Of a stretch of 64,000 nucleotides of DNA, positions 1 to 64,000 are shown piece by piece. The position numbers and the translations under genes are program-made. The notes below the pieces were generated by a model. That model saw nothing but the letters and a program-made list of their open reading frames with translations, had not been told where the DNA came from and ran no database searches. Origin of the DNA: Longimicrobiales bacterium. Its GTDB lineage: Bacteria; Gemmatimonadota; Gemmatimonadetes; Longimicrobiales; Gaopeijiaceae. The DNA is taken from positions 64,001 to 128,000 of the forward strand of contig CBDANQ010000060.1 in assembly GCA_965197725.1 (NCBI GenBank), read 5' to 3'. How positions within the stretch are numbered: the first letter of the stretch is position 1; the number at the start of each line of letters is the position of its first letter.

Positions 1-630
1 TCTGGTCGAGCGCGGCCTGGACCCGGGCAGGCGGCGGCTGTTCGTGATCGATGGCTCGAAAGCGCTCAGGAAGGCGATCGAGAAGGTGTTCGGCCAACGT
101 CACCCCATCCAGCGCTGCCGCAACCACAAGCTCCGCAACGTGCTGGGTCATCTGCCGAAGGATCAGCATCCTCAGGTGAAGGCGGCGTTCCGGGCGGCGA
201 TGAAGCTGGACGCGAAGCAGGGCGAGCAGAAGCTCGAGCAGCTCGCCCGATGGCTCGAGCGCGACCACCCCTCGGCCGCAGCCAGCCTGCGCGAAGGCCT
301 CAGCGAGATGTTCACCATAAACCGGCTCGGCCTCCCACCGCGGCTGAGGAAGTGCCTGGGCTCGACCAACCTGATCGACAGCACCCACTCGGGCGTAAGA
401 CGGAAGACCCGCAGGGTGACTAACTGGAAGAACGGAGCGATGGCCTTGCGCTGGGCTGCGGCCTCGTTCGTGGAAACCGAGAAGAGCTACCGGAGGATCA
501 TCGGCTACGACCAGCTCTGGATGCTCAGGGCCCACCTCGACGACCATGAACCGGTTGCCGAAATGAGAAAGACAGGCTAACCAAGAGACTCTCCGGCGCC
601 ACCACCTTCAACTGTCAGCGGGACACCATC
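1..630 (+). mobile_element. IS256-family element, right-hand part (5' end outside window), inserted in istB
   Basis: Matches 43719-44348 by eye; ends in CCTTCAACTGTCAGCGGGACACCATC (630), followed directly by istB codons AQSGRRVYYG. Confidence 0.93.
2..580 (+). CDS. IS256 (Mutator-type) transposase, C-terminal part
   Basis: DGSKAL, QRCRNHK and STNLIDS motifs; same protein as 43009-44298. Confidence 0.93.
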   Translation: MVERGLDPGRRRLFVIDGSKALRKAIEKVFGQRHPIQRCRNHKLRNVLGHLPKDQHPQVKAAFRAAMKLDAKQGEQKLEQLARWLERDHPSAAASLREGLSEMFTINRLGLPPRLRKCLGSTNLIDSTHSGVRRKTRRVTNWKNGAMALRWAAASFVETEKSYRRIIGYDQLWMLRAHLDDHEPVAEMRKTG

Positions 631-1157
631 GCTCAGAGCGGGCGCAGAGTCTACTACGGCGCTCTGGCCGACCTCATCACCTCGCTCGAAGAAGCCAAGA
701 CCACCGGCCAGCTGGGACGCCGCCTCAAGATCCTCACCTATCCTTCGCTCCTGGTCATCGACGAGATCGGCTACCTGCCGGTCAGCCAGACCGGCGCAAT
801 GCTCTTCTTCCAACTCATCAACCGGCGCTATGAGCGCGCATCCACTGTGCTGACCTCCAATAAAGGCTTCGAGGAGTGGGGCCAGATCTTGGGCGACGAG
901 GTCATGGCCGCTGCGCTCATCGATCGCCTGCTGCATCACTGCCATATCGTCAACATCCGCGGCAGCAGCTACCGGATGCGCAAGCACACCGACCTCTCCA
1001 AGATCCTCCACTCGCCTCCTGCGGAGTCGAGCCCTTCACCCCCGAAGAGAAAGAGAGCAAGAGCAAAGGAGAAAACGACGAACTAGAGGCTCGTCACCTC
1101 CGCCAAGTGTGCAATTTTCGATGGCCAGACCTGTGCAGCTTTCGATGGCCGTTGACA
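631..1157 (+). mobile_element. istB: IS21-family right end with 3' fragment of istB (631-1086)
   Basis: LLVIDEIGYLP / LTSNK / AALIDRLLHH; matches reverse complement of 18344-18870; terminal TTTCGATGGCC repeats ending ...GTTGACA. Confidence 0.92.
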
Positions 1158-1210
1158 AAAGACGTTAGACAGCAGGTGAGGTCCATGTCAGACGCTCAAC
1201 CGAGTTTCAC

Positions 1211-1756
1211 ATGATTGAGTACTGGCGGCGGCTGGTGCGCAGGTTTGCGAAGCAGCCTGTTGGTGTCCGCGCCGCCTTGATCACGGCAGCAGCGGCATTG
1301 CCGACCTTGACCGCCGTGAAGTGGTACCGGGGCTATCGAGAAGTGCGAGCTGAGGAGCGGCGAATTGTCGCCCGGAATGATCTTGCAGCAGAGCTACTAC
1401 CTCATCTTCGCAGCCTGCAAGATTTGACCGAGTCTGTCCTTACGTCTCTCCGAACTAGCGGGGGACCTGACGAAACCACGATGGACTCCCTGCAGATCGT
1501 CGCAGAGGGATTGTGGGTTTCAGAGCGAGGGATTCGTACCCGGCTCAGCGAGGCTTACGGTGACTCGGTGGGCGTGCATTACTCAGAGACAATCCAGCGC
1601 GCGGATAGCCTGTTTCATGCGCTGTTGAGGTTAGCCGACCGCGAGCGTACGACCCCAGATGCTCTCAGTGCGCTGCGTGCCGAGATCTTTGGTCGGGCCC
1701 TGGAAGTGGGACGACGATCCATCGCTCTTCTGAACACCTTGATCGCGGCACACTGA
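1211..1756 (+). CDS. Hypothetical membrane-anchored protein, gene-cassette-like
   Basis: 181-aa ORF with N-terminal hydrophobic segment; preceded by GTTAGAC core (1164-1170) and followed by attC-like site; an upstream ATG at 1185 is out of frame. Confidence 0.6.
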   Translation: MIEYWRRLVRRFAKQPVGVRAALITAAAALPTLTAVKWYRGYREVRAEERRIVARNDLAAELLPHLRSLQDLTESVLTSLRTSGGPDETTMDSLQIVAEGLWVSERGIRTRLSEAYGDSVGVHYSETIQRADSLFHALLRLADRERTTPDALSALRAEIFGRALEVGRRSIALLNTLIAAH

Positions 1757-1810
1757 CGGAAGTCCTCAAGAGTCCATGCTCTCGCTGTGTTTGTGCAGTT
1801 GGTTCCTGCT

Positions 1811-1956
1811 TCCCAACACGTATCAGGCCCCCGGAATCAAGAGCGCGCAGCTGGCCCTACCCGCTGCGGCGTGGCGGGCGAGAGTAGGCGAGAGATTCTC
1901 GCGCTACGCTTGCGGTCACCACTGTTGTTGTGCAGCAGAATCGCGAAACGTTAGGC
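1811..1956 (+). other. attC-like recombination site with 21-bp insert at 1818-1838
   Basis: TCCCAAC ... GCAGCAGAATCGCGAAAC GTTAGGC; right end nearly repeated at 4305-4329, left end repeated at 2539-2577. Confidence 0.6.
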
Positions 1957-2120
1957 GGCTCCGCGAGCCATGTGCTGCATCGACCGCCATTCCCAGACTT
2001 TGCCGGCCCGAGAGTCGACGACCCTGACTTGCGGTGGTGTTGTCTCTGCCTCTGCCGCCTCGCCTCAAATCGAGCGGTCCCACATCGCGTCGTCAGGTAG
2101 GATAGTCGTTACCTTCCAAC

Positions 2121-2327
2121 ATGGATTTGACAACAGCTGAGCGACCCGTCGTTATCCGTGCCGTGGCGGCCTACCGCGAAGCCAAGGCGAAGCATCACGT
2201 CGGTCAGTTTCGTGGCCTGACGGCGGACGCGATTCTCGAAGAACTGGCTCCATCTCCCGTCCGTTGGACGGAACTGGCTGCGCTCGTGATCGCATCAGCT
2301 GAAGAGTCCAGTCGAAGGAAGCACTAG
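2121..2327 (+). CDS. Small hypothetical protein between attC-like sites
   Basis: 68-aa ATG ORF in cassette orientation; no recognisable motif. Confidence 0.3.
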   Translation: MDLTTAERPVVIRAVAAYREAKAKHHVGQFRGLTADAILEELAPSPVRWTELAALVIASAEESSRRKH

Positions 2328-2538
2328 TGTCCTGTGCGCGTCCTTACTCGGTGATCTCCGGGCCCAACTCGCCGAACCGTAGTAGGCCGAGGGAGGCTCT
2401 CTCGGCACTCGCACGCGGGATAGCCTAATGAGCCAGGTCGGCGGCGGTGCCCTCCGACGCATCGGTATCGGCGTCACGACAGCCTCTTAGGGCGCTCAGG
2501 ACTCCCGGCCTGCGTCGTGTTCTCCGTGGACCTGAGCT

Positions 2539-2580
2539 ATCTAACACTTATCAGGCCCCCGGAGTCAAGAGCGCGCATGT
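2539..2580 (+). other. attC-like left end (ATCTAAC) with 21-bp insert at 2546-2566; right end not found
   Basis: RYYYAAC followed by ACTTATCAGGCCCCCGGAGTC AAGAGCGCGCA, near-identical to 1815-1849. Confidence 0.5.
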
Positions 2581-2695
2581 CCCCCGGCGCGTCGCGGAGC
2601 GGCGCGTAATGAAGTGAGCGTCGGTCGTCGAGTCCTCTGACTTGGTTTCCGTCAACAGGTGCGAGCACTTCCGAGCTCTGCACCAAACACTTATC

Positions 2696-3005
2696 GAGGT
2701 TCAACCGCCGGGTGCCCTTCGAGGCGAGCTCGAAGGAGCGGCGGAGCAGGAGCCTGCTGTGGGCTCCTACGACCTAGAGAAATTCATCTGTGCCCTCGTG
2801 CCGTCCGACTCCATTCAAGGTGAGCAGGCTCGGGCCGAGAGGCGCCGGACCAGTTAGCTCCGGGCTCGGGTGAGGGGCAGAGTCCTGAGTTAGACCGACT
2901 TCGATGTGTGGGGAGCGGGAGGAGGCGTCCAATCAAGCGAGGCGGCTGTCAGGCATCCGGTGCCCGCTCGAGTTAGAAATCGGGGCTCGCGACCTCCCCT
3001 CCCCG
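2696..3005 (-). ncRNA. Predicted bridge/seekRNA region of the IS1111-type element
   Basis: About 310-bp non-coding region downstream of the transposase; minus strand contains CGCTTG (2939-2934) then GTCTAAC (2895-2889), matching the two halves of the attC target. Confidence 0.55.
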
Positions 3006-4052
3006 TCAGGTGCGTGTATAGAAGCGTTCGGTGTCGAATGCCTCCCCGTTCTTGAGCATGAAGTAGGTGGCGCGACCGATGCGAGCCGCGAGGATGCTGA
3101 GCGCCTTGCCCTTGCCGTGGCGGCGCGCGAGCCTCTTGAGATGGCCCTGGCCGCGGACGTTGTCGCGTAGGAAGAGGACGGCAGCCTCGCTGAACGCCCA
3201 CTTGAGGTGTGCGTTACCGATCTTGGCTCCTCCGCTGCCGACCCGCTTGCCTGCACTGCGGTGCTCGGGCTTGGCGAGTCGACAGTAGGAGCTGAAGCGC
3301 TGCACTGTGCTGAAGCGAGCGATGTCGTGGATCTCATAGAGCAGCGTGAGCGCCAGGATCCGACCGATGCCGGGGATGGTTCGGAGCCGCTCCAGCGTGT
3401 CGGAGTCGTGGACACGGGCTTCTTCTTCGACCGTACGCTCGAGTTCTCGGATCACGGGGTCGTAGCGATCGGCCAGGGCGAGGTCCGCCTCAATGGTCCT
3501 CTGGATCATGGGATCGTCGAACGCCTGGGCCAGTCCCTCTCGGTTCTTCTTGTAGAGGAGCTGACCCGGGGGCCGAGGCAGGTTGTACTGATGAAAGGTG
3601 TTGCGGACGTGGGCGAGGAGCTCGCCGCGCTTGCGCACGAAGTAGAGTCGGCGCCGGAGCACATCGCGCGTGGCTCGCATCTGGGGAGGATAGACGTAGG
3701 CCACCGGGAACGCACCACCACGCAGCAAGACCGCCGTCTTGTGCGAGTCGATGTGGTCGTTCTTGGCCTTGGCCCCGTGGATCGCCTTCATGTAGAGCGC
3801 ATGGCCGAGCACGAAGTGGATCTGCTCACGAGCACATAGATCGGCGAGCCAGTACCAGCAGAAGATGCACTCGCTGCCCACCACGAGGTCCAAACGGTAG
3901 GGCTCGAGGGCGCGAAGCAGTGCCTCGCGCTCACAGCGTAGCCTCTTGTGCAGTCGTATCTTGCCCTGGCCGTCCAGAACGCAGAGGTAGAGCGTGCGAG
4001 CGTGAAGGTCGATGCCACAGTAGTATCGATGCTGGCCGGTGTAGAAGCGCAT
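3006..4052 (-). CDS. IS110-family DEDD transposase/recombinase
   Basis: GIDLH, E, KNDHIDS (DEDD RuvC-like), IPGIG and SAGK motifs; 348 aa intact. Confidence 0.95.
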   Translation of the reverse strand: MRFYTGQHRYYCGIDLHARTLYLCVLDGQGKIRLHKRLRCEREALLRALEPYRLDLVVGSECIFCWYWLADLCAREQIHFVLGHALYMKAIHGAKAKNDHIDSHKTAVLLRGGAFPVAYVYPPQMRATRDVLRRRLYFVRKRGELLAHVRNTFHQYNLPRPPGQLLYKKNREGLAQAFDDPMIQRTIEADLALADRYDPVIRELERTVEEEARVHDSDTLERLRTIPGIGRILALTLLYEIHDIARFSTVQRFSSYCRLAKPEHRSAGKRVGSGGAKIGNAHLKWAFSEAAVLFLRDNVRGQGHLKRLARRHGKGKALSILAARIGRATYFMLKNGEAFDTERFYTRT

Positions 4053-4867
4053 GGTTCCCCTCCTGGGTTGGATGGATCGAGCGTCGCGCTCTGATCATTC
4101 CGTCCTCTCTGTGAGAGGTCCAGGAGGGGGCCTGCATGAGTATCAAGCCTGGGGACCAGTCCTGCGGGCAGGGAGATGTCGGAAGAAAATGACCTAGGTC
4201 GGCGGCACTTTCTCAGAGGCGCCAAGTAGCAGCGGGTCTTGCTGAAATGACCTTGAGGCCGCGACCCTCGCCTTGCGAGTAGCGCCTTAGGCACGCAATC
4301 TCCCGCAGCAGAATCGCGAGACGTTATCTGGAGTCGATTGCCATGACAGAGACCTCCCAGGAGGGCCTCGTCAGGTGATCCTCCCGCTCGTGTCTCCCTG
4401 TTGACCTCACCGTGAGCCCCCAGATCCTCTGGCTTCGCGTCTTCGTGGAAGGCGTGGTGATCGTCGGCCTTTCCGTCGGCATCATCGGAGAGTTGCTCTG
4501 TCATCCCTCAGGATGAGCGAGAACGCAGGTTAGGAGCGGGCACACCCGTGGATGCGACCCGAAGAGCGGGCCATTCTTTCAGCCCCTAACGCGTTACATA
4601 GCTCCGCGTAGGGTTGGGGCGCGTCGAGCGTGAACTCGGTGAGGGCGGCATGGCGACCCGGTGGCGGGCTGCCCGGACCCGACAGCAATCGCCTGCAGGA
4701 CGGGTCACCAATGGGCACGTGCTTCGGGTGTTTGCGAGGTCTTGCACCTGTCACAACCTTGGACCGGTCGAAACTCCCGACATGCGCAGAACGTGGGCTG
4801 ACGCGTATCATACCCAATCCCGACGCGCGCAGGTTGCTTGTGACGCGACCCGGAAGAGGATTACAGC

Positions 4868-5688
4868 ATGGCATCTTCGGTAGCGATCGTCACGGGCGCC
4901 GCCAGCGGCATCGGAAGACATTGGGCAGACGCGCTTCGGCGTAAGGGCTTCATGCTCGCTCTTGCGGATATCAACGGGGATGGGCTGCACACCGCGTTCG
5001 CGCAGGACGATCATGTCCGGCTACACAGGCTCGACGTGCGATCCGTGGAAGGCTGGCGGCGCATGGCCGAGGACACGGTCACTCGCTGCGGCGCTATCGA
5101 CTACCTCTTCAATATCGCAGGCGGCGGCAGTCCCGGGTTTCTGCTGGACGTTCCCATGGAACTGGTTGATACGACGATCGACGTGAACCTGAAGGGCCAG
5201 ATCTACGGGGTGAAGGTCGTGGGCGACATCATGGTGAAGCAGAGCTCAGGACACATCGTCAACATGTCGTCCTTGGCAGGGATCTCGCCCACTCCCGGCA
5301 ATGAACTCTACTCGGCCGCGAAGTGTGGACTCCGCTCCGTCTCCATCTCCACCGCGGTCCGCCTCCGAACCAAGGGCGTCTTCATGACCGTCATCTGCCC
5401 GGATCTAGTGAATACGCCCACGCTTGAGCGGCATCTGGATGCGGACCCCCTCGACGTGGCCCTCATCCACTCTGGTCCTGGGGCGCTCTCGGTCCAGCAG
5501 TGGAAGCCGCGCTTTGGCAGGCGGTCCGCATGCGTGCCCTCGAGATAGCGGTCCCACGCTCGCGTGGCTGGCTGGTGAAACTCAACAATCTGTTTCCACC
5601 CATCATGCTTCGACTCTACCGCCCCTTGGTGAAGAAGGGACTCAAACGACTTGAGCAGCTCAAACGGGAGCGGACGAAGCGGAGCTGA
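4868..5688 (+). pseudogene. Short-chain dehydrogenase/reductase, frameshifted near 5500
   Basis: TGAASGIG, NIAG and YSAAK motifs; C-terminus continues in another frame (5500-5688). Confidence 0.8.
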
Positions 5689-5792
5689 GCATGGTGTCCA
5701 CCGGGATCACGCTGCCGTCACTGGAGCGAATCGAACTCAGACAGTGCCCGCGCCAAACGCTCAAGGTCGGTTTGGCGCACGACCGGGTAGAC

Positions 5793-6459
5793 GAAGCTGT
5801 CCCAACCGTAGTTGAAGGTCCCTGATAGGGGAGAAAGAAAAGTGGTGGCTCCGGGGGTCCCGGGCCGATAGGCTCGGGTAGGCAAAAACCCCAACACGGA
5901 GCCACCACGATGAAGAGAACGTACGAGGTAAGGGATCGGGCGGACAAGCGCGCGATCAGGGAGTTCCTGAAGCGGGAGGGGCAGTTTCTGCTTCCGATGC
6001 TTGAGCTCGTGGAGCAGACGGAGGTCGCGATCGACGAAGTCATCCAGGTGATGGGACGAGCGACGATCGAAGCGGTGCTGGAGATGAGCGCCGAGGGTGT
6101 GGCAGGCGTGAAGCAGGCAGGTCGGTCACGAGCGGAAGACGACACGGTGTGGTATGGCCGGCAGGGTGGTGTGGTTTACCTGTTGGACCGGAAGGTGCGT
6201 GTGGAGCGGCCACGGCTCAGGCGCCGGGGCGCCGGGGAGGGTGGCGAGGTCGAGGTGCCGGCGTACGCAGCGATGCGGAGACCGGGCGCCGTGGCGGATC
6301 GGATGCTCGAGGTCCTGATGGCGGGGGTGAGCACGCGGAAGTACGGCCGTGTGATCGGTGAGATGGCCGACACGGTCGGGGTGAGCAAGTCGGCGGTGAG
6401 CCGTGAGACGGTCGAGGCCTCGGAGCGCGTGCTGAAGGAGCTGATGGAGGGACACCATC
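5793..6459 (+). mobile_element. Internally deleted IS256 copy
   Basis: Left end GAAGCTGTCCCAACCGTAGTTGAAGG plus 5' transposase to ...KELME, fused to the last 10-11 bp of the right end GGACACCATC; flanks are not duplicated. Confidence 0.88.
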
Positions 6460-6874
6460 CTGGATACGGACCTTTCGGTCCGACAGGTAGACCTGACCGC
6501 CCTGGCGGCCGTACCAGACCGTCGCCCCCTCCTCGCGTGCCTTGCCCGATTGCTTCGGGCCCGCCACACCTTCGGCGCTCATCTCGAGTACCGCCTCGAT
6601 CGTCGCTCGGCCCATCATCTGGACGACTTCGTCGATCGCGAGCTCCGTGTGCTCTACGAGCTCGACCATCGGCAGCAGGAACTGGCCTTCTCGCTTCACG
6701 AACTCAGCCATCGCACGCCTGTCCGTGTCCCTCGCTACTTCGTACGTTCTCTTCATCGTGGTGGCTCCGTTTTTGGGTTTTTAGCGCACCCGATCCTATC
6801 GGATCGGGCACCCTCGGAGCCACCACTTTTCTTTTCCCTCTTCAGGGACCTTCAACTACGGCTGGGTCAGCTTC
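6460..6874 (-). mobile_element. Second IS256 isoform, left end and truncated transposase (start 6756)
   Basis: MKRTYEVARDTDRRAMAEFVKREGQFLLPM is paralogous to the 43009 ORF; left IR variant GAAGCTGACCCAGCCGTAGTTGAAGG. Confidence 0.85.
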
Positions 6875-7146
6875 TTTCGTGGGGTCTCTCAGTCAGTGCG
6901 GCCGTGAGCCTGCAGGGAAAGGGTCAGACGATCGTGAGTGGGCGGACCCCGGACGTCATCATCCAGTCGTTGGAAGGGCCTCCGTCGGAATACACATGCC
7001 TACGGATCCCCTGATCTTGAGGGCATACGACAGATCGAAGATGATCCGACAATTCGCCTTGTCCTTGGGCACCTCCTTACCGAGGTGATTGACGAGGACG
7101 TCCTGGCGTAGGGCGACAGGTATCGACGTGTTCACGGTCGCGAGCT

Positions 7147-7621
7147 CTATACAAGAGCATCGTGACAAGAGCATCGTGCGGAACACTTCTGTGACGTCCC
7201 GTCCTTTGCGAGGTCCACGCTCCAGGCACGCACCTCGCTTGGCTCGATGGTACGCGGGTCACGGTCTCGACCAAAGAACTTCAAGGCAGTGCCAAGCCGG
7301 GTCTCGAGTTCTCTCATGTGCTGGTCCGAGGTCCTACCAGCTCGGGCCCTCATGATGAGATGATGGCTTACCAACTCGACGAGCGTCGTGCTCTCTTGCG
7401 GCGAGAGGCCAGCCTGACCCTCGCGCTTGGCACGCAGCGCTGCCAGCCGAGCCTCGAAGAGCATGAGCGCGATCTCCGGGTCCTTAGTGCCCCATGTTGC
7501 CCCGCGTTGTGAGTGCCTCCTTCTTACCGCCGACGTCTGCATAGGTCCGGAGGTCGGCGTAGGCCCTGCCGTTTCTCCAGAAGATGTGCGGTCCGTCGCT
7601 CTTCGGTTTCTTTTGCGCCAC
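7147..7621 (-). pseudogene. Tyrosine (phage-type) integrase N-terminal remnant, frameshifted and truncated
   Basis: GTG 7621 MAQKKPKSDGPHIFWRNGRAYADLR, then SAM-like ALKFFGRDRDPRTIEPSEVRAW; lies next to a tRNA. Confidence 0.55.
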
Positions 7622-7754
7622 GATGTGCCCCTGCAGCGTTGACCGTCCGGGAGGCCGAACAGTAGTTTTGGTCCCGGCTGGCCCGCGGGCTGGTCAGGGC
7701 AGGGCGGCCTTCCGAATCGTTTCCGAGCGTGACGGGGTCGCCCTGCTGTCGTCC

Positions 7755-7820
7755 GTTACGATGGCTGTGACGATAGTGCTTCGCAACAGTTTTGGTGCAG
7801 TTCTTGGCTCAGTTTGGGTG
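7755..7820. repeat. Short direct repeats, candidate integrase arm-type sites
   Basis: CAGTT(T/C)...GG at 7787, 7798 and 7810, and GT(T/G)ACGAT twice, between the integrase start and the tRNA. Confidence 0.4.
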
Positions 7821-7866
7821 TTTACGGTTTTAGTCAAATCGCTAAAGGATTGTAACATAATAACTT

Positions 7867-7940
<74 letters not shown>

Positions 7941-7943
7941 TTT

Positions 7944-7995
7944 TGTAAGACGATATCCCACAGGGCTTTACGGCTTTGTGGGATATCGTCTTGCA
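7944..7995. terminator. Strong hairpin after the tRNA, probably a bidirectional terminator
   Basis: Perfect 16-bp arms AAGACGATATCCCACA (7947-7962) / TGTGGGATATCGTCTT (7977-7992) between convergent genes. Confidence 0.7.
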
Positions 7996-8315
7996 GTCCG
8001 CGAGTCAGTCTGCGTGCACGATGCGTGCGCTGGCGAGAGTGATCCGGAGTGATTTAGGGTGACGGTCTAGGAGGCGCCAGTCCCGAGGGCCTCCCGTTCT
8101 CAAACGGGATGCGCACGAGCGAGTACCCGACGAGATACGGGCGGTTGACAGACCCGCGCAGCGCAACGAACGCGCTGTTCCGGTACGCTTCGGGAAACAG
8201 CTCGCCGGTGTAGAAGGCCAATCCCATCGGGACGGCGTGGGCGGGGAGGAGCACATCAGGAACGATCGTCCTCTCGACAAGATCCGGTCGCGCTCCGTTG
8301 AGGAGTGGCTCGGGG

Positions 8316-9782
8316 TTAGCAGTCCGTGGAAGAAATAGGTTCCCAGCGGATGATGGGTGGGAGAGAAGGCAGACACGCGGGGGCTGTGTTGTTGTGCAAG
8401 AAGCGGGTTTTGGGGTCTGACGAGGCGATATTCGGCCCAAGGAAGGCGAAATAGCGCCGAATACGGCGGAAAAAGCGCGAGACGCGGGTTGTAACCTGAG
8501 TTGCGAGCGCAGCTTGTACGGTAGCGAGGCCCTGTAACGCACGGGGGGTTCCAACCCCGAACCGCTTGCGCATGAGAAGGCCGAGGTTGAAGGCCGCCGC
8601 GTGGATCAACATCCGTTTTCGAATCTCCTCCTGGCCCCGTATGTGGACGCGACGCAGCCCTCCGGTCACAAGCAAGTGCGCAAACCCCCGCTCCACCTTC
8701 TCGCCGCGCTGGCGCAGCAGCCGCATCCCCCGGTTGCCGCGGATCCGGCGGCGGTTGTCGTAGGTCGGCTTCTGCGCGTCCCGGTTGTTCTTCCATTTCC
8801 GGCGCCCGCGGTTGGGCTCGCTCACATAGCTGCGCAGCTCCCGCTCCTTCACGCCCGTCATGGTCTTGTTCGAGTGGTAGCCTTTGTCGGCCACCACTTC
8901 CTCGGGCTCTACCTGCACTACTTCCAGCTGCCGCTCTGCCTCGTCCAGCGTGTTGGGCAGCGACGCCACATCTCCCCCGTCCATCGTCTGCACCGTCACC
9001 GCCACAAGCGCACCGGTCTCCATGTCGACCGCCTGCTCCAACTTGTGCGCCAGGCGCGTCCTGCCGTCCTTCATCTTCGTGATCCGCGCCTCCGGGTCGT
9101 GCGGATGCACCCAGTCCTTGTTCGAGCCCTTCTTCGGACGCTTCCGGTCCAGCGTCGTCAGATCCTTGCGCGTCGGCGTCTCGATCCCCGACGCCCGGGC
9201 CACCTGCTCCAGCCATTCATCGTAGCCCAACCCGTCGTCGCGCCGCACGATCGTGCGCATCGCCGCATTCGCCTCCAGCGTCGTCGAGTCGACGCCCAGC
9301 GTCTTGCCGCTCAGCAACCCCGACCCCTTCAGCAGCTCCAGCACCCGCCCGAACACCGCCGCGTGCGCTTCCACGCTCAGGCGCTTGCGCGTCTTCGACA
9401 GGGTCGAATGCTCCGGCGGGTTCTTCGCCCACCCGTATCCCAGAAACTCACGCAACGACAACGAGTCCCCACACCGCCAGGCAATGCCCCGCTCCGAGCC
9501 GATCCCTTCGAGGTAGCCCACCATCATCATTCGGAAATACACCCCGGGAGCAATCCCCGGCCGACCCCGATTGTCCGCGTAGAACTCACGGCATGCCTCT
9601 TCCGCGAACTCGTCAAACCCGCTTTTCGCCAGAAGCTCGTTCAAGGCCCAGTAGAACGGGTTGTCCAAGGCCCGAATCTCGCTCGCCACCACGAACATCT
9701 CGCCCTGCCGAGCCTCGGGCCGCTTGCCTACCGCCATCGCCGTCCTCGCTGCAAAAACCCTCGTGTCCTCCTGATTTAACAC
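8316..9782 (-). CDS. DDE transposase (DUF772-like N-terminus, IS1182/IS5 type)
   Basis: GRPGIAP, SERGIA, PEHSTLSKTR, VDST, ADKGY and VERGFAHL motifs; real start may be ATG 9737. Confidence 0.9.
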   Translation of the reverse strand: MLNQEDTRVFAARTAMAVGKRPEARQGEMFVVASEIRALDNPFYWALNELLAKSGFDEFAEEACREFYADNRGRPGIAPGVYFRMMMVGYLEGIGSERGIAWRCGDSLSLREFLGYGWAKNPPEHSTLSKTRKRLSVEAHAAVFGRVLELLKGSGLLSGKTLGVDSTTLEANAAMRTIVRRDDGLGYDEWLEQVARASGIETPTRKDLTTLDRKRPKKGSNKDWVHPHDPEARITKMKDGRTRLAHKLEQAVDMETGALVAVTVQTMDGGDVASLPNTLDEAERQLEVVQVEPEEVVADKGYHSNKTMTGVKERELRSYVSEPNRGRRKWKNNRDAQKPTYDNRRRIRGNRGMRLLRQRGEKVERGFAHLLVTGGLRRVHIRGQEEIRKRMLIHAAAFNLGLLMRKRFGVGTPRALQGLATVQAALATQVTTRVSRFFRRIRRYFAFLGPNIASSDPKTRFLHNNTAPACLPSLPPIIRWEPISSTDC

Positions 9783-9814
9783 AACAGCGATGACCGGACT
9801 TTATCCACGGTCTG
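8320..9814 (-). mobile_element. IS1182/IS5-like element, complete 1495 bp, TTAG duplication
   Basis: Ends CAGTCCGTGGA / TCCACGGTCTG; TTAG at 8316-8319 and 9815-9818. Confidence 0.93.
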
Positions 9815-10176
9815 TTAGGACCGATATAGGCATACGGCCAGCCGTAGAAGCCGCCGTCCACCACCGATGTCACGTAGTCGGGAGCAAGCTCATCCCCCAA
9901 GTGGTCTCGCTCGTGCACCGCGGTCCACAGAGTGCTCGATTCCGGGTAGAACGCGAGGGGCACCGGGTTTCGTAGGCCCCCGGCGAGTACCCGATGTCCT
10001 GAGCCATCCGCGTCGTATTCGTTGATCGCGGCCCTCCGGGGATCGGTCCCGGGCTTGGCATTCGTCGCGGAGCCCACCGCGACATACATCTTTCCCCCGT
10101 CCGGTGCGAAGATCAGGTTCCGCGTCCAGTGGCGGAAACCACCCGTTGGGTCATCGGACTCCTCGATCATCTCCAC

Positions 10177-10243
10177 CCGGCTGACGTCGATGCCGAGGCG
10201 CTCCGCCCGCGTCCGGCTGACGTCGATGCCGAGGCGCTCCGCC
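10177..10243. repeat. In-frame 36-bp tandem duplication in the dehydrogenase gene
   Basis: 31-bp identical units at 10177 and 10213 encoding AERLGIDVSR twice. Confidence 0.9.
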
Positions 10244-10989
10244 GTGTCGTGATCGAGCGCGTCACTGCCGACCGGGAGGTCCACGACGTGCTCTGGTACT
10301 CCTTGTGCCCGAAGCTGTCCCGGGGCGTATGGGAAGCGCACGACGGCATCGTTGTTCCCGACGTACAGGAACCCATCGAGGAACGCCATGCCGAACGGTC
10401 TGTCCAGCGCCGTGGCGAACGTCTCGCGGCGTTCTGCAACGCCGTCGCCGTCCCCGTCTCGGAGGAGCAGTATCTCACCGGAGCGGCTCTCGGCGACGAA
10501 GATGTCTCCGTTCGGAGCGAGGGCCATTCGGCGCGGGTTTGAGAGCCCGTCGGCGAATACGCTCACTTCGAATCCCGTCGGAACGGACAGCCTAGCGTCG
10601 GCTGGCCGCTCCACGATCGTTGGACGGGCCCGGTTCCACTCGGTTTCGAAGGGCTCGGGAAGCTGCTGGACCGACAGGACCAGCAGCACAGCGATGACAG
10701 ACATACGGGGCGACTCCTTCGAGCTCGGGTGTCATGCGATCATACGAGCGAGGGCGCGGATGGGCCAGGTGGTCAGGCCGCCGAGGGCGTGTCCCGCGTC
10801 GGTACGACGACCCGCGGGCGGCCGTCGCCGGAGGGTTCCAATTGAGCACCGTCACGGCGGTCGCGCACCGCACGGGTGGGCTTCGTGAGCGTGATCATGG
10901 CCGTCGGCGCTCTTCGCGCTGGGGCTGCCGTTGGTGTTGCTGTAGGGGATCTGCTCGCGCTCTGCTGACCTGCGCCGCATCTTGAGCGC

Positions 10990-12508
10990 ATGCCCGACCC
11001 CGTCACCCGCCTGAACGCAGCCCTGGAAGGCCGCTACCGCATCGAGCGTGAGCTTGGCGAGGGCGGGATGGCGACCCGTCTACCTGGCCGACGACCTACG
11101 ACACGAGCGCAAGGTCGCGCTCAAGGTCCTGAAGCCCGAACTAGCAGCCGTCGTCGGGGCCGAGCGGTTCCTGGCCGAGATCAAGACGACCGCGAACCTC
11201 CAGCATCCGCACATCCTGCCGCTCTTCGATTCAGGCGAGGCCGACGGGTTCTTGTTCTACGTCATGCCGCATGTAGAGGGAGAGAGCCTTCGGCAGAGGC
11301 TCGACCGCGAACATCAGCTTCCCGTGGACGAAGCGGTGCGTATCGCCGCGAACGTCGCTGAGGCCCTCGACTATGCCCACCGCCAGGGCGTCGTCCATCG
11401 CGACATCAAGCCTGCGAACCTTCTTCTGCAAGAGGGAAAGCCTGTCATCTCCGACTTTGGCATCGCGTTGGCGGTCGGCGTTGCTGGTGGAGGTCGCCTT
11501 ACCGAAACCGGACTCAGCCTCGGCACGCCCCACTACATGAGCCCCGAGCAGGCGACGGGCGACCAGACAGTGGGTCCAGCCACGGACACTTACGCTCTCG
11601 GTTGCGTGCTGTACGAGATGCTGGTCGGTGAGCCGCCGTACACCGGAAGCACGGCACAGGCGATCTTGGGAAAGATCATCGCGGGTGAACTCGCGTCGGC
11701 TACGAAGGAACGGACATCGGTCCCGGCGAACGTGGACGCGGCGCTCAGGAAGGCGTTGGAGAAGTTGCCTGCGGATCGGTTCACAGGGGCTCAGGACTTT
11801 GCCAGGGCGCTGGCGGACCCGCAGTTCCGGCATGGCGAGCAGGTCGAAGCGGTAGCAGCGGCAAGTCCAGGCCCCTGGAAGCGGGTGTCGATCGCCTTAG
11901 CTGCACTCTTCGTTCTTGCCACCGGAGTCGCTGGCTGGGCGCTTCTACGTTCGGAGGTACCGCTTTCCGTCGAACGCTTCTCGCTCGGCCTCGAAGTGGC
12001 TGGTCCTGTGATGCCGCGTGTCTCTCCCGACGGCTCGGCGGTCGTGTTTGCGGCGCCCGGAGCAAACGGAGTGCAGCTATGGCTGCGCCGTCTGGAGAAC
12101 CTGACCCCGACACCCGTTCCGGGTACCGAGGGGAACTCCTACCAACCAGCTATCTCTCCAAACGGCGAGGACGTGGCGTTCTTTGTGGGCGGGCAGCTCA
12201 AGGTGGCTCCGCTCGGCGGCGGCGTGGTGCGTACGCTGGCTGATTCGGCGCTCTGCTGCTCTCGTTGGGGGCCGGACGGTTTCATCTACTACTCGCCGGT
12301 GGGGGTGCGTAACATAAACCGCGTGCCAGCTACGGGTGGTGCGGTGGAGGTGGTGACGACGCGGGACCAGGAGGGCGACGGTCAGCACGGCGACTTCCAG
12401 GTGCTGCCAGGTGGCGAGGTCGGGGTGTTCACCGTCGGGTTCATTCCCGAGCCCCGAATTGAGGCCATGCGGCTGTCCACCGGAGAACGGAAGGTGCTGA
12501 CGCTATAG
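10990..12508 (+). pseudogene. Hanks-type Ser/Thr kinase with TM and TolB/PD40-like propeller, frameshifted near 11077 and truncated
   Basis: LGEGGMAT-VYLA split by an extra C (GCGACCCGTC); VALK, HRDIKPAN, DFG and GTPHYMSPEQ motifs; ends abruptly at KVLTL. Confidence 0.88.
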
Positions 12509-12746
12509 GGGCTGCGCATGATTCCATGCGCGCGCATAGTCCTTGGCTGGCTATCATCCGGGGTCACAAAGTACCGCCGAAAGGCTGCCAGCGGGACCGT
12601 GTGGCCCTCCGTGCGGCGGGCGCTCAGCGCACTCACGCTTGCCTCCCCTCGCTCAGCGACACCGTGCAACGAAAGAGCCGCCGCATCTGATTCTTGAGCC
12701 GCGTCCGCTCGCCGTGTGCGCCGCCGCTACGATCCTCTAGCCCGAG

Positions 12747-12775
12747 GTTTCGCATGAACTATAAGTGCGCTTTCC
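12747..12775 (+). other. Candidate MOBQ (RSF1010-type) oriT nick region
   Basis: TAAGTGCGC at 12762-12770 after a small imperfect inverted repeat, just upstream of a mobC-like ORF. Confidence 0.5.
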
Positions 12776-12820
12776 TCGTTCTGGTGAACTCGTCAAGAGG
12801 GCTCGTGCTACGCTCTGATT

Positions 12821-13050
12821 ATGGCTAAACCAGCGGATGAGCGGATCGCCGAGCTCGAAAAACAAAAGCAGCAAATCGCCAACCGGATCGCGCGGCTGCG
12901 TACCATTGAATCAACCAGGGAACGGAAGCGCGACACCAGGCGTAAACTCCTCGCTGGCTCCTGGGTGCTCGCCCGCGCCGACTAGGACCCGGACGCCGCC
13001 TCCAACAGGGCCTCGATGCCTTCCTGACCAAGCCCCAGGACCGGCGTGCG
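12821..13050 (+). pseudogene. MobC/MobS/TraD-like mobilisation accessory protein with premature stop
   Basis: MAKPADERIAELEKQKQQIANRIARLR...ERKRDTRRKLLAG; TAG at 12983-12985; not in the ORF track. Confidence 0.6.
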
Positions 13051-13921
13051 TGCTCGCGGGTACAACACCGACATGGGACTGATGCCATCCGGCGGCGGGG
13101 CACGATCGGCGGCGCGCGCGGGCCTCTCTGCGGCGCTGGGCCCAATTCGGCCATATCACCGACGAGGCGACCTGGGATCTTATCCGCAGCCATGCACCCG
13201 TGCAGGCGGACGGCGTCACCCCATTCGACACCACGCAGCGATTCGAGGGCATCAGCTACCTGGCGGTGACGGTCGGCCTGAAGTACCACTTTTGACGGAT
13301 CCCGGGCCGTCGGATCGAGCGGCTGCCGTCTGCTCGCTCACGTGGGCCTGCGGTGGTCGTCTCCGCGCGTTTCCGGGTCGTGTGTGGCGAGCCGGAAGGG
13401 CACCTTTCAGCCTGACGCGCTGGGTGCGGGGTCCGAGTAGAATCGGTAGTGGTCCAAGGATTCAGGGCAAATGGGAGGGCGAGAGAACGACTCCACCCCT
13501 CACCGTGTCGTAGTCGAAGCCGTAAGGGTATTCTCGACCCCTAGCGAAGGCGCCAGATGCTCGTGTCGTTTCTGTTCCACGTCGCTTCGGGTCAGCGACG
13601 GCCCCTTGGGGCGTGGGGCGACCCTGATTGGGTCCTTGGGATCCTTATAACGTTTCTTGTCTTTCTGTTCGGCAACAACGTGACTAGCCGGTTTGGTCAG
13701 GCAGAGGCACCTTCCGATGGTCGAGACAACGACCCTAGTGTACCGCCGCTAAAGTGGCATTAGCACGAGTGACCTTTGCCAGGATATCTTGGCCATGCAC
13801 GAAAGATAACGCCCGCTTCACGTCATGCCCATCACACTTAAGCGCCGATACACTAGCTCGGTCTCGGGCGGATTTGATCTTCGAAAATCGTCGCATCACC
13901 GACAAAAGGGGGAGGCATCGC

Positions 13922-16864
13922 ATGAATCCTGCCGGAAACTGGACTCGTTTCGGGTGCATAGCGACTATTTTGTTGCTATTTGCGACATTTCCCATCACGG
14001 GCCACGCCCAGGGGTACCTCGAAGGCACGGTTCGGGATGGTGCCACCAACCAGGGGGTGCGCGGCGCACAGGTGTTCATCTCGGCCCTCTCCATCGGCCG
14101 ACTGAGCGACGCCGACGGCTCCTTCCAGATTGGAGGCATTCCCGCCGGCACCCATGTGGTCGAGATCAGGCTGATCGGCTACGCCACGGAGCGCCAGGAG
14201 GTCAGCATCGCGGACGGCCAGGTGACGCAGCTCGACGTGACCATCAGCGAGGAAGCCATCGCGCTCGCCGGCATCGTCGCCATCGGGACGCGGGCCCGGC
14301 CACGCACCGTGACCGAATCAGCCGTCCCCGTCGACGTCATCACGAACGCGGAAATCATCAACCAGGGCGACACCGACTTCGCCAACCTGCTCCGCAACGT
14401 GGTGCCGTCGTTCAACGTGAACATCCAGCCCATCAGTGACGCGGCCACCTTCGCGCGCCCGGCCAACCTGCGCGGGCTCGCCCCCGACCACACGCTGATT
14501 CTGGTGAACGGGAAGCGCCGCCACCGCACGGCGGTCATCACCTGGTACGGCAACGGCCTGGCCGACGGGTCGCAGGGCCCTGACATCGCACTGATTCCGG
14601 GCATGGCGCTGGAGCAGGCCGAGGTGCTGCGCGACGGTGCGTCGGCGCAGTACGGCTCCGACGCCATCGCGGGGGTGATGAACTTCGTGCTCAACAACAA
14701 CCGCTCCGGCGGAGCCCTCGAGATCAAGACAGGCGGACATCTGTTCGCGACGACCAGCGAACCCTTCCAGGATGATCCGATCCCGGGCGACGGGGAGATG
14801 TACAGCATTGCGGGCAACATCGGTCTGCCTCTCGGGGAGACCGGGTTCCTCAACCTGACCGGCGAATACGGCAACACCAATCCCACCGACCGCAGCGTGC
14901 AACGGAACGACGCGCTCGCGCTGGTCGGGGCCGGCAACCAGCACGTGCGCTCTCCCGCGCAGATCTGGGGTTCCCCGCAGGTATCCGACGAAATCAAGCT
15001 GTGGGCGAACACGGGCTACCTGTTCAGCGACGCGCTTTTCTTCTACGGACACGGCAACTACGTAAGCAAGCAGGTTGAGGGCGGCTTCTACTTCCGGAAT
15101 CCGAACACCCGTAGCGGCGTGTTCGGGACCAGCAGGGACAGTACACTAGTTGACGGGACACCGGTTACCGGCCCGGAAGGTGATACATTGCAGGTTCCGC
15201 TATTGTTGGTCGGCGACATGATCGACGCGCGCGACGGAGTGCTGGACGGTTCGGCCGGCTGCCCGGAGGTACGGGTGAACGGCGGCGTCGTGACCGATCG
15301 CGCGGCGTTGAACCAGGTTCTAAACGACCCCAACTGCTTCACCTTCCAGAAAATCTTCCCGGGAGGCTTCACGCCGCAGTTCGGCGCATACGTGCTCGAC
15401 GCCTCCGCAGTGGCCGGCCTCAGGGGCACCCGGGGCCAGCTGGACTGGGACGCCAGCGCCAGCTGGGGCAAATCCAACATGGACTTCTACATGTACAACA
15501 CGGTGAACGCCTCGCTTGGGCCGAACCAGCCATGCAGCGACCAGGGCACCTCGATCGCCGTCCCGGACCAGCCGTGCACGCCGTACTTCCATCCGGGAAT
15601 CTACGATCAGCAGGAGGTCAACTTTAACGCCGACGTCTCCTACGCCGTGAACGAAAGGGTGAATGTCGCCGGCGGCGCTGAATGGAGGAACGAGCGCTTC
15701 CAGATCGTCCCGGGCGACGAGGCTTCGTGGACCGAGGGTCCGCTCGCGATCCAGGGCTTCACCCCCGGCTCCAACGGCTTCACCGGCTTCGGCCCCCTCA
15801 CCGAGGGCACCTGGAACCGCAGCAACTTCGCCGGCTACGGTGACGTCGAGTTGCGGGATCCGGCAGGCGCGTGGACGTTCGGCGTCGCCGGGCGCGTCGA
15901 GAGATTCTCGGACTTCGGCACCACGGTGAACGGAAAGGTCGCGGCCCGGACGACCGTCTCGAAGGGCTTCGCTCTGCGGGGCAGCGCCAGCACCGGCTTC
16001 CGCGCCCCCACGCCCGGCCAGCAGAACGCCTTCAACATCTCGACGATCTACGATCCCGAGATCATGGACCTCACCAACAACGGCACGATTCCGTCGACAT
16101 CCCTCTTGGCCCGAGAGTTTGGCGGCGAAGCGCTCACACCGGAGAAGTCGGTGAACATGGCGTTGGGTGCCGTGCTCGAGCGCGGCCGGTTCAGCCTCTC
16201 CACCGACTTCTTCCAGATCAACGTAAACGACCGTCTTACGACGAGCGCCGACCGAAAGCTCACCCCGGCGGAGATCGACCAGCTCGTGGCCGACAGCATC
16301 ATCCGGCCGGGCGGGGTGCTGGCGCGGTTCCGCTTCTTCATCAACGACTTCGCGACCCGCACCCGGGGAATCGATCTCGTGGCCGCCTACCAGATGGAAG
16401 GAGCGAACGGTTCCACCACCAACATCACCGCCGCCTGGAACTGGACCTCGACCCAGGTGACGGACTTCAACCCCGGCACCCTCACGGGCACGCGCATCCG
16501 CATCCTGGAGGAGGGGCTCCCGAACGTGCGCGGCAACGTCGCCGTCAACCACACATTCCCCAACGGCGTGCGTGCGCTCGTACGCGGCAGCTACTGGGGC
16601 GGCTACTACGACGGCGAGACTCCCTACTACACGGGCAGCTCGGACAATACCATCGACTATCCGGCGCGCGTCCTCTTCGACATGGAGGCAGCCCGCTCCT
16701 TCAACGATCGCTGGACGCTGACGCTTGGGGCCCAGAACGTCCTGAACACCAAGCCGCAGGAGTACCCGGGCGCGGCCGACGGCGTCGGCAACCGGTACGG
16801 CCAGTTCACGCCCTTCGGCTTCAACGGGGCCTTCCTGTACGGCAAGCTGGGGTACAGGTGGTAG
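13922..16864 (+). CDS. TonB-dependent receptor with carboxypeptidase-regulatory-like N-terminal domain
   Basis: Signal peptide; plug motifs LRGLAPDHTLILVNGKRR and VLRDGASAQYGSDAIAGVMN; C-terminal W; RBS GGAGG before ATG 13922. Confidence 0.93.
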   Translation: MNPAGNWTRFGCIATILLLFATFPITGHAQGYLEGTVRDGATNQGVRGAQVFISALSIGRLSDADGSFQIGGIPAGTHVVEIRLIGYATERQEVSIADGQVTQLDVTISEEAIALAGIVAIGTRARPRTVTESAVPVDVITNAEIINQGDTDFANLLRNVVPSFNVNIQPISDAATFARPANLRGLAPDHTLILVNGKRRHRTAVITWYGNGLADGSQGPDIALIPGMALEQAEVLRDGASAQYGSDAIAGVMNFVLNNNRSGGALEIKTGGHLFATTSEPFQDDPIPGDGEMYSIAGNIGLPLGETGFLNLTGEYGNTNPTDRSVQRNDALALVGAGNQHVRSPAQIWGSPQVSDEIKLWANTGYLFSDALFFYGHGNYVSKQVEGGFYFRNPNTRSGVFGTSRDSTLVDGTPVTGPEGDTLQVPLLLVGDMIDARDGVLDGSAGCPEVRVNGGVVTDRAALNQVLNDPNCFTFQKIFPGGFTPQFGAYVLDASAVAGLRGTRGQLDWDASASWGKSNMDFYMYNTVNASLGPNQPCSDQGTSIAVPDQPCTPYFHPGIYDQQEVNFNADVSYAVNERVNVAGGAEWRNERFQIVPGDEASWTEGPLAIQGFTPGSNGFTGFGPLTEGTWNRSNFAGYGDVELRDPAGAWTFGVAGRVERFSDFGTTVNGKVAARTTVSKGFALRGSASTGFRAPTPGQQNAFNISTIYDPEIMDLTNNGTIPSTSLLAREFGGEALTPEKSVNMALGAVLERGRFSLSTDFFQINVNDRLTTSADRKLTPAEIDQLVADSIIRPGGVLARFRFFINDFATRTRGIDLVAAYQMEGANGSTTNITAAWNWTSTQVTDFNPGTLTGTRIRILEEGLPNVRGNVAVNHTFPNGVRALVRGSYWGGYYDGETPYYTGSSDNTIDYPARVLFDMEAARSFNDRWTLTLGAQNVLNTKPQEYPGAADGVGNRYGQFTPFGFNGAFLYGKLGYRW

Positions 16865-16999
16865 CCTAAACCGATCCGCCAGCGGACGGATCAGCCGGCT
16901 CCGGAGAGTTGCTGGACGACCCTTCGGGGCCGGTCTTCTGATGGCCACGAACCGATTGCGAGGCTTCTCCCGTCGCTGACCGAAGTTGGGTCTGTAGCA

Positions 17000-17050
17000 C
17001 ACTTCCAAGCATACTTCACTTCCAAGCATACTTCACTTCCAAGCATACTT
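17000..17050. repeat. Perfect tandem repeat, 3 x 17 bp CACTTCCAAGCATACTT
   Basis: Direct reading; intergenic, 36 bp upstream of the next ATG. Confidence 0.95.
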
Positions 17051-17086
17051 CGCCCACACCCGACTCAAGAGACCCTGACTCGATCG

Positions 17087-18301
17087 ATGTCCGCGGCTAG
17101 ACGTGTTCCCTGGCTCCTGACGGGCGCCCTGCTCGCCGTCGCCAGCTGTGTGTCGTCCTCGGCACTGGAGTTGTATGAGACCAGCGATGCCCCCTGCTAC
17201 GACCGCGCCCTCGAGCCCCAGACCGCGGTCGTCGACGCGCATCTCCACTTTCGTCCCTTCGGAGGTCCCGAGATCCCGTTCGAGGAACTGGTCTCCTATC
17301 TCGAGGAGACGGGCGTGCTCTTCGCGAACGTCTACGGCATCGGCCAGACGCTCCCGGACTCATCGTCCTGCACCTACTACCTGGACTGTCCCGGCACGCC
17401 GCTGACTCCATCGCTCGACAATGACCTCGCCAACGCTGCCGAGTACGTGACGAACCCACCTTCCCGCGTTCATCTGACGATGTCGATGACCTTCCCGGAT
17501 CTGGCGCGCCCCGCCACCATTCTCCCCGCGATGCAGCGCCTGGAGGAGGAATATCCGGGTGTCTTCTCCTGGATGGGCGAGGTCAACCCGGTCAAGCAGG
17601 CCGTGTTCGACAACGGCCGCGGGCCGATTCCCGAGGAGGTCCTGGACGGGTGGGCACCGTTCATGGAGGTTCTTCGGGAACGGAACATGCCCCTCTCCAT
17701 CCACGGCGATCTGGGCAACGATGAAGACCCGACCCTGTACCTTCCGCTGATGGACGGGGTGCTTGGTCTGTATCCCGACAACAACATCGTCTGGATGCAC
17801 ATGGGATTGTTGCGGGAACTCACCGAAATGGACCCGGCCCGGCACGTCACGATCATGAAGTCGATGCTGGACCGCCATCCGAATCTGATGCTGGACATAT
17901 CCTGGCGCGTGATTGACGACACCTATTTCTCGGATCCCGACGCACGAGCTGTCTACATTCCTTTTCTGAATGAGTACTCGGAACGGATTCTGCCCGGAAC
18001 CGACTTCCTGGCATCCCGGGACAAGGAGGTGATATCGATACAGCTTATATACTCCAGGTGCGTGACTCCAGGTGACTCTTTACCATCCGGGCAATCTCGC
18101 GGGAGGCCACTGCCATCGGACTGGACGGGCAGAGCTACTTGCGAAGGTTGGACAGCCGACTTCGCATCGGCGTTGGTGGGCTCAAGCACGCCTCAACAGC
18201 AACGTTACCTCCATGGCCAGGCCATCGCTACTCTGCCACCCTTCGACCCGTTGAGCTCGCAATCTCGACCAGTGCTTCTCCCTGGGCTCTTGGGGCTATG
18301 A
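17087..18301 (+). CDS. Amidohydrolase-family metalloenzyme, probably exported; C-terminus likely replaced after about 18030
   Basis: DAHLH, MGEVN, SIHGD, WMHMG and PGTDF motifs; codon usage changes after SRDK. Confidence 0.75.
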   Translation: MSAARRVPWLLTGALLAVASCVSSSALELYETSDAPCYDRALEPQTAVVDAHLHFRPFGGPEIPFEELVSYLEETGVLFANVYGIGQTLPDSSSCTYYLDCPGTPLTPSLDNDLANAAEYVTNPPSRVHLTMSMTFPDLARPATILPAMQRLEEEYPGVFSWMGEVNPVKQAVFDNGRGPIPEEVLDGWAPFMEVLRERNMPLSIHGDLGNDEDPTLYLPLMDGVLGLYPDNNIVWMHMGLLRELTEMDPARHVTIMKSMLDRHPNLMLDISWRVIDDTYFSDPDARAVYIPFLNEYSERILPGTDFLASRDKEVISIQLIYSRCVTPGDSLPSGQSRGRPLPSDWTGRATCEGWTADFASALVGSSTPQQQRYLHGQAIATLPPFDPLSSQSRPVLLPGLLGL

Positions 18302-18414
18302 CCCCATACTCCCAACTGATGGAGTCTCCGGCAAACCCCACGCTGTCAACGGCCATCGAAAGCTGCACAGGTCTGGCCATCGAAAATTGCACACTTGGCG
18401 GAGGTGACGAGCCT

Positions 18415-19257
18415 CTAGTTCGTCGTTTTCTCCTTTGCTCTTGCTCTCTTTCTCTTCGGGGGTGAAGGGCTCGACTCCGCAGGAGGCGAGTGGAGGATCT
18501 TGGAGAGGTCGGTGTGCTTGCGCATCCGGTAGCTGCTGCCGCGGATGTTGACGATATGGCAGTGATGCAGCAGGCGATCGATGAGCGCAGCGGCCATGAC
18601 CTCGTCGCCCAAGATCTGGCCCCACTCCTCGAAGCCTTTATTGGAGGTCAGCACAGTGGATGCGCGCTCATAGCGCCGGTTGATGAGTTGGAAGAAGAGC
18701 ATTGCGCCGGTCTGGCTGACCGGCAGGTAGCCGATCTCGTCGATGACCAGGAGCGAAGGATAGGTGAGGATCTTGAGGCGGCGTCCCAGCTGGCCGGTGG
18801 TCTTGGCTTCTTCGAGCGAGGTGATGAGGTCGGCCAGAGCGCCGTAGTAGACTCTGCGCCCGCTCTGAGCCGCGGCAATGGCGAGGCTGATCGCGAGATG
18901 CGTCTTGCCGACGCCCGGAGGGCCGAGGAAGATCACGTTCTCCTTACGCTCCAAGAAGCCGAGCTCGTGGAGCGAGTCGATCTGCTCGCGCTTGATCGAG
19001 GGCTGGAAGCTGAAGTCGAAGTCGTCGAGGGTCTTGATGCCCGGTAGCCGGCTCGAGCGCATCGCAGCCTGAAGGCGGCGGTTGTTGCGCAGCGTGATCT
19101 GGGCACCGAGGAGTTGCTCGATGGCCTCCGAGGCCGTCACGCCTCCGCCATCGACCCCGGTGAGGACGTCGTCGATGGCCTCCAGCGCACCGGGCATCTT
19201 GAGATCGGCGAGCTGGGCTCGGATCCGGTCACGGCGAGAGCGAGCGGCAGCCTTCAT
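18415..19257 (-). CDS. istB: IS21 helper ATPase IstB
   Basis: GPPGVGKT, LLVIDEIGY and LIDRLLHH motifs. Confidence 0.95.
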   Translation of the reverse strand: MKAAARSRRDRIRAQLADLKMPGALEAIDDVLTGVDGGGVTASEAIEQLLGAQITLRNNRRLQAAMRSSRLPGIKTLDDFDFSFQPSIKREQIDSLHELGFLERKENVIFLGPPGVGKTHLAISLAIAAAQSGRRVYYGALADLITSLEEAKTTGQLGRRLKILTYPSLLVIDEIGYLPVSQTGAMLFFQLINRRYERASTVLTSNKGFEEWGQILGDEVMAAALIDRLLHHCHIVNIRGSSYRMRKHTDLSKILHSPPAESSPSPPKRKRARAKEKTTN

Positions 19258-20318
19258 CGGTCCCCTCCCGCGATCTGGGCATAGGCCGTGAGGGGACGTC
19301 GCTCGACGTGGATGGCCGGCAAGGACGTCGTGCCGGGTGAGGAGCGATCCGGAGGCAGGACGAGGGGGTGATACGGGCGAGTCGCCAAGGGCTCGAGGAG
19401 CAGTCGTTCACGCTCGAAGCGATCGAGGGGCCGCTCCTTCAGCGTTCCGTGGCTGCGCACCTTGGCTTCCGTCTCAAGCCAATGAAGGGCCTGCGCGTTG
19501 AGATCGTCGTCCGACGTGAAGGTGCGCCCGTAGAAGAAGCTCTCCCTGAGGTAGCGGATCGGCCGCTCCACCTTGCCCTTGGTCTGAGCCCGATAGGGTC
19601 GGCACGCTCGGATCCTGAAGTTCCAGTGGTAGGCGTAGCGCATGAACTCCGGGTTCTCGACGAGGGCACCATCGTCGTATCGACCGTCCTCGATGACGAC
19701 CGCCTTCATTTGGTCGAACAGAAGCTCTGAGGGCACGCCGCCGAAGTAGGAAAACGAAGACTCCAGGGCCAGGTGGACTTCAGCCCACTTCATGGTCTAC
19801 CGTGGTGTAGCAAGCGTGAACGCACTAGCATCGTCGTGCTGGGCTAGCTCGAGGCTGCTAGTGGGTTCACGCTTGCTACACCACGGCAGACCATGAAGTG
19901 CCCTGAAGTGCACCTGGCCCTGGAGTCTTCGTTTTCCTACTTCGGCGGCCGTCTCGAAGCGCACGACCGGCTCCTCTGGGGGTCGAGGCCGGACCTTGCG
20001 TACATAGCGCTTCACTTGGTTGTAACTGCCCGGGTAGCCAGCGGCCCGGACCTCCTTGAAGAGCCGTACAGCCGTGAGCTTCGGGTACTCCTTGAGACGC
20101 GTGTCGATCAACGGCTTGTACGGATCCAGCTTCGACGGCATCAGACATCTCGGACCGTACCCGACACGCTCTTCGTCCAACTCCCGGTCCAGTTGACCGG
20201 TCTCTATCCAGTGGTACACGGTACGGCGACTGACCCCCAGATCCCGGGCGATCACCGCCTTGTTCATCCCCTGCTCGAGGTAATGACGGAGCAGCACGCG
20301 CTTCTCCCTTCCGATCAT
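19254..20318 (-). pseudogene. istA: IS21 transposase IstA disrupted by an internal palindrome/inversion
   Basis: HTH N-terminus, SKLDPYK, RFET, FDQMKA and TKGKVER motifs; frame broken within 19737-19949. Confidence 0.9.
19737..19949. repeat. Long inverted repeat, 94-bp arms (89/94 identical), 25-nt loop
   Basis: Arms 19737-19830 and 19856-19949 compared base by base. Confidence 0.93.
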
Positions 20319-20481
20319 TGCACCTCCACGTTCTCGGTGGAGGCGCCAAGTGAGTGGATCGGCCGGAAGATCGCTCGGGGTGGTGCCTACATCCCCACTC
20401 TCCCGCCCGCTAGGTCAAAGCGCCAAGTGTGCAATTTTCGATGGCCACATGTGTGCAATATTGGAAGGCCGCTAACAACGC

Positions 20482-20582
20482 CGTTCAGCCCGCTTACTTT
20501 CTGTTCCTAGTTTGGGGCTGGGACGTCACTACGTGGGTAGCCTCGGCTGGAATCATCGGTATCGCCATCGGTTTCGGCGCCA
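20482..20582 (+). pseudogene. Fragment of an MscS-family mechanosensitive channel
   Basis: LVWGWDVTTWVASAGIIGIAIGFGA resembles MscS TM2-TM3. Confidence 0.5.
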
Positions 20583-20661
20583 ATGCGCACGCGGACTCAT
20601 TGGGCACTAGATCCCGACGACCTTCGGTGGGTCTACTTCCGCTCCCAAATTTCGCCTCCGC

Positions 20662-21444
20662 TCAGCAGAGCCTGAAGCGCCTCGGGGTTGGGTAACCGAC
20701 CCGTATGGAGAATCCGAATCCGGCGTCGTTCGCCTCGATGCCCGGGGGCGGCCGCGAGTCTCGACGCCAACTCCCAGAAACGACAAAATGGACCTGACCG
20801 GAAGCCGGAATCTCAACCTCCGTGTCGACGGACACGCGATAGTCGCCGAGGTCCAACATCACCGGCTGATAGAAACCCGTGGTCAAGAGCCGGACGGCAC
20901 CGGCTCCGCCGCATGCAGAAAGCAGATTCGCGCCCCTCAAGTCTGTCCGAGCCTCTCCAGACACCAAGAGCTCGTCTTCCAGCATGAGACCGACGCCGAC
21001 GTCCAGACCACCATCTTCCAGCCGCACGACTTGCCGACGAAGCCCGCCCCCGACCAGCAACCTGCGGTCGAGGTCGATCGACTGATCCGCCTGGATCTGA
21101 ACGAACGCGTAGGTTCGCATCGCGTCTGAGAATACATATGAGTGCCTGACGTGCGCCGACCGCTCATGCACGACGTTCTTTTCCTCTGAGCGCTTGATCC
21201 GATAAGAGGGATAGAACCGGAGCCAGTGGCCCGGTGCAGGCACGCGGTATGACAAGCCTCCGGTTAAACGTAAATCCAGATAATCCGCATTGCCGGCTCC
21301 ACCGTCCAACCAGAGCTCCGCCTGGATGAACAAACTATCCACAGCGTTGCGGTCAAGACCTTCGTGGCTGCGAATCACTTGGGCACGAACTGATGATGTG
21401 AAAACAAGCGAGAGCACCACGAGGCACAACGGGACTTTGCTCAT
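20662..21444 (-). CDS. DUF481-like outer-membrane beta-barrel protein
   Basis: Signal peptide MSKVPLCL...AQ, GGAGNADY, DRRLLVGGGLR and DSRPPPG. Confidence 0.65.
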   Translation of the reverse strand: MSKVPLCLVVLSLVFTSSVRAQVIRSHEGLDRNAVDSLFIQAELWLDGGAGNADYLDLRLTGGLSYRVPAPGHWLRFYPSYRIKRSEEKNVVHERSAHVRHSYVFSDAMRTYAFVQIQADQSIDLDRRLLVGGGLRRQVVRLEDGGLDVGVGLMLEDELLVSGEARTDLRGANLLSACGGAGAVRLLTTGFYQPVMLDLGDYRVSVDTEVEIPASGQVHFVVSGSWRRDSRPPPGIEANDAGFGFSIRVGYPTPRRFRLC

Positions 21445-21471
21445 AGGCCCTCCATCGGGGTGTTGATGAGG

Positions 21472-21665
21472 TTGGGTCAATAGGTGTGTAAACGTATCAG
21501 GCGGCATTCTTCCGCTGTTGGGTTGAGACGGGCTTTCCGTCTTCGAACTTTCTTCCTTCAAACACGTCCTTGAGGAGGTGAGGAGCGTCGAGCCTTCGGA
21601 ACCGCTTCTCGGCCACCAAGAGCAACTTCCAGATCAGCGCCGTAGCGCTCTCGACCCGCTCCGAC
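21472..21665 (-). mobile_element. Third IS256-type element, C-terminal transposase fragment and right end
   Basis: VESATALIWKLLLVAEKRFRRL...FEDG; stop followed by TTTACACACCTATTGAC. Confidence 0.7.
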
Positions 21666-22414
21666 GACCTCTCGTTCATCGGCCGGGTTCGCGAGACGTG
21701 GAGTGCGGGAGCCTAGCAAGGCGGAGCTAGAATCCCCATCGTCTCTTCTTTGGCAACTGTCCACGGCACGACCGAACGCTTACTGGCGCTTAGCGAGGTC
21801 AGCGAGGAATTCGTCCGCGAACCTCCACTCCGGTCCACTGGATTCCCGTTTCGAAAGAGGGGTGTAATGAGGGGATTATAGGAAGATATTCAGTCTTATA
21901 TCTATGATAATCAATAAGTTATGGCAACTATGGAACAGCTGATGCAGGCGTGGGCCGACTCCCTGGACCAGCTTCGGGTCGGGAAAGGAGTCGAGCCGGG
22001 GACTCTCGGATTGGGGATTGCTGGCATCCCGGGGATCCCGAACGCTAACTCAACGCTTGACATTTCGCGGTAGCTGGAGGCGCGCCAGCGAAGCGGCAAT
22101 CCGCCGCCCGCAGAGGCGCTCGATGGCCTTCCCGCGAGGGATTGCTGGAGGGGAGCGACCCCCGGCGGAGGGTGGCATGGGTGTGCACATGCCAACCCTC
22201 CGCGATGCCGAACGAGGCATCGAAACCGGGGGGTCGCTCCCCTCCACGTCCGTGCTGCCCAGTGCGGCACCGGCGACCGGGTGGCAGTGACCGCAACTCC
22301 AAGCGACCGCGCGGGATAGCCGAATCCGGCGTCTGCGCATCTTCACGGGTGCCATGCGTGCATCGACCCCCAACGTCTCATGCACGCTCCAGTACGGCAC
22401 AAGGCGTGGGCTTC

Positions 22415-23389
22415 TCATCGGAAGCGCGCCCCCACAAGCCGAACCGTCCGCCAGGTGTCGGTGCGTTGCATCAGCCCCCGCCCTGCCTGCCTGCGCGCCC
22501 GCTTCGTCAGCGCGACGCTGCGCTTCATCGCGGCCTGCAAGCCTCCGTACTCCATCAGGACCGGGACATCCCCCTTGATGATGGCCCGGTCGATCCGGTC
22601 GATCTCGCGGCCGATTTCGTGGTCGAATTCGGAGGGGTGGGGATCTCGCGCCCAGTTGGCGAGCACCGTCTCCGCCTGGCCCCGCTCGTCCGTTGTCCGG
22701 ACGACGACCACGACTTCGATCCCGCGGCCGCGATCCCAAAGCGCCTTCCAGAGTTCGCGGTGCGCCGCGCCCCAGGAGCGGAGTGCCGTCGCTGTCTCGT
22801 GGCCCGGATCGAGGTAGACGAAAACGGCGCGCCGGGCGTCCAGCGCGACCGGCAGCCGGAGCGGGAAGTAGCGCCGGAGGTTCCCGGCCGCTCCCCGGTA
22901 GACCCGTTGGGGCAGGAGCGGGCGCTCGATGCCGAGCGCCTCGAAGGCGGCCACCTTCTCCGGCTCGGTCGCGAGCCAAGGCAGGCGGGAATGATCAAGC
23001 ACATAGTCGAGCGAGAGCAGGCGCCGCATCAGCACTTCCGTGGAGGTGATCCGGCGGCGGCGGCGGTTCCCGGCGCCGAGCGCCCGGTAGATCCGGCGCG
23101 CGTGGATGCGGCACACTCGACCGATGCCGTCGATGCCGGGCGGATCCTCTTCGACGGCCACGCCCTGCGCGACGAGGGCGCGGACGGCGCGGCGCACCTT
23201 TTCGTGGTGGCAACCCAGAAAGCTCGTCCACTGAGCCCGAGTGAACACGCCGCCATGGAGACAGGCCAAGGCGATCCACTCGGCCTGACGGCCCGCCCAG
23301 CCAAATCCCTCGAGTGCCCGTTCGCGTCCCCGCAGGTGGACGATGGCTCCGCTCGCCGCCGAGTTGAACTGCTGCTTCAGCGTCTTCAT
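22415..23389 (-). CDS. Hypothetical HTH-containing protein of an integrative element (possible replication/relaxation protein)
   Basis: 324-aa ORF, IALACLHGGVFTRAQW...YFPLRLPVALD, located between an AT-rich boundary and mobC/integrase. Confidence 0.6.
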   Translation of the reverse strand: MKTLKQQFNSAASGAIVHLRGRERALEGFGWAGRQAEWIALACLHGGVFTRAQWTSFLGCHHEKVRRAVRALVAQGVAVEEDPPGIDGIGRVCRIHARRIYRALGAGNRRRRRITSTEVLMRRLLSLDYVLDHSRLPWLATEPEKVAAFEALGIERPLLPQRVYRGAAGNLRRYFPLRLPVALDARRAVFVYLDPGHETATALRSWGAAHRELWKALWDRGRGIEVVVVVRTTDERGQAETVLANWARDPHPSEFDHEIGREIDRIDRAIIKGDVPVLMEYGGLQAAMKRSVALTKRARRQAGRGLMQRTDTWRTVRLVGARFR

Positions 23390-23829
23390 GCCCCTAACGG
23401 TGAGGAGCCGTTTGCAAGGAAGTCAACCCGTAGGAAACCTCCGAAATGCCTGTGGCGTTCAGAGACGTTCAGTACGGTACAGGGGCTGTTGGACACCGCC
23501 GCCAGCGGCTTGCCAAACGCCCCGTCGCCCTTCGCTGAAGGCTCCGTCAATGGGTGCGGATCTCGACCGGACGTCGGCCTGCGCACGAACGATGCTGGGA
23601 ATCTTCGAACCGGAGTGCCGTGTTCCGGGTCTGCGGCAGTCCGCAGCCGCGTTACTGCGGCAGATAGCTTGGGCGGGCCTATCTGGACGGGTCACAGCCG
23701 AAGCCCTCCCCCGCTGCTTCGGCGGCGTCCGCCGGGCTGGCGAGGGACTCCGCCCCTTCGATCCCCCCTTGAGGCCCGCACTCGGGCGGAGGTCACGGGC
23801 GGCTGGCTCGCCCGTTCTTGTGTCCTGGC

Positions 23830-23925
23830 GGCGCGCCAAGGCCGCGGCAGCCGAGGTCGAGCACGAGCGCACCCGGCAGGTCGCGCGCATCGGCAACAAC
23901 CTCAACCAGATCGCCCGCTGGGCCA
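23830..23925 (+). pseudogene. MobC relaxosome protein fragment
   Basis: RQVARIGNNLNQIARWA signature. Confidence 0.7.
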
Positions 23926-24031
23926 GCTGGTGCTCGATGAAGTCGGGCCGGAAGCCCAGCACCTCGTCCAGAATGGTGCGCGCCATCGCTCGGAAGCCAT
24001 GCGGCGTCATCCGTTCCGGAGGGATGTCCAA
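23919..24031 (-). pseudogene. P4-type integrase C-terminal fragment
   Basis: MTPHGFRAMARTILDE...IEHQLA (HxxR box). Confidence 0.75.
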
Positions 24032-24269
24032 GGCCCGGAACGTACTGTCCTCTCAGACTTGTCGCCTGATTATAGGAGATTCGGGCGAGCTTGTCTCGAT
24101 GGGCCAAGCAAGCGGCCTTCCAGCAGGATCATTGGACCGGGCGCGGACCCGCTCATCAGCTTCAATCTTGCTCGGCGATACCGGCAACTCGACCGACGGC
24201 CGTTCGGGGTCGGAGTCCCATGAACACGTCGTCTACGTTGAGCGCCACCCTGGTCCATCCTTCCGCGTA

Positions 24270-25424
24270 CTATGCGACATAGTCGCTCCATGCCTGCATG
24301 ACTTCGCACCGGCGCGCCAGCAGGTCCGATCTCATGTACGCGCCCTCGGTGCCGCGCACGACGTGAGCCAACACGGCTTCCGCCGTCTCGCGGTCCACGC
24401 CGGTTTCGGCCATCCAGACACGAATCGACGTTCGGAAACCGTGCAGCGTCGTCCCGGTGACACCGGCCAGCTGGAGCACCCGGTAAGTGGATTTCGAGGA
24501 CAGCGCGCGGCCGGCCCGCGTCGGGAAGACGAACGGCGAATCGTCGGCAAGCTCGCTGGCGCGCAGCAGCACGTCGAGCGCGCCGCTGGACAGCGGCACG
24601 CGATGCTCCCGGCCGGCTTTCATTCTCGCCGGCGGGATCGTCCAAACCTTCGCCGCCGTGTCGATTTCGTCCCACGTCGCGGCGCGCGCTTCGCCGGAGC
24701 GCGCCGCCGTCAAGACGATCAGCTCGACGGCGAGCCGCGCGGATTCCGGAGTGTTGGCCGACCGAATGCGCCGGAGCGCGTCCGGAACCTCGCCGTGCGG
24801 GAGCGCGCGATGGTGCGTCGTGCCGTTGCCGTTGACCTTCGGGAGCGCGGCCACTGCGCGGTCCACGGGATTCGTCGAGATGTAGCCTTGTCCGACGCAC
24901 CAGCGAAATGCCGCGCGGAGCCGGTTCCGGGCTTTCCGCGCGGCGGCTGGCTTCACGTTCCATACCGGCCGGAGACACGCCAGCACGTCGCCCGACGTGA
25001 TCCGGTCCACCGGCTTGTCCCGGATCGGCGTGGCGTACAGCCTGAACGTCGAGTGCCATTCCCCGGGGAGCGGCGAGCCGGCTTTCCACGATTCGGCGTG
25101 TAGCCGGATCGTCTCTTCGGCGGCTTCGCGAAACGTTGGGACGCGGCCGCCGCGCGGGTCCACACCCTGGCCGATGGCCCGCACGTTCTCAATGGCCTTG
25201 TGCCGGGCTTCCGCCAACGAGACTTCGGGATACCGGCCGAGCCCGGTCGTCGTCAGCCGCCCCGCGACGCGCAACCGTTGCCTCCATGTGCGCGAGAGCC
25301 GGCCGCTCTTCATCCGGTGAACGCGCAAGCTCAGGCCGCGCGAGCCGCGTCCGTCGCCGTAAACGCCGGGCTTGCTCACCGTCCGAACGAAGGCGGCAGT
25401 AAGGGTTGCCGGTCGCCGTGCCAT
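24270..25424 (-). CDS. P4-like tyrosine integrase with arm-binding N-domain
   Basis: GLSLRV, GLGRYPEVSLAEAR, LTAARSGE, MKAGREH, HGFRTS, LAH and AY motifs; 384 aa intact. Confidence 0.93.
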   Translation of the reverse strand: MARRPATLTAAFVRTVSKPGVYGDGRGSRGLSLRVHRMKSGRLSRTWRQRLRVAGRLTTTGLGRYPEVSLAEARHKAIENVRAIGQGVDPRGGRVPTFREAAEETIRLHAESWKAGSPLPGEWHSTFRLYATPIRDKPVDRITSGDVLACLRPVWNVKPAAARKARNRLRAAFRWCVGQGYISTNPVDRAVAALPKVNGNGTTHHRALPHGEVPDALRRIRSANTPESARLAVELIVLTAARSGEARAATWDEIDTAAKVWTIPPARMKAGREHRVPLSSGALDVLLRASELADDSPFVFPTRAGRALSSKSTYRVLQLAGVTGTTLHGFRTSIRVWMAETGVDRETAEAVLAHVVRGTEGAYMRSDLLARRCEVMQAWSDYVA

Positions 25425-25603
25425 CGTATTCTCCCGTGCTGTGGATCAGTTTATAGTACACTAATCAAGAGCGAATACAATAGGTGTCCCGGCACGGCAA
25501 TAGACGAATCGACTCAGCCGACGTAACGCAAAACGCTGTGATGTCATATGTTATGAGGTCACTACGGGTCGTTACGGGCCATCTTGGAACGTCATCGGCA
25601 AAG

Positions 25604-25903
25604 TTCTTCCTGAACATGGTCGAGTTCGACATGAACGTGCAGCAGGCCGTCGAGGCCGCGAACATGAATTCGTCGCAGATGCGTGGGTCGTTCGGAGAGC
25701 ACGCTTCCAGCCCGGGCCGGCTCTTGTTGCAGTCCGCTACACCCCCGGGGATCCGGTCGGAGCTCGAAGCGATGGGCTACACGCTCGTCTTTTCCGAACG
25801 AACGTCCGGGCCCATCAACGCGATCTTCTTCGACTGGGAGAACGGATCGATGTGGGGCGGATCGAGCCACCATGGGGACGACTACGGTGTGGTGTGGCAA
25901 TAG
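25604..25903 (+). pseudogene. Gamma-glutamyltransferase-family C-terminal fragment
   Basis: FFLNMVEFDMNVQQAVEA...LEAMGY...SGPINAI; 5' part missing next to the integrase. Confidence 0.7.
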
Positions 25904-25938
25904 GGCGAAGGCACCGGGGGAGCAGGGCATCTAAGGTA

Positions 25939-26742
25939 ATGTTGCTGATCCGTACTCTCGCCGTGGGCGTAGCCGCCCTAACGTTCGCCGCTACCGCGTG
26001 GGCCGTCTCGATTCGGGGCGGCCACGCCCGCCCCCCGTTGTCCGCGCCCGCATCTGATCCCGCTGCACGGGGGTGCTGCGCCTACTATCCCTACGGGGGG
26101 GAGCTGACTTTCGTGCGGATCCAAACCAACTCCCGCTGGGGCGGATTCGGCCGATTCGGCGGCTGGTCACACGACTATCCGGCTGCCGACATCAACATGT
26201 CGGCGATTCTGCGGGAGCTGACACTGATTCGCACGCGAGAGTTGGCGATGGGTGGCAACGTGCTCACGTTCGACGACCCGCGACTGATGCAGTTCCCCGT
26301 CGCGTACGTGTCCGAGCCGGACGAGTGGCAAGTGACCCAGAGTGAAGCCGAGGGGTTGCGCACGTACCTCCTCAAGGGCGGCATGGTCATGTTCGACGAC
26401 TTCTTCGACTACGAGATGGCCAACCTCGTTGCGCAGATGAGCCGGGTGTTTCCCGAGCTGCACTTCCTCCCGCTCGACGGTACCGAGCCGATCTGGGACT
26501 CCTTCTACAGGCTCGAGCCGTTGACGATGTACCTGGAGGGCCCACGCAAGCACGGCATCCCCCAGTTTTGGGGGCTCTATGAGGACAACGACAAGAGCAA
26601 CCGGTTGCTCACAATCGCCAATGCGGGGGCGGACATCGGTGATCTGTGGGAGTGGGCCGCCGAGGGGTGGTATCCGGTCGACCCGACCAGCGTAGCGTTC
26701 AGGATTGGCGTGAACTACTTCATCTACGGGGTGACTCACTAG
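25939..26742 (+). CDS. DUF4159-family protein
   Basis: WSHDYPAAD, LRTYLLKGG..FDDF, DIGDLWEW and FRIGVNYFIY. Confidence 0.8.
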   Translation: MLLIRTLAVGVAALTFAATAWAVSIRGGHARPPLSAPASDPAARGCCAYYPYGGELTFVRIQTNSRWGGFGRFGGWSHDYPAADINMSAILRELTLIRTRELAMGGNVLTFDDPRLMQFPVAYVSEPDEWQVTQSEAEGLRTYLLKGGMVMFDDFFDYEMANLVAQMSRVFPELHFLPLDGTEPIWDSFYRLEPLTMYLEGPRKHGIPQFWGLYEDNDKSNRLLTIANAGADIGDLWEWAAEGWYPVDPTSVAFRIGVNYFIYGVTH

Positions 26743-26764
26743 AGGGGAGGCGGCGACGAACGCC

Positions 26765-27235
26765 ATGCTCGACCGTCCGTATGTCCTTGCTTTCGTCGCT
26801 TTGCTCCTACTTTCGGTATCGGCGGTGGCGCCTGCGAGAGTCGCTGCCCAGGCACCCGAGTACGACGTCATCCTGCGTGGCGGGCCGGTGTTCGACGGGA
26901 CGGGCAACCCCTGGGTACGAGCCGACGTCGCCGTCAGCGACGGCCGCATCGCAGCGGTAGGACCTCTCGGCGAGGCCGCCGCTCGGCGGGAGATCGATGT
27001 CGACGGCTTGTTCGTCATGCCGGGCATCATCGACATACACTCGCACGCCAACGCTGGCTTCGACGACGAGGATCCCCGCGCCCGAGCCACGATCAACAAC
27101 CTGCTCGCCGTCGGGGACACGTATCGCGGCCTGAACCAGTTGAACATCGGCCTGCAACTCGAGCCGGATGAGCGACCCTGGTGCGGCTGCGCGGGCAAGG
27201 TGACTGAGGAACCCCAACAGCTCCGGCGGGGTTAG
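26765..27235 (+). pseudogene. N-acyl-D-amino-acid deacylase/amidohydrolase, truncated after about 27103
   Basis: DGTGNP, ADVAVSDGRI and MPGIIDIHSH, followed by unrelated sequence. Confidence 0.8.
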
Positions 27236-27242
27236 CCGGGAC

Positions 27243-27653
27243 ATGAGCTACTCTCGGGCCCGCGTTCGCCGCGTAGTGGCCTTGCCTCAGGTCACGGCGC
27301 TGCTCCTGTCCCTCGGGTGGGGGTTTGAGGTCTCGGTGTGTCCGCCGGGAATGGACATGGGTATGGAGATGCCCATGCCCATGGACGCTGCGTCCAGAAC
27401 GGCGCTGGAGCAGGGTCCGGGAGAGGACCAAGGAATGGATTGCCCATTCAGCGGTTCGCTCGACGGCGAGGGGCGTGCGAGCTGTCCGCTCGCGGTCGGT
27501 GGTATCGGACCCTGCGGCACGAGCGCACCGGTCCCGAGTGCGCTGGTGACTGCCGGTCGCCCGCTCCCGCTTAGCGTGTTCACATACGTGTCCGCCACTT
27601 CCGGACACGCGGATTTCTCCGAAGCGATTCAGCTCCCCCCTCCCCGCGCCTGA
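27243..27653 (+). CDS. Met/Cys-rich exported small protein ending PPPRA, upstream of cusCBA
   Basis: Hydrophobic N-terminus, CPPGMDMGMEMPMPM, three further Cys and a Pro-rich C-terminus. Confidence 0.7.
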   Translation: MSYSRARVRRVVALPQVTALLLSLGWGFEVSVCPPGMDMGMEMPMPMDAASRTALEQGPGEDQGMDCPFSGSLDGEGRASCPLAVGGIGPCGTSAPVPSALVTAGRPLPLSVFTYVSATSGHADFSEAIQLPPPRA

Positions 27654-27847
27654 CGCGCCGTTGAGCCCCCGTTCGGGGTGCTCGACCCCCTAGTAGAACA
27701 AGCGCAGCGCTTACTCGGCGGCGCGGGCATACGACGTGTGCCCGAGCACCTGTTTGAGCAGCCGAAAACCACAGACACGATCACATGTCGACTCCACGGA
27801 GCGTCGGGAACTCCCGTCGTCCGGGGGCCGAGAGGCAGAGAGCATCC

Positions 27848-29161
27848 ATGAACACGCTTGGAATCCTCGCGTCCTTCGCCGTTGTCACGATAGGCGCACC
27901 GCAAGACCGGGGTCCAGATCCCTTGGACTCGTTGGTTCAGAGGGCCCTCCGGCAGAACCCCAGCATCGTCGCCGCCCAGGAACGCGTCCACGCCGCCGAA
28001 GCACGCGTGGCTCCCTCAGGCGCGCGACCGGACCCCGTCCTTTCGCTCACGATCCGGAACTTTCCGGTGTCCGATCCTGGCTTTCAGGACTTCATGACCA
28101 TGAAAACGGTCGGGCTCTCCCAGCGGTTTCCCTACCCGGGAAAGCTCTCGCTCGCGCGCGAGAGTGCTCGAAGCGAGGTGGCGGCGGCCGATGCAGCCCT
28201 GGACGATCTCCGCCTGGACGTCGTAAGCGAGGTGCGACAGGCGTACTACGAGCTGGCTTTCATCGATCGTGCGATGGAGGTGGTCGCTCGCCACAGCGAA
28301 GTGCTCTCAGCCCTCGTGTCGACCGCGGACGTCCGGTACGCCGTGGGGACCGCTGGCCAGGAGGATGTGCTCCAGGCCCAGGTGGAGACCGCGGCCCTCG
28401 CGGACGAGGCAGCGCGATTGGCGGAGGCCAGGCGGGGAGCGCTGGCCGCGCTCAATCGCAGGGTCGACCGACCACCCCTCACGCCGATCGATCGCGCGTT
28501 CATTCCCCAACAGATGGCTTCGGCGGCGGCGCGTGCTTCTCCCCGCGTCGGCTTCGTGTCGCTCGATCTAGGGGCGCGAGTGGTGGACTCTCCAGTACGT
28601 CCCCTGGAGGAGTTGCTGGACGTCGTAGTAGAGAACAACCCCGCGATCCACTTGCACATCGCAAGGATCGAGGCTCAGCGGGCGCAGCTCGACCTGGCGC
28701 GTAAGGCACACCTCCCCGACTTCGACGTAGCCCTGAGCTACGGGCAGCGGGCCGACCGGACCGACATGGTGACCCTCAGCGTTGCCTTGCCGTTGCCTGT
28801 GAACCGAGGTAATCGGCAAGGCGCGTGGAGCGCCGAGGCGCAGGCGGAGTTAGCCGCCCTCGAGGCCGAGCACCGGGATCACGTGAACACTTTGCGCTCG
28901 AGGGTGGCCGCAACACATGCCAACCTGGAGAAAGATCGGACGAGTCTGGCTCTTCTTACCGCTGGCATGCTTCCCCAGGGATCGGCGGCGCTCCAGGCCG
29001 CGACGGCGGGGTTCGGTGTCGGCCGCACCGACTTCCAGGCCGTGCTGGCCACCCAAGCCACCCTATTCCAATACGAAATCAGCTTCCTGCGTGCGCTCAC
29101 AGACTTCGCGAAGAACGTCGCGGAGCTCGAGAGGCTCGCGGGAGAGGGAGTCCTACGATGA
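27848..29161 (+). CDS. cusC: TolC/CusC-family outer-membrane efflux protein
   Basis: ALRQNP, LSQRFPYPGKL and LPDFDV; first gene of the RND operon. Confidence 0.88.
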   Translation: MNTLGILASFAVVTIGAPQDRGPDPLDSLVQRALRQNPSIVAAQERVHAAEARVAPSGARPDPVLSLTIRNFPVSDPGFQDFMTMKTVGLSQRFPYPGKLSLARESARSEVAAADAALDDLRLDVVSEVRQAYYELAFIDRAMEVVARHSEVLSALVSTADVRYAVGTAGQEDVLQAQVETAALADEAARLAEARRGALAALNRRVDRPPLTPIDRAFIPQQMASAAARASPRVGFVSLDLGARVVDSPVRPLEELLDVVVENNPAIHLHIARIEAQRAQLDLARKAHLPDFDVALSYGQRADRTDMVTLSVALPLPVNRGNRQGAWSAEAQAELAALEAEHRDHVNTLRSRVAATHANLEKDRTSLALLTAGMLPQGSAALQAATAGFGVGRTDFQAVLATQATLFQYEISFLRALTDFAKNVAELERLAGEGVLR

Positions 29162-30462
29162 GCACGACGAGCTCGATCACTGGCGTTCGTGTCCGGTGGC
29201 TGGTTACTGGCGCTCTGATGGGGGCCATCAGCCTTGCCGCGGTGTTGTCGTTTCGGGGCGCGCTGACGGACGCTTCAGGGGAGTCGACCATGAGCGAGTC
29301 CGCGTCGATGGAGATGAGCGCCATGGACATGGCCCAGTCCGTCGTACGCGTCACACCGGCCCAAATCCGTCAATTCGGGATCACCTTTGCCTCGGTGGAG
29401 GAGCGTTCCCTGGCGGCCCGGGTCCGAACCGTGGGCGTGGTCGAGGCCGATGAGACGCGCCTGGCCGAGGTTACCACGAAGTTCTCTGGATACGTGGAGC
29501 ACCTCTACGCTGACTTCGCCGGGAAGTTCGGCGAGGAGGGCTCCGCCCTACTCGACGTATACGCGCCCGAGCTGGTCGCCGCGCAGGAGGAGGTCCTCGT
29601 GGCCCGTGACCTTCAGGCCACCATAGGCGCGGTGGCGATTCCCGGAGTGACGGCTGTGCCCATAGATCTGGAAGCAACCGCTCGGCGGCGCCTCAGCTTG
29701 TGGGATATCACGGACGACCAGATCATCGCGCTGTTGGCGGAAGGGCAACCCCGTAGAACGCTGAGTCTGACTGCACCGATATCTGGGGTCGTCCTCGAGA
29801 AGAGCGTCGTCGTCGGCAGCGCGTTCCAGGCCGGGCAGACACTCTTCCGTCTCGCCGATCTGTCGAGCGTGTGGATCGACGTGGAGATCCGTGAGAGCGA
29901 CGCGGCTATCGTCGCGCGCGGGTCAGCGGCTGTCGCGTCATTGACGGCCTATCCCGGGGAGGAGTTCTCCGGTGTGGTTGACTTCGTCTACCCTACGGTA
30001 GACGAGCGTACGCGTTCCGTCCGGGCGCGTGTGGTACTCCCGAATCCGGCGGGACGCTTACGCCCCGGAATGTTCGCGACTGTCCGCGTCACCACGCCCA
30101 GGCGGAGCGCGCTGTCGATACCTACGGATGCCATAGTGTGGACGGGCGAGCGGACCCTCCTCTTCGTCGAAGAGGAAGGTGGAGGGTTCCGACCGGTCGA
30201 TGTCGAAGTGGGAGCGACGATCGGGGACTACGTCGTGGTGTTATCCGGCGTGGCGCCCGGACAACGAGTGGTCACGTCGGCCCAGTACCTGATCGATGCC
30301 GAGGCCAATATCGGGGCGATCATGCGCAGCATGATGAGCATGTTGGGTGCGGGCGACATGGCCGGCATGGACATGAGCGACTCGGACTCGGAAGCCCCGA
30401 TGGAGGGCATGGACATGCCTGGCGATTCCGGCTCCGCTCCCCCGACCCCCCCGGGGAGGTGA
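29158..30462 (+). CDS. cusB: CusB-like RND membrane-fusion protein
   Basis: YAPELVAAQEE, APISGVV, LRPGMF and YLIDAE; Met-rich termini. Confidence 0.9.
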   Translation: MSTTSSITGVRVRWLVTGALMGAISLAAVLSFRGALTDASGESTMSESASMEMSAMDMAQSVVRVTPAQIRQFGITFASVEERSLAARVRTVGVVEADETRLAEVTTKFSGYVEHLYADFAGKFGEEGSALLDVYAPELVAAQEEVLVARDLQATIGAVAIPGVTAVPIDLEATARRRLSLWDITDDQIIALLAEGQPRRTLSLTAPISGVVLEKSVVVGSAFQAGQTLFRLADLSSVWIDVEIRESDAAIVARGSAAVASLTAYPGEEFSGVVDFVYPTVDERTRSVRARVVLPNPAGRLRPGMFATVRVTTPRRSALSIPTDAIVWTGERTLLFVEEEGGGFRPVDVEVGATIGDYVVVLSGVAPGQRVVTSAQYLIDAEANIGAIMRSMMSMLGAGDMAGMDMSDSDSEAPMEGMDMPGDSGSAPPTPPGR

Positions 30463-30468
30463 TCGGCT

Positions 30469-33400
30469 ATGCAAGCCAAGCTCATCGAGTGGGCCGTGAA
30501 CAACCGGTTCCTGGTTCTTCTGGCGACCGTGGTCGTTACGCTCGGAGGCCTCTGGGCGCTGGCCAGGACGCCCGTGGATGCGATCCCCGATCTGTCCGAC
30601 ATCCAGGTCATCGTCATGACCGAGTGGCCTGGGCAGGCGCCCGAACTCATGGAGGACCAGGTCACGTATCCCATGTCCACCGAGATGCTCAAGGTGCCCG
30701 GCGCTCGATGGGTCCGGGGCATGAGTCCATTCGGGCTCTCAGCCGTGTTCGTAGTGTTCGACGACGGAACGGACCTCTACTGGGCCCGCAGTCGGGTGCT
30801 CGAGTACCTGAACGGTGTGCGGGAGAGGCTCCCCGAGGGTGCGCGTCCTACGCTGGGGCCGGACGCGACCGGCGTCGGGTGGGTCATGCAGTACATCCTG
30901 ACGGACACGACCGGGACGCTGGATCTGGCGGAGCTCCGAAGCCTACAGGACTGGACGGTGAAGCCCGCCCTGACGTCCGTCCCGGGGGTGGCAGAGATCG
31001 CTACGCTCGGCGGTGTTCAACGGCAGTACCAAGTAGTCGTCGATCCGGCCCGCTTGCTGGCGTTCGGCATCTCGCTGGAGAGGGTCGTGGACGCCGTGAG
31101 GACCTCGAACCAGGACGTCGGAGGTCGTGTCCTGGAGCTGGGCGGAACCGAGTTCGTGGTTCGCGGGCGTGGGCGGTTCGAGGGGCTCGAAGATGTCCGG
31201 CTGGTACCAGTCGGTCTGGGCCCCGGCGGCACGCCGGTCCTGGTCGCTGATGTAGCGCGAGTGCAGTTCGGGCCCGAGATCCGGCGGGGCATCGCAGACC
31301 TCGATGGGCGAGGCGAGATCGTCACGGGCTTCGTCGTGATGCGCTACGGGGAGAACCCCCTCGACGTCATCGAGGGGGTCAAAGAGCGGATGACCGAACT
31401 GGAATCGACGCTTCCTACCGGCGTGCGGTTCGTCATGGGTTACGATCGCTCTGATCTGATTCGCACCGCCATCAGTACTCTCCGCGAGAAGCTCTTGGAA
31501 GAGTTTCTCATCGTGGCCGTAGTCACGCTCCTCTTTCTGTTTCACGCCCGCAGTGCGGTCGTGGTCATCGTCACTCTGCCCATCGGGATCCTGATGGCCT
31601 TCCTCGGCATGCGCTGGCTGGGGATCGGCGCCAACATCATGAGTCTGGGAGGGATCGCGATCGCGATCGGGGCGATGATCGACGCAGCGATCGTCATGGT
31701 CGAGAACCTTCACAAGCACATGGAGCGGAACGAGCGCGAGGGTTTGGGAATCGACCATTGGGATCTGGTGCTTCGCGCCTCGAAGGAGGTCGGACCGGCC
31801 CTCTTCACTTCGTTGCTCCTGATCACGCTCTCCTTCATACCCGTCTTTGCTCTCGAGGCCCAGGAGGGTCGTCTCTTCAAGCCGCTCGCGTGGACGAAGA
31901 CGCTTTCCATGGCTTCGGCGGCGCTGCTGTCGATCACTCTGGTGCCCGTCCTCATGGGTCTCTTCATCCGGGGTGGCGTCAGGGAGGAGGCGCGGAATCC
32001 TCTCAGTCGAATGATGATCGCCATCTACCGACCCCTCGTCCGCGGTGTTCTGCGCCACAGGTGGCCGACGCTCGGCGTGGCGTCGCTGATTCTGATGGTG
32101 ACCCTCTGGCCATGGACTCGATTGGGCAGTGAGTTCATGCCGCCACTCAACGAGGGGTCCATCATGGACATGCCGTCTTTTCAACCATCGATCGGGACGG
32201 CACAGGCGAAGGCGATTCTTCAGCAGCGCGATGCCGCCATAGCCGCGATCCCGGAAGTGGCTTCGGTGTTGGGCAAGGTCGGACGAGCCGAGAGCGCCAC
32301 GGACATGGCACCCATGGCCATGCTCGAGTCCATCGCGATCCTGAAGCTGGAAGAGGAGTGGCGGGAAGGAGTCACATACGACTCGCTCGTCGCCGAAATG
32401 AACGCCCGCGTGCGCACGCCCGGTGTCGCGAATATGTGGTCGATGCCGATCAAGAATCGATTGGACATGTTGGCGACGGGCATCAAGACGCCCGTCGGGA
32501 TCAAGATCTTCGGTCCCGACCTGGCCGTGTTGGACGAGCTCGGCAGGACCATCGAAGAGCTTCTTCCGCGGGTCCGAGGAACAAGTTCCGTCTTTGCTGA
32601 GCGCACGCTCGGCGGTCGGTATCTCGACGTGACGGTCAACCGAGAAGCGTCAGCACGACATGGAGTCACGTCCCGTGCTGTCCAGGTCGCGCTCCAGGGC
32701 GCCGTCGGAGGAATGCCCGCCGGCGAAGTCATCGAGGGTCGAGAGCGATACGGAGTTCTGGTTCGATATCCTCGCGACTTTCGGGATGACCCCAGACGGA
32801 TTCAAGATGTTCTCGTCGCCACGCCCACCGGAGCCCAGGTCGCCCTCGGCGAAATCGCGCATATCAAGCCCGTACAGGGTGCCCCAATCATCAAGTCCGA
32901 GAACGCCAACCTCAACAGCATCGTGTACATCGACATTCGTGGGCGAGACATCGGGGGGTACGTTCAGGAGGCCAGGGCGCTACTCGAGAGGGAGTTGGAC
33001 CTCCCGAACGGCTACACGTTGGTTTGGTCGGGACAGTTCGAGGCACTCGAGCGCGCCAAAGAACGCCTCGCCTATATGGTGCCGATCACAGTCAGCATCA
33101 TCTTCCTGTTGCTCTATCTGCAGTTCGGCACCGTAGTCGAGGCGAGCCTCATCATGCTGTCACTGCCGTTTTCCTTGGTGGGCGGCGTGTGGATCATGTG
33201 GGCCCTCGGATACAACATGAGTGTCGCAACCGCGATCGGGTTCATCGCCCTCGCTGGCGTGGCCGCCGAGACGGGCGTGATCATGCTCATCTACCTCGAT
33301 CAGGCGCACGTCGACAGCAAAAAGGTCGGGACGCTACTGGGCCGAGCGGATGTGGACGCAGCGGTGGAGTTCGGGGCCGTGGAACGTGTCCGACCCTTGA

Positions 33401-33585
33401 TGATGACCGTCACCGCGATCATTGCGGGCCTCCTCCCGATCCTCTGGGCACACGGGGCAGGCGCGGACGTCATGAAGCGGATCGCCGCGCCCATGGTGGG
33501 CAGGATGGTATCTGCGACGATCCTCACTTTGTTGGTGATCCCGGTGGTCTATTCACTCTGGCGGGAGTGGGAAGTGAGTGAATGA
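30469..33585 (+). CDS. cusA: CusA/SilA heavy-metal RND pump (Cu/Ag)
   Basis: DAIPDLSDIQVI, LGPDATGVGW, MIDAAIVMVEN, EFMPPLNEG, PIKNRLDML and GVAAETG. Confidence 0.95.
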   Translation: MQAKLIEWAVNNRFLVLLATVVVTLGGLWALARTPVDAIPDLSDIQVIVMTEWPGQAPELMEDQVTYPMSTEMLKVPGARWVRGMSPFGLSAVFVVFDDGTDLYWARSRVLEYLNGVRERLPEGARPTLGPDATGVGWVMQYILTDTTGTLDLAELRSLQDWTVKPALTSVPGVAEIATLGGVQRQYQVVVDPARLLAFGISLERVVDAVRTSNQDVGGRVLELGGTEFVVRGRGRFEGLEDVRLVPVGLGPGGTPVLVADVARVQFGPEIRRGIADLDGRGEIVTGFVVMRYGENPLDVIEGVKERMTELESTLPTGVRFVMGYDRSDLIRTAISTLREKLLEEFLIVAVVTLLFLFHARSAVVVIVTLPIGILMAFLGMRWLGIGANIMSLGGIAIAIGAMIDAAIVMVENLHKHMERNEREGLGIDHWDLVLRASKEVGPALFTSLLLITLSFIPVFALEAQEGRLFKPLAWTKTLSMASAALLSITLVPVLMGLFIRGGVREEARNPLSRMMIAIYRPLVRGVLRHRWPTLGVASLILMVTLWPWTRLGSEFMPPLNEGSIMDMPSFQPSIGTAQAKAILQQRDAAIAAIPEVASVLGKVGRAESATDMAPMAMLESIAILKLEEEWREGVTYDSLVAEMNARVRTPGVANMWSMPIKNRLDMLATGIKTPVGIKIFGPDLAVLDELGRTIEELLPRVRGTSSVFAERTLGGRYLDVTVNREASARHGVTSRAVQVALQGAVGGMPAGEVIEGRERYGVLVRYPRDFRDDPRRIQDVLVATPTGAQVALGEIAHIKPVQGAPIIKSENANLNSIVYIDIRGRDIGGYVQEARALLERELDLPNGYTLVWSGQFEALERAKERLAYMVPITVSIIFLLLYLQFGTVVEASLIMLSLPFSLVGGVWIMWALGYNMSVATAIGFIALAGVAAETGVIMLIYLDQAHVDSKKVGTLLGRADVDAAVEFGAVERVRPLMMTVTAIIAGLLPILWAHGAGADVMKRIAAPMVGRMVSATILTLLVIPVVYSLWREWEVSE

Positions 33586-33980
33586 CGGTACTGGCGGGAG
33601 ATCACGTCAGGTCAACGTGCGTCTCGGACCCGTCCTGTCGGTTGAACGCCGCAGATGACGACTTTCAAGAATCGCGAAAGCGGCAAATCGCGCAATCCAT
33701 CTAGGTTTTCTGATGTCTTGCCGTGATTCCGACCCCTACTCGGGCGGTGATAAGAGTGAGGTCGGACCTCAGGCGCACGTACCGTGCACGCGTTGCGCAA
33801 CAGCCAGCGTCCGACCCGCCCTGCGGTGGCTCCTGGATCGCCGGTCTTGTGCTCGGTCAGCACAGGACCGCCATTGTCGGAGTTCCGGTAGAGCACCTGC
33901 TTTGAGAACGCCTGGCTGGTCCAAAGACTCGGATTGCCCAGGCCCCATCTTTTGAACGCAGCCCTGGAGGGCGACAACCC

Positions 33981-35024
33981 ATGAGTCATGCAAGGCTCTT
34001 CCCGACGATTCTCCTTCTGCTCACGACCCTCCCGGTGTCGGCCCAGGAGCGCGGCAGAGTCCACGAGCTGAATGCATCGGCGGCGACGACGCACATCAGT
34101 TTCTTCGATGCCGCGCTCGAACCGGTGCTACGAATCGAATCCGGAGACGTGGTCCGACTCTCGACGGCCAGCATCAGTCCGGGCTGGCTCCAGAACCAGG
34201 GCGTCGAGCCGGAGCGCATCCCGGAAGAGCTGTTTCGCGCATATGACGGGGAGATGCGACTGAGACAGCCCCGCCCGGGCCCTTTCACCGGCCGCGGCGA
34301 CCATACGCTCACCGGCCCGATCTACGTCGAAGGCGCAGAACCGGGCGACATGCTGGAAGTCCGGATCCTTTCGGTCGACCTGTGGCTGCCCGTGGCGGGA
34401 CAGAGCACGAGGGCCAACCTCTACCCGGACGGGTTTGCGACGAATCGCCAGTTCGTGCACTGGATCGACCTGGAGAGCCGCACGGTCGAATACGCACCAG
34501 GCGTCGTAGTCCCTCTGGAGCCTTTCTGGGGCGTGATCGGAGTGGGCCCGCCACCCGCGATGGGCCGGGTCGGCAGCGGTGCCCCGAATGTCTTCGGGGG
34601 TAACATGGACAACCGGGACCTGGGAGCGGGAAGCACGCTGTACCTGCCCGTGTTCAACGAGGGCGCTCTGCTCTCGATCGGAGACGGCCACGGCACGCAG
34701 GGGTACGGCGAGGTGTCGGGTTCCGCGGTGGAGACGGCGCTCAAGGGTCAGATCCAGGTCATCCTGCACAAGGATCAGAGCCTGCGGTTGCCGCGAGCGG
34801 AGACACCGACCCACTACATGACGATGGGGCTCGACCGCGACCTCGATCAGGCCGCACTGATCGCAACGACGGAGATGATCGACTTTCTGGTCGCGACACA
34901 TGGCTTGGATCGCGAAACAGCCATGGCACTGTCGAGCGTCGCAATGGATCTGGTGGTGACCCAGATCGTGGACGGAACCAAAGGCATTCACGCGATGATC
35001 CCAAAATCGATCTTCGAACGATGA
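33981..35024 (+). CDS. Acetamidase/formamidase-family protein with signal peptide
   Basis: HTLTGPIYVEGAEPGD, GGNMD and GDGHGTQGYGEV. Confidence 0.9.
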   Translation: MSHARLFPTILLLLTTLPVSAQERGRVHELNASAATTHISFFDAALEPVLRIESGDVVRLSTASISPGWLQNQGVEPERIPEELFRAYDGEMRLRQPRPGPFTGRGDHTLTGPIYVEGAEPGDMLEVRILSVDLWLPVAGQSTRANLYPDGFATNRQFVHWIDLESRTVEYAPGVVVPLEPFWGVIGVGPPPAMGRVGSGAPNVFGGNMDNRDLGAGSTLYLPVFNEGALLSIGDGHGTQGYGEVSGSAVETALKGQIQVILHKDQSLRLPRAETPTHYMTMGLDRDLDQAALIATTEMIDFLVATHGLDRETAMALSSVAMDLVVTQIVDGTKGIHAMIPKSIFER

Positions 35025-35517
35025 CTGTGAACGAGGAGTTCGAGAGGTGATCGACGTGGCGCGAGAACACGTACCCAAAGGACAGGGACAATGAGAGTCA
35101 TACGACGGATTCGGTGTTGCGTCTTCCTCGCGGCCGCGCTACCGCTGGCTCCCCGACGGTATCGACCGTGCATCGTACACGCAGTGGGAGGTCCTCTTCA
35201 CTCTTCACTACGCCAAGCGCCTTTCCATCTATCGGGCTAACGACCAGTACGATCCTGACCGGCCCGCCGCAGAGGTTCCAGATGAGCTTCAAGAGCGATT
35301 CGCCACCTACTTGTTCCAGGAGCGGGGCCTAGACCGCTCAGACTTTTCGACCGTGGACCAACTGGGTCGGCTAGTGCTTCGCGAGGACTGGCACAAGGCA
35401 CTCGGGACTCGAGGGCAGTCCCTTGAAGGCTGGCAGGGACTGTGGGTTGAGGATCGCTACTTCGCTTGGAGTGGCCCCGGCTTGCACGGCCTTGAGGACC
35501 GTTCAAGTGTGCCGCCG

Positions 35518-36051
35518 TCACCGGCCCTTCTGGCGGGGCTCGAGGAATCGGGGATACGCAAGTCGTTCGGCAACCAGGGTGACGTCGAGTCGCTCCCTCA
35601 GACGTTCGAGGAGCTGAGTCAAGGTCCGCGCCTCTTCGCTCGTGAGGGCCTGGGCCGTCCGTCGGTTCATCGCGTCAAGCGGCTCATCCATCTCGGCGAG
35701 CAGGCTCAGTCCCTCGTCCGTAATCTCGATATCGACTCGCCGCCGGTCTTCCTCGTTCGGCTGTCGGCTCACCAACCCCCGCTTGCGGAGCTTCTCCACG
35801 AGGCGGGTCGCGTTCGCGGTTCGGTTCAGCATCCGCTCTTGGACATCGCACAGGTGGTACGTGCCCGACGTGCCCGCGCGATTGCCGCGAAGGATCCTCA
35901 GGATGTTGTACTGCTCGTTCGAGATGTCGAAGCGCTTGAGCTGTTCATGGTAAACCCGATACAGCCAGTGGCTGGTGAAGTGCAGGTTCAGCACGGCTTC
36001 TGTGTGCGCGTCCGGGAACTCCGCCTGTTTGATCTCATCGGCAAGCTTCAC
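35518..36051 (-). CDS. MarR-family regulator
   Basis: QYNILRILRG, NATRLVEKL and EDRRRVDIEIT. Confidence 0.9.
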   Translation of the reverse strand: MKLADEIKQAEFPDAHTEAVLNLHFTSHWLYRVYHEQLKRFDISNEQYNILRILRGNRAGTSGTYHLCDVQERMLNRTANATRLVEKLRKRGLVSRQPNEEDRRRVDIEITDEGLSLLAEMDEPLDAMNRRTAQALTSEEARTLTQLLERLRERLDVTLVAERLAYPRFLEPRQKGR

Positions 36052-36076
36052 GGCATCACCAGGTCGTCAGGATCAC

Positions 36077-36150
36077 TTGACAATCGTCGAGCGCACGATG
36101 AGTGTGTATTCACTTAATGAATACTCGTAATATCTTGAGCGTGGGTCAAG
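36077..36150. promoter_or_regulatory. Divergent promoter region with a palindromic operator
   Basis: TTGACA at 36077, TTGACC on the minus strand near 36149, palindrome GTATTCA-CTTAA-TGAATAC at 36106-36124. Confidence 0.65.
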
Positions 36151-36201
36151 CGCGGTCACTCGTGGCCTTCGCCTTCGAGCCCACTACATGGAGGTCGAAT
36201 C

Positions 36202-37068
36202 ATGCCTGACAGCAGACTGGTCTTGGTGGCCGGGGCCACGGGGCAACAGGGGGGCTCGGTGGCACGCCGACTCCTCGAGGGCAGATTCAGAGTCCGCGGA
36301 GTCACGCGCAACGTCGACTCCGATGCCGCGAAGGAACTCACGGCGATGGGCGCGGAGATCGTGCGCGCGGAGTTCACCGACCCGGAGTCCCTCGATGCGG
36401 CGCTCGAGGGTGTGGATGCGGTCTTTGCGGTGACCACGCCGTTCGAGGCGGGCGTCGATGCCGAGACCGCCCAGGGTGTGGCGCTTGTCGACGCTGCCGC
36501 CGCCGCGGGGGTGGATCACTTCGTATACAGCTCAGTCGCCTCGGCGGACAAAGCAACCGGAGTCCCCCATTTCAAAAGCAAGTATCGGGTCGAGGAGCAT
36601 CTCGCCGCGAGCGATCTCCGTTGGTCCGTCGTCGCTCCGGTGTACTTCATGGGCAACCTGTTCTTCCCGGACATGCTCGACGGACTCAAGGAAGGCGCGT
36701 ACGCAATCGCGCTCCCCGCTGATCTTTCGCTACAGCAGATCGCCGCCGAGGACATAGGCGCGTTCGTCGCCCATGTGCTGGCCAATGCGGACGAGTTTGC
36801 TAGAACGCGCATCGACATCGCGGGCGACGAACTCTCTTCGCAGAAGTCGGCGGACGTGCTGGCCGACATCCTGGGCAAGCCGATCTCAGTCGTTGCACTA
36901 CCGATCGATGGGATTCGGTCCTTCAGCGAGGACCTCGCCCTCATGTACGAGTGGTTCGTCAGCACCGGATACGTGGCGGACGTCGAGGGACTCCGCTCGT
37001 CCTATCCTGAGATAGGCTGGACCCGGTTCGCTGAGTGGGCGACACGGATTCCGGCCGCTCTCGTTTGA
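36202..37068 (+). CDS. NmrA/HSCARG-family NAD(P)-binding protein
   Basis: GATGQQGG, FVYSSV and GVPHFKSK. Confidence 0.9.
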   Translation: MPDSRLVLVAGATGQQGGSVARRLLEGRFRVRGVTRNVDSDAAKELTAMGAEIVRAEFTDPESLDAALEGVDAVFAVTTPFEAGVDAETAQGVALVDAAAAAGVDHFVYSSVASADKATGVPHFKSKYRVEEHLAASDLRWSVVAPVYFMGNLFFPDMLDGLKEGAYAIALPADLSLQQIAAEDIGAFVAHVLANADEFARTRIDIAGDELSSQKSADVLADILGKPISVVALPIDGIRSFSEDLALMYEWFVSTGYVADVEGLRSSYPEIGWTRFAEWATRIPAALV

Positions 37069-37132
37069 TCGCGACCCGATAGGCGGTCGCGCGGGGCACC
37101 CTTTGTCACATCATCCGAACCTGGGGGTCACG

Positions 37133-38482
37133 ATGCCTACCGTTAATGCCGAGGTCGAGCAGTTCATGGGAGGGCTCGTCAAGCGCAATCCGGGGGAGCC
37201 GGAGTTCCATCAGGCCGTCCAGGAGTTCGTCGAGACGGTGATGCCGGCCTACTTGAACCACCCCGCGTACATGAAGGCGCAGATCCTCGAGCGGATGACC
37301 GAGCCGGACCGGATCATCACGTTCCGGGTCTCGTGGGAAGATGACGAAGGCAACATTCGCGCGAACCGAGCCTGGCGCGTGCAGTTCAACAACTCGATCG
37401 GTCCGTACAAGGGCGGAATGCGGTTCCATCCAACTGTGACGCAGTCGGTATTGAAGTTCCTGGGTTTCGAGCAGTGCTTCAAGAACGCTCTCACGACCCT
37501 GCCGATGGGCGGTGGCAAGGGAGGTTCGAACTTCAACCCGAAGGGGAAGTCCGACCGCGAGGTGATGCGATTCTGCCAATCCCTCATGATCGAGTTACAC
37601 CGACACATCGGCGAGGACACGGACGTGCCGGCCGGGGACATCGGCGTCGGGGCCCGAGAGATCAGCTACATGTTCGGTATGTACAAGCGTTTGGAGAACA
37701 GGTTCGTAGGCACGCTCACCGGCAAGGGCCTCACCTTCGGCGGCAGCCTTGTCCGCACCGAAGCCACCGGCTACGGCACGGTGTATTTTATTGAGCAGAT
37801 GCTCGAGCACAGGGGCGAAAGCCTGCGCGACAAGACCGTCGCGATCTCAGGTTCCGGCAACGTGGCCATCTATGCCGCGCACAAGTCGTTTGAGTTGGGC
37901 GCCAAGGTTGTAACACTGTCCGACTCAAGTGGCACGATCTACGATCCCGACGGCATCGACGAGGAGAAGCTGTCGTACGTCAGGGACCTGAAAGAGGTGC
38001 GGCGCGGGCGCATCGCCGAGTACGCCGACCGTTTCGGCTGCGAGTTCCGCGATGGGCAACGGCCTTGGGGAGTGTCCTGCGACGTGGCGATCCCGTGCGC
38101 GACTCAGAACGAACTCGACATCGGCGATGCGAAGACGCTGCTGAACAACGGCTGTTCCGTCGTGGCAGAGGGCGCCAACATGCCAAGCACTCTGGACGCC
38201 GCGCACCAGTTCCTGGACGCCAAGATACTGTACGCACCGTCAAAGGCCGCCAACGCCGGCGGCGTGGCGGTGTCCGGTCTCGAGCAGTCCCAGAACGCTC
38301 TGCGCATCTCCTGGAGCCGCGAAGAAGTCGACTCGCGCCTGAGCGACATCATGAAGAACATCCACGAGCAATGTGTGGCGCACGGTGCCGAAGAGGCCGG
38401 CCACGTGAACTACGTGAAAGGTTCGAACGTCGCGGGCTTCGTCAAGATCGCCGAAGCGATGCTCGCGTATGGAGTCGTCTGA
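37133..38482 (+). CDS. gdhA: NADP-specific glutamate dehydrogenase
   Basis: GPYKGGMRFHP, GGGKGG, DVPAGDIGVG, GSGNVA and KAANAGGV. Confidence 0.96.
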   Translation: MPTVNAEVEQFMGGLVKRNPGEPEFHQAVQEFVETVMPAYLNHPAYMKAQILERMTEPDRIITFRVSWEDDEGNIRANRAWRVQFNNSIGPYKGGMRFHPTVTQSVLKFLGFEQCFKNALTTLPMGGGKGGSNFNPKGKSDREVMRFCQSLMIELHRHIGEDTDVPAGDIGVGAREISYMFGMYKRLENRFVGTLTGKGLTFGGSLVRTEATGYGTVYFIEQMLEHRGESLRDKTVAISGSGNVAIYAAHKSFELGAKVVTLSDSSGTIYDPDGIDEEKLSYVRDLKEVRRGRIAEYADRFGCEFRDGQRPWGVSCDVAIPCATQNELDIGDAKTLLNNGCSVVAEGANMPSTLDAAHQFLDAKILYAPSKAANAGGVAVSGLEQSQNALRISWSREEVDSRLSDIMKNIHEQCVAHGAEEAGHVNYVKGSNVAGFVKIAEAMLAYGVV

Positions 38483-38589
38483 CAGCACCATGAAAGCCTC
38501 CGAACTGTTCGTGGGTAGCGATATCTCACCGCCGTCGCTCGGGACTTCCGACGGCTACCCTCGGCTCGGCCACGAGGACTACCCACGAC

Positions 38590-38676
38590 TTCGCAACGGT
38601 TCGCAACGACACGCTGGACGGCTTCGCAACGGACCGTGCCGTTGCGAGTTCGGTCATTCGCTACGGGTTCGCAACG
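38590..38676. repeat. Cluster of TTCGCAACG 9-mers, candidate integrase arm sites
   Basis: Copies at 38590, 38600, 38623 and 38668, variant at 38657, inverted partial copy at 38640. Confidence 0.6.
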
Positions 38677-38849
38677 CGAATCCCGCTGCAAACCAGCACG
38701 AAGGCGCTACGAGCGCCCATGCACAGGCCGGGGGGGGGGGAGCCGTCCGCAGGGCTGAGCCGTGGTCGCGTGGAGGTCGCGCCCCAGATCTCGGTCGAGC
38801 CCAGCATCTTCTTCAACTGGATCGACCTGGCCCAGGGTGTTTTCAAGGT

Positions 38850-38894
38850 GCCTTACAATCAGGGGGTCGCTGGTTCGAGTCCGGCAGCGCCCAC
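38850..38894 (+). pseudogene. 3' half of a tRNA (probably Val-TAC), att-site remnant
   Basis: CTTACAA loop, GGGGGTC GCTGGTTCGAGTCCGGC AGCGCCCA; no D arm or 5' acceptor strand. Confidence 0.6.
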
Positions 38895-38912
38895 TTCAAG
38901 AATAGGCGTACA

Positions 38913-38990
38913 TATCGGATCGGGCACCCTCGGAGCCACCACTTTTCTTTTCCCCTCTCAGGGACCTTCAACTACGGCTGGGTCAGCTTC
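38913..38990 (-). mobile_element. Solo left end of IS256 isoform 2
   Basis: Near-identical to 6797-6874. Confidence 0.85.
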
Positions 38991-39081
38991 CCGTAGCTTC
39001 ACTCGGTCGGACACCGGCGTGTAGGCGGCCAAGTGCGAGATCAACGTGGTGCTTCCAGGCATTGACGAATAGGCAACAGCT

Positions 39082-39981
39082 ATGAATATGCGAACCAGAC
39101 TTGTCCTCCCACTGGTGTTGACACTCGCCATCGGGCTGTCAGCCCCGATCGCCGCCCAAGAAGCCACCGAGTACGGCCCGGCGAACGGCACGCTTGTCAT
39201 TGTCGGCGGTGGATCGATGGCGGGAACGGGCATCATGGAGAAGTTCATCGAGCTGGGAGGCGGTGCCGAAGAGGGCCGCTTCGTCGTCGTGCCCACCGCC
39301 GGTGGCAACTACGACCAGGAGGATAAGCTCCGAGTCTTCGACGAGGATCGGATCCTGAGTTCGTGGCGCGAGCGCGGTGTGGTGAACGTTTCGATGCTGC
39401 ATACGCACGATTCCCAGCTCGCCGACACTGAGGCGTTTGTGGCGGACCTCGCGCAGGCGACGGCGGTGTGGTTCAACGGAGGTCGTCAGTGGAACATCGT
39501 CGACTCGTATGCGGGCACACGCACCTACGACCTCTTCCACGCGGTGCTCGAGCGCGGAGGCGTGATCGGCGGAAGCTCAGCTGGTGCTACGATCCAGGGT
39601 GAGTACCTCGTCCGCGGCGCTACCGAAGGCCCACAGATCGTCATGACCGACGAAGATAATCATCAGCTCGGCTTCGAGTTCCTGCGCAAATCGGCGATCG
39701 ATCAGCACATCAACACACGCAACCGCTGGGACGACATCATCCCGGTCATCGAGCAGCAACCGCATCTGCTCGGCATCGGCCTCTCCGAGGGCACGGCGAT
39801 CATCGTCACCGGCGACACATTCGAGGTGATGGGAGAATGGAGGGTCGCGGTGCACGACAACACGCGCACGTACCAGCCCTGGCAGAAGCCGTACTTCGTG
39901 CTGGCGCCCGGCGACGCCTACGACATGAAGGCGCGTCGGGTCGTGAAGCTCGGGGATGGCACTACGCCGAAGAGGCGCTAG
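39082..39981 (+). CDS. Secreted cyanophycinase-like peptidase (S51)
   Basis: LVIVGGG, VVPTA, GGRQ, GGSSAGA and IDQH; signal peptide. Confidence 0.88.
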   Translation: MNMRTRLVLPLVLTLAIGLSAPIAAQEATEYGPANGTLVIVGGGSMAGTGIMEKFIELGGGAEEGRFVVVPTAGGNYDQEDKLRVFDEDRILSSWRERGVVNVSMLHTHDSQLADTEAFVADLAQATAVWFNGGRQWNIVDSYAGTRTYDLFHAVLERGGVIGGSSAGATIQGEYLVRGATEGPQIVMTDEDNHQLGFEFLRKSAIDQHINTRNRWDDIIPVIEQQPHLLGIGLSEGTAIIVTGDTFEVMGEWRVAVHDNTRTYQPWQKPYFVLAPGDAYDMKARRVVKLGDGTTPKRR

Positions 39982-39994
39982 AGTCCAGGAGTAC

Positions 39995-40175
39995 GAAGCA
40001 ACTGCGTCCCTTTCTGCAAAACAACCCGGACACCGCCAGTGCCGTCCTCCGGATCTTCATCCGTACCGTCCGAACGACCCTGTGCCGCACGACCCCTGGC
40101 GCGTCCCGCGACGCTCAGCTAGGGCGATCACCTTCCTTCATCGTTTCGACTCATCTCTGAACGCTCACTTCCACA
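39995..40175 (+). pseudogene. IS91-family (Y2/HUH) transposase fragment
   Basis: KQLRPFL...QLG, frameshift, then AITFLHRFDSSLNAHFH. Confidence 0.65.
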
Positions 40176-40521
40176 GTGCCTCGACCGGATAATCATGCTC
40201 GGTGAGCAGCACTTGCGGCGGGCGGTTGCCAGCCACGTGGAGCATCATCACGTGGAGCGCTGCCACCAAGGCATCGGCAACCGACTGATCGAGGAGGTTC
40301 CAGAACTCGCCTCAGGGCCGGTCGCCCGACAGGAACGGCTGGGAGGAATCCGCAGCCACTACTACCGCGAAGCCGCTTGATGGGTCGATCGAATATTGGA
40401 ACAGGACGGGGGAGGGGCGCCAGCCGGCCGAGCTGGAGTCTGCCTGGCACGGGCTCAAGTTGACGTTACGCTCGCCAGGGAGGTAGGCTGGCAGCATCAT
40501 CGTAAGCCCAGGGAGGATCCA

Positions 40522-41802
40522 ATGAGCCACGCGTCCATGAAGCGCCGCGACTTCGCTCGTCTCTTCGCCCTCGGCGGCTCCGCCGCCCTGCTCGGACACC
40601 CGAGCTTAGAAGACTTCCGGCCCGGCCCGCTCTCCAACTCCTTCCTTCGTCCCAGGGCCGTGGATTGGAACGACGTTCGGGCCCAGTTCCTGATGCCGCC
40701 GGACGTGTCGGTCCTGAACGCCGCGAACCTGTGTCCGTCCCCGGCCCGGGTTCTGGAGACGGTCGTCGAGTACACGGAGCGGCTGAACCGCGAGCCCGTG
40801 CCGAGCTACCGGAGCGAGATTGGCGGTTCGAAAGAGCGGACCCGGGAGCTGCTCGCCGATTTCCTACGTGTGACTCCGGAGGAGATCCTCATCACACGCA
40901 ACACGAGTGAAAGCAACAACTGGATATCCAACGGGCTCGACCTCGGTCCTGGCGACGAGGTCCTGATCTTCTCGGACAACCACCCGAGCAACAACGCGGC
41001 CTGGAAGGCGAAGGGAGAACGGTACGGATACACCGTCAAGGAGGTCGCACAGGTCAACCCGCATCCCGGCTTCGAGTACTACGTCGAGGCGTTCGAGCGC
41101 GCCATCACCCGGAACACGAGGGTGATCACGTTCATGCACTTGAGTAACACAGCGGGAGACCTCTTCCCCGCCAAGGAGCTCTGCGCGCTGGCCCGAGACC
41201 GCGAGATCATCTCTATGATCGACGGCGCGCAGTCGTTCGGCCTGATGGATGTCGACCTGTCCGAGATCCAGCCGGACTTTTACACGGGCAGCGCGCACAA
41301 GTGGCCGTGCGGCCCGAAGGAGACCGGAGTCCTGTTTGTGAACGCGCGTGTCCAGGATCGCTTCTGGCCCTCGAGCTACAGCGCCTACCCGGGGAGAACA
41401 GGCATCTCGCGCACGCACGAGGGAATGGGCCAGCGCGACACACCGGCGCTTTATGCCTTCGGCACGCAGATCGAATTCCTGCAGTCGATCGGTCAAGGCG
41501 AGATCGAAGCGCGCAGCCGCGAGTTGGCGAACCAGCTCATCGAAGGCCTCAACGCCATCGACGGGGTGCACATGTGGACCCCGGCCGAACCGGAGCTGCG
41601 AGCGGCCGTCGTCACCTTCCGCCCTGGAGAGCTCGACCCCCGTCAGGTACTCGGGGCGCTCGAGGAAGACGGCATCGTGGCCGCCTCCCGGGGTGGGTCC
41701 GACCGCGGCGGGATCCGCTTCTCGCCCCACTTCTACAACATGGAGGTGGACATCGAGCGCGGGATCGACGCCATCGGCCGCTATATGCGCCGCGGCCTGT
41801 AG
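40522..41802 (+). CDS. Class V PLP aminotransferase (cysteine desulfurase/isopenicillin N epimerase-like), Tat signal
   Basis: KRRDFARL, NTSE, IDGAQSFG, GSAHKWPCGP and IRFSPHFYN. Confidence 0.9.
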   Translation: MSHASMKRRDFARLFALGGSAALLGHPSLEDFRPGPLSNSFLRPRAVDWNDVRAQFLMPPDVSVLNAANLCPSPARVLETVVEYTERLNREPVPSYRSEIGGSKERTRELLADFLRVTPEEILITRNTSESNNWISNGLDLGPGDEVLIFSDNHPSNNAAWKAKGERYGYTVKEVAQVNPHPGFEYYVEAFERAITRNTRVITFMHLSNTAGDLFPAKELCALARDREIISMIDGAQSFGLMDVDLSEIQPDFYTGSAHKWPCGPKETGVLFVNARVQDRFWPSSYSAYPGRTGISRTHEGMGQRDTPALYAFGTQIEFLQSIGQGEIEARSRELANQLIEGLNAIDGVHMWTPAEPELRAAVVTFRPGELDPRQVLGALEEDGIVAASRGGSDRGGIRFSPHFYNMEVDIERGIDAIGRYMRRGL

Positions 41803-42891
41803 CCGACCCGTCCTGTTCCAAGACTCAGCCTAGCCCGGAAGGTCTGAATCGCAAGGGGATTATAACCCTCACCGCCATGCTGTCGCGGCCGACCTGCTGG
41901 GATGACAACGGGCGGATCGGTGGGACCGGAGCACCGCGCTGGCCTGGGATCCGCAGGCGTCGAGCTCGCCTAGCAGACCGTGGATAAAGTCCGGTCATCG
42001 CTGTTGTGTTAAATCAGGAGGACACGAGGGTTTTTGCAGCGAGGACGGCGATGGCGGTAGGCAAGCGGCCCGAGGCTCGGCAGGGCGAGATGTTCGTGGT
42101 GGCGAGCGAGATTCGGGCCTTGGACAACCCGTTCTACTGGGCCTTGAACGAGCTTCTGGCGAAAAGCGGGTTTGACGAGTTCGCGGAAGAGGCATGCCGT
42201 GAGTTCTACGCGGACAATCGGGGTCGGCCGGGGATTGCTCCCGGGGTGTATTTCCGAATGATGATGGTGGGCTACCTGGAAGGGATCGGCTCGGAGCGGG
42301 GCATTGCCTGGCGGTGTGGGGACTCGTTGTCGTTGCGTGAGTTTCTGGGATACGGGTGGGCGAAGAACCCGCCGGAGCATTCGACCCTGTCGAAGACGCG
42401 CAAGCGCCTGAGCGTGGAAGCGCACGCGGCGGTGTTCGGGCGGGTGCTGGAGCTGCTGAAGGGGTCGGGGTTGCTGAGCGGCAAGACGCTGGGCGTCGAC
42501 TCGACGACGCTGGAGGCGAATGCGGCGATGCGCACGATCGTGCGGCGCGACGACGGGTTGGGCTACGATGAATGGCTGGAGCAGGTGGCCCGGGCGTCGG
42601 GGATCGAGACGCCGACGCGCAAGGATCTGACGACGCTGGACCGGAAGCGTCCGAAGAAGGGCTCGAACAAGGACTGGGTGCATCCGCACGACCCGGAGGC
42701 GCGGATCACAAAGATGAAGGACGGCAGGACGCGCCTGGCGCACAAGTTGGAGCAGGCGGTCGACATGGAGACCGGTGCGCTTGTGGCGGTGACGGTGCAG
42801 ACGATGGACGGGGGAGATGTGGCGTCGCTGCCCAACACGCTGGACGAGGCAGAGCGGCAGCTGGAAGTAGTGCAGGTAGAGCCCGAGGAAG

Positions 42892-44348
42892 GAAGCTGTC
42901 CCAACCGTAGTTGAAGGTTCCTGATAGGGGAGAAAGAAAAGTGGTGGCTCCGGGGGTCCCGGGCCGATAGGCTCGGGTAGGCAAAAACCCCAACACGGAG
43001 CCACCACGATGAAGAGAACGTACGAGGTAAGGGATCGGGCGGACAAGCGCGCGATCAGGGAGTTCCTGAAGCGGGAGGGGCAGTTTCTGCTTCCGATGCT
43101 TGAGCTCGTGGAGCAGACGGAGGTCGCGATCGACGAAGTCATCCAGGTGATGGGACGAGCGACGATCGAAGCGGTGCTGGAGATGAGCGCCGAGGGTGTG
43201 GCAGGCGTGAAGCAGGCAGGTCGGTCACGAGCGGAAGACGACACGGTGTGGTATGGCCGGCAGGGTGGTGTGGTTTACCTGTCGGACCGGAAGGTGCGTG
43301 TGGAGCGGCCACGGCTCAGGCGCCGGGGCGCCGGGGAGGGTGGCGAGGTCGAGGTGCCGGCGTACGCAGCGATGCGGAGACCGGGCGCCGTGGCGGATCG
43401 GATGCTCGAGGTCCTGATGGCGGGGGTGAGCACGCGAAAGTACGGCCGTGTGATCGGTGAGATGGCCGACACGGTCGGGGTGAGCAAGTCGGCGGTGAGC
43501 CGTGAGACGGTCGAGGCCTCGGAGCGCGTGCTGAAGGAGCTGATGGAGCGCCGGCTGGATGCGTGGGACCTCCTGGTGATCTACCTGGACGGGATCCAGA
43601 TGGGCTCGCACCACGTGCTTGCTGCGGTAGGCGTGGACTCAGACGGAAAGAAGCACGTGCTGGGCGTGAGGGAAGGAGCGAGTGAGAACGCCGAGGTGAC
43701 CAGCGCGCTCCTAGAGGATCTGGTCGAGCGCGGCCTGGACCCGGGCAGGCGGCGGCTGTTCGTGATCGATGGCTCGAAAGCGCTCAGGAAGGCGATCGAG
43801 AAGGTGTTCGGCCAACGTCACCCCATCCAGCGCTGCCGCAACCACAAGCTCCGCAACGTGCTGGGTCATCTGCCGAAGGATCAGCATCCTCAGGTGAAGG
43901 CGGCGTTCCGGGCGGCGATGAAGCTGGACGCGAAGCAGGGCGAGCAGAAGCTCGAGCAGCTCGCCCGATGGCTCGAGCGCGACCACCCCTCGGCCGCAGC
44001 CAGCCTGCGCGAAGGCCTCAGCGAGATGTTCACCATAAACCGGCTCGGCCTCCCACCGCGGCTGAGGAAGTGCCTGGGCTCGACCAACCTGATCGACAGC
44101 ACCCACTCGGGCGTAAGACGGAAGACCCGCAGGGTGACTAACTGGAAGAACGGAGCGATGGCCTTGCGCTGGGCTGCGGCCTCGTTCGTGGAAACCGAGA
44201 AGAGCTACCGGAGGATCATCGGCTACGACCAGCTCTGGATGCTCAGGGCCCACCTCGACGACCATGAACCGGTTGCCGAAATGAGAAAGACAGGCTAACC
44301 AAGAGACTCTCCGGCGCCACCACCTTCAACTGTCAGCGGGACACCATC
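42892..44348 (+). mobile_element. Complete IS256-family element, 1457 bp, 8-bp duplication CGAGGAAG
   Basis: Imperfect 26-bp IRs; duplication at 42884-42891 and 44349-44356. Confidence 0.96.
43009..44298 (+). CDS. IS256 transposase, intact
   Basis: GVSTR, IYLDG, GKKHVLG, DGSKAL and QRCRNHK. Confidence 0.95.
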   Translation: MKRTYEVRDRADKRAIREFLKREGQFLLPMLELVEQTEVAIDEVIQVMGRATIEAVLEMSAEGVAGVKQAGRSRAEDDTVWYGRQGGVVYLSDRKVRVERPRLRRRGAGEGGEVEVPAYAAMRRPGAVADRMLEVLMAGVSTRKYGRVIGEMADTVGVSKSAVSRETVEASERVLKELMERRLDAWDLLVIYLDGIQMGSHHVLAAVGVDSDGKKHVLGVREGASENAEVTSALLEDLVERGLDPGRRRLFVIDGSKALRKAIEKVFGQRHPIQRCRNHKLRNVLGHLPKDQHPQVKAAFRAAMKLDAKQGEQKLEQLARWLERDHPSAAASLREGLSEMFTINRLGLPPRLRKCLGSTNLIDSTHSGVRRKTRRVTNWKNGAMALRWAAASFVETEKSYRRIIGYDQLWMLRAHLDDHEPVAEMRKTG

Positions 44349-45094
44349 CGAGGAAGTGGTGGCCGACAAAGGCTACCACTCGAACAAGACCATGACGGGC
44401 GTGAAGGAGCGGGAGCTGCGCAGCTATGTGAGCGAGCCCAACCGCGGGCGCCGGAAATGGAAGAACAACCGGGACGCGCAGACGCCGACCTACGACAACC
44501 GCCGCCGGATCCGCGGCAACCGGGGGATGCGGCTGCTGCGCCAGCGCGGCGAGAAGGTGGAGCGGGGGTTTGCGCACTTGCTTGTGACCGGAGGGCTGCG
44601 TCGCGTCCACATACGGGGCCAGGAGGAGATTCGAAAACGGATGTTGATCCACGCGGCGGCCTTCAACCTCGGCCTTCTCATGCGCAAGCGGTTCGGGGTT
44701 GGAACCCCCCGTGCGTTACAGGGCCTCGCTACCGTACAAGCTGCGCTCGCAACTCAGGTTACAACCCGCGTCTCGCGCTTTTTCCGCCGTATTCGGCGCT
44801 ATTTCGCCTTCCTTGGGCCGAATATCGCCTCGTCAGACCCCAAAACCCGCTTCTTGCACAACAACACAGCCCCCGCGTGTCTGCCTTCTCTCCCACCCAT
44901 CATCCGCTGGGAACCTATTTCTTCCACGGACTGCTAGAGACTCCTTATGGGTGTTATAGCCCGCTGTCTCTTCGACTAACAACTCCGGTGGGCGTTCGTG
45001 CGTGGCTCCGAACTGAGGACAGCTTCCCGCGTCCCCGGAAGGGGTGTAGGCGGTAAGCGCGAAGACAAGGGGTTCGGTGGATGACAAAAGTGCT

Positions 45095-47356
45095 TCAGAA
45101 CCGAAGAAGATGTGTGATTTTGACCGCCAACGTACGGTCTTGCAGTTCGGGGAACCCCTGCCTTGACGTGTCCCGGCTGTCGCTGTAGACCAAGAACAGC
45201 TCGCTACCGGGAGAGTACTCCCAGCGGAGTCGCACGTTGGAGCTCCATGCGCTGTTCCTGGAGTTGTATTGTATCAGGCTGCTCAGAGCGCTGCGGGCTG
45301 AGGGGGCGAAGATGGCGCGCGCCGTGACGAGCCGCGTGTTGAAGCCTCCTTCAGCGAGGTCCACCCAGTTCTGCGACAGGCTGGGTTCGAGCGAGAATCG
45401 CGGGGAGATCTCGATCCGGCCGCTATAGCCGATCGCGGTTCGGTCGCCATCGAAGAAGCTGCCATACTCGGCATTGAGGCGCCCGCTAAGGCGATGCTGC
45501 TGGTTAATCGAATACGTGGTACTCACTGCTCCGAAGCGATACGCGCCCACCGGGATCACCACGTCTTGGGCGATTTGAAAATCACTGTCGAGGAACTCGT
45601 ACCGGTGCGTGTACTGGACATCCCACATATCGCCGCTCTCCAGCTCCGTCCGGAACAGGCCCTGCGCCTCGCGACTTTCGAGGAGGTTGCCGCTCTCATC
45701 AGTCACGTGATTGACGCTGGCCTGCCAGACCAGCCTCCGAATCGAGCGGCTCGAGAAAAGCCGAGGGCTGAAGCGCACCTGAGCCGAGTTCAGCCGGAAG
45801 TCGTCGCGGCGCAGGAAGCCGATCTCGGGGTTGAATGCGTCGCCAACCATCAGGTGTCCGATCTGGAGGCCGTAGCGGTCACCGTTGTAGGCAACCTGCG
45901 CGCGGTAGCTCGCGTCGTCACCCACGCCCTTCGGTGTGCTGCTCCTGGCGTAATAGCTGGTGATCTCCCAGTCCGTCAGAAATAGAAATTGGGCGTCCAG
46001 TCCCAAAACCGTGTTCGAGCCGTCCTGGCTGATCATGCGCGTACGGTGCGTGGCGATGAGCCCGATACTGCTGCGGCTCAGGATCTCACGCTTGACCCGT
46101 ACCACCGAGAAATTCGTAGGCAGAGCCCCTACGTTCGGAGCATCTCCAGTCTGAACGTTGAGGGCGCCCACCGTGACGGGGCCTGCCTTTCCGATCAGCC
46201 GGGCGCCGGCCCGCACCGGTATGGCCTCCCCCTCACTCAGGCCGATCCGCCGGCTGAAGAACATCACCGGAACGTCGGGGTTGCCACCTCTACCGCCGCC
46301 ACCTCCACCACCACCGCCACCGCCTCTACCTCTACCTCCACCGCCACCGAAGCCGAAGATGCCGCGACCTTCCAGGAAGAACTCCCGCTTCTCCGGAAAA
46401 GATTGACTGAACCGCGTCAGGTTTATCTGCTCCTCGTCGGCTTCGACTTGGGCGAAGTCAGTGTTGACCGTGAGGTTCGCGATGAGGCTCTGTGTCAGCC
46501 CGTACTTGAGGTCAGCGCCGATGTCGCCTGTCGCGCGGTTCGAGATGGGCTCTACTGCATCCAGGTCCGTCGTCATCGCTGAGATAGCGTACGGCTTGAA
46601 TTCGACGTCGATCGACTTGTCCGGTGTCTCGAGGCCCACGAGGGTGGCATGCGACGACATCCTGAAGATTCCGAAGTGGCCGGAGGAAGCCGATATCGGC
46701 GTCAGGAATGACACCTCATTCTTCCAAATCACGGTTCGGCGCATGTTGAAGCCCCAGACCTGCGGTCCTGATCCGGCGTAGCGCAAGGATCTGAAGGGGA
46801 TGACCATCTCGAAGGTCCACCCTTGGTCGAATCGCCCCGCCCTTACCTCCCATACCGGGTTCCAGTCCGTGTTCGGGTTGCCCTCGTCCGTGACTTCCAA
46901 GTCGCGCAACACCCCGAGTGGATTTGTCTGAAAGTAGAACCCGTTCCGGTTGTCATTGAACGTGTCGAAAACAATGGCGATGTTTTGGCCTTGGTTGATC
47001 TGGCGCCCATCGCGCCGCAACTCACTGGCCACCATCCGTTCGGGTTGACTGTCCCAGGCGCGGGCGGAGACGTAGATGTTCCGGTCGTCGAAGAAGATCC
47101 ACGCTTCGGTCTTCTCCGTGGCCGCCTCGCCCTCGAGCGGCAGCTGCTGGATGAAGTCGTCAGCCGGAGGCACCACGCCGTAGATGAGCTCGTCCAGCCG
47201 GCCGTCGGTACGCAGGGGCTCTTCCAAGCGAATCGCCCGCAGCGTCACCCTCCCGTCGCTGTCACGCGTCAATGTCGGCTCGACGCTCCGAGCTGGAGCA
47301 GGAGGCGCCGGGTCGGTGGGGGGCGACGAGATCTGGGCCAGACCGCGAGCGGGCAT
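45095..47356 (-). CDS. DUF5916-type outer-membrane protein with CBM9-like N-domain (start uncertain)
   Basis: DGRLDE, DTFND, EMVIPFRSLRY, VNTDFAQVEAD and PEKREFFLEG; ends HLLRF. Confidence 0.85.
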   Translation of the reverse strand: MPARGLAQISSPPTDPAPPAPARSVEPTLTRDSDGRVTLRAIRLEEPLRTDGRLDELIYGVVPPADDFIQQLPLEGEAATEKTEAWIFFDDRNIYVSARAWDSQPERMVASELRRDGRQINQGQNIAIVFDTFNDNRNGFYFQTNPLGVLRDLEVTDEGNPNTDWNPVWEVRAGRFDQGWTFEMVIPFRSLRYAGSGPQVWGFNMRRTVIWKNEVSFLTPISASSGHFGIFRMSSHATLVGLETPDKSIDVEFKPYAISAMTTDLDAVEPISNRATGDIGADLKYGLTQSLIANLTVNTDFAQVEADEEQINLTRFSQSFPEKREFFLEGRGIFGFGGGGGRGRGGGGGGGGGGGRGGNPDVPVMFFSRRIGLSEGEAIPVRAGARLIGKAGPVTVGALNVQTGDAPNVGALPTNFSVVRVKREILSRSSIGLIATHRTRMISQDGSNTVLGLDAQFLFLTDWEITSYYARSSTPKGVGDDASYRAQVAYNGDRYGLQIGHLMVGDAFNPEIGFLRRDDFRLNSAQVRFSPRLFSSRSIRRLVWQASVNHVTDESGNLLESREAQGLFRTELESGDMWDVQYTHRYEFLDSDFQIAQDVVIPVGAYRFGAVSTTYSINQQHRLSGRLNAEYGSFFDGDRTAIGYSGRIEISPRFSLEPSLSQNWVDLAEGGFNTRLVTARAIFAPSARSALSSLIQYNSRNSAWSSNVRLRWEYSPGSELFLVYSDSRDTSRQGFPELQDRTLAVKITHLLRF

Positions 47357-48031
47357 GAACGCCCAGCCAGCCGCGCATAGGAGCGTCGCCGCGAGGTGCG
47401 AGGGGACCCGCGCCTGGTGATTTCTGTAGGCTGGCACGATTCGATGACGAGGGTGGTGTCGAAGGGGGCCATGTCGGGGTTCTCGACACTGAGCTGATCG
47501 GCTACCTAGACGGTGGTAACACCACCCTCCCCGAGCTCGAGCCCGATGCGGTCGCAGCCTTGAGGGTGGCGTGTCAGTGAGGTCGTTGGACATCACTATC
47601 CGGTCAGAGGCTCAGTAAGGCACAAAGGCAAGATCCAAGCGGCAGCCGGGCGGCACAAGGAAGCGGGGGTGTCCGAACCCGTCCACGTACGGCGAGACGC
47701 GGCATGGGACCACGAACCCCCACGCGGCAATTTTTTGGGTTGGATTTTATACTCAGTGAGTATTCTTTGGATGAGCATCACGTGAGATGGTTGTGGCCTC
47801 ACACGCCTTAGACGCATTTTGTCTGCCACGTTCGCTGCCGTCGCCCGCCTGAACGCGGCGCTAGAGGGCCGCTACCGCGTAGATAGAGGGGTGCCCAATT
47901 GAAGGCTCAGATCCCCTGGCTGCGCGTCTTCGTGGAAGGCGTGGTGATCGTGGGCTCGATCCTGCTGGCGGTTGTGTTAGAAGGAGCGGGGGGTCCGTGA
48001 TTCGCCATCCTGTTGATTCAGGAAAGGCCGT

Positions 48032-48355
48032 TTGATGGCGTACTACTTGGTTGAAGCGGTGGCTAAGAAGGACCGTCTCTCAGAGCTTGGGGAACGGCTA
48101 GGGAGAGACGAGTTCCTTCACCTGAGGCCGTTCGGTGTCTCCGTCACGTTCGCGCTGCGTGGCGCGCGCCAGCGACCCGACGGAGGAGTGGTATGGGAGG
48201 AAGAAGACTACTGCTCCCCGCCGCTCGCCCAGGGACGTGCGGCAGTACTCGACGAATACTTTGAAGACCTTTGTGTGACATCCGTGCAAAAGCACGAGGG
48301 TTGGGCTCAGATCCGCGATCTGCCGCCACTCTTTCCTGAGTTGATCGACGAGTAG
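48032..48355 (+). CDS. Hypothetical protein (WEEEDYCSPPL family)
   Basis: 107-aa ORF with RBS; looks like a conserved small protein. Confidence 0.65.
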   Translation: MMAYYLVEAVAKKDRLSELGERLGRDEFLHLRPFGVSVTFALRGARQRPDGGVVWEEEDYCSPPLAQGRAAVLDEYFEDLCVTSVQKHEGWAQIRDLPPLFPELIDE

Positions 48356-48442
48356 CGCCTAACGCCGCTTAGCCCCCACTCATGCCTACCCGCATCCCGC
48401 ACCGCAGCCTCCTGTAGCATCCACTCAGGCCAGGAGCACCGC

Positions 48443-48607
48443 ATGGAGATTCCGCAGGACACGTACCAGGCTATCGAGAACGAGATCGCCAGCGATGACA
48501 GCCCGGTTGGGATCGATGCCAAGAAGACTCACATCATGATCCTTCATCAGCTTCGCGAGATTGATGAGCGTCTGAAGAGGATCGAGGACGTGTTGGAGGC
48601 GACGTAG
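48443..48607 (+). CDS. Small hypothetical protein (54 aa) missing from the ORF track
   Basis: AGGAG RBS; MEIPQDTYQAIENEIASDDSPVGIDAKKTHIMILHQLREIDERLKRIEDVLEAT. Confidence 0.65.
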   Translation: MEIPQDTYQAIENEIASDDSPVGIDAKKTHIMILHQLREIDERLKRIEDVLEAT

Positions 48608-48659
48608 GACGGATCTCTGACGGGCCACCCGCTTCGGGCGATGCTCGTTCTCGACGGCC

Positions 48660-50900
48660 TCATCTCAGCACATCGAATTGCCGTGAATATTTGATGATGA
48701 AGTTGCGCCGGATCGGCCCTAGGCCCTCTAGCGCCTGCGTCTCGTTGTACACGATGAACAGACCGCTCCCGGCGCCCGCCTGGTTCAACAATCCGAAGCG
48801 CAAGTTCCCGCTCCAGTTCTCGACTCGGTCGTTGTACTGGATGAGAGATTGGAAGTTGACTCGCGGCGAAAAGCTGTAGTTGAAGCGCGCCTGCACCAGA
48901 TTCGTAGTGAAGTCACCCCACGGGAGACTGATGTCGCGACGGCTCCATCCGATCTCCGTGTTAAGGCTGGATCCGCCCCGTACCCTCAAGGTCGAGTCGA
49001 ACGAGGTCTGGGTCCCAGCCAGGAACTCTCCGAGCGCGAAGCGTGAGCCGGCGGACAGCGTGCGACTCTGGTCCGACCTCAGCTGCAAGTCGGTCTCCCA
49101 GTATGTGTATTGCCCGGCAGGCACGACCACGCCCGGCGAAACCTCGAAGTCCTCCTGAAAACCCTCCCACTCGATATCGATGGCGGGAGCGATAAACCAC
49201 CCATTCTCGAAGTCGATGTGGTTGTCGATGTGCCAGGTCTGGCCCTCCCGAAACCCGTCGAGATCCCAGAACGTGGTCAGTTGGGTGTGTGGACGCAGCT
49301 CGCGGAGCCACGAAATGCTGGGCGTCCGATATCTCCAGAAAATGCGGTAGTCCGTCGATCGAAAAGCGCTTCGCCTTAGGAATCCAACTTCCGGGTTGAA
49401 GTCGTCCCCGACCTGTGTGTATTCGATATGGCTGTCCAGCCCTCCCCGCCCGTACCCTACACGCGCGTTGTAGGCCATTTCGTCGCCGGTTCGGCCCGGA
49501 GTCTCGGTGCGCGCGAGGAAACCACGAACGTCCACGTTATCGCCGAGCCCCACTTTGCCGTCCACGCCGAATGTGCGGTTCAGGTCATCGGCGGCCGCCC
49601 CCCCCCCAGCCGCGTCTCGACTGACGATGATCCCCCCGAGGCTCGACCGATTGGGGAGTTCACGGCTGACCCGTGCCACCGCGAAGTTGTTCTTGGGTAG
49701 CAAATTGGGCTCACCGAGCTCACCGGGCACCGCGTCCGTCTGCATCATCAGGAAGCCGACATTCGTCCCTCCGGCGCGGCCGCTGAGACGTGCGCCACCC
49801 GCGATGGGTACGGGCGCGCCGTCTGGGCCGATGCCGATCCGCCGGCTGAAGAAAAGATCGACGCCAGACTTGCCCGCCGCCAACTGACCGGCGTTCTCGA
49901 GGAAGAACGGACGCTTTTCCGGAAAGCGTACGTTGAACCGAGTAAGGTTGATCACCTGCTCGTCGACTTCGACCTGGGCGAAATCGGTATTGTAGGTGAG
50001 GTCCAGGGTCAGGCTGGGAGTCACCCCGAACTTGGTGTCGAGACCGATAGACCCGTCGGCATCCGGCTCGGTTTGCGTGGGGTCGTCATACGCACGCGCG
50101 ATTGAACCGATCGTATACGGGGTGGCCTTGAAGTTTCGTGGCTCATCGAGCTCCAGACCGTGCAGTTCACCAGCCGAGGAAAGGCGATAGAGGTTGTAGA
50201 GGCGTCCGATCGGCGCCCAGAAAACCTGTTCACGCTTGCGCCGAATGCTGCGCTGGAAGTTCACGCCCCAGACCTGGGGCTTGGCCCCGTACCGAAGGCT
50301 GCGAAGGGGAATCTCGAATTCCGCGGTCCAGCCCACGTCGGTCACCCGTGTTCGGACCGTCCAACTGGCGTCCCAGTTCCTGTTGAAGCCGGATCCGGAG
50401 CCTACGGTCGCTCTTGTCCTGCCGCCGCCGCCGCCCTGACCCTCGTTGCTGACCTGACCATCGTACTCGATACCCGCCGGGTTGGTCCCAAAGACGAGGC
50501 CGTTCTGTAGATCGTGGTAGGTGTCGAAAATGACCTGGAACGAGTCCATGTCGCCTAGCCCGGAGTCGCGACGGCTGTCGGTCACCAGGATTCTGTCCGG
50601 CTCGCTATCGTAGAGGATTGCACCGATGTAGAGCGCGCGCCCATCATACAGGATGCGAACCTCCGTTTTCTCTGACGCGGGCCGGCCCTCCACAGGCTCC
50701 TGCTGAACGAAGCCCGTGATCGGTTGGGCCCTGGCCCAAACGGCGTCATCGATCAGGCCGTCGATGGTCGGTCCGTTTTCGACGAACGTCGCGTTGCCGA
50801 TCCGGCTCCCATTTTGCGCCGAAAGATTGGAAGTGGTCAGGCATGCCGCGGCCGCGATCACGATCAACATGCGCGGCAGGTTCACTAGCAGCAGGTTCAC
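48660..50900 (-). CDS. Second DUF5916-type outer-membrane protein
   Basis: IDGLIDD, DTYHD, FEIPLRSLRY, YNTDFAQVEVD and PEKRPFFLEN; GTG 50900 after GAAAGGA. Confidence 0.85.
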   Translation of the reverse strand: MNLLLVNLPRMLIVIAAAACLTTSNLSAQNGSRIGNATFVENGPTIDGLIDDAVWARAQPITGFVQQEPVEGRPASEKTEVRILYDGRALYIGAILYDSEPDRILVTDSRRDSGLGDMDSFQVIFDTYHDLQNGLVFGTNPAGIEYDGQVSNEGQGGGGGRTRATVGSGSGFNRNWDASWTVRTRVTDVGWTAEFEIPLRSLRYGAKPQVWGVNFQRSIRRKREQVFWAPIGRLYNLYRLSSAGELHGLELDEPRNFKATPYTIGSIARAYDDPTQTEPDADGSIGLDTKFGVTPSLTLDLTYNTDFAQVEVDEQVINLTRFNVRFPEKRPFFLENAGQLAAGKSGVDLFFSRRIGIGPDGAPVPIAGGARLSGRAGGTNVGFLMMQTDAVPGELGEPNLLPKNNFAVARVSRELPNRSSLGGIIVSRDAAGGGAAADDLNRTFGVDGKVGLGDNVDVRGFLARTETPGRTGDEMAYNARVGYGRGGLDSHIEYTQVGDDFNPEVGFLRRSAFRSTDYRIFWRYRTPSISWLRELRPHTQLTTFWDLDGFREGQTWHIDNHIDFENGWFIAPAIDIEWEGFQEDFEVSPGVVVPAGQYTYWETDLQLRSDQSRTLSAGSRFALGEFLAGTQTSFDSTLRVRGGSSLNTEIGWSRRDISLPWGDFTTNLVQARFNYSFSPRVNFQSLIQYNDRVENWSGNLRFGLLNQAGAGSGLFIVYNETQALEGLGPIRRNFIIKYSRQFDVLR

Positions 50901-51130
50901 TTTGGATACGATCCTTTCTGCTTCATGATGTTGGATCAGCCGCCTTGAAGGGGGGGGGCGTCGGCCCAATTGTACCAACTGCGGCTCCCCACACAAGGCG
51001 AAAGCCCCTACGGTCGCGATGATGCTCGCGCCCGTATCAGACCCATCCGAAGCGCCTCCGAGCCGGGCCCCACGACCGCGAGGCGGATACAGCCCTGAGC
51101 TCCCGTCTGCGGCCACCCGAGGGGTGCTAG

Positions 51131-52128
51131 CAGTCCGTGGAAGAAATAGGTTCCCAGCGGATGATGGGTGGGAGAGAAGGCAGACACGCGGGGGCTGTGT
51201 TGTTGTGCAAGAAGCGGGTTTTGGGGTCTGACGAGGCGATATTCGGCCCAAGGAAGGCGAAATAGCGCCGAATACGGCGGAAAAAGCGCGAGACGCGGGT
51301 TGTAACCTGAGTTGCGAGCGCAGCTTGTACGGTAGCGAGGCCCTGTAACGCACGGGGGGTTCCAACCCCGAACCGCTTGCGCATGAGAAGGCCGAGGTTG
51401 AAGGCCGCCGCGTGGATCAACATCCGTTTTCGAATCTCCTCCTGGCCCCGTATGTGGACGCGACGCAGCCCTCCGGTCACAAGCAAGTGCGCAAACCCCC
51501 GCTCCACCTTCTCGCCGCGCTGGCGCAGCAGCCGCATCCCCCGGTTGCCGCGGATCCGGCGGCGGTTGTCGTAGGTCGGCGTCTGCGCGTCCCGGTTGTT
51601 CTTCCATTTCCGGCGCCCGCGGTTGGGCTCGCTCACATAGCTGCGCAGCTCCCGCTCCTTCACGCCCGTCATGGTCTTGTTCGAGTGGTAGCCTTTGTCG
51701 GCCACCACTTCCTCGGGCTCTACCTGCACTACTTCCAGCTGCCGCTCTGCCTCGTCCAGCGTGTTGGGCAGCGACGCCACATCTCCCCCGTCCATCGTCT
51801 GCACCGTCACCGCCACAAGCGCACCGGTCTCCATGTCGACCGCCTGCTCCAACTTGTGCGCCAGGCGCGTCCTGCCGTCCTTCATCTTCGTGATCCGCGC
51901 CTCCGGGTCGTGCGGATGCACCCAGTCCTTGTTCCGACCCCTTCAGCAGCTCCAGCACCCGCCCGAACACCGCCGCGTGCGCTTCCCGAATCTCGCTCGC
52001 CACCACGAACATCTCGCCCTGCCGAGCCTCGGGCCGCTTGCCTACCGCCATCGCCGTCCTCGCTGCAAAAACCCTCGTGTCCTCCTGATTTAACACAACA
52101 GCGATGACCGGACTTTATCCACGGTCTG
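51131..52128 (-). mobile_element. IS1182/IS5-like copy 3, 998 bp with two internal deletions, CTAG duplication
   Basis: CTAG at 51127-51130 and 52129-52132; lacks the equivalents of 9124-9320 and 9371-9670. Confidence 0.92.
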
Positions 52129-52243
52129 CTAGGCCAGAAACGGCAGTTTGTGTCCCCGCGCCTCGGATCCGCTCGCGTGGTCGCGCAGGCGAGGATTTCG
52201 AGATTCAACGCCGCACGTACGGCTGTCCCAGCTACCGCCGACC

Positions 52244-53158
52244 CTAGCTCTCGATCGGGCTTTCCGGGTTGTTCCCGTACTCCTCCCACGAACCGTCGTA
52301 GTTGCGCACGGACGGGTATCCCAGGAGCTCGCTCAGGACGAACCAGGTGTGGGCGCCTCGAATGCCGCTCTGGCAATACGTGATGATCTCTTTGTCCGAA
52401 GCGAACCCGGCGCCACCGTACAACTCGGCCAGCGCGTCGGCAGACTTGAACGTGCCGTCTGGGGCGACCGCGGCGGTCCACTCCACGTTGATCGATCCTG
52501 GGATGTGGCCGCCTCTTGCGGATCTGACGCTGCGGCCCAGGTGCTCATCGGGACCTCTCGCGTCGCAGAACAGCGTCGACGGGTCGTCGGTGTGGTCCAC
52601 CACGTACTGCCAGGTCGTCCGTATCGCCGGGTCCGCCGGCCCGGCCTGGTAACTGGACGCTTCGGACTCCGGCGTCTCCGTGCTCAGCACGCGTCCGTCC
52701 GCGACCCACCTCGGCTCCCCTCCGTTGTAGATGCGGACTTGCGCATGCTGGTAGTACTTCAACACCCAGTAGGCCCTTGCGGAAGGAAGATTGTTCCGAT
52801 CGTCGTATAGGACGACCGTTTGGTCCCGCTCGATACCCAGCGAGGACAGCGCCGCCGACACACCCTCTTCCGTCGCGATCTGGCCGCGGATGGGATCGTC
52901 GGGATTCGAGAGGAGGCCCATCGACAGGAAGGACGCTCCGGGAATGTGCCCCTCTTGGAATCCTTCGAGACCCCCCCCGACGTCCACCAGGCGCACGTCG
53001 GCATCATTCATGTGCGCTTCGACCCACTCCGTGTCGACCAAGACGTCCTTGGCGTAGGAGGCCGCGACGGTCTCACCAACATCGCCCCCGCACGTGGCCG
53101 CGAGGGTTGCCAGCACCATCGCCAAGAGAGGCCTGGTCAGGGCTCGTAGATACGTCAT
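52244..53158 (-). CDS. Tandem-domain rhodanese/sulfurtransferase with lipoprotein-like signal
   Basis: LATLAATC signal, GHIPGA, YCQSGIRG and NYDGSWEEY. Confidence 0.9.
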   Translation of the reverse strand: MTYLRALTRPLLAMVLATLAATCGGDVGETVAASYAKDVLVDTEWVEAHMNDADVRLVDVGGGLEGFQEGHIPGASFLSMGLLSNPDDPIRGQIATEEGVSAALSSLGIERDQTVVLYDDRNNLPSARAYWVLKYYQHAQVRIYNGGEPRWVADGRVLSTETPESEASSYQAGPADPAIRTTWQYVVDHTDDPSTLFCDARGPDEHLGRSVRSARGGHIPGSINVEWTAAVAPDGTFKSADALAELYGGAGFASDKEIITYCQSGIRGAHTWFVLSELLGYPSVRNYDGSWEEYGNNPESPIES

Positions 53159-53400
53159 GTTTCCTCCCTCGCTTTCGCGCGCGTGATGGTCAGGCGCCAC
53201 TCGGAGGCGCCGGTTTCTTCGATATCGGTCTGGTATCCCAGTCGGGCCGCCTGGGTCGGAATCGTGTCCAGCGCCGGAGCATGATCCGTGACTACCTCGA
53301 GCGCGTCTTTGTGCTCGGAGAGCTTCTTCAGCGCGCTCACGGTCCGCATCATCGGGTACGGACAGATCTCCCCTCTCACATCCAGTTTCGTCGCTGGCAT
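53155..53400 (-). CDS. TusA/YeeD-family sulfur carrier
   Basis: LDVRGEICPYP motif. Confidence 0.92.
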   Translation of the reverse strand: MPATKLDVRGEICPYPMMRTVSALKKLSEHKDALEVVTDHAPALDTIPTQAARLGYQTDIEETGASEWRLTITRAKAREET

Positions 53401-53421
53401 GGGTCTCCCGCTCCGTGTCGT

Positions 53422-54657
53422 CTACGCGATCCGCTGTATTGCATGAGTGCCGATCCAAGCGCCGAGACCAAGGAAGACGGCAAACACCCATCCGTTGATT
53501 GCCAGCGACGGGATCGCTGAAAAGAACGCACCAATCGTGCAGCCCATGGCGATGCCCGACCCGTATCCCATCATCAAACCGCCGCCGAGGGACTGCGCAT
53601 ACCTCCTCGCACGCTTGGGCGCTCTGATTTTGAACTCTCCCGCCCCGACCGCCGCGGCGAAAGAGCCGAAGAACATGCCACACACAAGAAAGAGCATGTG
53701 GTGGAAGAAGAGTCCGTTCGAGGGCACGAGAACGCAACCCGGTAGGGATTCCACGCCAGCCAACGGTCCGGGGGAGGCGCCGAAGACGGAAGCCACTCCG
53801 GCCGACCACCGAGACACCTCGCCCGTGAAGCCCCACGGCTCCTGCGCCGTGAAGAGGAGAACGTTCAGGCCGCCCAGGGCAGCGCCCGCTGGCAGGATCG
53901 GCCAGCCGCGTACGAACACGCTCCGTGTCACGTCCTTGAGGTGGCCCCTCACGCTGTCCGTCGGCTCTCCGCCGCGCCGCACCGAAGGCACCACCATGCC
54001 GGCTCGATGCTCTACGGACACCACGAAAACGTAGACGGCCGCCAGAGCCAACAACGTCACCACTAGTGCACCCGGATGGCCCAGCCCGTGAGGCATCCAG
54101 ATCCGTGGCGCCGTGGACACGTGCACGTCCCACCACCAGTTCCACGAATACGCCGCCACCAGCAGTCCCCCCATCACCCCAGCGAAGGCGACCCACGACG
54201 CGACGTATCCCTCGCCCATGCGATACAAGCTGCCGGAGACGCATCCGCCGGCCAGGACCATGCCCACGCCGAAGAGAAGTCCGCCGAGCCCCGTGTGAAT
54301 ACCGAGCGGAAGCACATTGGCCGAAGGGGGATAGATCCCCAGTGAGGTGAGGGGCACCTGTTGGCCCATCACGACACCGAAGCCCACGGAAGCCACGGCG
54401 AGGCCCAAGAGTACGCCCTTCATGTTGCGGGCGTGGCCCAGCAGGAAGATGTCGCGGAACGCCGACGCGAAGCAGAAGCGTGCCCGCTGAAGCACGAGCC
54501 CGAACGCGAGACCGAAGGCCCAGAACATCGCGAACTCGGTGTCCGCGGTCCGTGCGACGACATACACCACTGACGCGGCAGCCCAGGCTGCCATTCCCAT
54601 GGTCACTTTGTTTGGTGCGGAGCGGGCCGGGAGGCGCGCCAAGGCATCAGTCGCCAT
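53422..54657 (-). CDS. YeeE/YedE (TsuA-like) thiosulfate/sulfur transporter
   Basis: LQRARFCF, AGGCVSG and MGCTIG; many TM helices. Confidence 0.92.
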   Translation of the reverse strand: MATDALARLPARSAPNKVTMGMAAWAAASVVYVVARTADTEFAMFWAFGLAFGLVLQRARFCFASAFRDIFLLGHARNMKGVLLGLAVASVGFGVVMGQQVPLTSLGIYPPSANVLPLGIHTGLGGLLFGVGMVLAGGCVSGSLYRMGEGYVASWVAFAGVMGGLLVAAYSWNWWWDVHVSTAPRIWMPHGLGHPGALVVTLLALAAVYVFVVSVEHRAGMVVPSVRRGGEPTDSVRGHLKDVTRSVFVRGWPILPAGAALGGLNVLLFTAQEPWGFTGEVSRWSAGVASVFGASPGPLAGVESLPGCVLVPSNGLFFHHMLFLVCGMFFGSFAAAVGAGEFKIRAPKRARRYAQSLGGGLMMGYGSGIAMGCTIGAFFSAIPSLAINGWVFAVFLGLGAWIGTHAIQRIA

Positions 54658-55462
54658 CGTTTCCGCCCCGTGAGTTCCAGTCCTGCCACGATCCGTCGTA
54701 GAGCCGCACGCGGGGAAACCCAGCGTGGCGCAGCACCATGTACGTGTGCGCCGCGCGCATGCCCGACCGACAGTAGGTGACGATCTCCCGGTCCGGCGTG
54801 ACCCCTAGCTTCGCCCACTCCGAGCGGAGCTCGCCGCTGTCTCGAGAGCACTCCCATGACCCAACCGGGACAGCGCGGAACCAGTCCCAACAAATCGCCC
54901 CCGGAAGGTGGCCCTGATCGAACTCCGTTTGAGCGCGCGTGTCGAGCAGGACGACGTCGTCGGGGATCCCGTGCTCATGGAGCCAGTCGTAGTCGGCGCT
55001 GACGTCCGCGGTCAAGCGCGATTCGAAAGCGGGCGCGCCTTCCGGTCGGGCACGCTCAGCGCGGCGGACCGTGGGTAGTCGCTCCTCCTGCCATCGGTCC
55101 CACCCACCGTTCAACACCGCGACGGACCTGTGTCCGTAGCGGTGGAGGGCCCAAACCAGCCTCGCCGAGGCCAAGCCCCAGTGAGCGTCGTAGCAGACGA
55201 CAGCGTCATTGTTGGAAAGCGTGACTCGGTCCATGAGTGCGTCGAATTCATGAGGAGGCAGCAACACGTTCTCACACCCCTCCCGCGTCCGTCCGAGCTC
55301 GGCCAGTTCCACATGGATCGCGCCGGGGATATGCTCGTCTTCGTAGGCCCGCGCGTCGCGGAGGTCGACGATGCACACCTGAGGATCGTTCGCCTGCTTC
55401 TGTAGCCAGGCCGGATCGACGAGTAGACCTGGAAGTACCATTTCTCGGCGCAGTCCCGACAC
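54647..55462 (-). CDS. Cytoplasmic tandem-domain rhodanese
   Basis: HIPGA, LNGGW, YCRSGMRA and LYDGSWQDW; start uncertain (55462 or ATG near 55441). Confidence 0.9.
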   Translation of the reverse strand: MSGLRREMVLPGLLVDPAWLQKQANDPQVCIVDLRDARAYEDEHIPGAIHVELAELGRTREGCENVLLPPHEFDALMDRVTLSNNDAVVCYDAHWGLASARLVWALHRYGHRSVAVLNGGWDRWQEERLPTVRRAERARPEGAPAFESRLTADVSADYDWLHEHGIPDDVVLLDTRAQTEFDQGHLPGAICWDWFRAVPVGSWECSRDSGELRSEWAKLGVTPDREIVTYCRSGMRAAHTYMVLRHAGFPRVRLYDGSWQDWNSRGGNDGD

Positions 55463-55575
55463 TTCGGTATCGAAGCTCCTAACAGCCTGGAGTGACCCGG
55501 GCTCCCGGGCTCCCCAGCCCGTCCCGTAAATTTATCGCTTGGCGACGGGCGAGAACACCCGCCGCCCAGGCCGAC

Positions 55576-57861
55576 TCAGAGCAGAGCGTCTAGGTACAGA
55601 TCGATCCGGAACTGCTTCGCGAAGCCGTTGAGCCCGTGGGACAAGTCCATACGGATCAGGCCGTCGAGAACGCCTCGGCCCACGCCGATGCCATAGAGGA
55701 AGTCGCCTGTGTCGAAGTCCGAGCGCAGTCCGGCCCAGCCGACGTCCCCGAACACGCTCACCGAGCCGACGTCGAGGGTCCGTGCCAACTCCAGCCGACC
55801 CCGCGCGAAGGACGACCCCATGAAGGTTGAACCAGCGTATCCGCGGAGCGTCTTGGCTCCGCCCAAGAACCATGCGCGTTGGACCGGCGCGTCGCCCCAG
55901 GTGGTTCCGCCACCGGCCTCGACGCCCAAGCGCCAGGTCGGATAGACCACCGGAACGGCCGCACGCAGAATCGCGCTGGCCCGCGCGTAGTCCGTTTCGG
56001 CTCTCGTGAACGTGGTCCTCCAGCGGGCCCCCTGTCCGTACAGTTCGAGCCCGAACTGTGCCCGAAAGGGCTCGCCACCCCACCACGGAGAGAGTCGCAG
56101 TTCGGCGCCGACCTCCTCCACCTCGTCGGCGTCGATGTTGGGTCGGAAGTCCCAACTCGAATCAAGCGCGTGGTATAGCGCGAAGCCGATCTCGGAGGAG
56201 ACCGACTCCTGACGCTCCGCATAGGCCCTGAACTCGAAGGACGCGCGGGCACCGATCGGGGGACGCCATGTGAAGTCGGCACCCGTGGCCCGGTAGTATT
56301 CTCCCTCGTCCCGTCCGAAGAGGAGTGCGTGCACCGAGTTGCCCAGCTCCAGATAGCCTCCCCGGGGGTCGGTGGTGGTGAGCTCGTGGAAGATGCCCAG
56401 GCGCAGCCGACGCCGAACAGAACTCCGCTCGAAGTCCAGGCGCACTTTCGCATCGAGATCCGCGAGTCCGAAGAATCCCTGGGCCTCGAAGGTGTAAGGC
56501 CCACCCAGGCTCGCCTCGAAGCGACCACCCGCGGCCGGTCCCTCCACGCGGTTGTACCGGACCAGGTCCTGGCGGGCCCAGCCCCAGTTCGCCGACCAGG
56601 GAATTCCCTGGATGCTCGGCGCTGGCAAGTCGGCCAGGCTGTTGACGTAGTCCTCGAGCTGGTCGTCCGACGGGAAACCCACCGCGTCTTCCCAGATCGG
56701 AGGCGGAAGACGGGGACTGGTGGCGACCAAGCTCCGTTCCTGGGGCACGATCATCAAAGACTCGCGTTCGCGCGCGAACTCTTCGTCGGCGGCTTCGTAT
56801 TCGATCCCGTCCTGCTCGGACAACAGTTGGGCGATGAAGGTCATGGCCTCGGCGCGGCTCTCGAAGTGCCGCTCTACGAGTCCCAACCGTGCGGCCGTTT
56901 CCGGCTCAGCCAGGTCTGCCTCGCTGGTTACCGACTCCATCGTATAGGAGAGGTCCATCGACACCGGCATCTTCAGGATGCCCGCGCTGACCTCCCCCTC
57001 CATGCGCATGCTGCGCGGGAGCCAGACCTCGAAGTCCCACAGGGCATAGTCGACGGCCACCATCGTCAGGTCGAACGTCCACGGCTTGAACAGGCCTGGC
57101 ACGTACTTGAACGATCCCTTGTCCTCCTCTTCCTGGAGCTCGGCGATGTCGCGCATGGCATCGAACTGCCGGCTCAGCCGGTAGACCGCCCGCACGAGCG
57201 CCCCGGACTCGGGCTCGATCCACAGGCTCCCCGTGATGCGGTGGACATCGGCCTCCCGAGGGAGTACGTCCAGCTGAACGATGAGGAGCCGACGCCCATC
57301 CGGGAGGGATAGCGTAAGCGTGTCCCCGCTTTCGTAGCGGTACAGGGAGTCGGCCCCGTTCACCAACGGGTGCGCGACCCAGTAGCCGTCCTCCTCGTTC
57401 GACTCGAAGGCGCTGTCGTCCTCGTGCGAAATGCCAAGGAGGAGGCGTTCGCCGCCCGGCTCGAAAGGCTCGTCGAACGGGAGGTCGTCCAGCCAGTCCA
57501 TGTCACCCTCTCTCACCGCGATCGACCGGCCCGGATACTGCGAGCGCGTGCCCAGGACCTGGACCACCGCGTCATGATCCCGGTCCCAGAAAGCCCGGAC
57601 GGCGGTCTCGTTGCGGTAGATGATGCGATCCTTGAGCGGGGTCCGAATCGCCGCCGCGATTCGCTGCTTGATGAGCGCCGTGTACCGCACCACCGACGCG
57701 TCGACGGATCGCCAGTTCGTCTGTGCCGCCTCGAAGAGCGTGCGCGCTCCGGAATCGACGAACGTGTCCGGCGCGACTTGTCCGGCGGCGAATTCAACTG
57801 AAAGGCCGAGCGAGGAGAGGACGCACGCTCCGAAGCGAACCAGCGCTCGCGTTCGTGTCAT
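55576..57861 (-). CDS. Large exported hypothetical protein with probable C-terminal beta-barrel
   Basis: Signal peptide, RYNRVEG, LGGAKTLRGY (Omp85-like VRGY loop) and terminal amphipathic strand. Confidence 0.7.
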   Translation of the reverse strand: MTRTRALVRFGACVLSSLGLSVEFAAGQVAPDTFVDSGARTLFEAAQTNWRSVDASVVRYTALIKQRIAAAIRTPLKDRIIYRNETAVRAFWDRDHDAVVQVLGTRSQYPGRSIAVREGDMDWLDDLPFDEPFEPGGERLLLGISHEDDSAFESNEEDGYWVAHPLVNGADSLYRYESGDTLTLSLPDGRRLLIVQLDVLPREADVHRITGSLWIEPESGALVRAVYRLSRQFDAMRDIAELQEEEDKGSFKYVPGLFKPWTFDLTMVAVDYALWDFEVWLPRSMRMEGEVSAGILKMPVSMDLSYTMESVTSEADLAEPETAARLGLVERHFESRAEAMTFIAQLLSEQDGIEYEAADEEFARERESLMIVPQERSLVATSPRLPPPIWEDAVGFPSDDQLEDYVNSLADLPAPSIQGIPWSANWGWARQDLVRYNRVEGPAAGGRFEASLGGPYTFEAQGFFGLADLDAKVRLDFERSSVRRRLRLGIFHELTTTDPRGGYLELGNSVHALLFGRDEGEYYRATGADFTWRPPIGARASFEFRAYAERQESVSSEIGFALYHALDSSWDFRPNIDADEVEEVGAELRLSPWWGGEPFRAQFGLELYGQGARWRTTFTRAETDYARASAILRAAVPVVYPTWRLGVEAGGGTTWGDAPVQRAWFLGGAKTLRGYAGSTFMGSSFARGRLELARTLDVGSVSVFGDVGWAGLRSDFDTGDFLYGIGVGRGVLDGLIRMDLSHGLNGFAKQFRIDLYLDALL

Positions 57862-59166
57862 GAGCCCTGCCTTCGACTGTCGTCCGTCGCATCGTGCCTG
57901 AAGCGGACCTCACGGAAGTCGTCCCAGGGAACCACCCGCCACCGGGACCCGTCGGGGTCGCTCGGGCGGTTCGCACCGATCGGGGCGATGAGGATGCCCT
58001 TGTTGTCCCAGTCGACGTCGTTGGAGTCGTCGAGCTCGAAGCTCCGTCCCGTCCAGGAGTGTCACCTTGGCCCCGAACGCGTCCCCTCGCTCGATCCGGC
58101 TCACGTAGCCGAGCTCGATCGTGAAGACCACATCGTCCGCACGACCGTTCAGAAATTCCCACGACCCGGCCTCGTCCGCGTCCCACCGAATCACGCCTTC
58201 GATCTGCTCACCCGACTGCGTGACCACGGTGCCCCGCAAGAGGTGGCCTCCATCGAAGGCGTCGTAACCAACGACCGCGTCCGCCTCATGGAAGCGCAGA
58301 ATCTGGAAGTCCCGCCACGCGACCTCCACCATGCCGAGGCTCGGATCCGAGATCTGAATCCCGCGGTTTCCGCGGTCGACGTCGTTCGAGCCTGTGAGGT
58401 CCAGCTCGTCCCCGTTGACCAGCACGACCCGAGCCCCACCAGGGATACGCGCAATCGAGGTGATCTCGCCGAATCGAATGTCCAGCTCGTCACCCCCCTG
58501 CATCTCTTCGCCGTCCAGCACATCGGACTTGAGGATCTCGTCCAGATCCCACGAGACGTAGCCCGTGAAGCGATTGCCGTCACGGTCTTCGACGGTTCCG
58601 TAGAGTCGGCTAGCGGAGGCCCGGGCTCCAGAGGGCGCCGCGGAGAACACGACTCGATCGAGATCACCCCAGTCGAGCTCGACTCCACGCCGCCCGGGCA
58701 CGTCCACCACCAGCTCACGGATGGAAGGTCCCAGATCCGTAGAGCCGCCCTCCAGCTCCACTAGCTCGCCAGAACGCAGGGTCAGCTCGACCCGGTCCGC
58801 ACCGATGACGCGGAGAGACGCGAGGTGCCCGAAGCGAATGCCCGACGCCGCGGCGGATGGGAAGTCGGGGTCGTCCTCCTCCCAGGAAATCCGATACCCC
58901 CGCAGGTCGATGGTGCGCACCGGCGGTCCTTCTTCACCGCTCGATTCGACCCACGCCCGGTAGTTCTCCTCGGGGATCTCTTTGGATCCGTCCAGAATGT
59001 CCACCCAGCTGCCCTCGTTCCGGTCCCAGCGGATGAACCCCTCATGGACGTCGCCGGAGGTCGTGTACACCTCGCCCCAGATCCGGTGGCCGTCCTGCGC
59101 CCACAGCGGACCGGCGAGCCACGTCGTACACAACAATGAGCAAGCAACCGTACGAGACAGCCCCAT
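57858..59166 (-). CDS. Exported three-repeat hypothetical protein; one-base frameshift near 58050
   Basis: Three G.V....G....G..(R/S)WD..E units; corrected frame reads SFELDDSNDVDWDNKGI and stops at the ATGA overlap 57858-57861. Confidence 0.7.
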
Positions 59167-59203
59167 GTAGTTCCTTGCTGAAGCGAAGGCCTGAACCTGC
59201 TTG

Positions 59204-60793
59204 TCAATAGATACGACGGCCGTCCAAGTCCGCGGGAATCGGAATGCCCGCGAGCCCAGCGAGGGTGGGCGCGAAGTCCACGGTGTAGACGGGCGCGTCC
59301 GAAGTGCCGGACTCGACGCCCGCGCCCATGAAGATCATCTCCACGTGACGGTCGTACCAATACGTCGTTTCGTGGTTCGTGCCCGTGCGATATCCCACGA
59401 GGTCTCCCTCTCCGAATCGGACTTCGACGCCCCAGCGCGATAGCGGCCCCCACGCGCGCCCCGGGTAATGCGAGTTGCGAAAGAGGACCGCGAAGGAGTC
59501 GGCGGGCTCACCGCGCGTCAGTTCCGAATGCGTGTACGCCTTCGCTACGAGTCCCCGCTTCTCGACGAGCCGGGCGAGCCGCTCCGCGAACTCCTCCGGC
59601 GAGCCACCGTCGCGCGTCGTTTCGTTGAGCGCCTCGGCGAGCCGTGCGTTCCTCTCCGTGTCCGGGATTCGTACGGCGTCCGGGTTCGTGCCCATCTCCA
59701 CCTGAGCCTCGGGGATCGTGACGACGCCGTGGTCTCCGGCGAGGCCGATCAACCACTCTCCTTCGCCGACCTCCTCGTCCAGGTACTCGAAGAACTCGCC
59801 GAGAAGCCGATCGACGTGGATCAGGTTCGAGAGCTGCTCCTGACTGAAGGGGCCGTAGGCGTGCCCGATGCGGTCCGTGGCGGAGAGTGAGATCGCCAGA
59901 TAGTCCTGATTACGGCGCTGGCCGAGCTTCAGCTCGTCGATCACCTCATGCGCCAGCGCCATGACCGCGGCATCGACGCGCGACTGCTCGAAGCCCCACA
60001 CGTTGTGGACCTGTGGGTGGTCTTCGGCGTTCTCCTCCGAGCTCACATGCGGGAACGTCGAGTGAACGCCATCGAACTCGTAGGTCGCGGAGTCGGGACG
60101 CGCGAGACTCCGAAGCCGCGCTGGTACGTCCGTGTTCCACACCGTGTCTTGCGCGATCGCTGGCATGAAGCTGCCGTTGAAGCGCATGAGCCACTCCGGA
60201 TAGCTGTTCAGGTAGTGCGTAGAGGTGATGAAGCGACCGAGCTCAGGCAGCAGCCAGTACACCTGTTCGCTCGTCTTGCCACCCATCGGGATCGCGGCGC
60301 GATCCTTCTTCGAGATCGATACCCGGCGCGACTCGTCGTTTGCGGCGCGGAGCCAGTCGGGAAGGCCTTCGCGGATCATCGCTTTCGGAGACCGCCCTTC
60401 GAGGACCTGCACGGTCTCGAAGCCGAGGATTCTGCGTGGGGGGTCGGCGACGGCGTATGAGCTCTCCCACTCACCACCGACCTGCTGGAACCAGGAGTTC
60501 GCGACGACGGCGTGGCGGGAGGGAAAGACCCCGGTGGTGAGCGTCGCGTGACCCGGAGCCGTGCTCGTGCGCGCGTGCGCGTGCGACGCCTGCGTGAAGC
60601 GGAACCCCTCGTCGAGCAGACGGCGGAAGCCGGCGGTGAAGGCCGGCTCATAGCGGTCGAGGAGATCCCCCCGAAGCTGATCGACGACCAGCATGATCAC
60701 CAGCCTCGGACCACCGTCCTGCGCCGAAAGGCTGGGCGCGACTATAGCACCGAGCGTCAGCGCCAGAAACTGTATGCGGAGGAAGCCTGTCAT
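59204..60793 (-). CDS. PafA-like alkaline phosphatase/nucleotide pyrophosphatase
   Basis: VVDQLR, TSTAPGH, KDRAAI, DRIGHAYGP and GDHG. Confidence 0.9.
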   Translation of the reverse strand: MTGFLRIQFLALTLGAIVAPSLSAQDGGPRLVIMLVVDQLRGDLLDRYEPAFTAGFRRLLDEGFRFTQASHAHARTSTAPGHATLTTGVFPSRHAVVANSWFQQVGGEWESSYAVADPPRRILGFETVQVLEGRSPKAMIREGLPDWLRAANDESRRVSISKKDRAAIPMGGKTSEQVYWLLPELGRFITSTHYLNSYPEWLMRFNGSFMPAIAQDTVWNTDVPARLRSLARPDSATYEFDGVHSTFPHVSSEENAEDHPQVHNVWGFEQSRVDAAVMALAHEVIDELKLGQRRNQDYLAISLSATDRIGHAYGPFSQEQLSNLIHVDRLLGEFFEYLDEEVGEGEWLIGLAGDHGVVTIPEAQVEMGTNPDAVRIPDTERNARLAEALNETTRDGGSPEEFAERLARLVEKRGLVAKAYTHSELTRGEPADSFAVLFRNSHYPGRAWGPLSRWGVEVRFGEGDLVGYRTGTNHETTYWYDRHVEMIFMGAGVESGTSDAPVYTVDFAPTLAGLAGIPIPADLDGRRIY

Positions 60794-60856
60794 GCTTCGG
60801 TTCTCTGAAGAGTTCTGCCACCTGGCGGACAACTAGATTATCACGTAACCGGAGTT

Positions 60857-61273
60857 GTGCGTACCATGATGGACCACATCGAGATCCATACTCGGGGCAA
60901 GGGCCTCCTCGAGATCACCGACACGGTGCAAGGCGTCGTCCGTGCCAGCGGCCTGGATCAAGGGCTGTGCACGGTGATGGTCCAGCACACGTCAGCGAGC
61001 CTCACGATCCAGGAGAACGTGGACCCGTCCGCCCGTCGCGACCTCGAGCTTTGGCTGGAGCGGCTCGTGCCGGAGGACGACCCCAACTTCACGCACGTGC
61101 ACGAAGGTCCGGATGACATGCCGTCCCACATTAAGGCGGCGCTGACGTCGACCACGCTGTCGATCCCCATCGAGCGAGGCGCGCTGGCGCTTGGTACGTG
61201 GCAGGGGATTTACCTCTGGGAGCACCGTCGGCGTGGGTCGGTGCGGCGGTGTGTGGTGCATGTTGGGGAGTGA
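60857..61273 (+). CDS. yjbQ: YjbQ/UPF0047-family protein
   Basis: [20 protein letters not shown] and [13 protein letters not shown]. Confidence 0.92.
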
Positions 61274-62277
61274 GGGGTCCCTGGCTCGGCCCGTCGCCGG
61301 CGATGCCGCCTCGATACTCGTCGCCGTCCTCGTCGCGACAGGCTGCGGCGACCCCGTGCAGCGCCCTGGCGCGTCCACGAGTGACACCGCGAGGGCCGCT
61401 CTTCGCATCGTCGCCGTCACGCACGGCGTCTCGGCGAACCCATTCTGGTCGGTGGTGATCAACGGCCTCGACGACGCGGCACATGACATGGGCGTAAGGG
61501 TCGAGTACCAGGCGCCGAGCACGTTCGACATGGTCACGATGAGCGAGCTCATCGACGCAGCCGTCGCCTCCCGCCCGGACGGCCTCGTAGTGTCGGTGCC
61601 CGACCCCGACGCGCTGGGTGCCTCCATCCGGATGGCCGTCGAGGTCGGCATCCCGGTGATCACCATCAACTCGGGGGAGGACGCGTCAGCCTCCCTAAGG
61701 CGCCCTGGCTCACGTGGGCCAGGCCGAGTACGACGCGGGCTTCGGCGGGGGCGAGCGGCTCGCGGAGGCCGGTGTGCAGCGCGTCCTGTGCGTGAACCAG
61801 GAGGTCGGCAACGCCGCGCTCGATACCAGGTGTCAGGGCCTCACGGACGCGCTGGCGGAGCATGGTGTGCCGGTGTCGGTGCTGGCCGTGGAGCTCGCGG
61901 ATCCCGAAGACACGCGCCAGCGGGTCGCCGGGGCGCTCTTGGCGGATTCCACGATCGATGGCATGCTCGCGCTCGGGACCACCGGCGCGGAGCCCGCGCT
62001 CGCGGCGCTTCACGACCTCGGTCGCGTCGGCGCAGTGCGCCTCGGCACGTTCGACCTTTCGACGCTGGTGCTCGAGGCGATCCGAGACGGTGAGATCGAC
62101 TTCGCCATCGACCAGCAGCAGTATCTCCAGGGCTACCTGCCCGTCGTCCTGCTCACGCTGTACATCGAGACCGGCACCGTGCCGGGCGGAGGGCACGCGA
62201 TTCCGACCGGACCGGGCTTCGTGACCATCGAGACCGCGCAGCAAGTCATGGACCTCACGCGCCGCGGCGTGCGGTGA
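61260..62277 (+). pseudogene. Sugar ABC substrate-binding lipoprotein, frameshifted near 61697
   Basis: Lipobox [19 protein letters not shown], extra A in CTAAGGCG, then DQQQYLQGY. Confidence 0.82.
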
Positions 62278-62467
62278 GCCGGCGCGCGGCTGGCGTCCTC
62301 GCCCGCCCCTTCAACCGCCCTGGGGCCGCGGCGGCGGTAGGCGCCGTCCTCATCTGGCTCCTCTTTGCGGGTGCGGCCGGACCGGCGTTCCGGAGCATGA
62401 CGGGCACCGCATCGTACCTGAACGCCGCGGCGCCGCTCGGAATCCTGGCGGTGGGCGTTGCGCTCCG
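62274..62467 (+). pseudogene. Sugar ABC permease, only about 65 N-terminal codons remain
   Basis: TM segments ...[13 protein letters not shown] fused directly to the ATPase sequence. Confidence 0.75.
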
Positions 62468-63216
62468 TCGCGCAGCCGCGCCTCGAGGCGCGCGACGTAT
62501 CGATGCGCTTCGGCGGGGTCGTGGCGCTCGAGCACGCGTCCCTGTCCGCGCGCGCTGGCGAGGTGACGTGCCTGCTCGGGGACAACGGCGCCGGCAAGTC
62601 GACACTCATCAAGGTTCTGGCTGGCGTGCACCCACCGACCGGGGGCGCATGCCTACTGGACGGGGAGACGGTTCGATTCCGCTCTCCCAGGGAGGCGCTG
62701 AGCCGCGGGATCGCGACGGTCTACCAAGACCTCGCGATGGTGCCGCTGATGAGCGTGTGGCGAAACTTTTTTCTTGGCTCCGAGCCGACGAGTGGCCGGG
62801 GACCGTTCCGCCGAATCGACGCGGACCGCTGCAGAGAGGAAACACGCGCCGAGCTCGCGGCGATGGGGATCGAGCTTCGGGATCCGGAGCAGCCGGTCGG
62901 AAGCCTGTCAGGCGGGGAGCGCCAGGCCGTCGCGATCGCCAGGGCGCTCCACTTCGGCGCCCGCGTCCTGATCTTGGACGAGCCCACCGCCGCACTCGGG
63001 CTTCGGCAGTCCGAGCGTGTCCTGGAGCACGTCCGCACGGCGGCCGACCGAGGCGTCGCCGTGGTGTTCGTCACGCATACGCCGCACCACGCTCACCCCG
63101 TTGGGGACCGCTTCGTCGTGCTGCGCAGAGGACGGGTCGTCGCGGACGAGCTGCGGGAGGCGCTGCCCGTCGAGGAGCTGGCGGCATTGATGGCAGGCGG
63201 GGCGTTCCCGGACTGA
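62458..63216 (+). CDS. Sugar ABC ATP-binding protein (native start possibly deleted)
   Basis: [16 protein letters not shown] and LILDEPT. Confidence 0.88.
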
Positions 63217-63222
63217 CCCGCG

Positions 63223-64000
63223 TCAGAACGGCCGCCTCTTCACCATGAAGTCCCAATAGGCCTTCACGTCTTCGACGCTCAGCAAATCCACGCCGGCATC
63301 CAGTAGTTGACTCCACACTGCCTCGGTGCGTTGCCTGCCGGGGGAGGGGATGTTCGAAAACCGAAGGCGGTAGCCTCCTCGGTGAGCCTCCTCGATTCTT
63401 TGCGCCAGCCGGCGAGAGTCACGCTCAGAGAGGTTTCCCAAACCGCGCCAGCTGAAATGGTCTTCCCAATCGTCGCTGATTACGGAAATGAAGTTTGCGG
63501 GAACACGCGCCGCCGAGTTCTCAATGTCCTCGAGGCGGCCATCATAGCTGGCGATTCGCACGGCCTCGCTCGTCATCAACCTGCGCGGCCGATTCCCCGA
63601 CACGATCACTGAGATCGCTCTCGTCTGAACCTGGGTCTCGGAGTAAGTAGTGAGCATGTCCGAATACTGCGCGAGTACGCCACGCAGTTCCTCGTACGTC
63701 GACCTCGCATCCGATTTGATGTCGATGAGGAGATCGAGCGAGTGTGCGCTCGCATAGACCCAGCCGTTGTGCGCTCGCACATGATCTCTAAGCGGATCCA
63801 GGTAGAGCGCCTGAAGCGTTTTGGTCGATTCCAGATCCTCCTCGTCGTGGCCGACCAGGAGCGCTCCCTCAACGAGGTGGATGTCCACTTCGATGCTGAT
63901 GAACCCGAGCGATAGAGCGTCCCACAACGGCGTTTGGCGCAGGTAGTCGTTGTGCGAATGGCCGGAGAGGATCGGCTCATTCGGGATCGCGACGGCGGTG
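63223..64000 (-). CDS. PI-PLC/GDPD-superfamily phosphodiesterase, 5' end outside window
   Basis: GHSHNDY, SIEVDI, LYLDPL, LLIDIK and SGNRP. Confidence 0.82.
   Translation of the reverse strand, partial: TAVAIPNEPILSGHSHNDYLRQTPLWDALSLGFISIEVDIHLVEGALLVGHDEEDLESTKTLQALYLDPLRDHVRAHNGWVYASAHSLDLLIDIKSDARSTYEELRGVLAQYSDMLTTYSETQVQTRAISVIVSGNRPRRLMTSEAVRIASYDGRLEDIENSAARVPANFISVISDDWEDHFSWRGLGNLSERDSRRLAQRIEEAHRGGYRLRFSNIPSPGRQRTEAVWSQLLDAGVDLLSVEDVKAYWDFMVKRRPF

Follow-up and report, generated by a model that had tools for sequence, protein, structure and literature searches.

Guide-like stretches in the non-coding tail of an IS1111-group element from a Gemmatimonadota genome match an attC-type target and a donor end

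Introduction

The locus raises the question of where an IS1111-type element of a Longimicrobiales bacterium (genome G000) begins and ends, and whether its non-coding tail could encode RNA guides for the site that it occupies and for its own ends. IS1111-attC elements were reportedly described by Post and Hall in 2009 and by Tetu and Holmes in 2008, and the bridge RNA of IS621 is said to have been treated by Hiraizumi and colleagues in 2024. The seekRNAs of the attC-targeting ISKpn4 and ISPst6 were shown experimentally, that of ISPa25 was predicted from sequence, and in IS1111 seekRNAs the top-strand-pairing stretch lies 5' of the bottom-strand-pairing one (Siddiquee et al. 2024, PMC11187229, available part). 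According to the available parts of two further papers, the donor nucleotides of IS1111 members lie in a multiloop (Durrant et al. 2024, PMC11208160), and IS621 has handshake guides (PMC13626964). An attC-targeting IS1111 element with a seekRNA is therefore of a kind known experimentally since 2024, and a claim of an unstudied mechanism is not supported; a preliminary description of this DNA had spoken of a poorly studied lineage.

The answer reached here, at a probability of roughly 0.85, is that positions 2547-4143 of the window (the whole stretch of 64,000 nucleotides that was analyzed) are one of four identical IS1111-group copies, and that RNA guides in the tail spell an attC-type target and the donor end.

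The recombinase and the boundaries of the element

That an IS1111-type element is present was borne out by a transposase open reading frame, four copies and a long 3' non-coding region. The gene is:

3006..4052, minus strand: transposase/recombinase gene, 348 aa, with DEDD RuvC-like and Tnp domains (Pfam, NCBIfam)

The domain pair of the IS110 family was found (PF01548, E 5.1e-9; PF02371, E 2.5e-19), and the NCBIfam model NF033542 was matched with 187.7 bits against a cut-off of 140. As shown by phmmer, the C-terminal part aligned to IS621 (8wt6; E 1.9e-6), and S266 was aligned under the serine of the IS621 E-S-G stretch, which we take to be the catalytic serine. The protein reads K-P-E-H-R-S-A-G-K as compared with the IS110 motif G--P----S(T)G, with A, not G, after S266, and SAGK was invariant across four clade members. 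Among the matches listed, the best tblastn identities were ~27-31%, to IS110-family proteins of Klebsiella, E. coli and P. aeruginosa plasmids; those of Klebsiella and E. coli showed ~27% identity over 57% of the protein. The P. aeruginosa plasmid match (H21, 31% identity) was considered as an integron-borne relative and was rejected, given that it had no integron context. The gene is followed by 459 nt of non-coding DNA and preceded by 91 nt, an asymmetry typical of the IS1111 group.

The body of the insertion sequence occupies 2547..4143 of the window (minus strand; ~1,599 bp including one copy of the CA/TG core) and is flanked by the CA core at 2545-2546 and 4144-4145. When the four full copies in the genome were compared, they were 100% identical from ~2543 to ~4148, with unrelated sequence outside, and the CA was identical at both junctions in all four, so that no target duplication was observed, as is usual in the IS1111 group. 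On the plus strand, the left junction reads TCTAA-CA-CTTATC (2540-2552) and the right junction GAGTAT-CA-AGCC (4138-4149). The preliminary description had set the element between ACCAAAC and AAGCC with CA cores, and its ends at 2689 and 4144. The right end was correct within the 2-nt core, and the CA core and the right side stand. Since the copies are identical over ~2543-4148 and diverge beyond, however, the left junction lies at 2540-2552, the left flank is TCTAA, and the true left end is 2547; the sequence ACCAAAC-ACTTATC found at 2682-2695 is internal in every copy. Ends other than 2689/4144 had been named in that description as grounds for refutation, and on the left side this is the case.

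This extent was corroborated by public contigs (a source of contigs only), in which a depth step, loose ends and a change of flank were observed at 2540-2543 and 4145-4148; the depth did not step at 2689. Contigs from separate studies switched flank at 2540-2543 (X1, X3, X4) and at 4148 (X4, X6), and the depth of X1 was 40-85 inside the element versus 2-6 outside. Three joints in these contigs (2577 to 4305, 4145 to 4304 and 4148 to 4303) are most simply explained as other sites with the same end and an attC-type repeat. Neither a circle junction nor an empty version of the window copy's own site was seen.

Relatives, element ends and the predicted junction promoter

Relatives were taken from 83 starting loci (the locus itself, L027, L036-L038 and 78 more). 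Both ends were set by the inverted repeat in 58 loci, and 52 were kept after filters, in 37 clusters. Their hosts are environmental and include Gemmatimonadota, Desulfobacterota, Balneolales, Marinobacter and others. The ends are named here in transposase orientation:

4126..4143, minus strand: left end, from the sequence; relatives share the layout
4143-4135, minus strand: left-end tail ATACTCATG, from the sequence
4134-4126, minus strand: left subterminal inverted repeat CAGGCCCCC, 9 nt inside the left end
2547..2568, minus strand: right end, from the sequence and the relatives
2568-2563, minus strand: -35-like TTGACT of the right end
2560-2552, minus strand: right subterminal inverted repeat GGGGGCCTG, 5 nt inside the right end
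2551-2547, minus strand: right-end tail ATAAG, from the sequence

The subterminal inverted repeats are 9 bp here and 7-12 bp in the relatives kept, within the 7-17 bp of the IS1111 group. When the right end (RE), core and left end (LE) were joined in silico, the circle junction contained TTGACT, a spacer of 17 nt and GATACT, the latter lying across the junction as a predicted -10. A junction promoter of this kind (TTGACx-like -35, 17/18-nt spacer, GATxxT) was predicted in 37/37 cluster representatives, with TTGACx in 34, TTGATT in two and TTGCCT in one as the -35, and GATACT, GATAAT, GATATT, GATCCT or GATCGT as the -10. The predicted promoter depends on the outer end; the inner site at 2689 has no inverted repeat or -35.

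Target sites and their likeness to attC

The sequences on which the target was read are:

2540..2546, plus strand: left target half TCTAA plus core CA, an attC R''-type box TCTAAC, from the copy flanks
4144..4150, plus strand: core CA plus right target half, AGCCT here, from the copy flanks
4305..4328, plus strand: genome repeat GCAGCAGAATCGCGAGACGTTAt, which ends attC-like sites elsewhere; its end here is GTTATC, not GTTAGA

The left flanks of the four full copies were TCTAAC, CCTAAC, TCTAAC and CCAAAC, and the right target half was AGCG in 3/5 right junctions. The consensus is yCTAAC/AAGCG, corresponding to an R'' box plus spacer, and its orientation was the same in all copies. The GCAGCAGAATCGCGAGACGTTAt repeat was found in seven genome copies at up to 4 mismatches.

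Removal of the element had been said to restore an attC-like site paired with 4305-4329. For the window copy this did not hold: the restored site (flank to 2546 plus 4146-4332) gave z -0.6 against shuffles, and 2540-2546 was unpaired with the 4305-4328 repeat in that fold. The restored site of the copy on contig C52 formed an attC-like hairpin in which TCTAAC pairs with GTTAGA and GGGCTTGAACC with GGTTAAGCCC (z -4.4). In C38, an unoccupied site of similar appearance gave z -3.3. The site of the C32 copy was attC-like by eye, as judged from the right flank only; for the C29 flank, a search over 230 nt that allowed one mismatch turned up no GTT-type partner, and the C59 flank had no convincing partner box. 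A strict hairpin test of our own was passed by the sites of 5/49 relatives. The attC-type repeats of the genome form two families, of which a first strict attC scan caught one. An integron integrase is encoded in the genome (410.6 bits; cut-off, 265), with a broken element copy ~0.6 kb away from it.

Structure of the non-coding tail

Two domains were delimited in the tail by RNAalifold:

2910..3004, minus strand: first RNA domain, hairpin-shaped; both proposed target guides lie in its internal loop
2635..2882, minus strand: second RNA domain, multi-branched, closed by CTCTG(C)/GTCAGAG

Folding of the minus-strand non-coding region had been proposed as a check. The single-sequence fold of 2670-3005 was no better than shuffles (z -1.09), whereas the consensus of 11 relatives folded with compensatory pairs: 26 pairs, 5 with compensatory changes, in the first domain, and 41 pairs, 8 with compensatory changes, in the second, whose closing stem is invariant and stands outside the covariation support. 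In the first domain, 93.7% of cells were paired, as compared with 42-57% when the partners were slid. The aligned relatives thus show the two domains to be conserved and, by prediction, structured, and the first would be the equivalent of the seekRNA or target-binding loop. An Rfam scan of window positions 1500-5000 at E up to 1 returned no relevant family, with three sub-threshold chance matches, and in public RNA-labelled runs at most 0.10 of the words of the stretch were present.

Proposed target and donor guides

The stretches of the tail that were compared with the junctions are:

2971..2977, minus strand: guide T1, TCTAACT, antisense to G-TTAGA (second core base and right target flank)
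2932..2940, minus strand: guide B1, TCGCT-TG-AT, sense of the left target flank, the core and the first 2 nt of the left end
2686..2698, minus strand: guide B2, TC-GATAAG-TG-TT, sense of the right-end tail, the core and 2 target-matching nt (TT)
2850..2858, minus strand: conserved motif T2, GCTAACTGG, in the internal loop of the second domain, from the relatives
2889..2895, minus strand: GTCTAAC, in the variable linker between the RNA domains, not supported as a guide

T1 was located 20-35 nt past the stop codon (anchor AACT) in 49/52 relatives kept, and it lies 5' of the CGCTTG of B1; together, T1 and B1 spell CGCT-TG-TTAGA, which is yCTAAC/AAGCG read the other way. B1 was found to shift with the left flank, being CCGGC-TG-AT in L027, CCCCG-TG-AT in L045 and GCGACT-TG-AT in L102. 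The position of B2 was constant in ~50 relatives as xATAxx-TG-TTTGGT/TTTGCT, and its sequence varied together with the right-end tail (ATAAG, ATAGG, TATG, TAGA, ATATA, ATCGG); in the consensus fold it was unpaired, in the multiloop. For all three stretches the cognate scores exceeded the non-cognate scores (T1 with the right flank, 1.85 versus 1.12; B1 with the left flank, 2.04 versus 1.22; B2 with the right-end tail, 4.53 versus 2.39), and 0/20000 permutations were as high in each case (n=48-51), counts that overstate the significance because the relatives are not independent. The guide-flank matches are short, in this copy 3 variable bases beyond GTT for T1 and 3 beyond the core for B1, and many relatives scored only 1-2.

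The preliminary description had named CGCTTG (2939-2934) and GTCTAAC (2895-2889) as the two target guides and had asked for the covariation of the non-coding region with targets. CGCTTG is present as a part of B1 and changes together with the left flank in relatives; T1, B1 and B2 were all found to covary, but GTCTAAC was not conserved. It is present here and lost in L040 (96% aa identity; TCTCAC at its position), L039 (94%) and L027 (68%), the last two with unrelated sequence, and its role falls to T1 instead. The tail contains CTAAC at three places (2976-2972, 2893-2889 and 2857-2853), so the pairing chosen at that time was not unique; by our arithmetic, chance would put any particular 6-mer into a 460-nt tail ~0.1 times and any particular 7-mer ~0.03 times. 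The naming of the element as an RNA-programmed attC-targeting recombinase is upheld as far as an IS1111-type element with a tail matching both target halves (xCTAAC/AAGCG) is concerned, but the site of this copy is not a foldable attC.

Because its place is kept in relatives and it changes together with the right ends, B2 is read as a putative donor guide, which had been missed earlier when the same stretch was taken for the element end. The preliminary description had not identified donor guides, and this is now revised for the right end, although the left-end side was still not found: in the relatives, antisense matching to the first 10 nt of the left end reached 6-8/10 at best, at scattered positions. 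A GATGAAT-type stretch before TTTCTAG was tried as a left-end guide and dropped (6/9 relatives by eye). The motif xTAACTGG was present in 48/48 relatives in which the expression AACTGG, AACTGA or AACTAG picked a site (48/52). T2 was rejected both as a second right-flank guide, for which the signal was weak (1.56 versus 1.25; 396/20000 permutations), and as a left-end guide, for which it fits 2-3 of 6 positions by eye.

Proposed mechanism

On the model of ISEc11, ISKpn4 and IS621, transcription of the tail would yield an RNA that stays bound to the recombinase. The first RNA loop would pick the target and the second would hold the joined ends of the element. The element would leave as a circle, the RE-TG-LE junction of which would build the promoter (TTGACT, 17 nt, GATACT). 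Insertion without target duplication would follow from strand exchange at the TG/CA core. The 2-nt overhangs AT (B1) and TT (B2) resemble the handshake dinucleotides of IS621 and may pair only after the strand swap.

Alternative readings

The best surviving alternative, which we nevertheless consider improbable, is a composite of a core insertion sequence (2689-4143) and a separable 143-bp passenger (2547-2688), in which the inner site would be a working alternative end, as with ISPpu9/ssr9. Contig C52 carries the 143-bp unit (2547-2688) twice in tandem, each bounded by AACACTTATC, an isolated 35-bp sequence resembling the outer end is found at window positions 1815-1849, and ISPpu9 yields several kinds of circle (PMC12288879, available part). 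The duplication in C52 could equally have arisen from recombination between the 10-bp repeats, however, and neither a copy without the 143-bp module nor a free-standing module was found in the genome. The inner site has no inverted repeat, and its context TC-x-ATAxx-TG-TTTGGTGCAGAG is conserved from Gemmatimonadota to Gammaproteobacteria, unlike genuine flanks, which are variable; the reading of the inner site as guide-encoding DNA within a single element is preferred.

Less credible still is recognition of attC-like DNA by the protein alone, with the short matches due to coincidence or shared ancestry. The matches extend over only 5-10 nt, and since GTTAxx, the right target half, hardly differs within the clade, a part of the T1 match is invariant. 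Recognition of attC sites is usually by shape, and the lack, at the window copy's site, of the hairpin that a structure-reading protein would need was counted on the side of this alternative. Three separate segments scored higher with cognate than with non-cognate sequences, however, and experiments on related elements of this group have shown the RNA to be both necessary and reprogrammable (PMC11187229, available part).

Hardly any weight is given to the anatomy first proposed (an end at 2689, ACCAAAC/AAGCC flanks, and CGCTTG followed 38 nt later by GTCTAAC in an IS621-like order): both motifs exist, CCAAAC-ACTTATC at 2683-2695 resembles a junction and has 10 bases in common with the real one at 2543-2552, and the 8-mer TCTAACTC stands at T1 and at 2894-2887 (chance ~0.7% in 460 nt by our arithmetic), but 2547-2688 is common to all copies, the contig depth, the missing inverted repeat and -35 of the inner site and the loss of GTCTAAC in close relatives all speak against it, and T1 lies 5' of CGCTTG, in the order of IS1111 seekRNAs and opposite to the one proposed (PMC11187229, available part).

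Relation to known systems

The guided element preferred here resembles ISKpn4 and ISPst6, in the available part of PMC11187229, in its DEDD transposase of ~340-350 aa, subterminal inverted repeats, long downstream non-coding region, predicted hairpin right after the stop codon, T-before-B order and a target that resembles one attC end. It differs in its longer tail (459 nt) and environmental hosts, and the N-terminus and non-coding sequence printed in the available supplement, compared by eye, lack the motifs of this clade; as far as seen, the lineage is a different one.

Likenesses to IS621 are the two RNA domains (for target and element ends), the reading of both strands and a 2-nt core common to donor and target (PMC11208160, available part), as well as 2-nt extensions across the core that resemble handshake guides (PMC13626964, available part). 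In attC orientation, T1 may correspond to the left target guide of IS621, B1 to its right target guide with handshake, and B2 to its right donor guide with handshake. In contrast to the available account of IS621 (PMC11208160), the RNA here would come from the right rather than the left end, with the order reversed relative to the gene, the donor guide lies in the multiloop, no second donor guide was found in the tail, and the inverted repeats are long; the protein similarity is weak and confined to the C-terminal domain (E 1.9e-6). In ISPpu9/ssr9, too, the end sequence recurs internally and a terminal segment is tandem or separable (Pares-Guillen et al. 2025, PMC12288879, available part); in the present element, by contrast, the internal repeat is conserved within an RNA domain, and the genome showed no free module.

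A wider reading is put forward tentatively, and we think it rather unlikely as a whole: a phylum-spanning clade of attC-seeking IS1111 elements apart from ISKpn4, ISPst6 and ISPa25, with an RNA wired unlike that of IS621. Its donor domain, with a right-end guide carrying a 2-nt target overhang and an invariant xTAACTGG that looks more like a second target guide than like a left-end guide, would fit the integrated RE-core-target junction better than the circle junction. The guide-encoding DNA would double as a pseudo-end inside the element, and this would account for the tandem 143-bp duplication in C52.

Significance

The known mechanism is unchanged by these findings. The clade occurs in many environmental phyla, and the element would provide a clean natural example of four short RNA stretches that can be compared with both of its junctions; it would extend attC-seeking RNA-guided recombinases beyond the clinical ones. 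For annotation it serves as a warning, since a donor guide copies the end sequence and can be mistaken for the element end. For the chromosomal integrons of Gemmatimonadota, it points to a mobile element that may be able to interrupt cassette recombination sites.

Ends and copies of the element

Window positions 2500-4500 served as the query in a search of the genome to which the window belongs (89% complete, 3.0 Mb in 61 contigs). Four full copies were found, that of the window included, and these were 100% identical over window positions 2541/2543 to 4147/4148 (query 42/44 to 1648/1649), their flanks being unrelated to one another beyond a few bases. Partial copies were also observed: contig C32 holds a broken copy, C40 a truncated one and C52 an additional piece of 160 bp. 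On the plus strand, the left flanks were TCTAAC, CCTAAC, TCTAAC and CCAAAC, then ACTTATCAGG, and the right junctions were GCATGAGTATC, then AAGCC, AAGCG, AAGGG, AAGCG and AAGCG. Outside this stretch the copies diverge, and since CA stands at each junction, the body of the element spans 2547-4143, with yCTAA-CA-AGCG as the target consensus.

The ends were also examined in the contigs of four public sequencing runs (X1, X3, X4 and X6) from four studies. Contig depth in X1 was 40-85 within the element and 2-6 beyond it; the contig flank switched at 2540-2543 (X1, X3, X4) and at 4148 (X4, X6), and no depth step at 2689 was seen in the contigs of the four runs. Since the genomic copies and the public contigs agree, the right end proposed in the preliminary description (4144) was correct, and its left end (2689) was misplaced by 142 bp. 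The sequence that it had taken for the left junction, CCAAAC-ACTTATC (2683-2695), is internal to every copy.

The transposase gene, the relatives and the predicted junction promoter

The coding part of the element is as follows.

3006-4052, minus strand: transposase ORF of 348 aa with Pfam domains PF01548 and PF02371, both IS110-family transposase domains

The ORF protein scored 187.7 bits against a cut-off of 140 on the NCBI model "IS110 family RNA-guided transposase". Its C-terminal part could be aligned to the IS621 recombinase, whose structure is solved (E 1.9e-6); in this alignment S266 lies under the serine of the IS621 E-S-G stretch, which we take to be the catalytic serine. In the transposase orientation, the element starts with TG-ATACTCATG-CAGGCCCCC and finishes with GGGGGCCTG-ATAAG-TG, and its subterminal inverted repeats are 9 bp long; the leader measures 91 nt and the tail 459 nt. 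Subterminal inverted repeats and a leader/tail layout like this one are given as IS1111-group features by Siddiquee et al. (PMC11187229) and Durrant et al. (PMC11208160). The earlier assignment to the IS1111 type is thus borne out by the domains, the subterminal inverted repeats and the long tail.

A scan of species genomes confirmed at least 512 relatives among at least 559 pattern matches, and the best 80 of the at least 512 were kept, giving 78 loci (51-96% identity). Among the matches listed, the nearest relatives were in MAGs of Longimicrobiales and other Gemmatimonadota, and other hosts included Desulfobacterota, Balneolales, Holophagales, Marinobacter and Pseudoalteromonas. Among 301 genomes sampled from the phylum to which the window belongs, 5 matched at E <=1e-40, the window's own counted. 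Plasmid records contained relatives 49-59% identical in Ca. Manganitrophus, Vibrio campbellii, Pseudoalteromonas and Alteromonas; the matches in Klebsiella and E. coli plasmids showed ~27% identity over ~57% of the protein.

Eighty-three loci were oriented by tblastn, and both ends were assigned via the inverted repeat in 58, of which 52 (37 clusters) were kept by requiring a right-end core with G in second place, a tail of 250-700 nt and an inverted repeat of at least 7 bp; L039 and L050, with mis-assigned ends, were left out of the 52 by hand. The 52 loci share one plan: left flank, [T/G]G, ATAxT..., gene, tail, inverted repeat, 4-6-nt tail, [T/G/A]G and right flank, the right flank being TTAxx or TTGxx in most of them (exceptions include L042, L066, L094 and L111). 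In some copies the first core base differs between the junctions (TG versus GG or AG; L027, L049, L081, L087-L096, L102 and others) and the second base, G, is constant; the unequal first base may reflect heteroduplex that strand exchange left at the core.

When the ends were joined by script, TTGACT, 17 nt and GATACT spanned the computed junction. A corresponding promoter was predicted in 37/37 cluster representatives, with a TTGACx-like -35 (34 TTGACx, 2 TTGATT, 1 TTGCCT), a spacer of 17 or 18 nt and a GATxxT -10 (GATACT, GATAAT, GATATT, GATCCT or GATCGT). This is the junction promoter known for the family, and only the outer end forms it.

Guide segments in the tail

In an unbiased listing of exact matches of at least 6 nt between each tail and its own junctions, four places recurred.

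Recurring segments of the tail, with examples from the element and its relatives (L numbers)
T1, target guide: 20-35 nt after the stop codon; antisense to the right flank; own TCTAAC, L088 AAGCCTAAC, L087 CGCCCAAC
B1, target guide: ~60-145 nt into the tail; sense to the left flank, core and AT; own GCTTGAT, L027 CCGGCTGAT, L045 CCCCGTGAT, L102 GCGACTTGAT
T2, conserved motif: second xTAACTGG in the tail
B2, donor guide (putative): ~280-420 nt into the tail; sense to the right-end tail, core and TT; own GATAAGTGTT, L048 GATAGGTGTT, L037 ATATGTGTT, L080 TATATATGTT

For each segment, the match to its own flank was scored and compared with the matches to flanks from the other clusters (20000 permutations, n = 48-51). 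The own and other scores were 1.85 and 1.12 for T1 with the right flank, 2.04 and 1.22 for B1 with the left flank, and 4.53 and 2.39 for B2 with the right-end tail; each time 0/20000 permutations scored as high, counts that overstate significance because the relatives share ancestry. As judged from these sequence comparisons, T1, B1 and B2 appear to follow their own flank or end, the direction being clear for three separate segments.

Two target guides had been proposed before. The first, CGCTTG (2939-2934), stands as part of B1, TCGCT-TG-AT (2940-2932), which changes with the left flank. The second, GTCTAAC (2895-2889), falls in the linker between the RNA domains, where L040 (96%) has TCTCAC and L039 (94%) and L027 (68%) are unrelated; the conserved partner of B1 is T1, TCTAACT at 2977-2971, 5' of B1. 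The earlier claim that the core is wholly included in one guide, and that only one of its bases is in the other, holds for B1 and T1. There are two occurrences of the 8-mer TCTAACTC in the tail, at 2970-2977 (T1) and at 2887-2894 (the linker, at the motif proposed earlier), and the one in the linker is specific to this lineage. In the portion of Siddiquee et al. (PMC11187229) that treats guide order, the top-strand match lies 5' of the bottom-strand match in all IS1111 members tested, and the order is reversed in IS110-type elements; T1 before B1 is thus the IS1111 order.

The supposed left end is the putative donor guide B2, which the preliminary description could not find and had taken for the element's end instead. 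B2 has neither an inverted repeat nor a -35 alongside, and in nearly all relatives it is followed by TTTGGT or TTTGCT, not by variable flank. A donor guide for the left-end side was searched for in the tails and not found. In X3 and X4, some short contigs of higher depth (up to 19) have no more than ~30-57 nt in common with the region of the donor guide (2676-2733) and continue into different sequence; this conserved stretch is probably shared by related elements in those communities.

T2 was xTAACTGG in 48/48 relatives in which the regular expression AACTGG/AACTGA/AACTAG picked a site (48 of 52), and it barely tracked the right flank (1.56 versus 1.25; 396/20000 permutations). In Holophagales elements T1 is CCCAACT, matching TTGGG, and T2 stays CATAACTGG. 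T2 (own 2850-2858) lies in an internal loop opposite a TTGA(G/A)T-CGG stretch and resembles a frozen duplicate of the target loop. As a left-end guide it was rejected, for it does not fit the left end.

Predicted structure of the tail RNA

The first 105 nt of the tail were aligned from 11 Gemmatimonadota-type relatives. This first domain is predicted to form a hairpin (26 pairs, 5 compensatory) whose internal loop carries T1 on one side and B1 on the other; 93.7% of cells were paired, versus 42-57% with slid partners, and the covariation score was reached by 0/500 shuffles. The second domain (own 2882-2635) is modelled as a multiloop (41 pairs, 8 compensatory), in which B2 would be unpaired between two branches and T2 would lie in an internal loop of the first branch; its closing stem is invariant, and covariation is uninformative there. 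The position of B2 fits a remark in Durrant et al. (PMC11208160) that the donor-binding nucleotides of many IS1111 members lie in a multiloop. The own sequence alone folded no better than shuffles (z -1.09), and no Rfam model matched.

Duplications, remnants and neighbouring sequences

C52:19500-19800 (L003/L008) contains a tandem duplication of the 143-bp stretch from the outer right end to B2, with AACACTTATC bounding each unit; it could have arisen if the guide-encoding DNA recombined with the real end, or by slippage between the 10-bp repeats. The truncated copy in C40 (20128-20717, L006; window 2452-3043 at 99%) has the same 95-bp flank as the window copy, is cut within the 3' end of the transposase gene, abuts sequence like window ~1120-1200 and adjoins the apparent end of another IS; it is a segmental duplication or an assembly artefact. 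The broken copy in C32 is without the non-coding tail and is disrupted internally near window 3480.

At window 1815-1849, after CCCAAC, stands a lone 35-bp stretch that resembles the right end (94%) and includes its inverted repeat; it is left over from a lost copy or from a relative. The repeat that hosts it (1808-1960) ends GCAGCAGAATCGCGAAACGTTAGG (GTTAGG) and folds no better than shuffles (z -0.1). Several further ORFs in 1-1100 and 8316-9782 resemble transposases by eye: one of 488 aa at 8316-9782 and, at 799-1086, a fragment of an IstB-like ATPase; the window start seems rich in insertion sequences. Directly upstream of the element, at 2293-2337, a sub-threshold hammerhead type I match (22.7 bits versus gathering 34, E 0.033) is probably due to chance.

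The target sites and attC

Some observations speak for an attC as the target. An integron integrase gene (TIGR02249, 410.6 bits, cut-off 265) is present in C32 (61015-63975), ~0.6 kb from the broken element copy. The restored C52 site is predicted to fold as a textbook attC-like hairpin with bulged bases (z -4.4), TCTAAC pairing with GTTAGA and GGGCTTGAACC with GGTTAAGCCC. An uninterrupted 117-bp attC look-alike with TCTAACAAGGG was found in C38 (z -3.3) and another directly upstream in C52; the C32 right flank, AAGCGATTGCTGC...GCAGCAGAATCGCGAGACGTTAGG, pairs likewise by eye.

Other observations speak against it. Removal of the window's element had been said to restore an attC-like left end paired with 4305-4329; the restored site does not fold so (z -0.6), and its far end is GTTATC instead of GTTAGA. 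Within 230 nt at no more than one mismatch, the C29 flank had no partner box and the C59 flank had three unconvincing candidates. Among the relatives' sites, 26/49 had a candidate partner box and 5/49 passed a strict hairpin test (z < -2, at least 5/7 R''-box positions paired to the far end), which is crude and conservative. In our reading, the RNA specifies an R''-box-plus-spacer sequence; attC sites are where this sequence abounds, and other sites are used as well if they simply match it.

Proposed mechanism and relation to known elements

The tail would be transcribed, strongly from the junction promoter once the element is circular; the tail RNA would remain with the recombinase, and exchange at TG/CA would insert the element. 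B1 extends beyond the core by 2 nt of the left end (AT), and B2 by 2 nt of the target (TT). In the attC orientation, this overhang geometry is that of the IS621 right guides followed by the handshake dinucleotides, as far as these are set out in PMC13626964; because AT and TT are both invariant in the relatives, the likeness to the handshakes would be a resemblance and no more.

As recounted in part of PMC11187229, attC-targeting IS1111 elements have been known since 2008-2009, and in 2024 the seekRNAs of ISKpn4 and ISPst6 were purified, mapped and matched to the target, that of ISPa25 being predicted from sequence. When the sequences of that paper's supplement are compared by eye, ISKpn4 and ISPst6 look different from the clade described here. 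An attC-targeting IS1111 element with a seekRNA is therefore already known, and what is added here is a further element with corrected anatomy.
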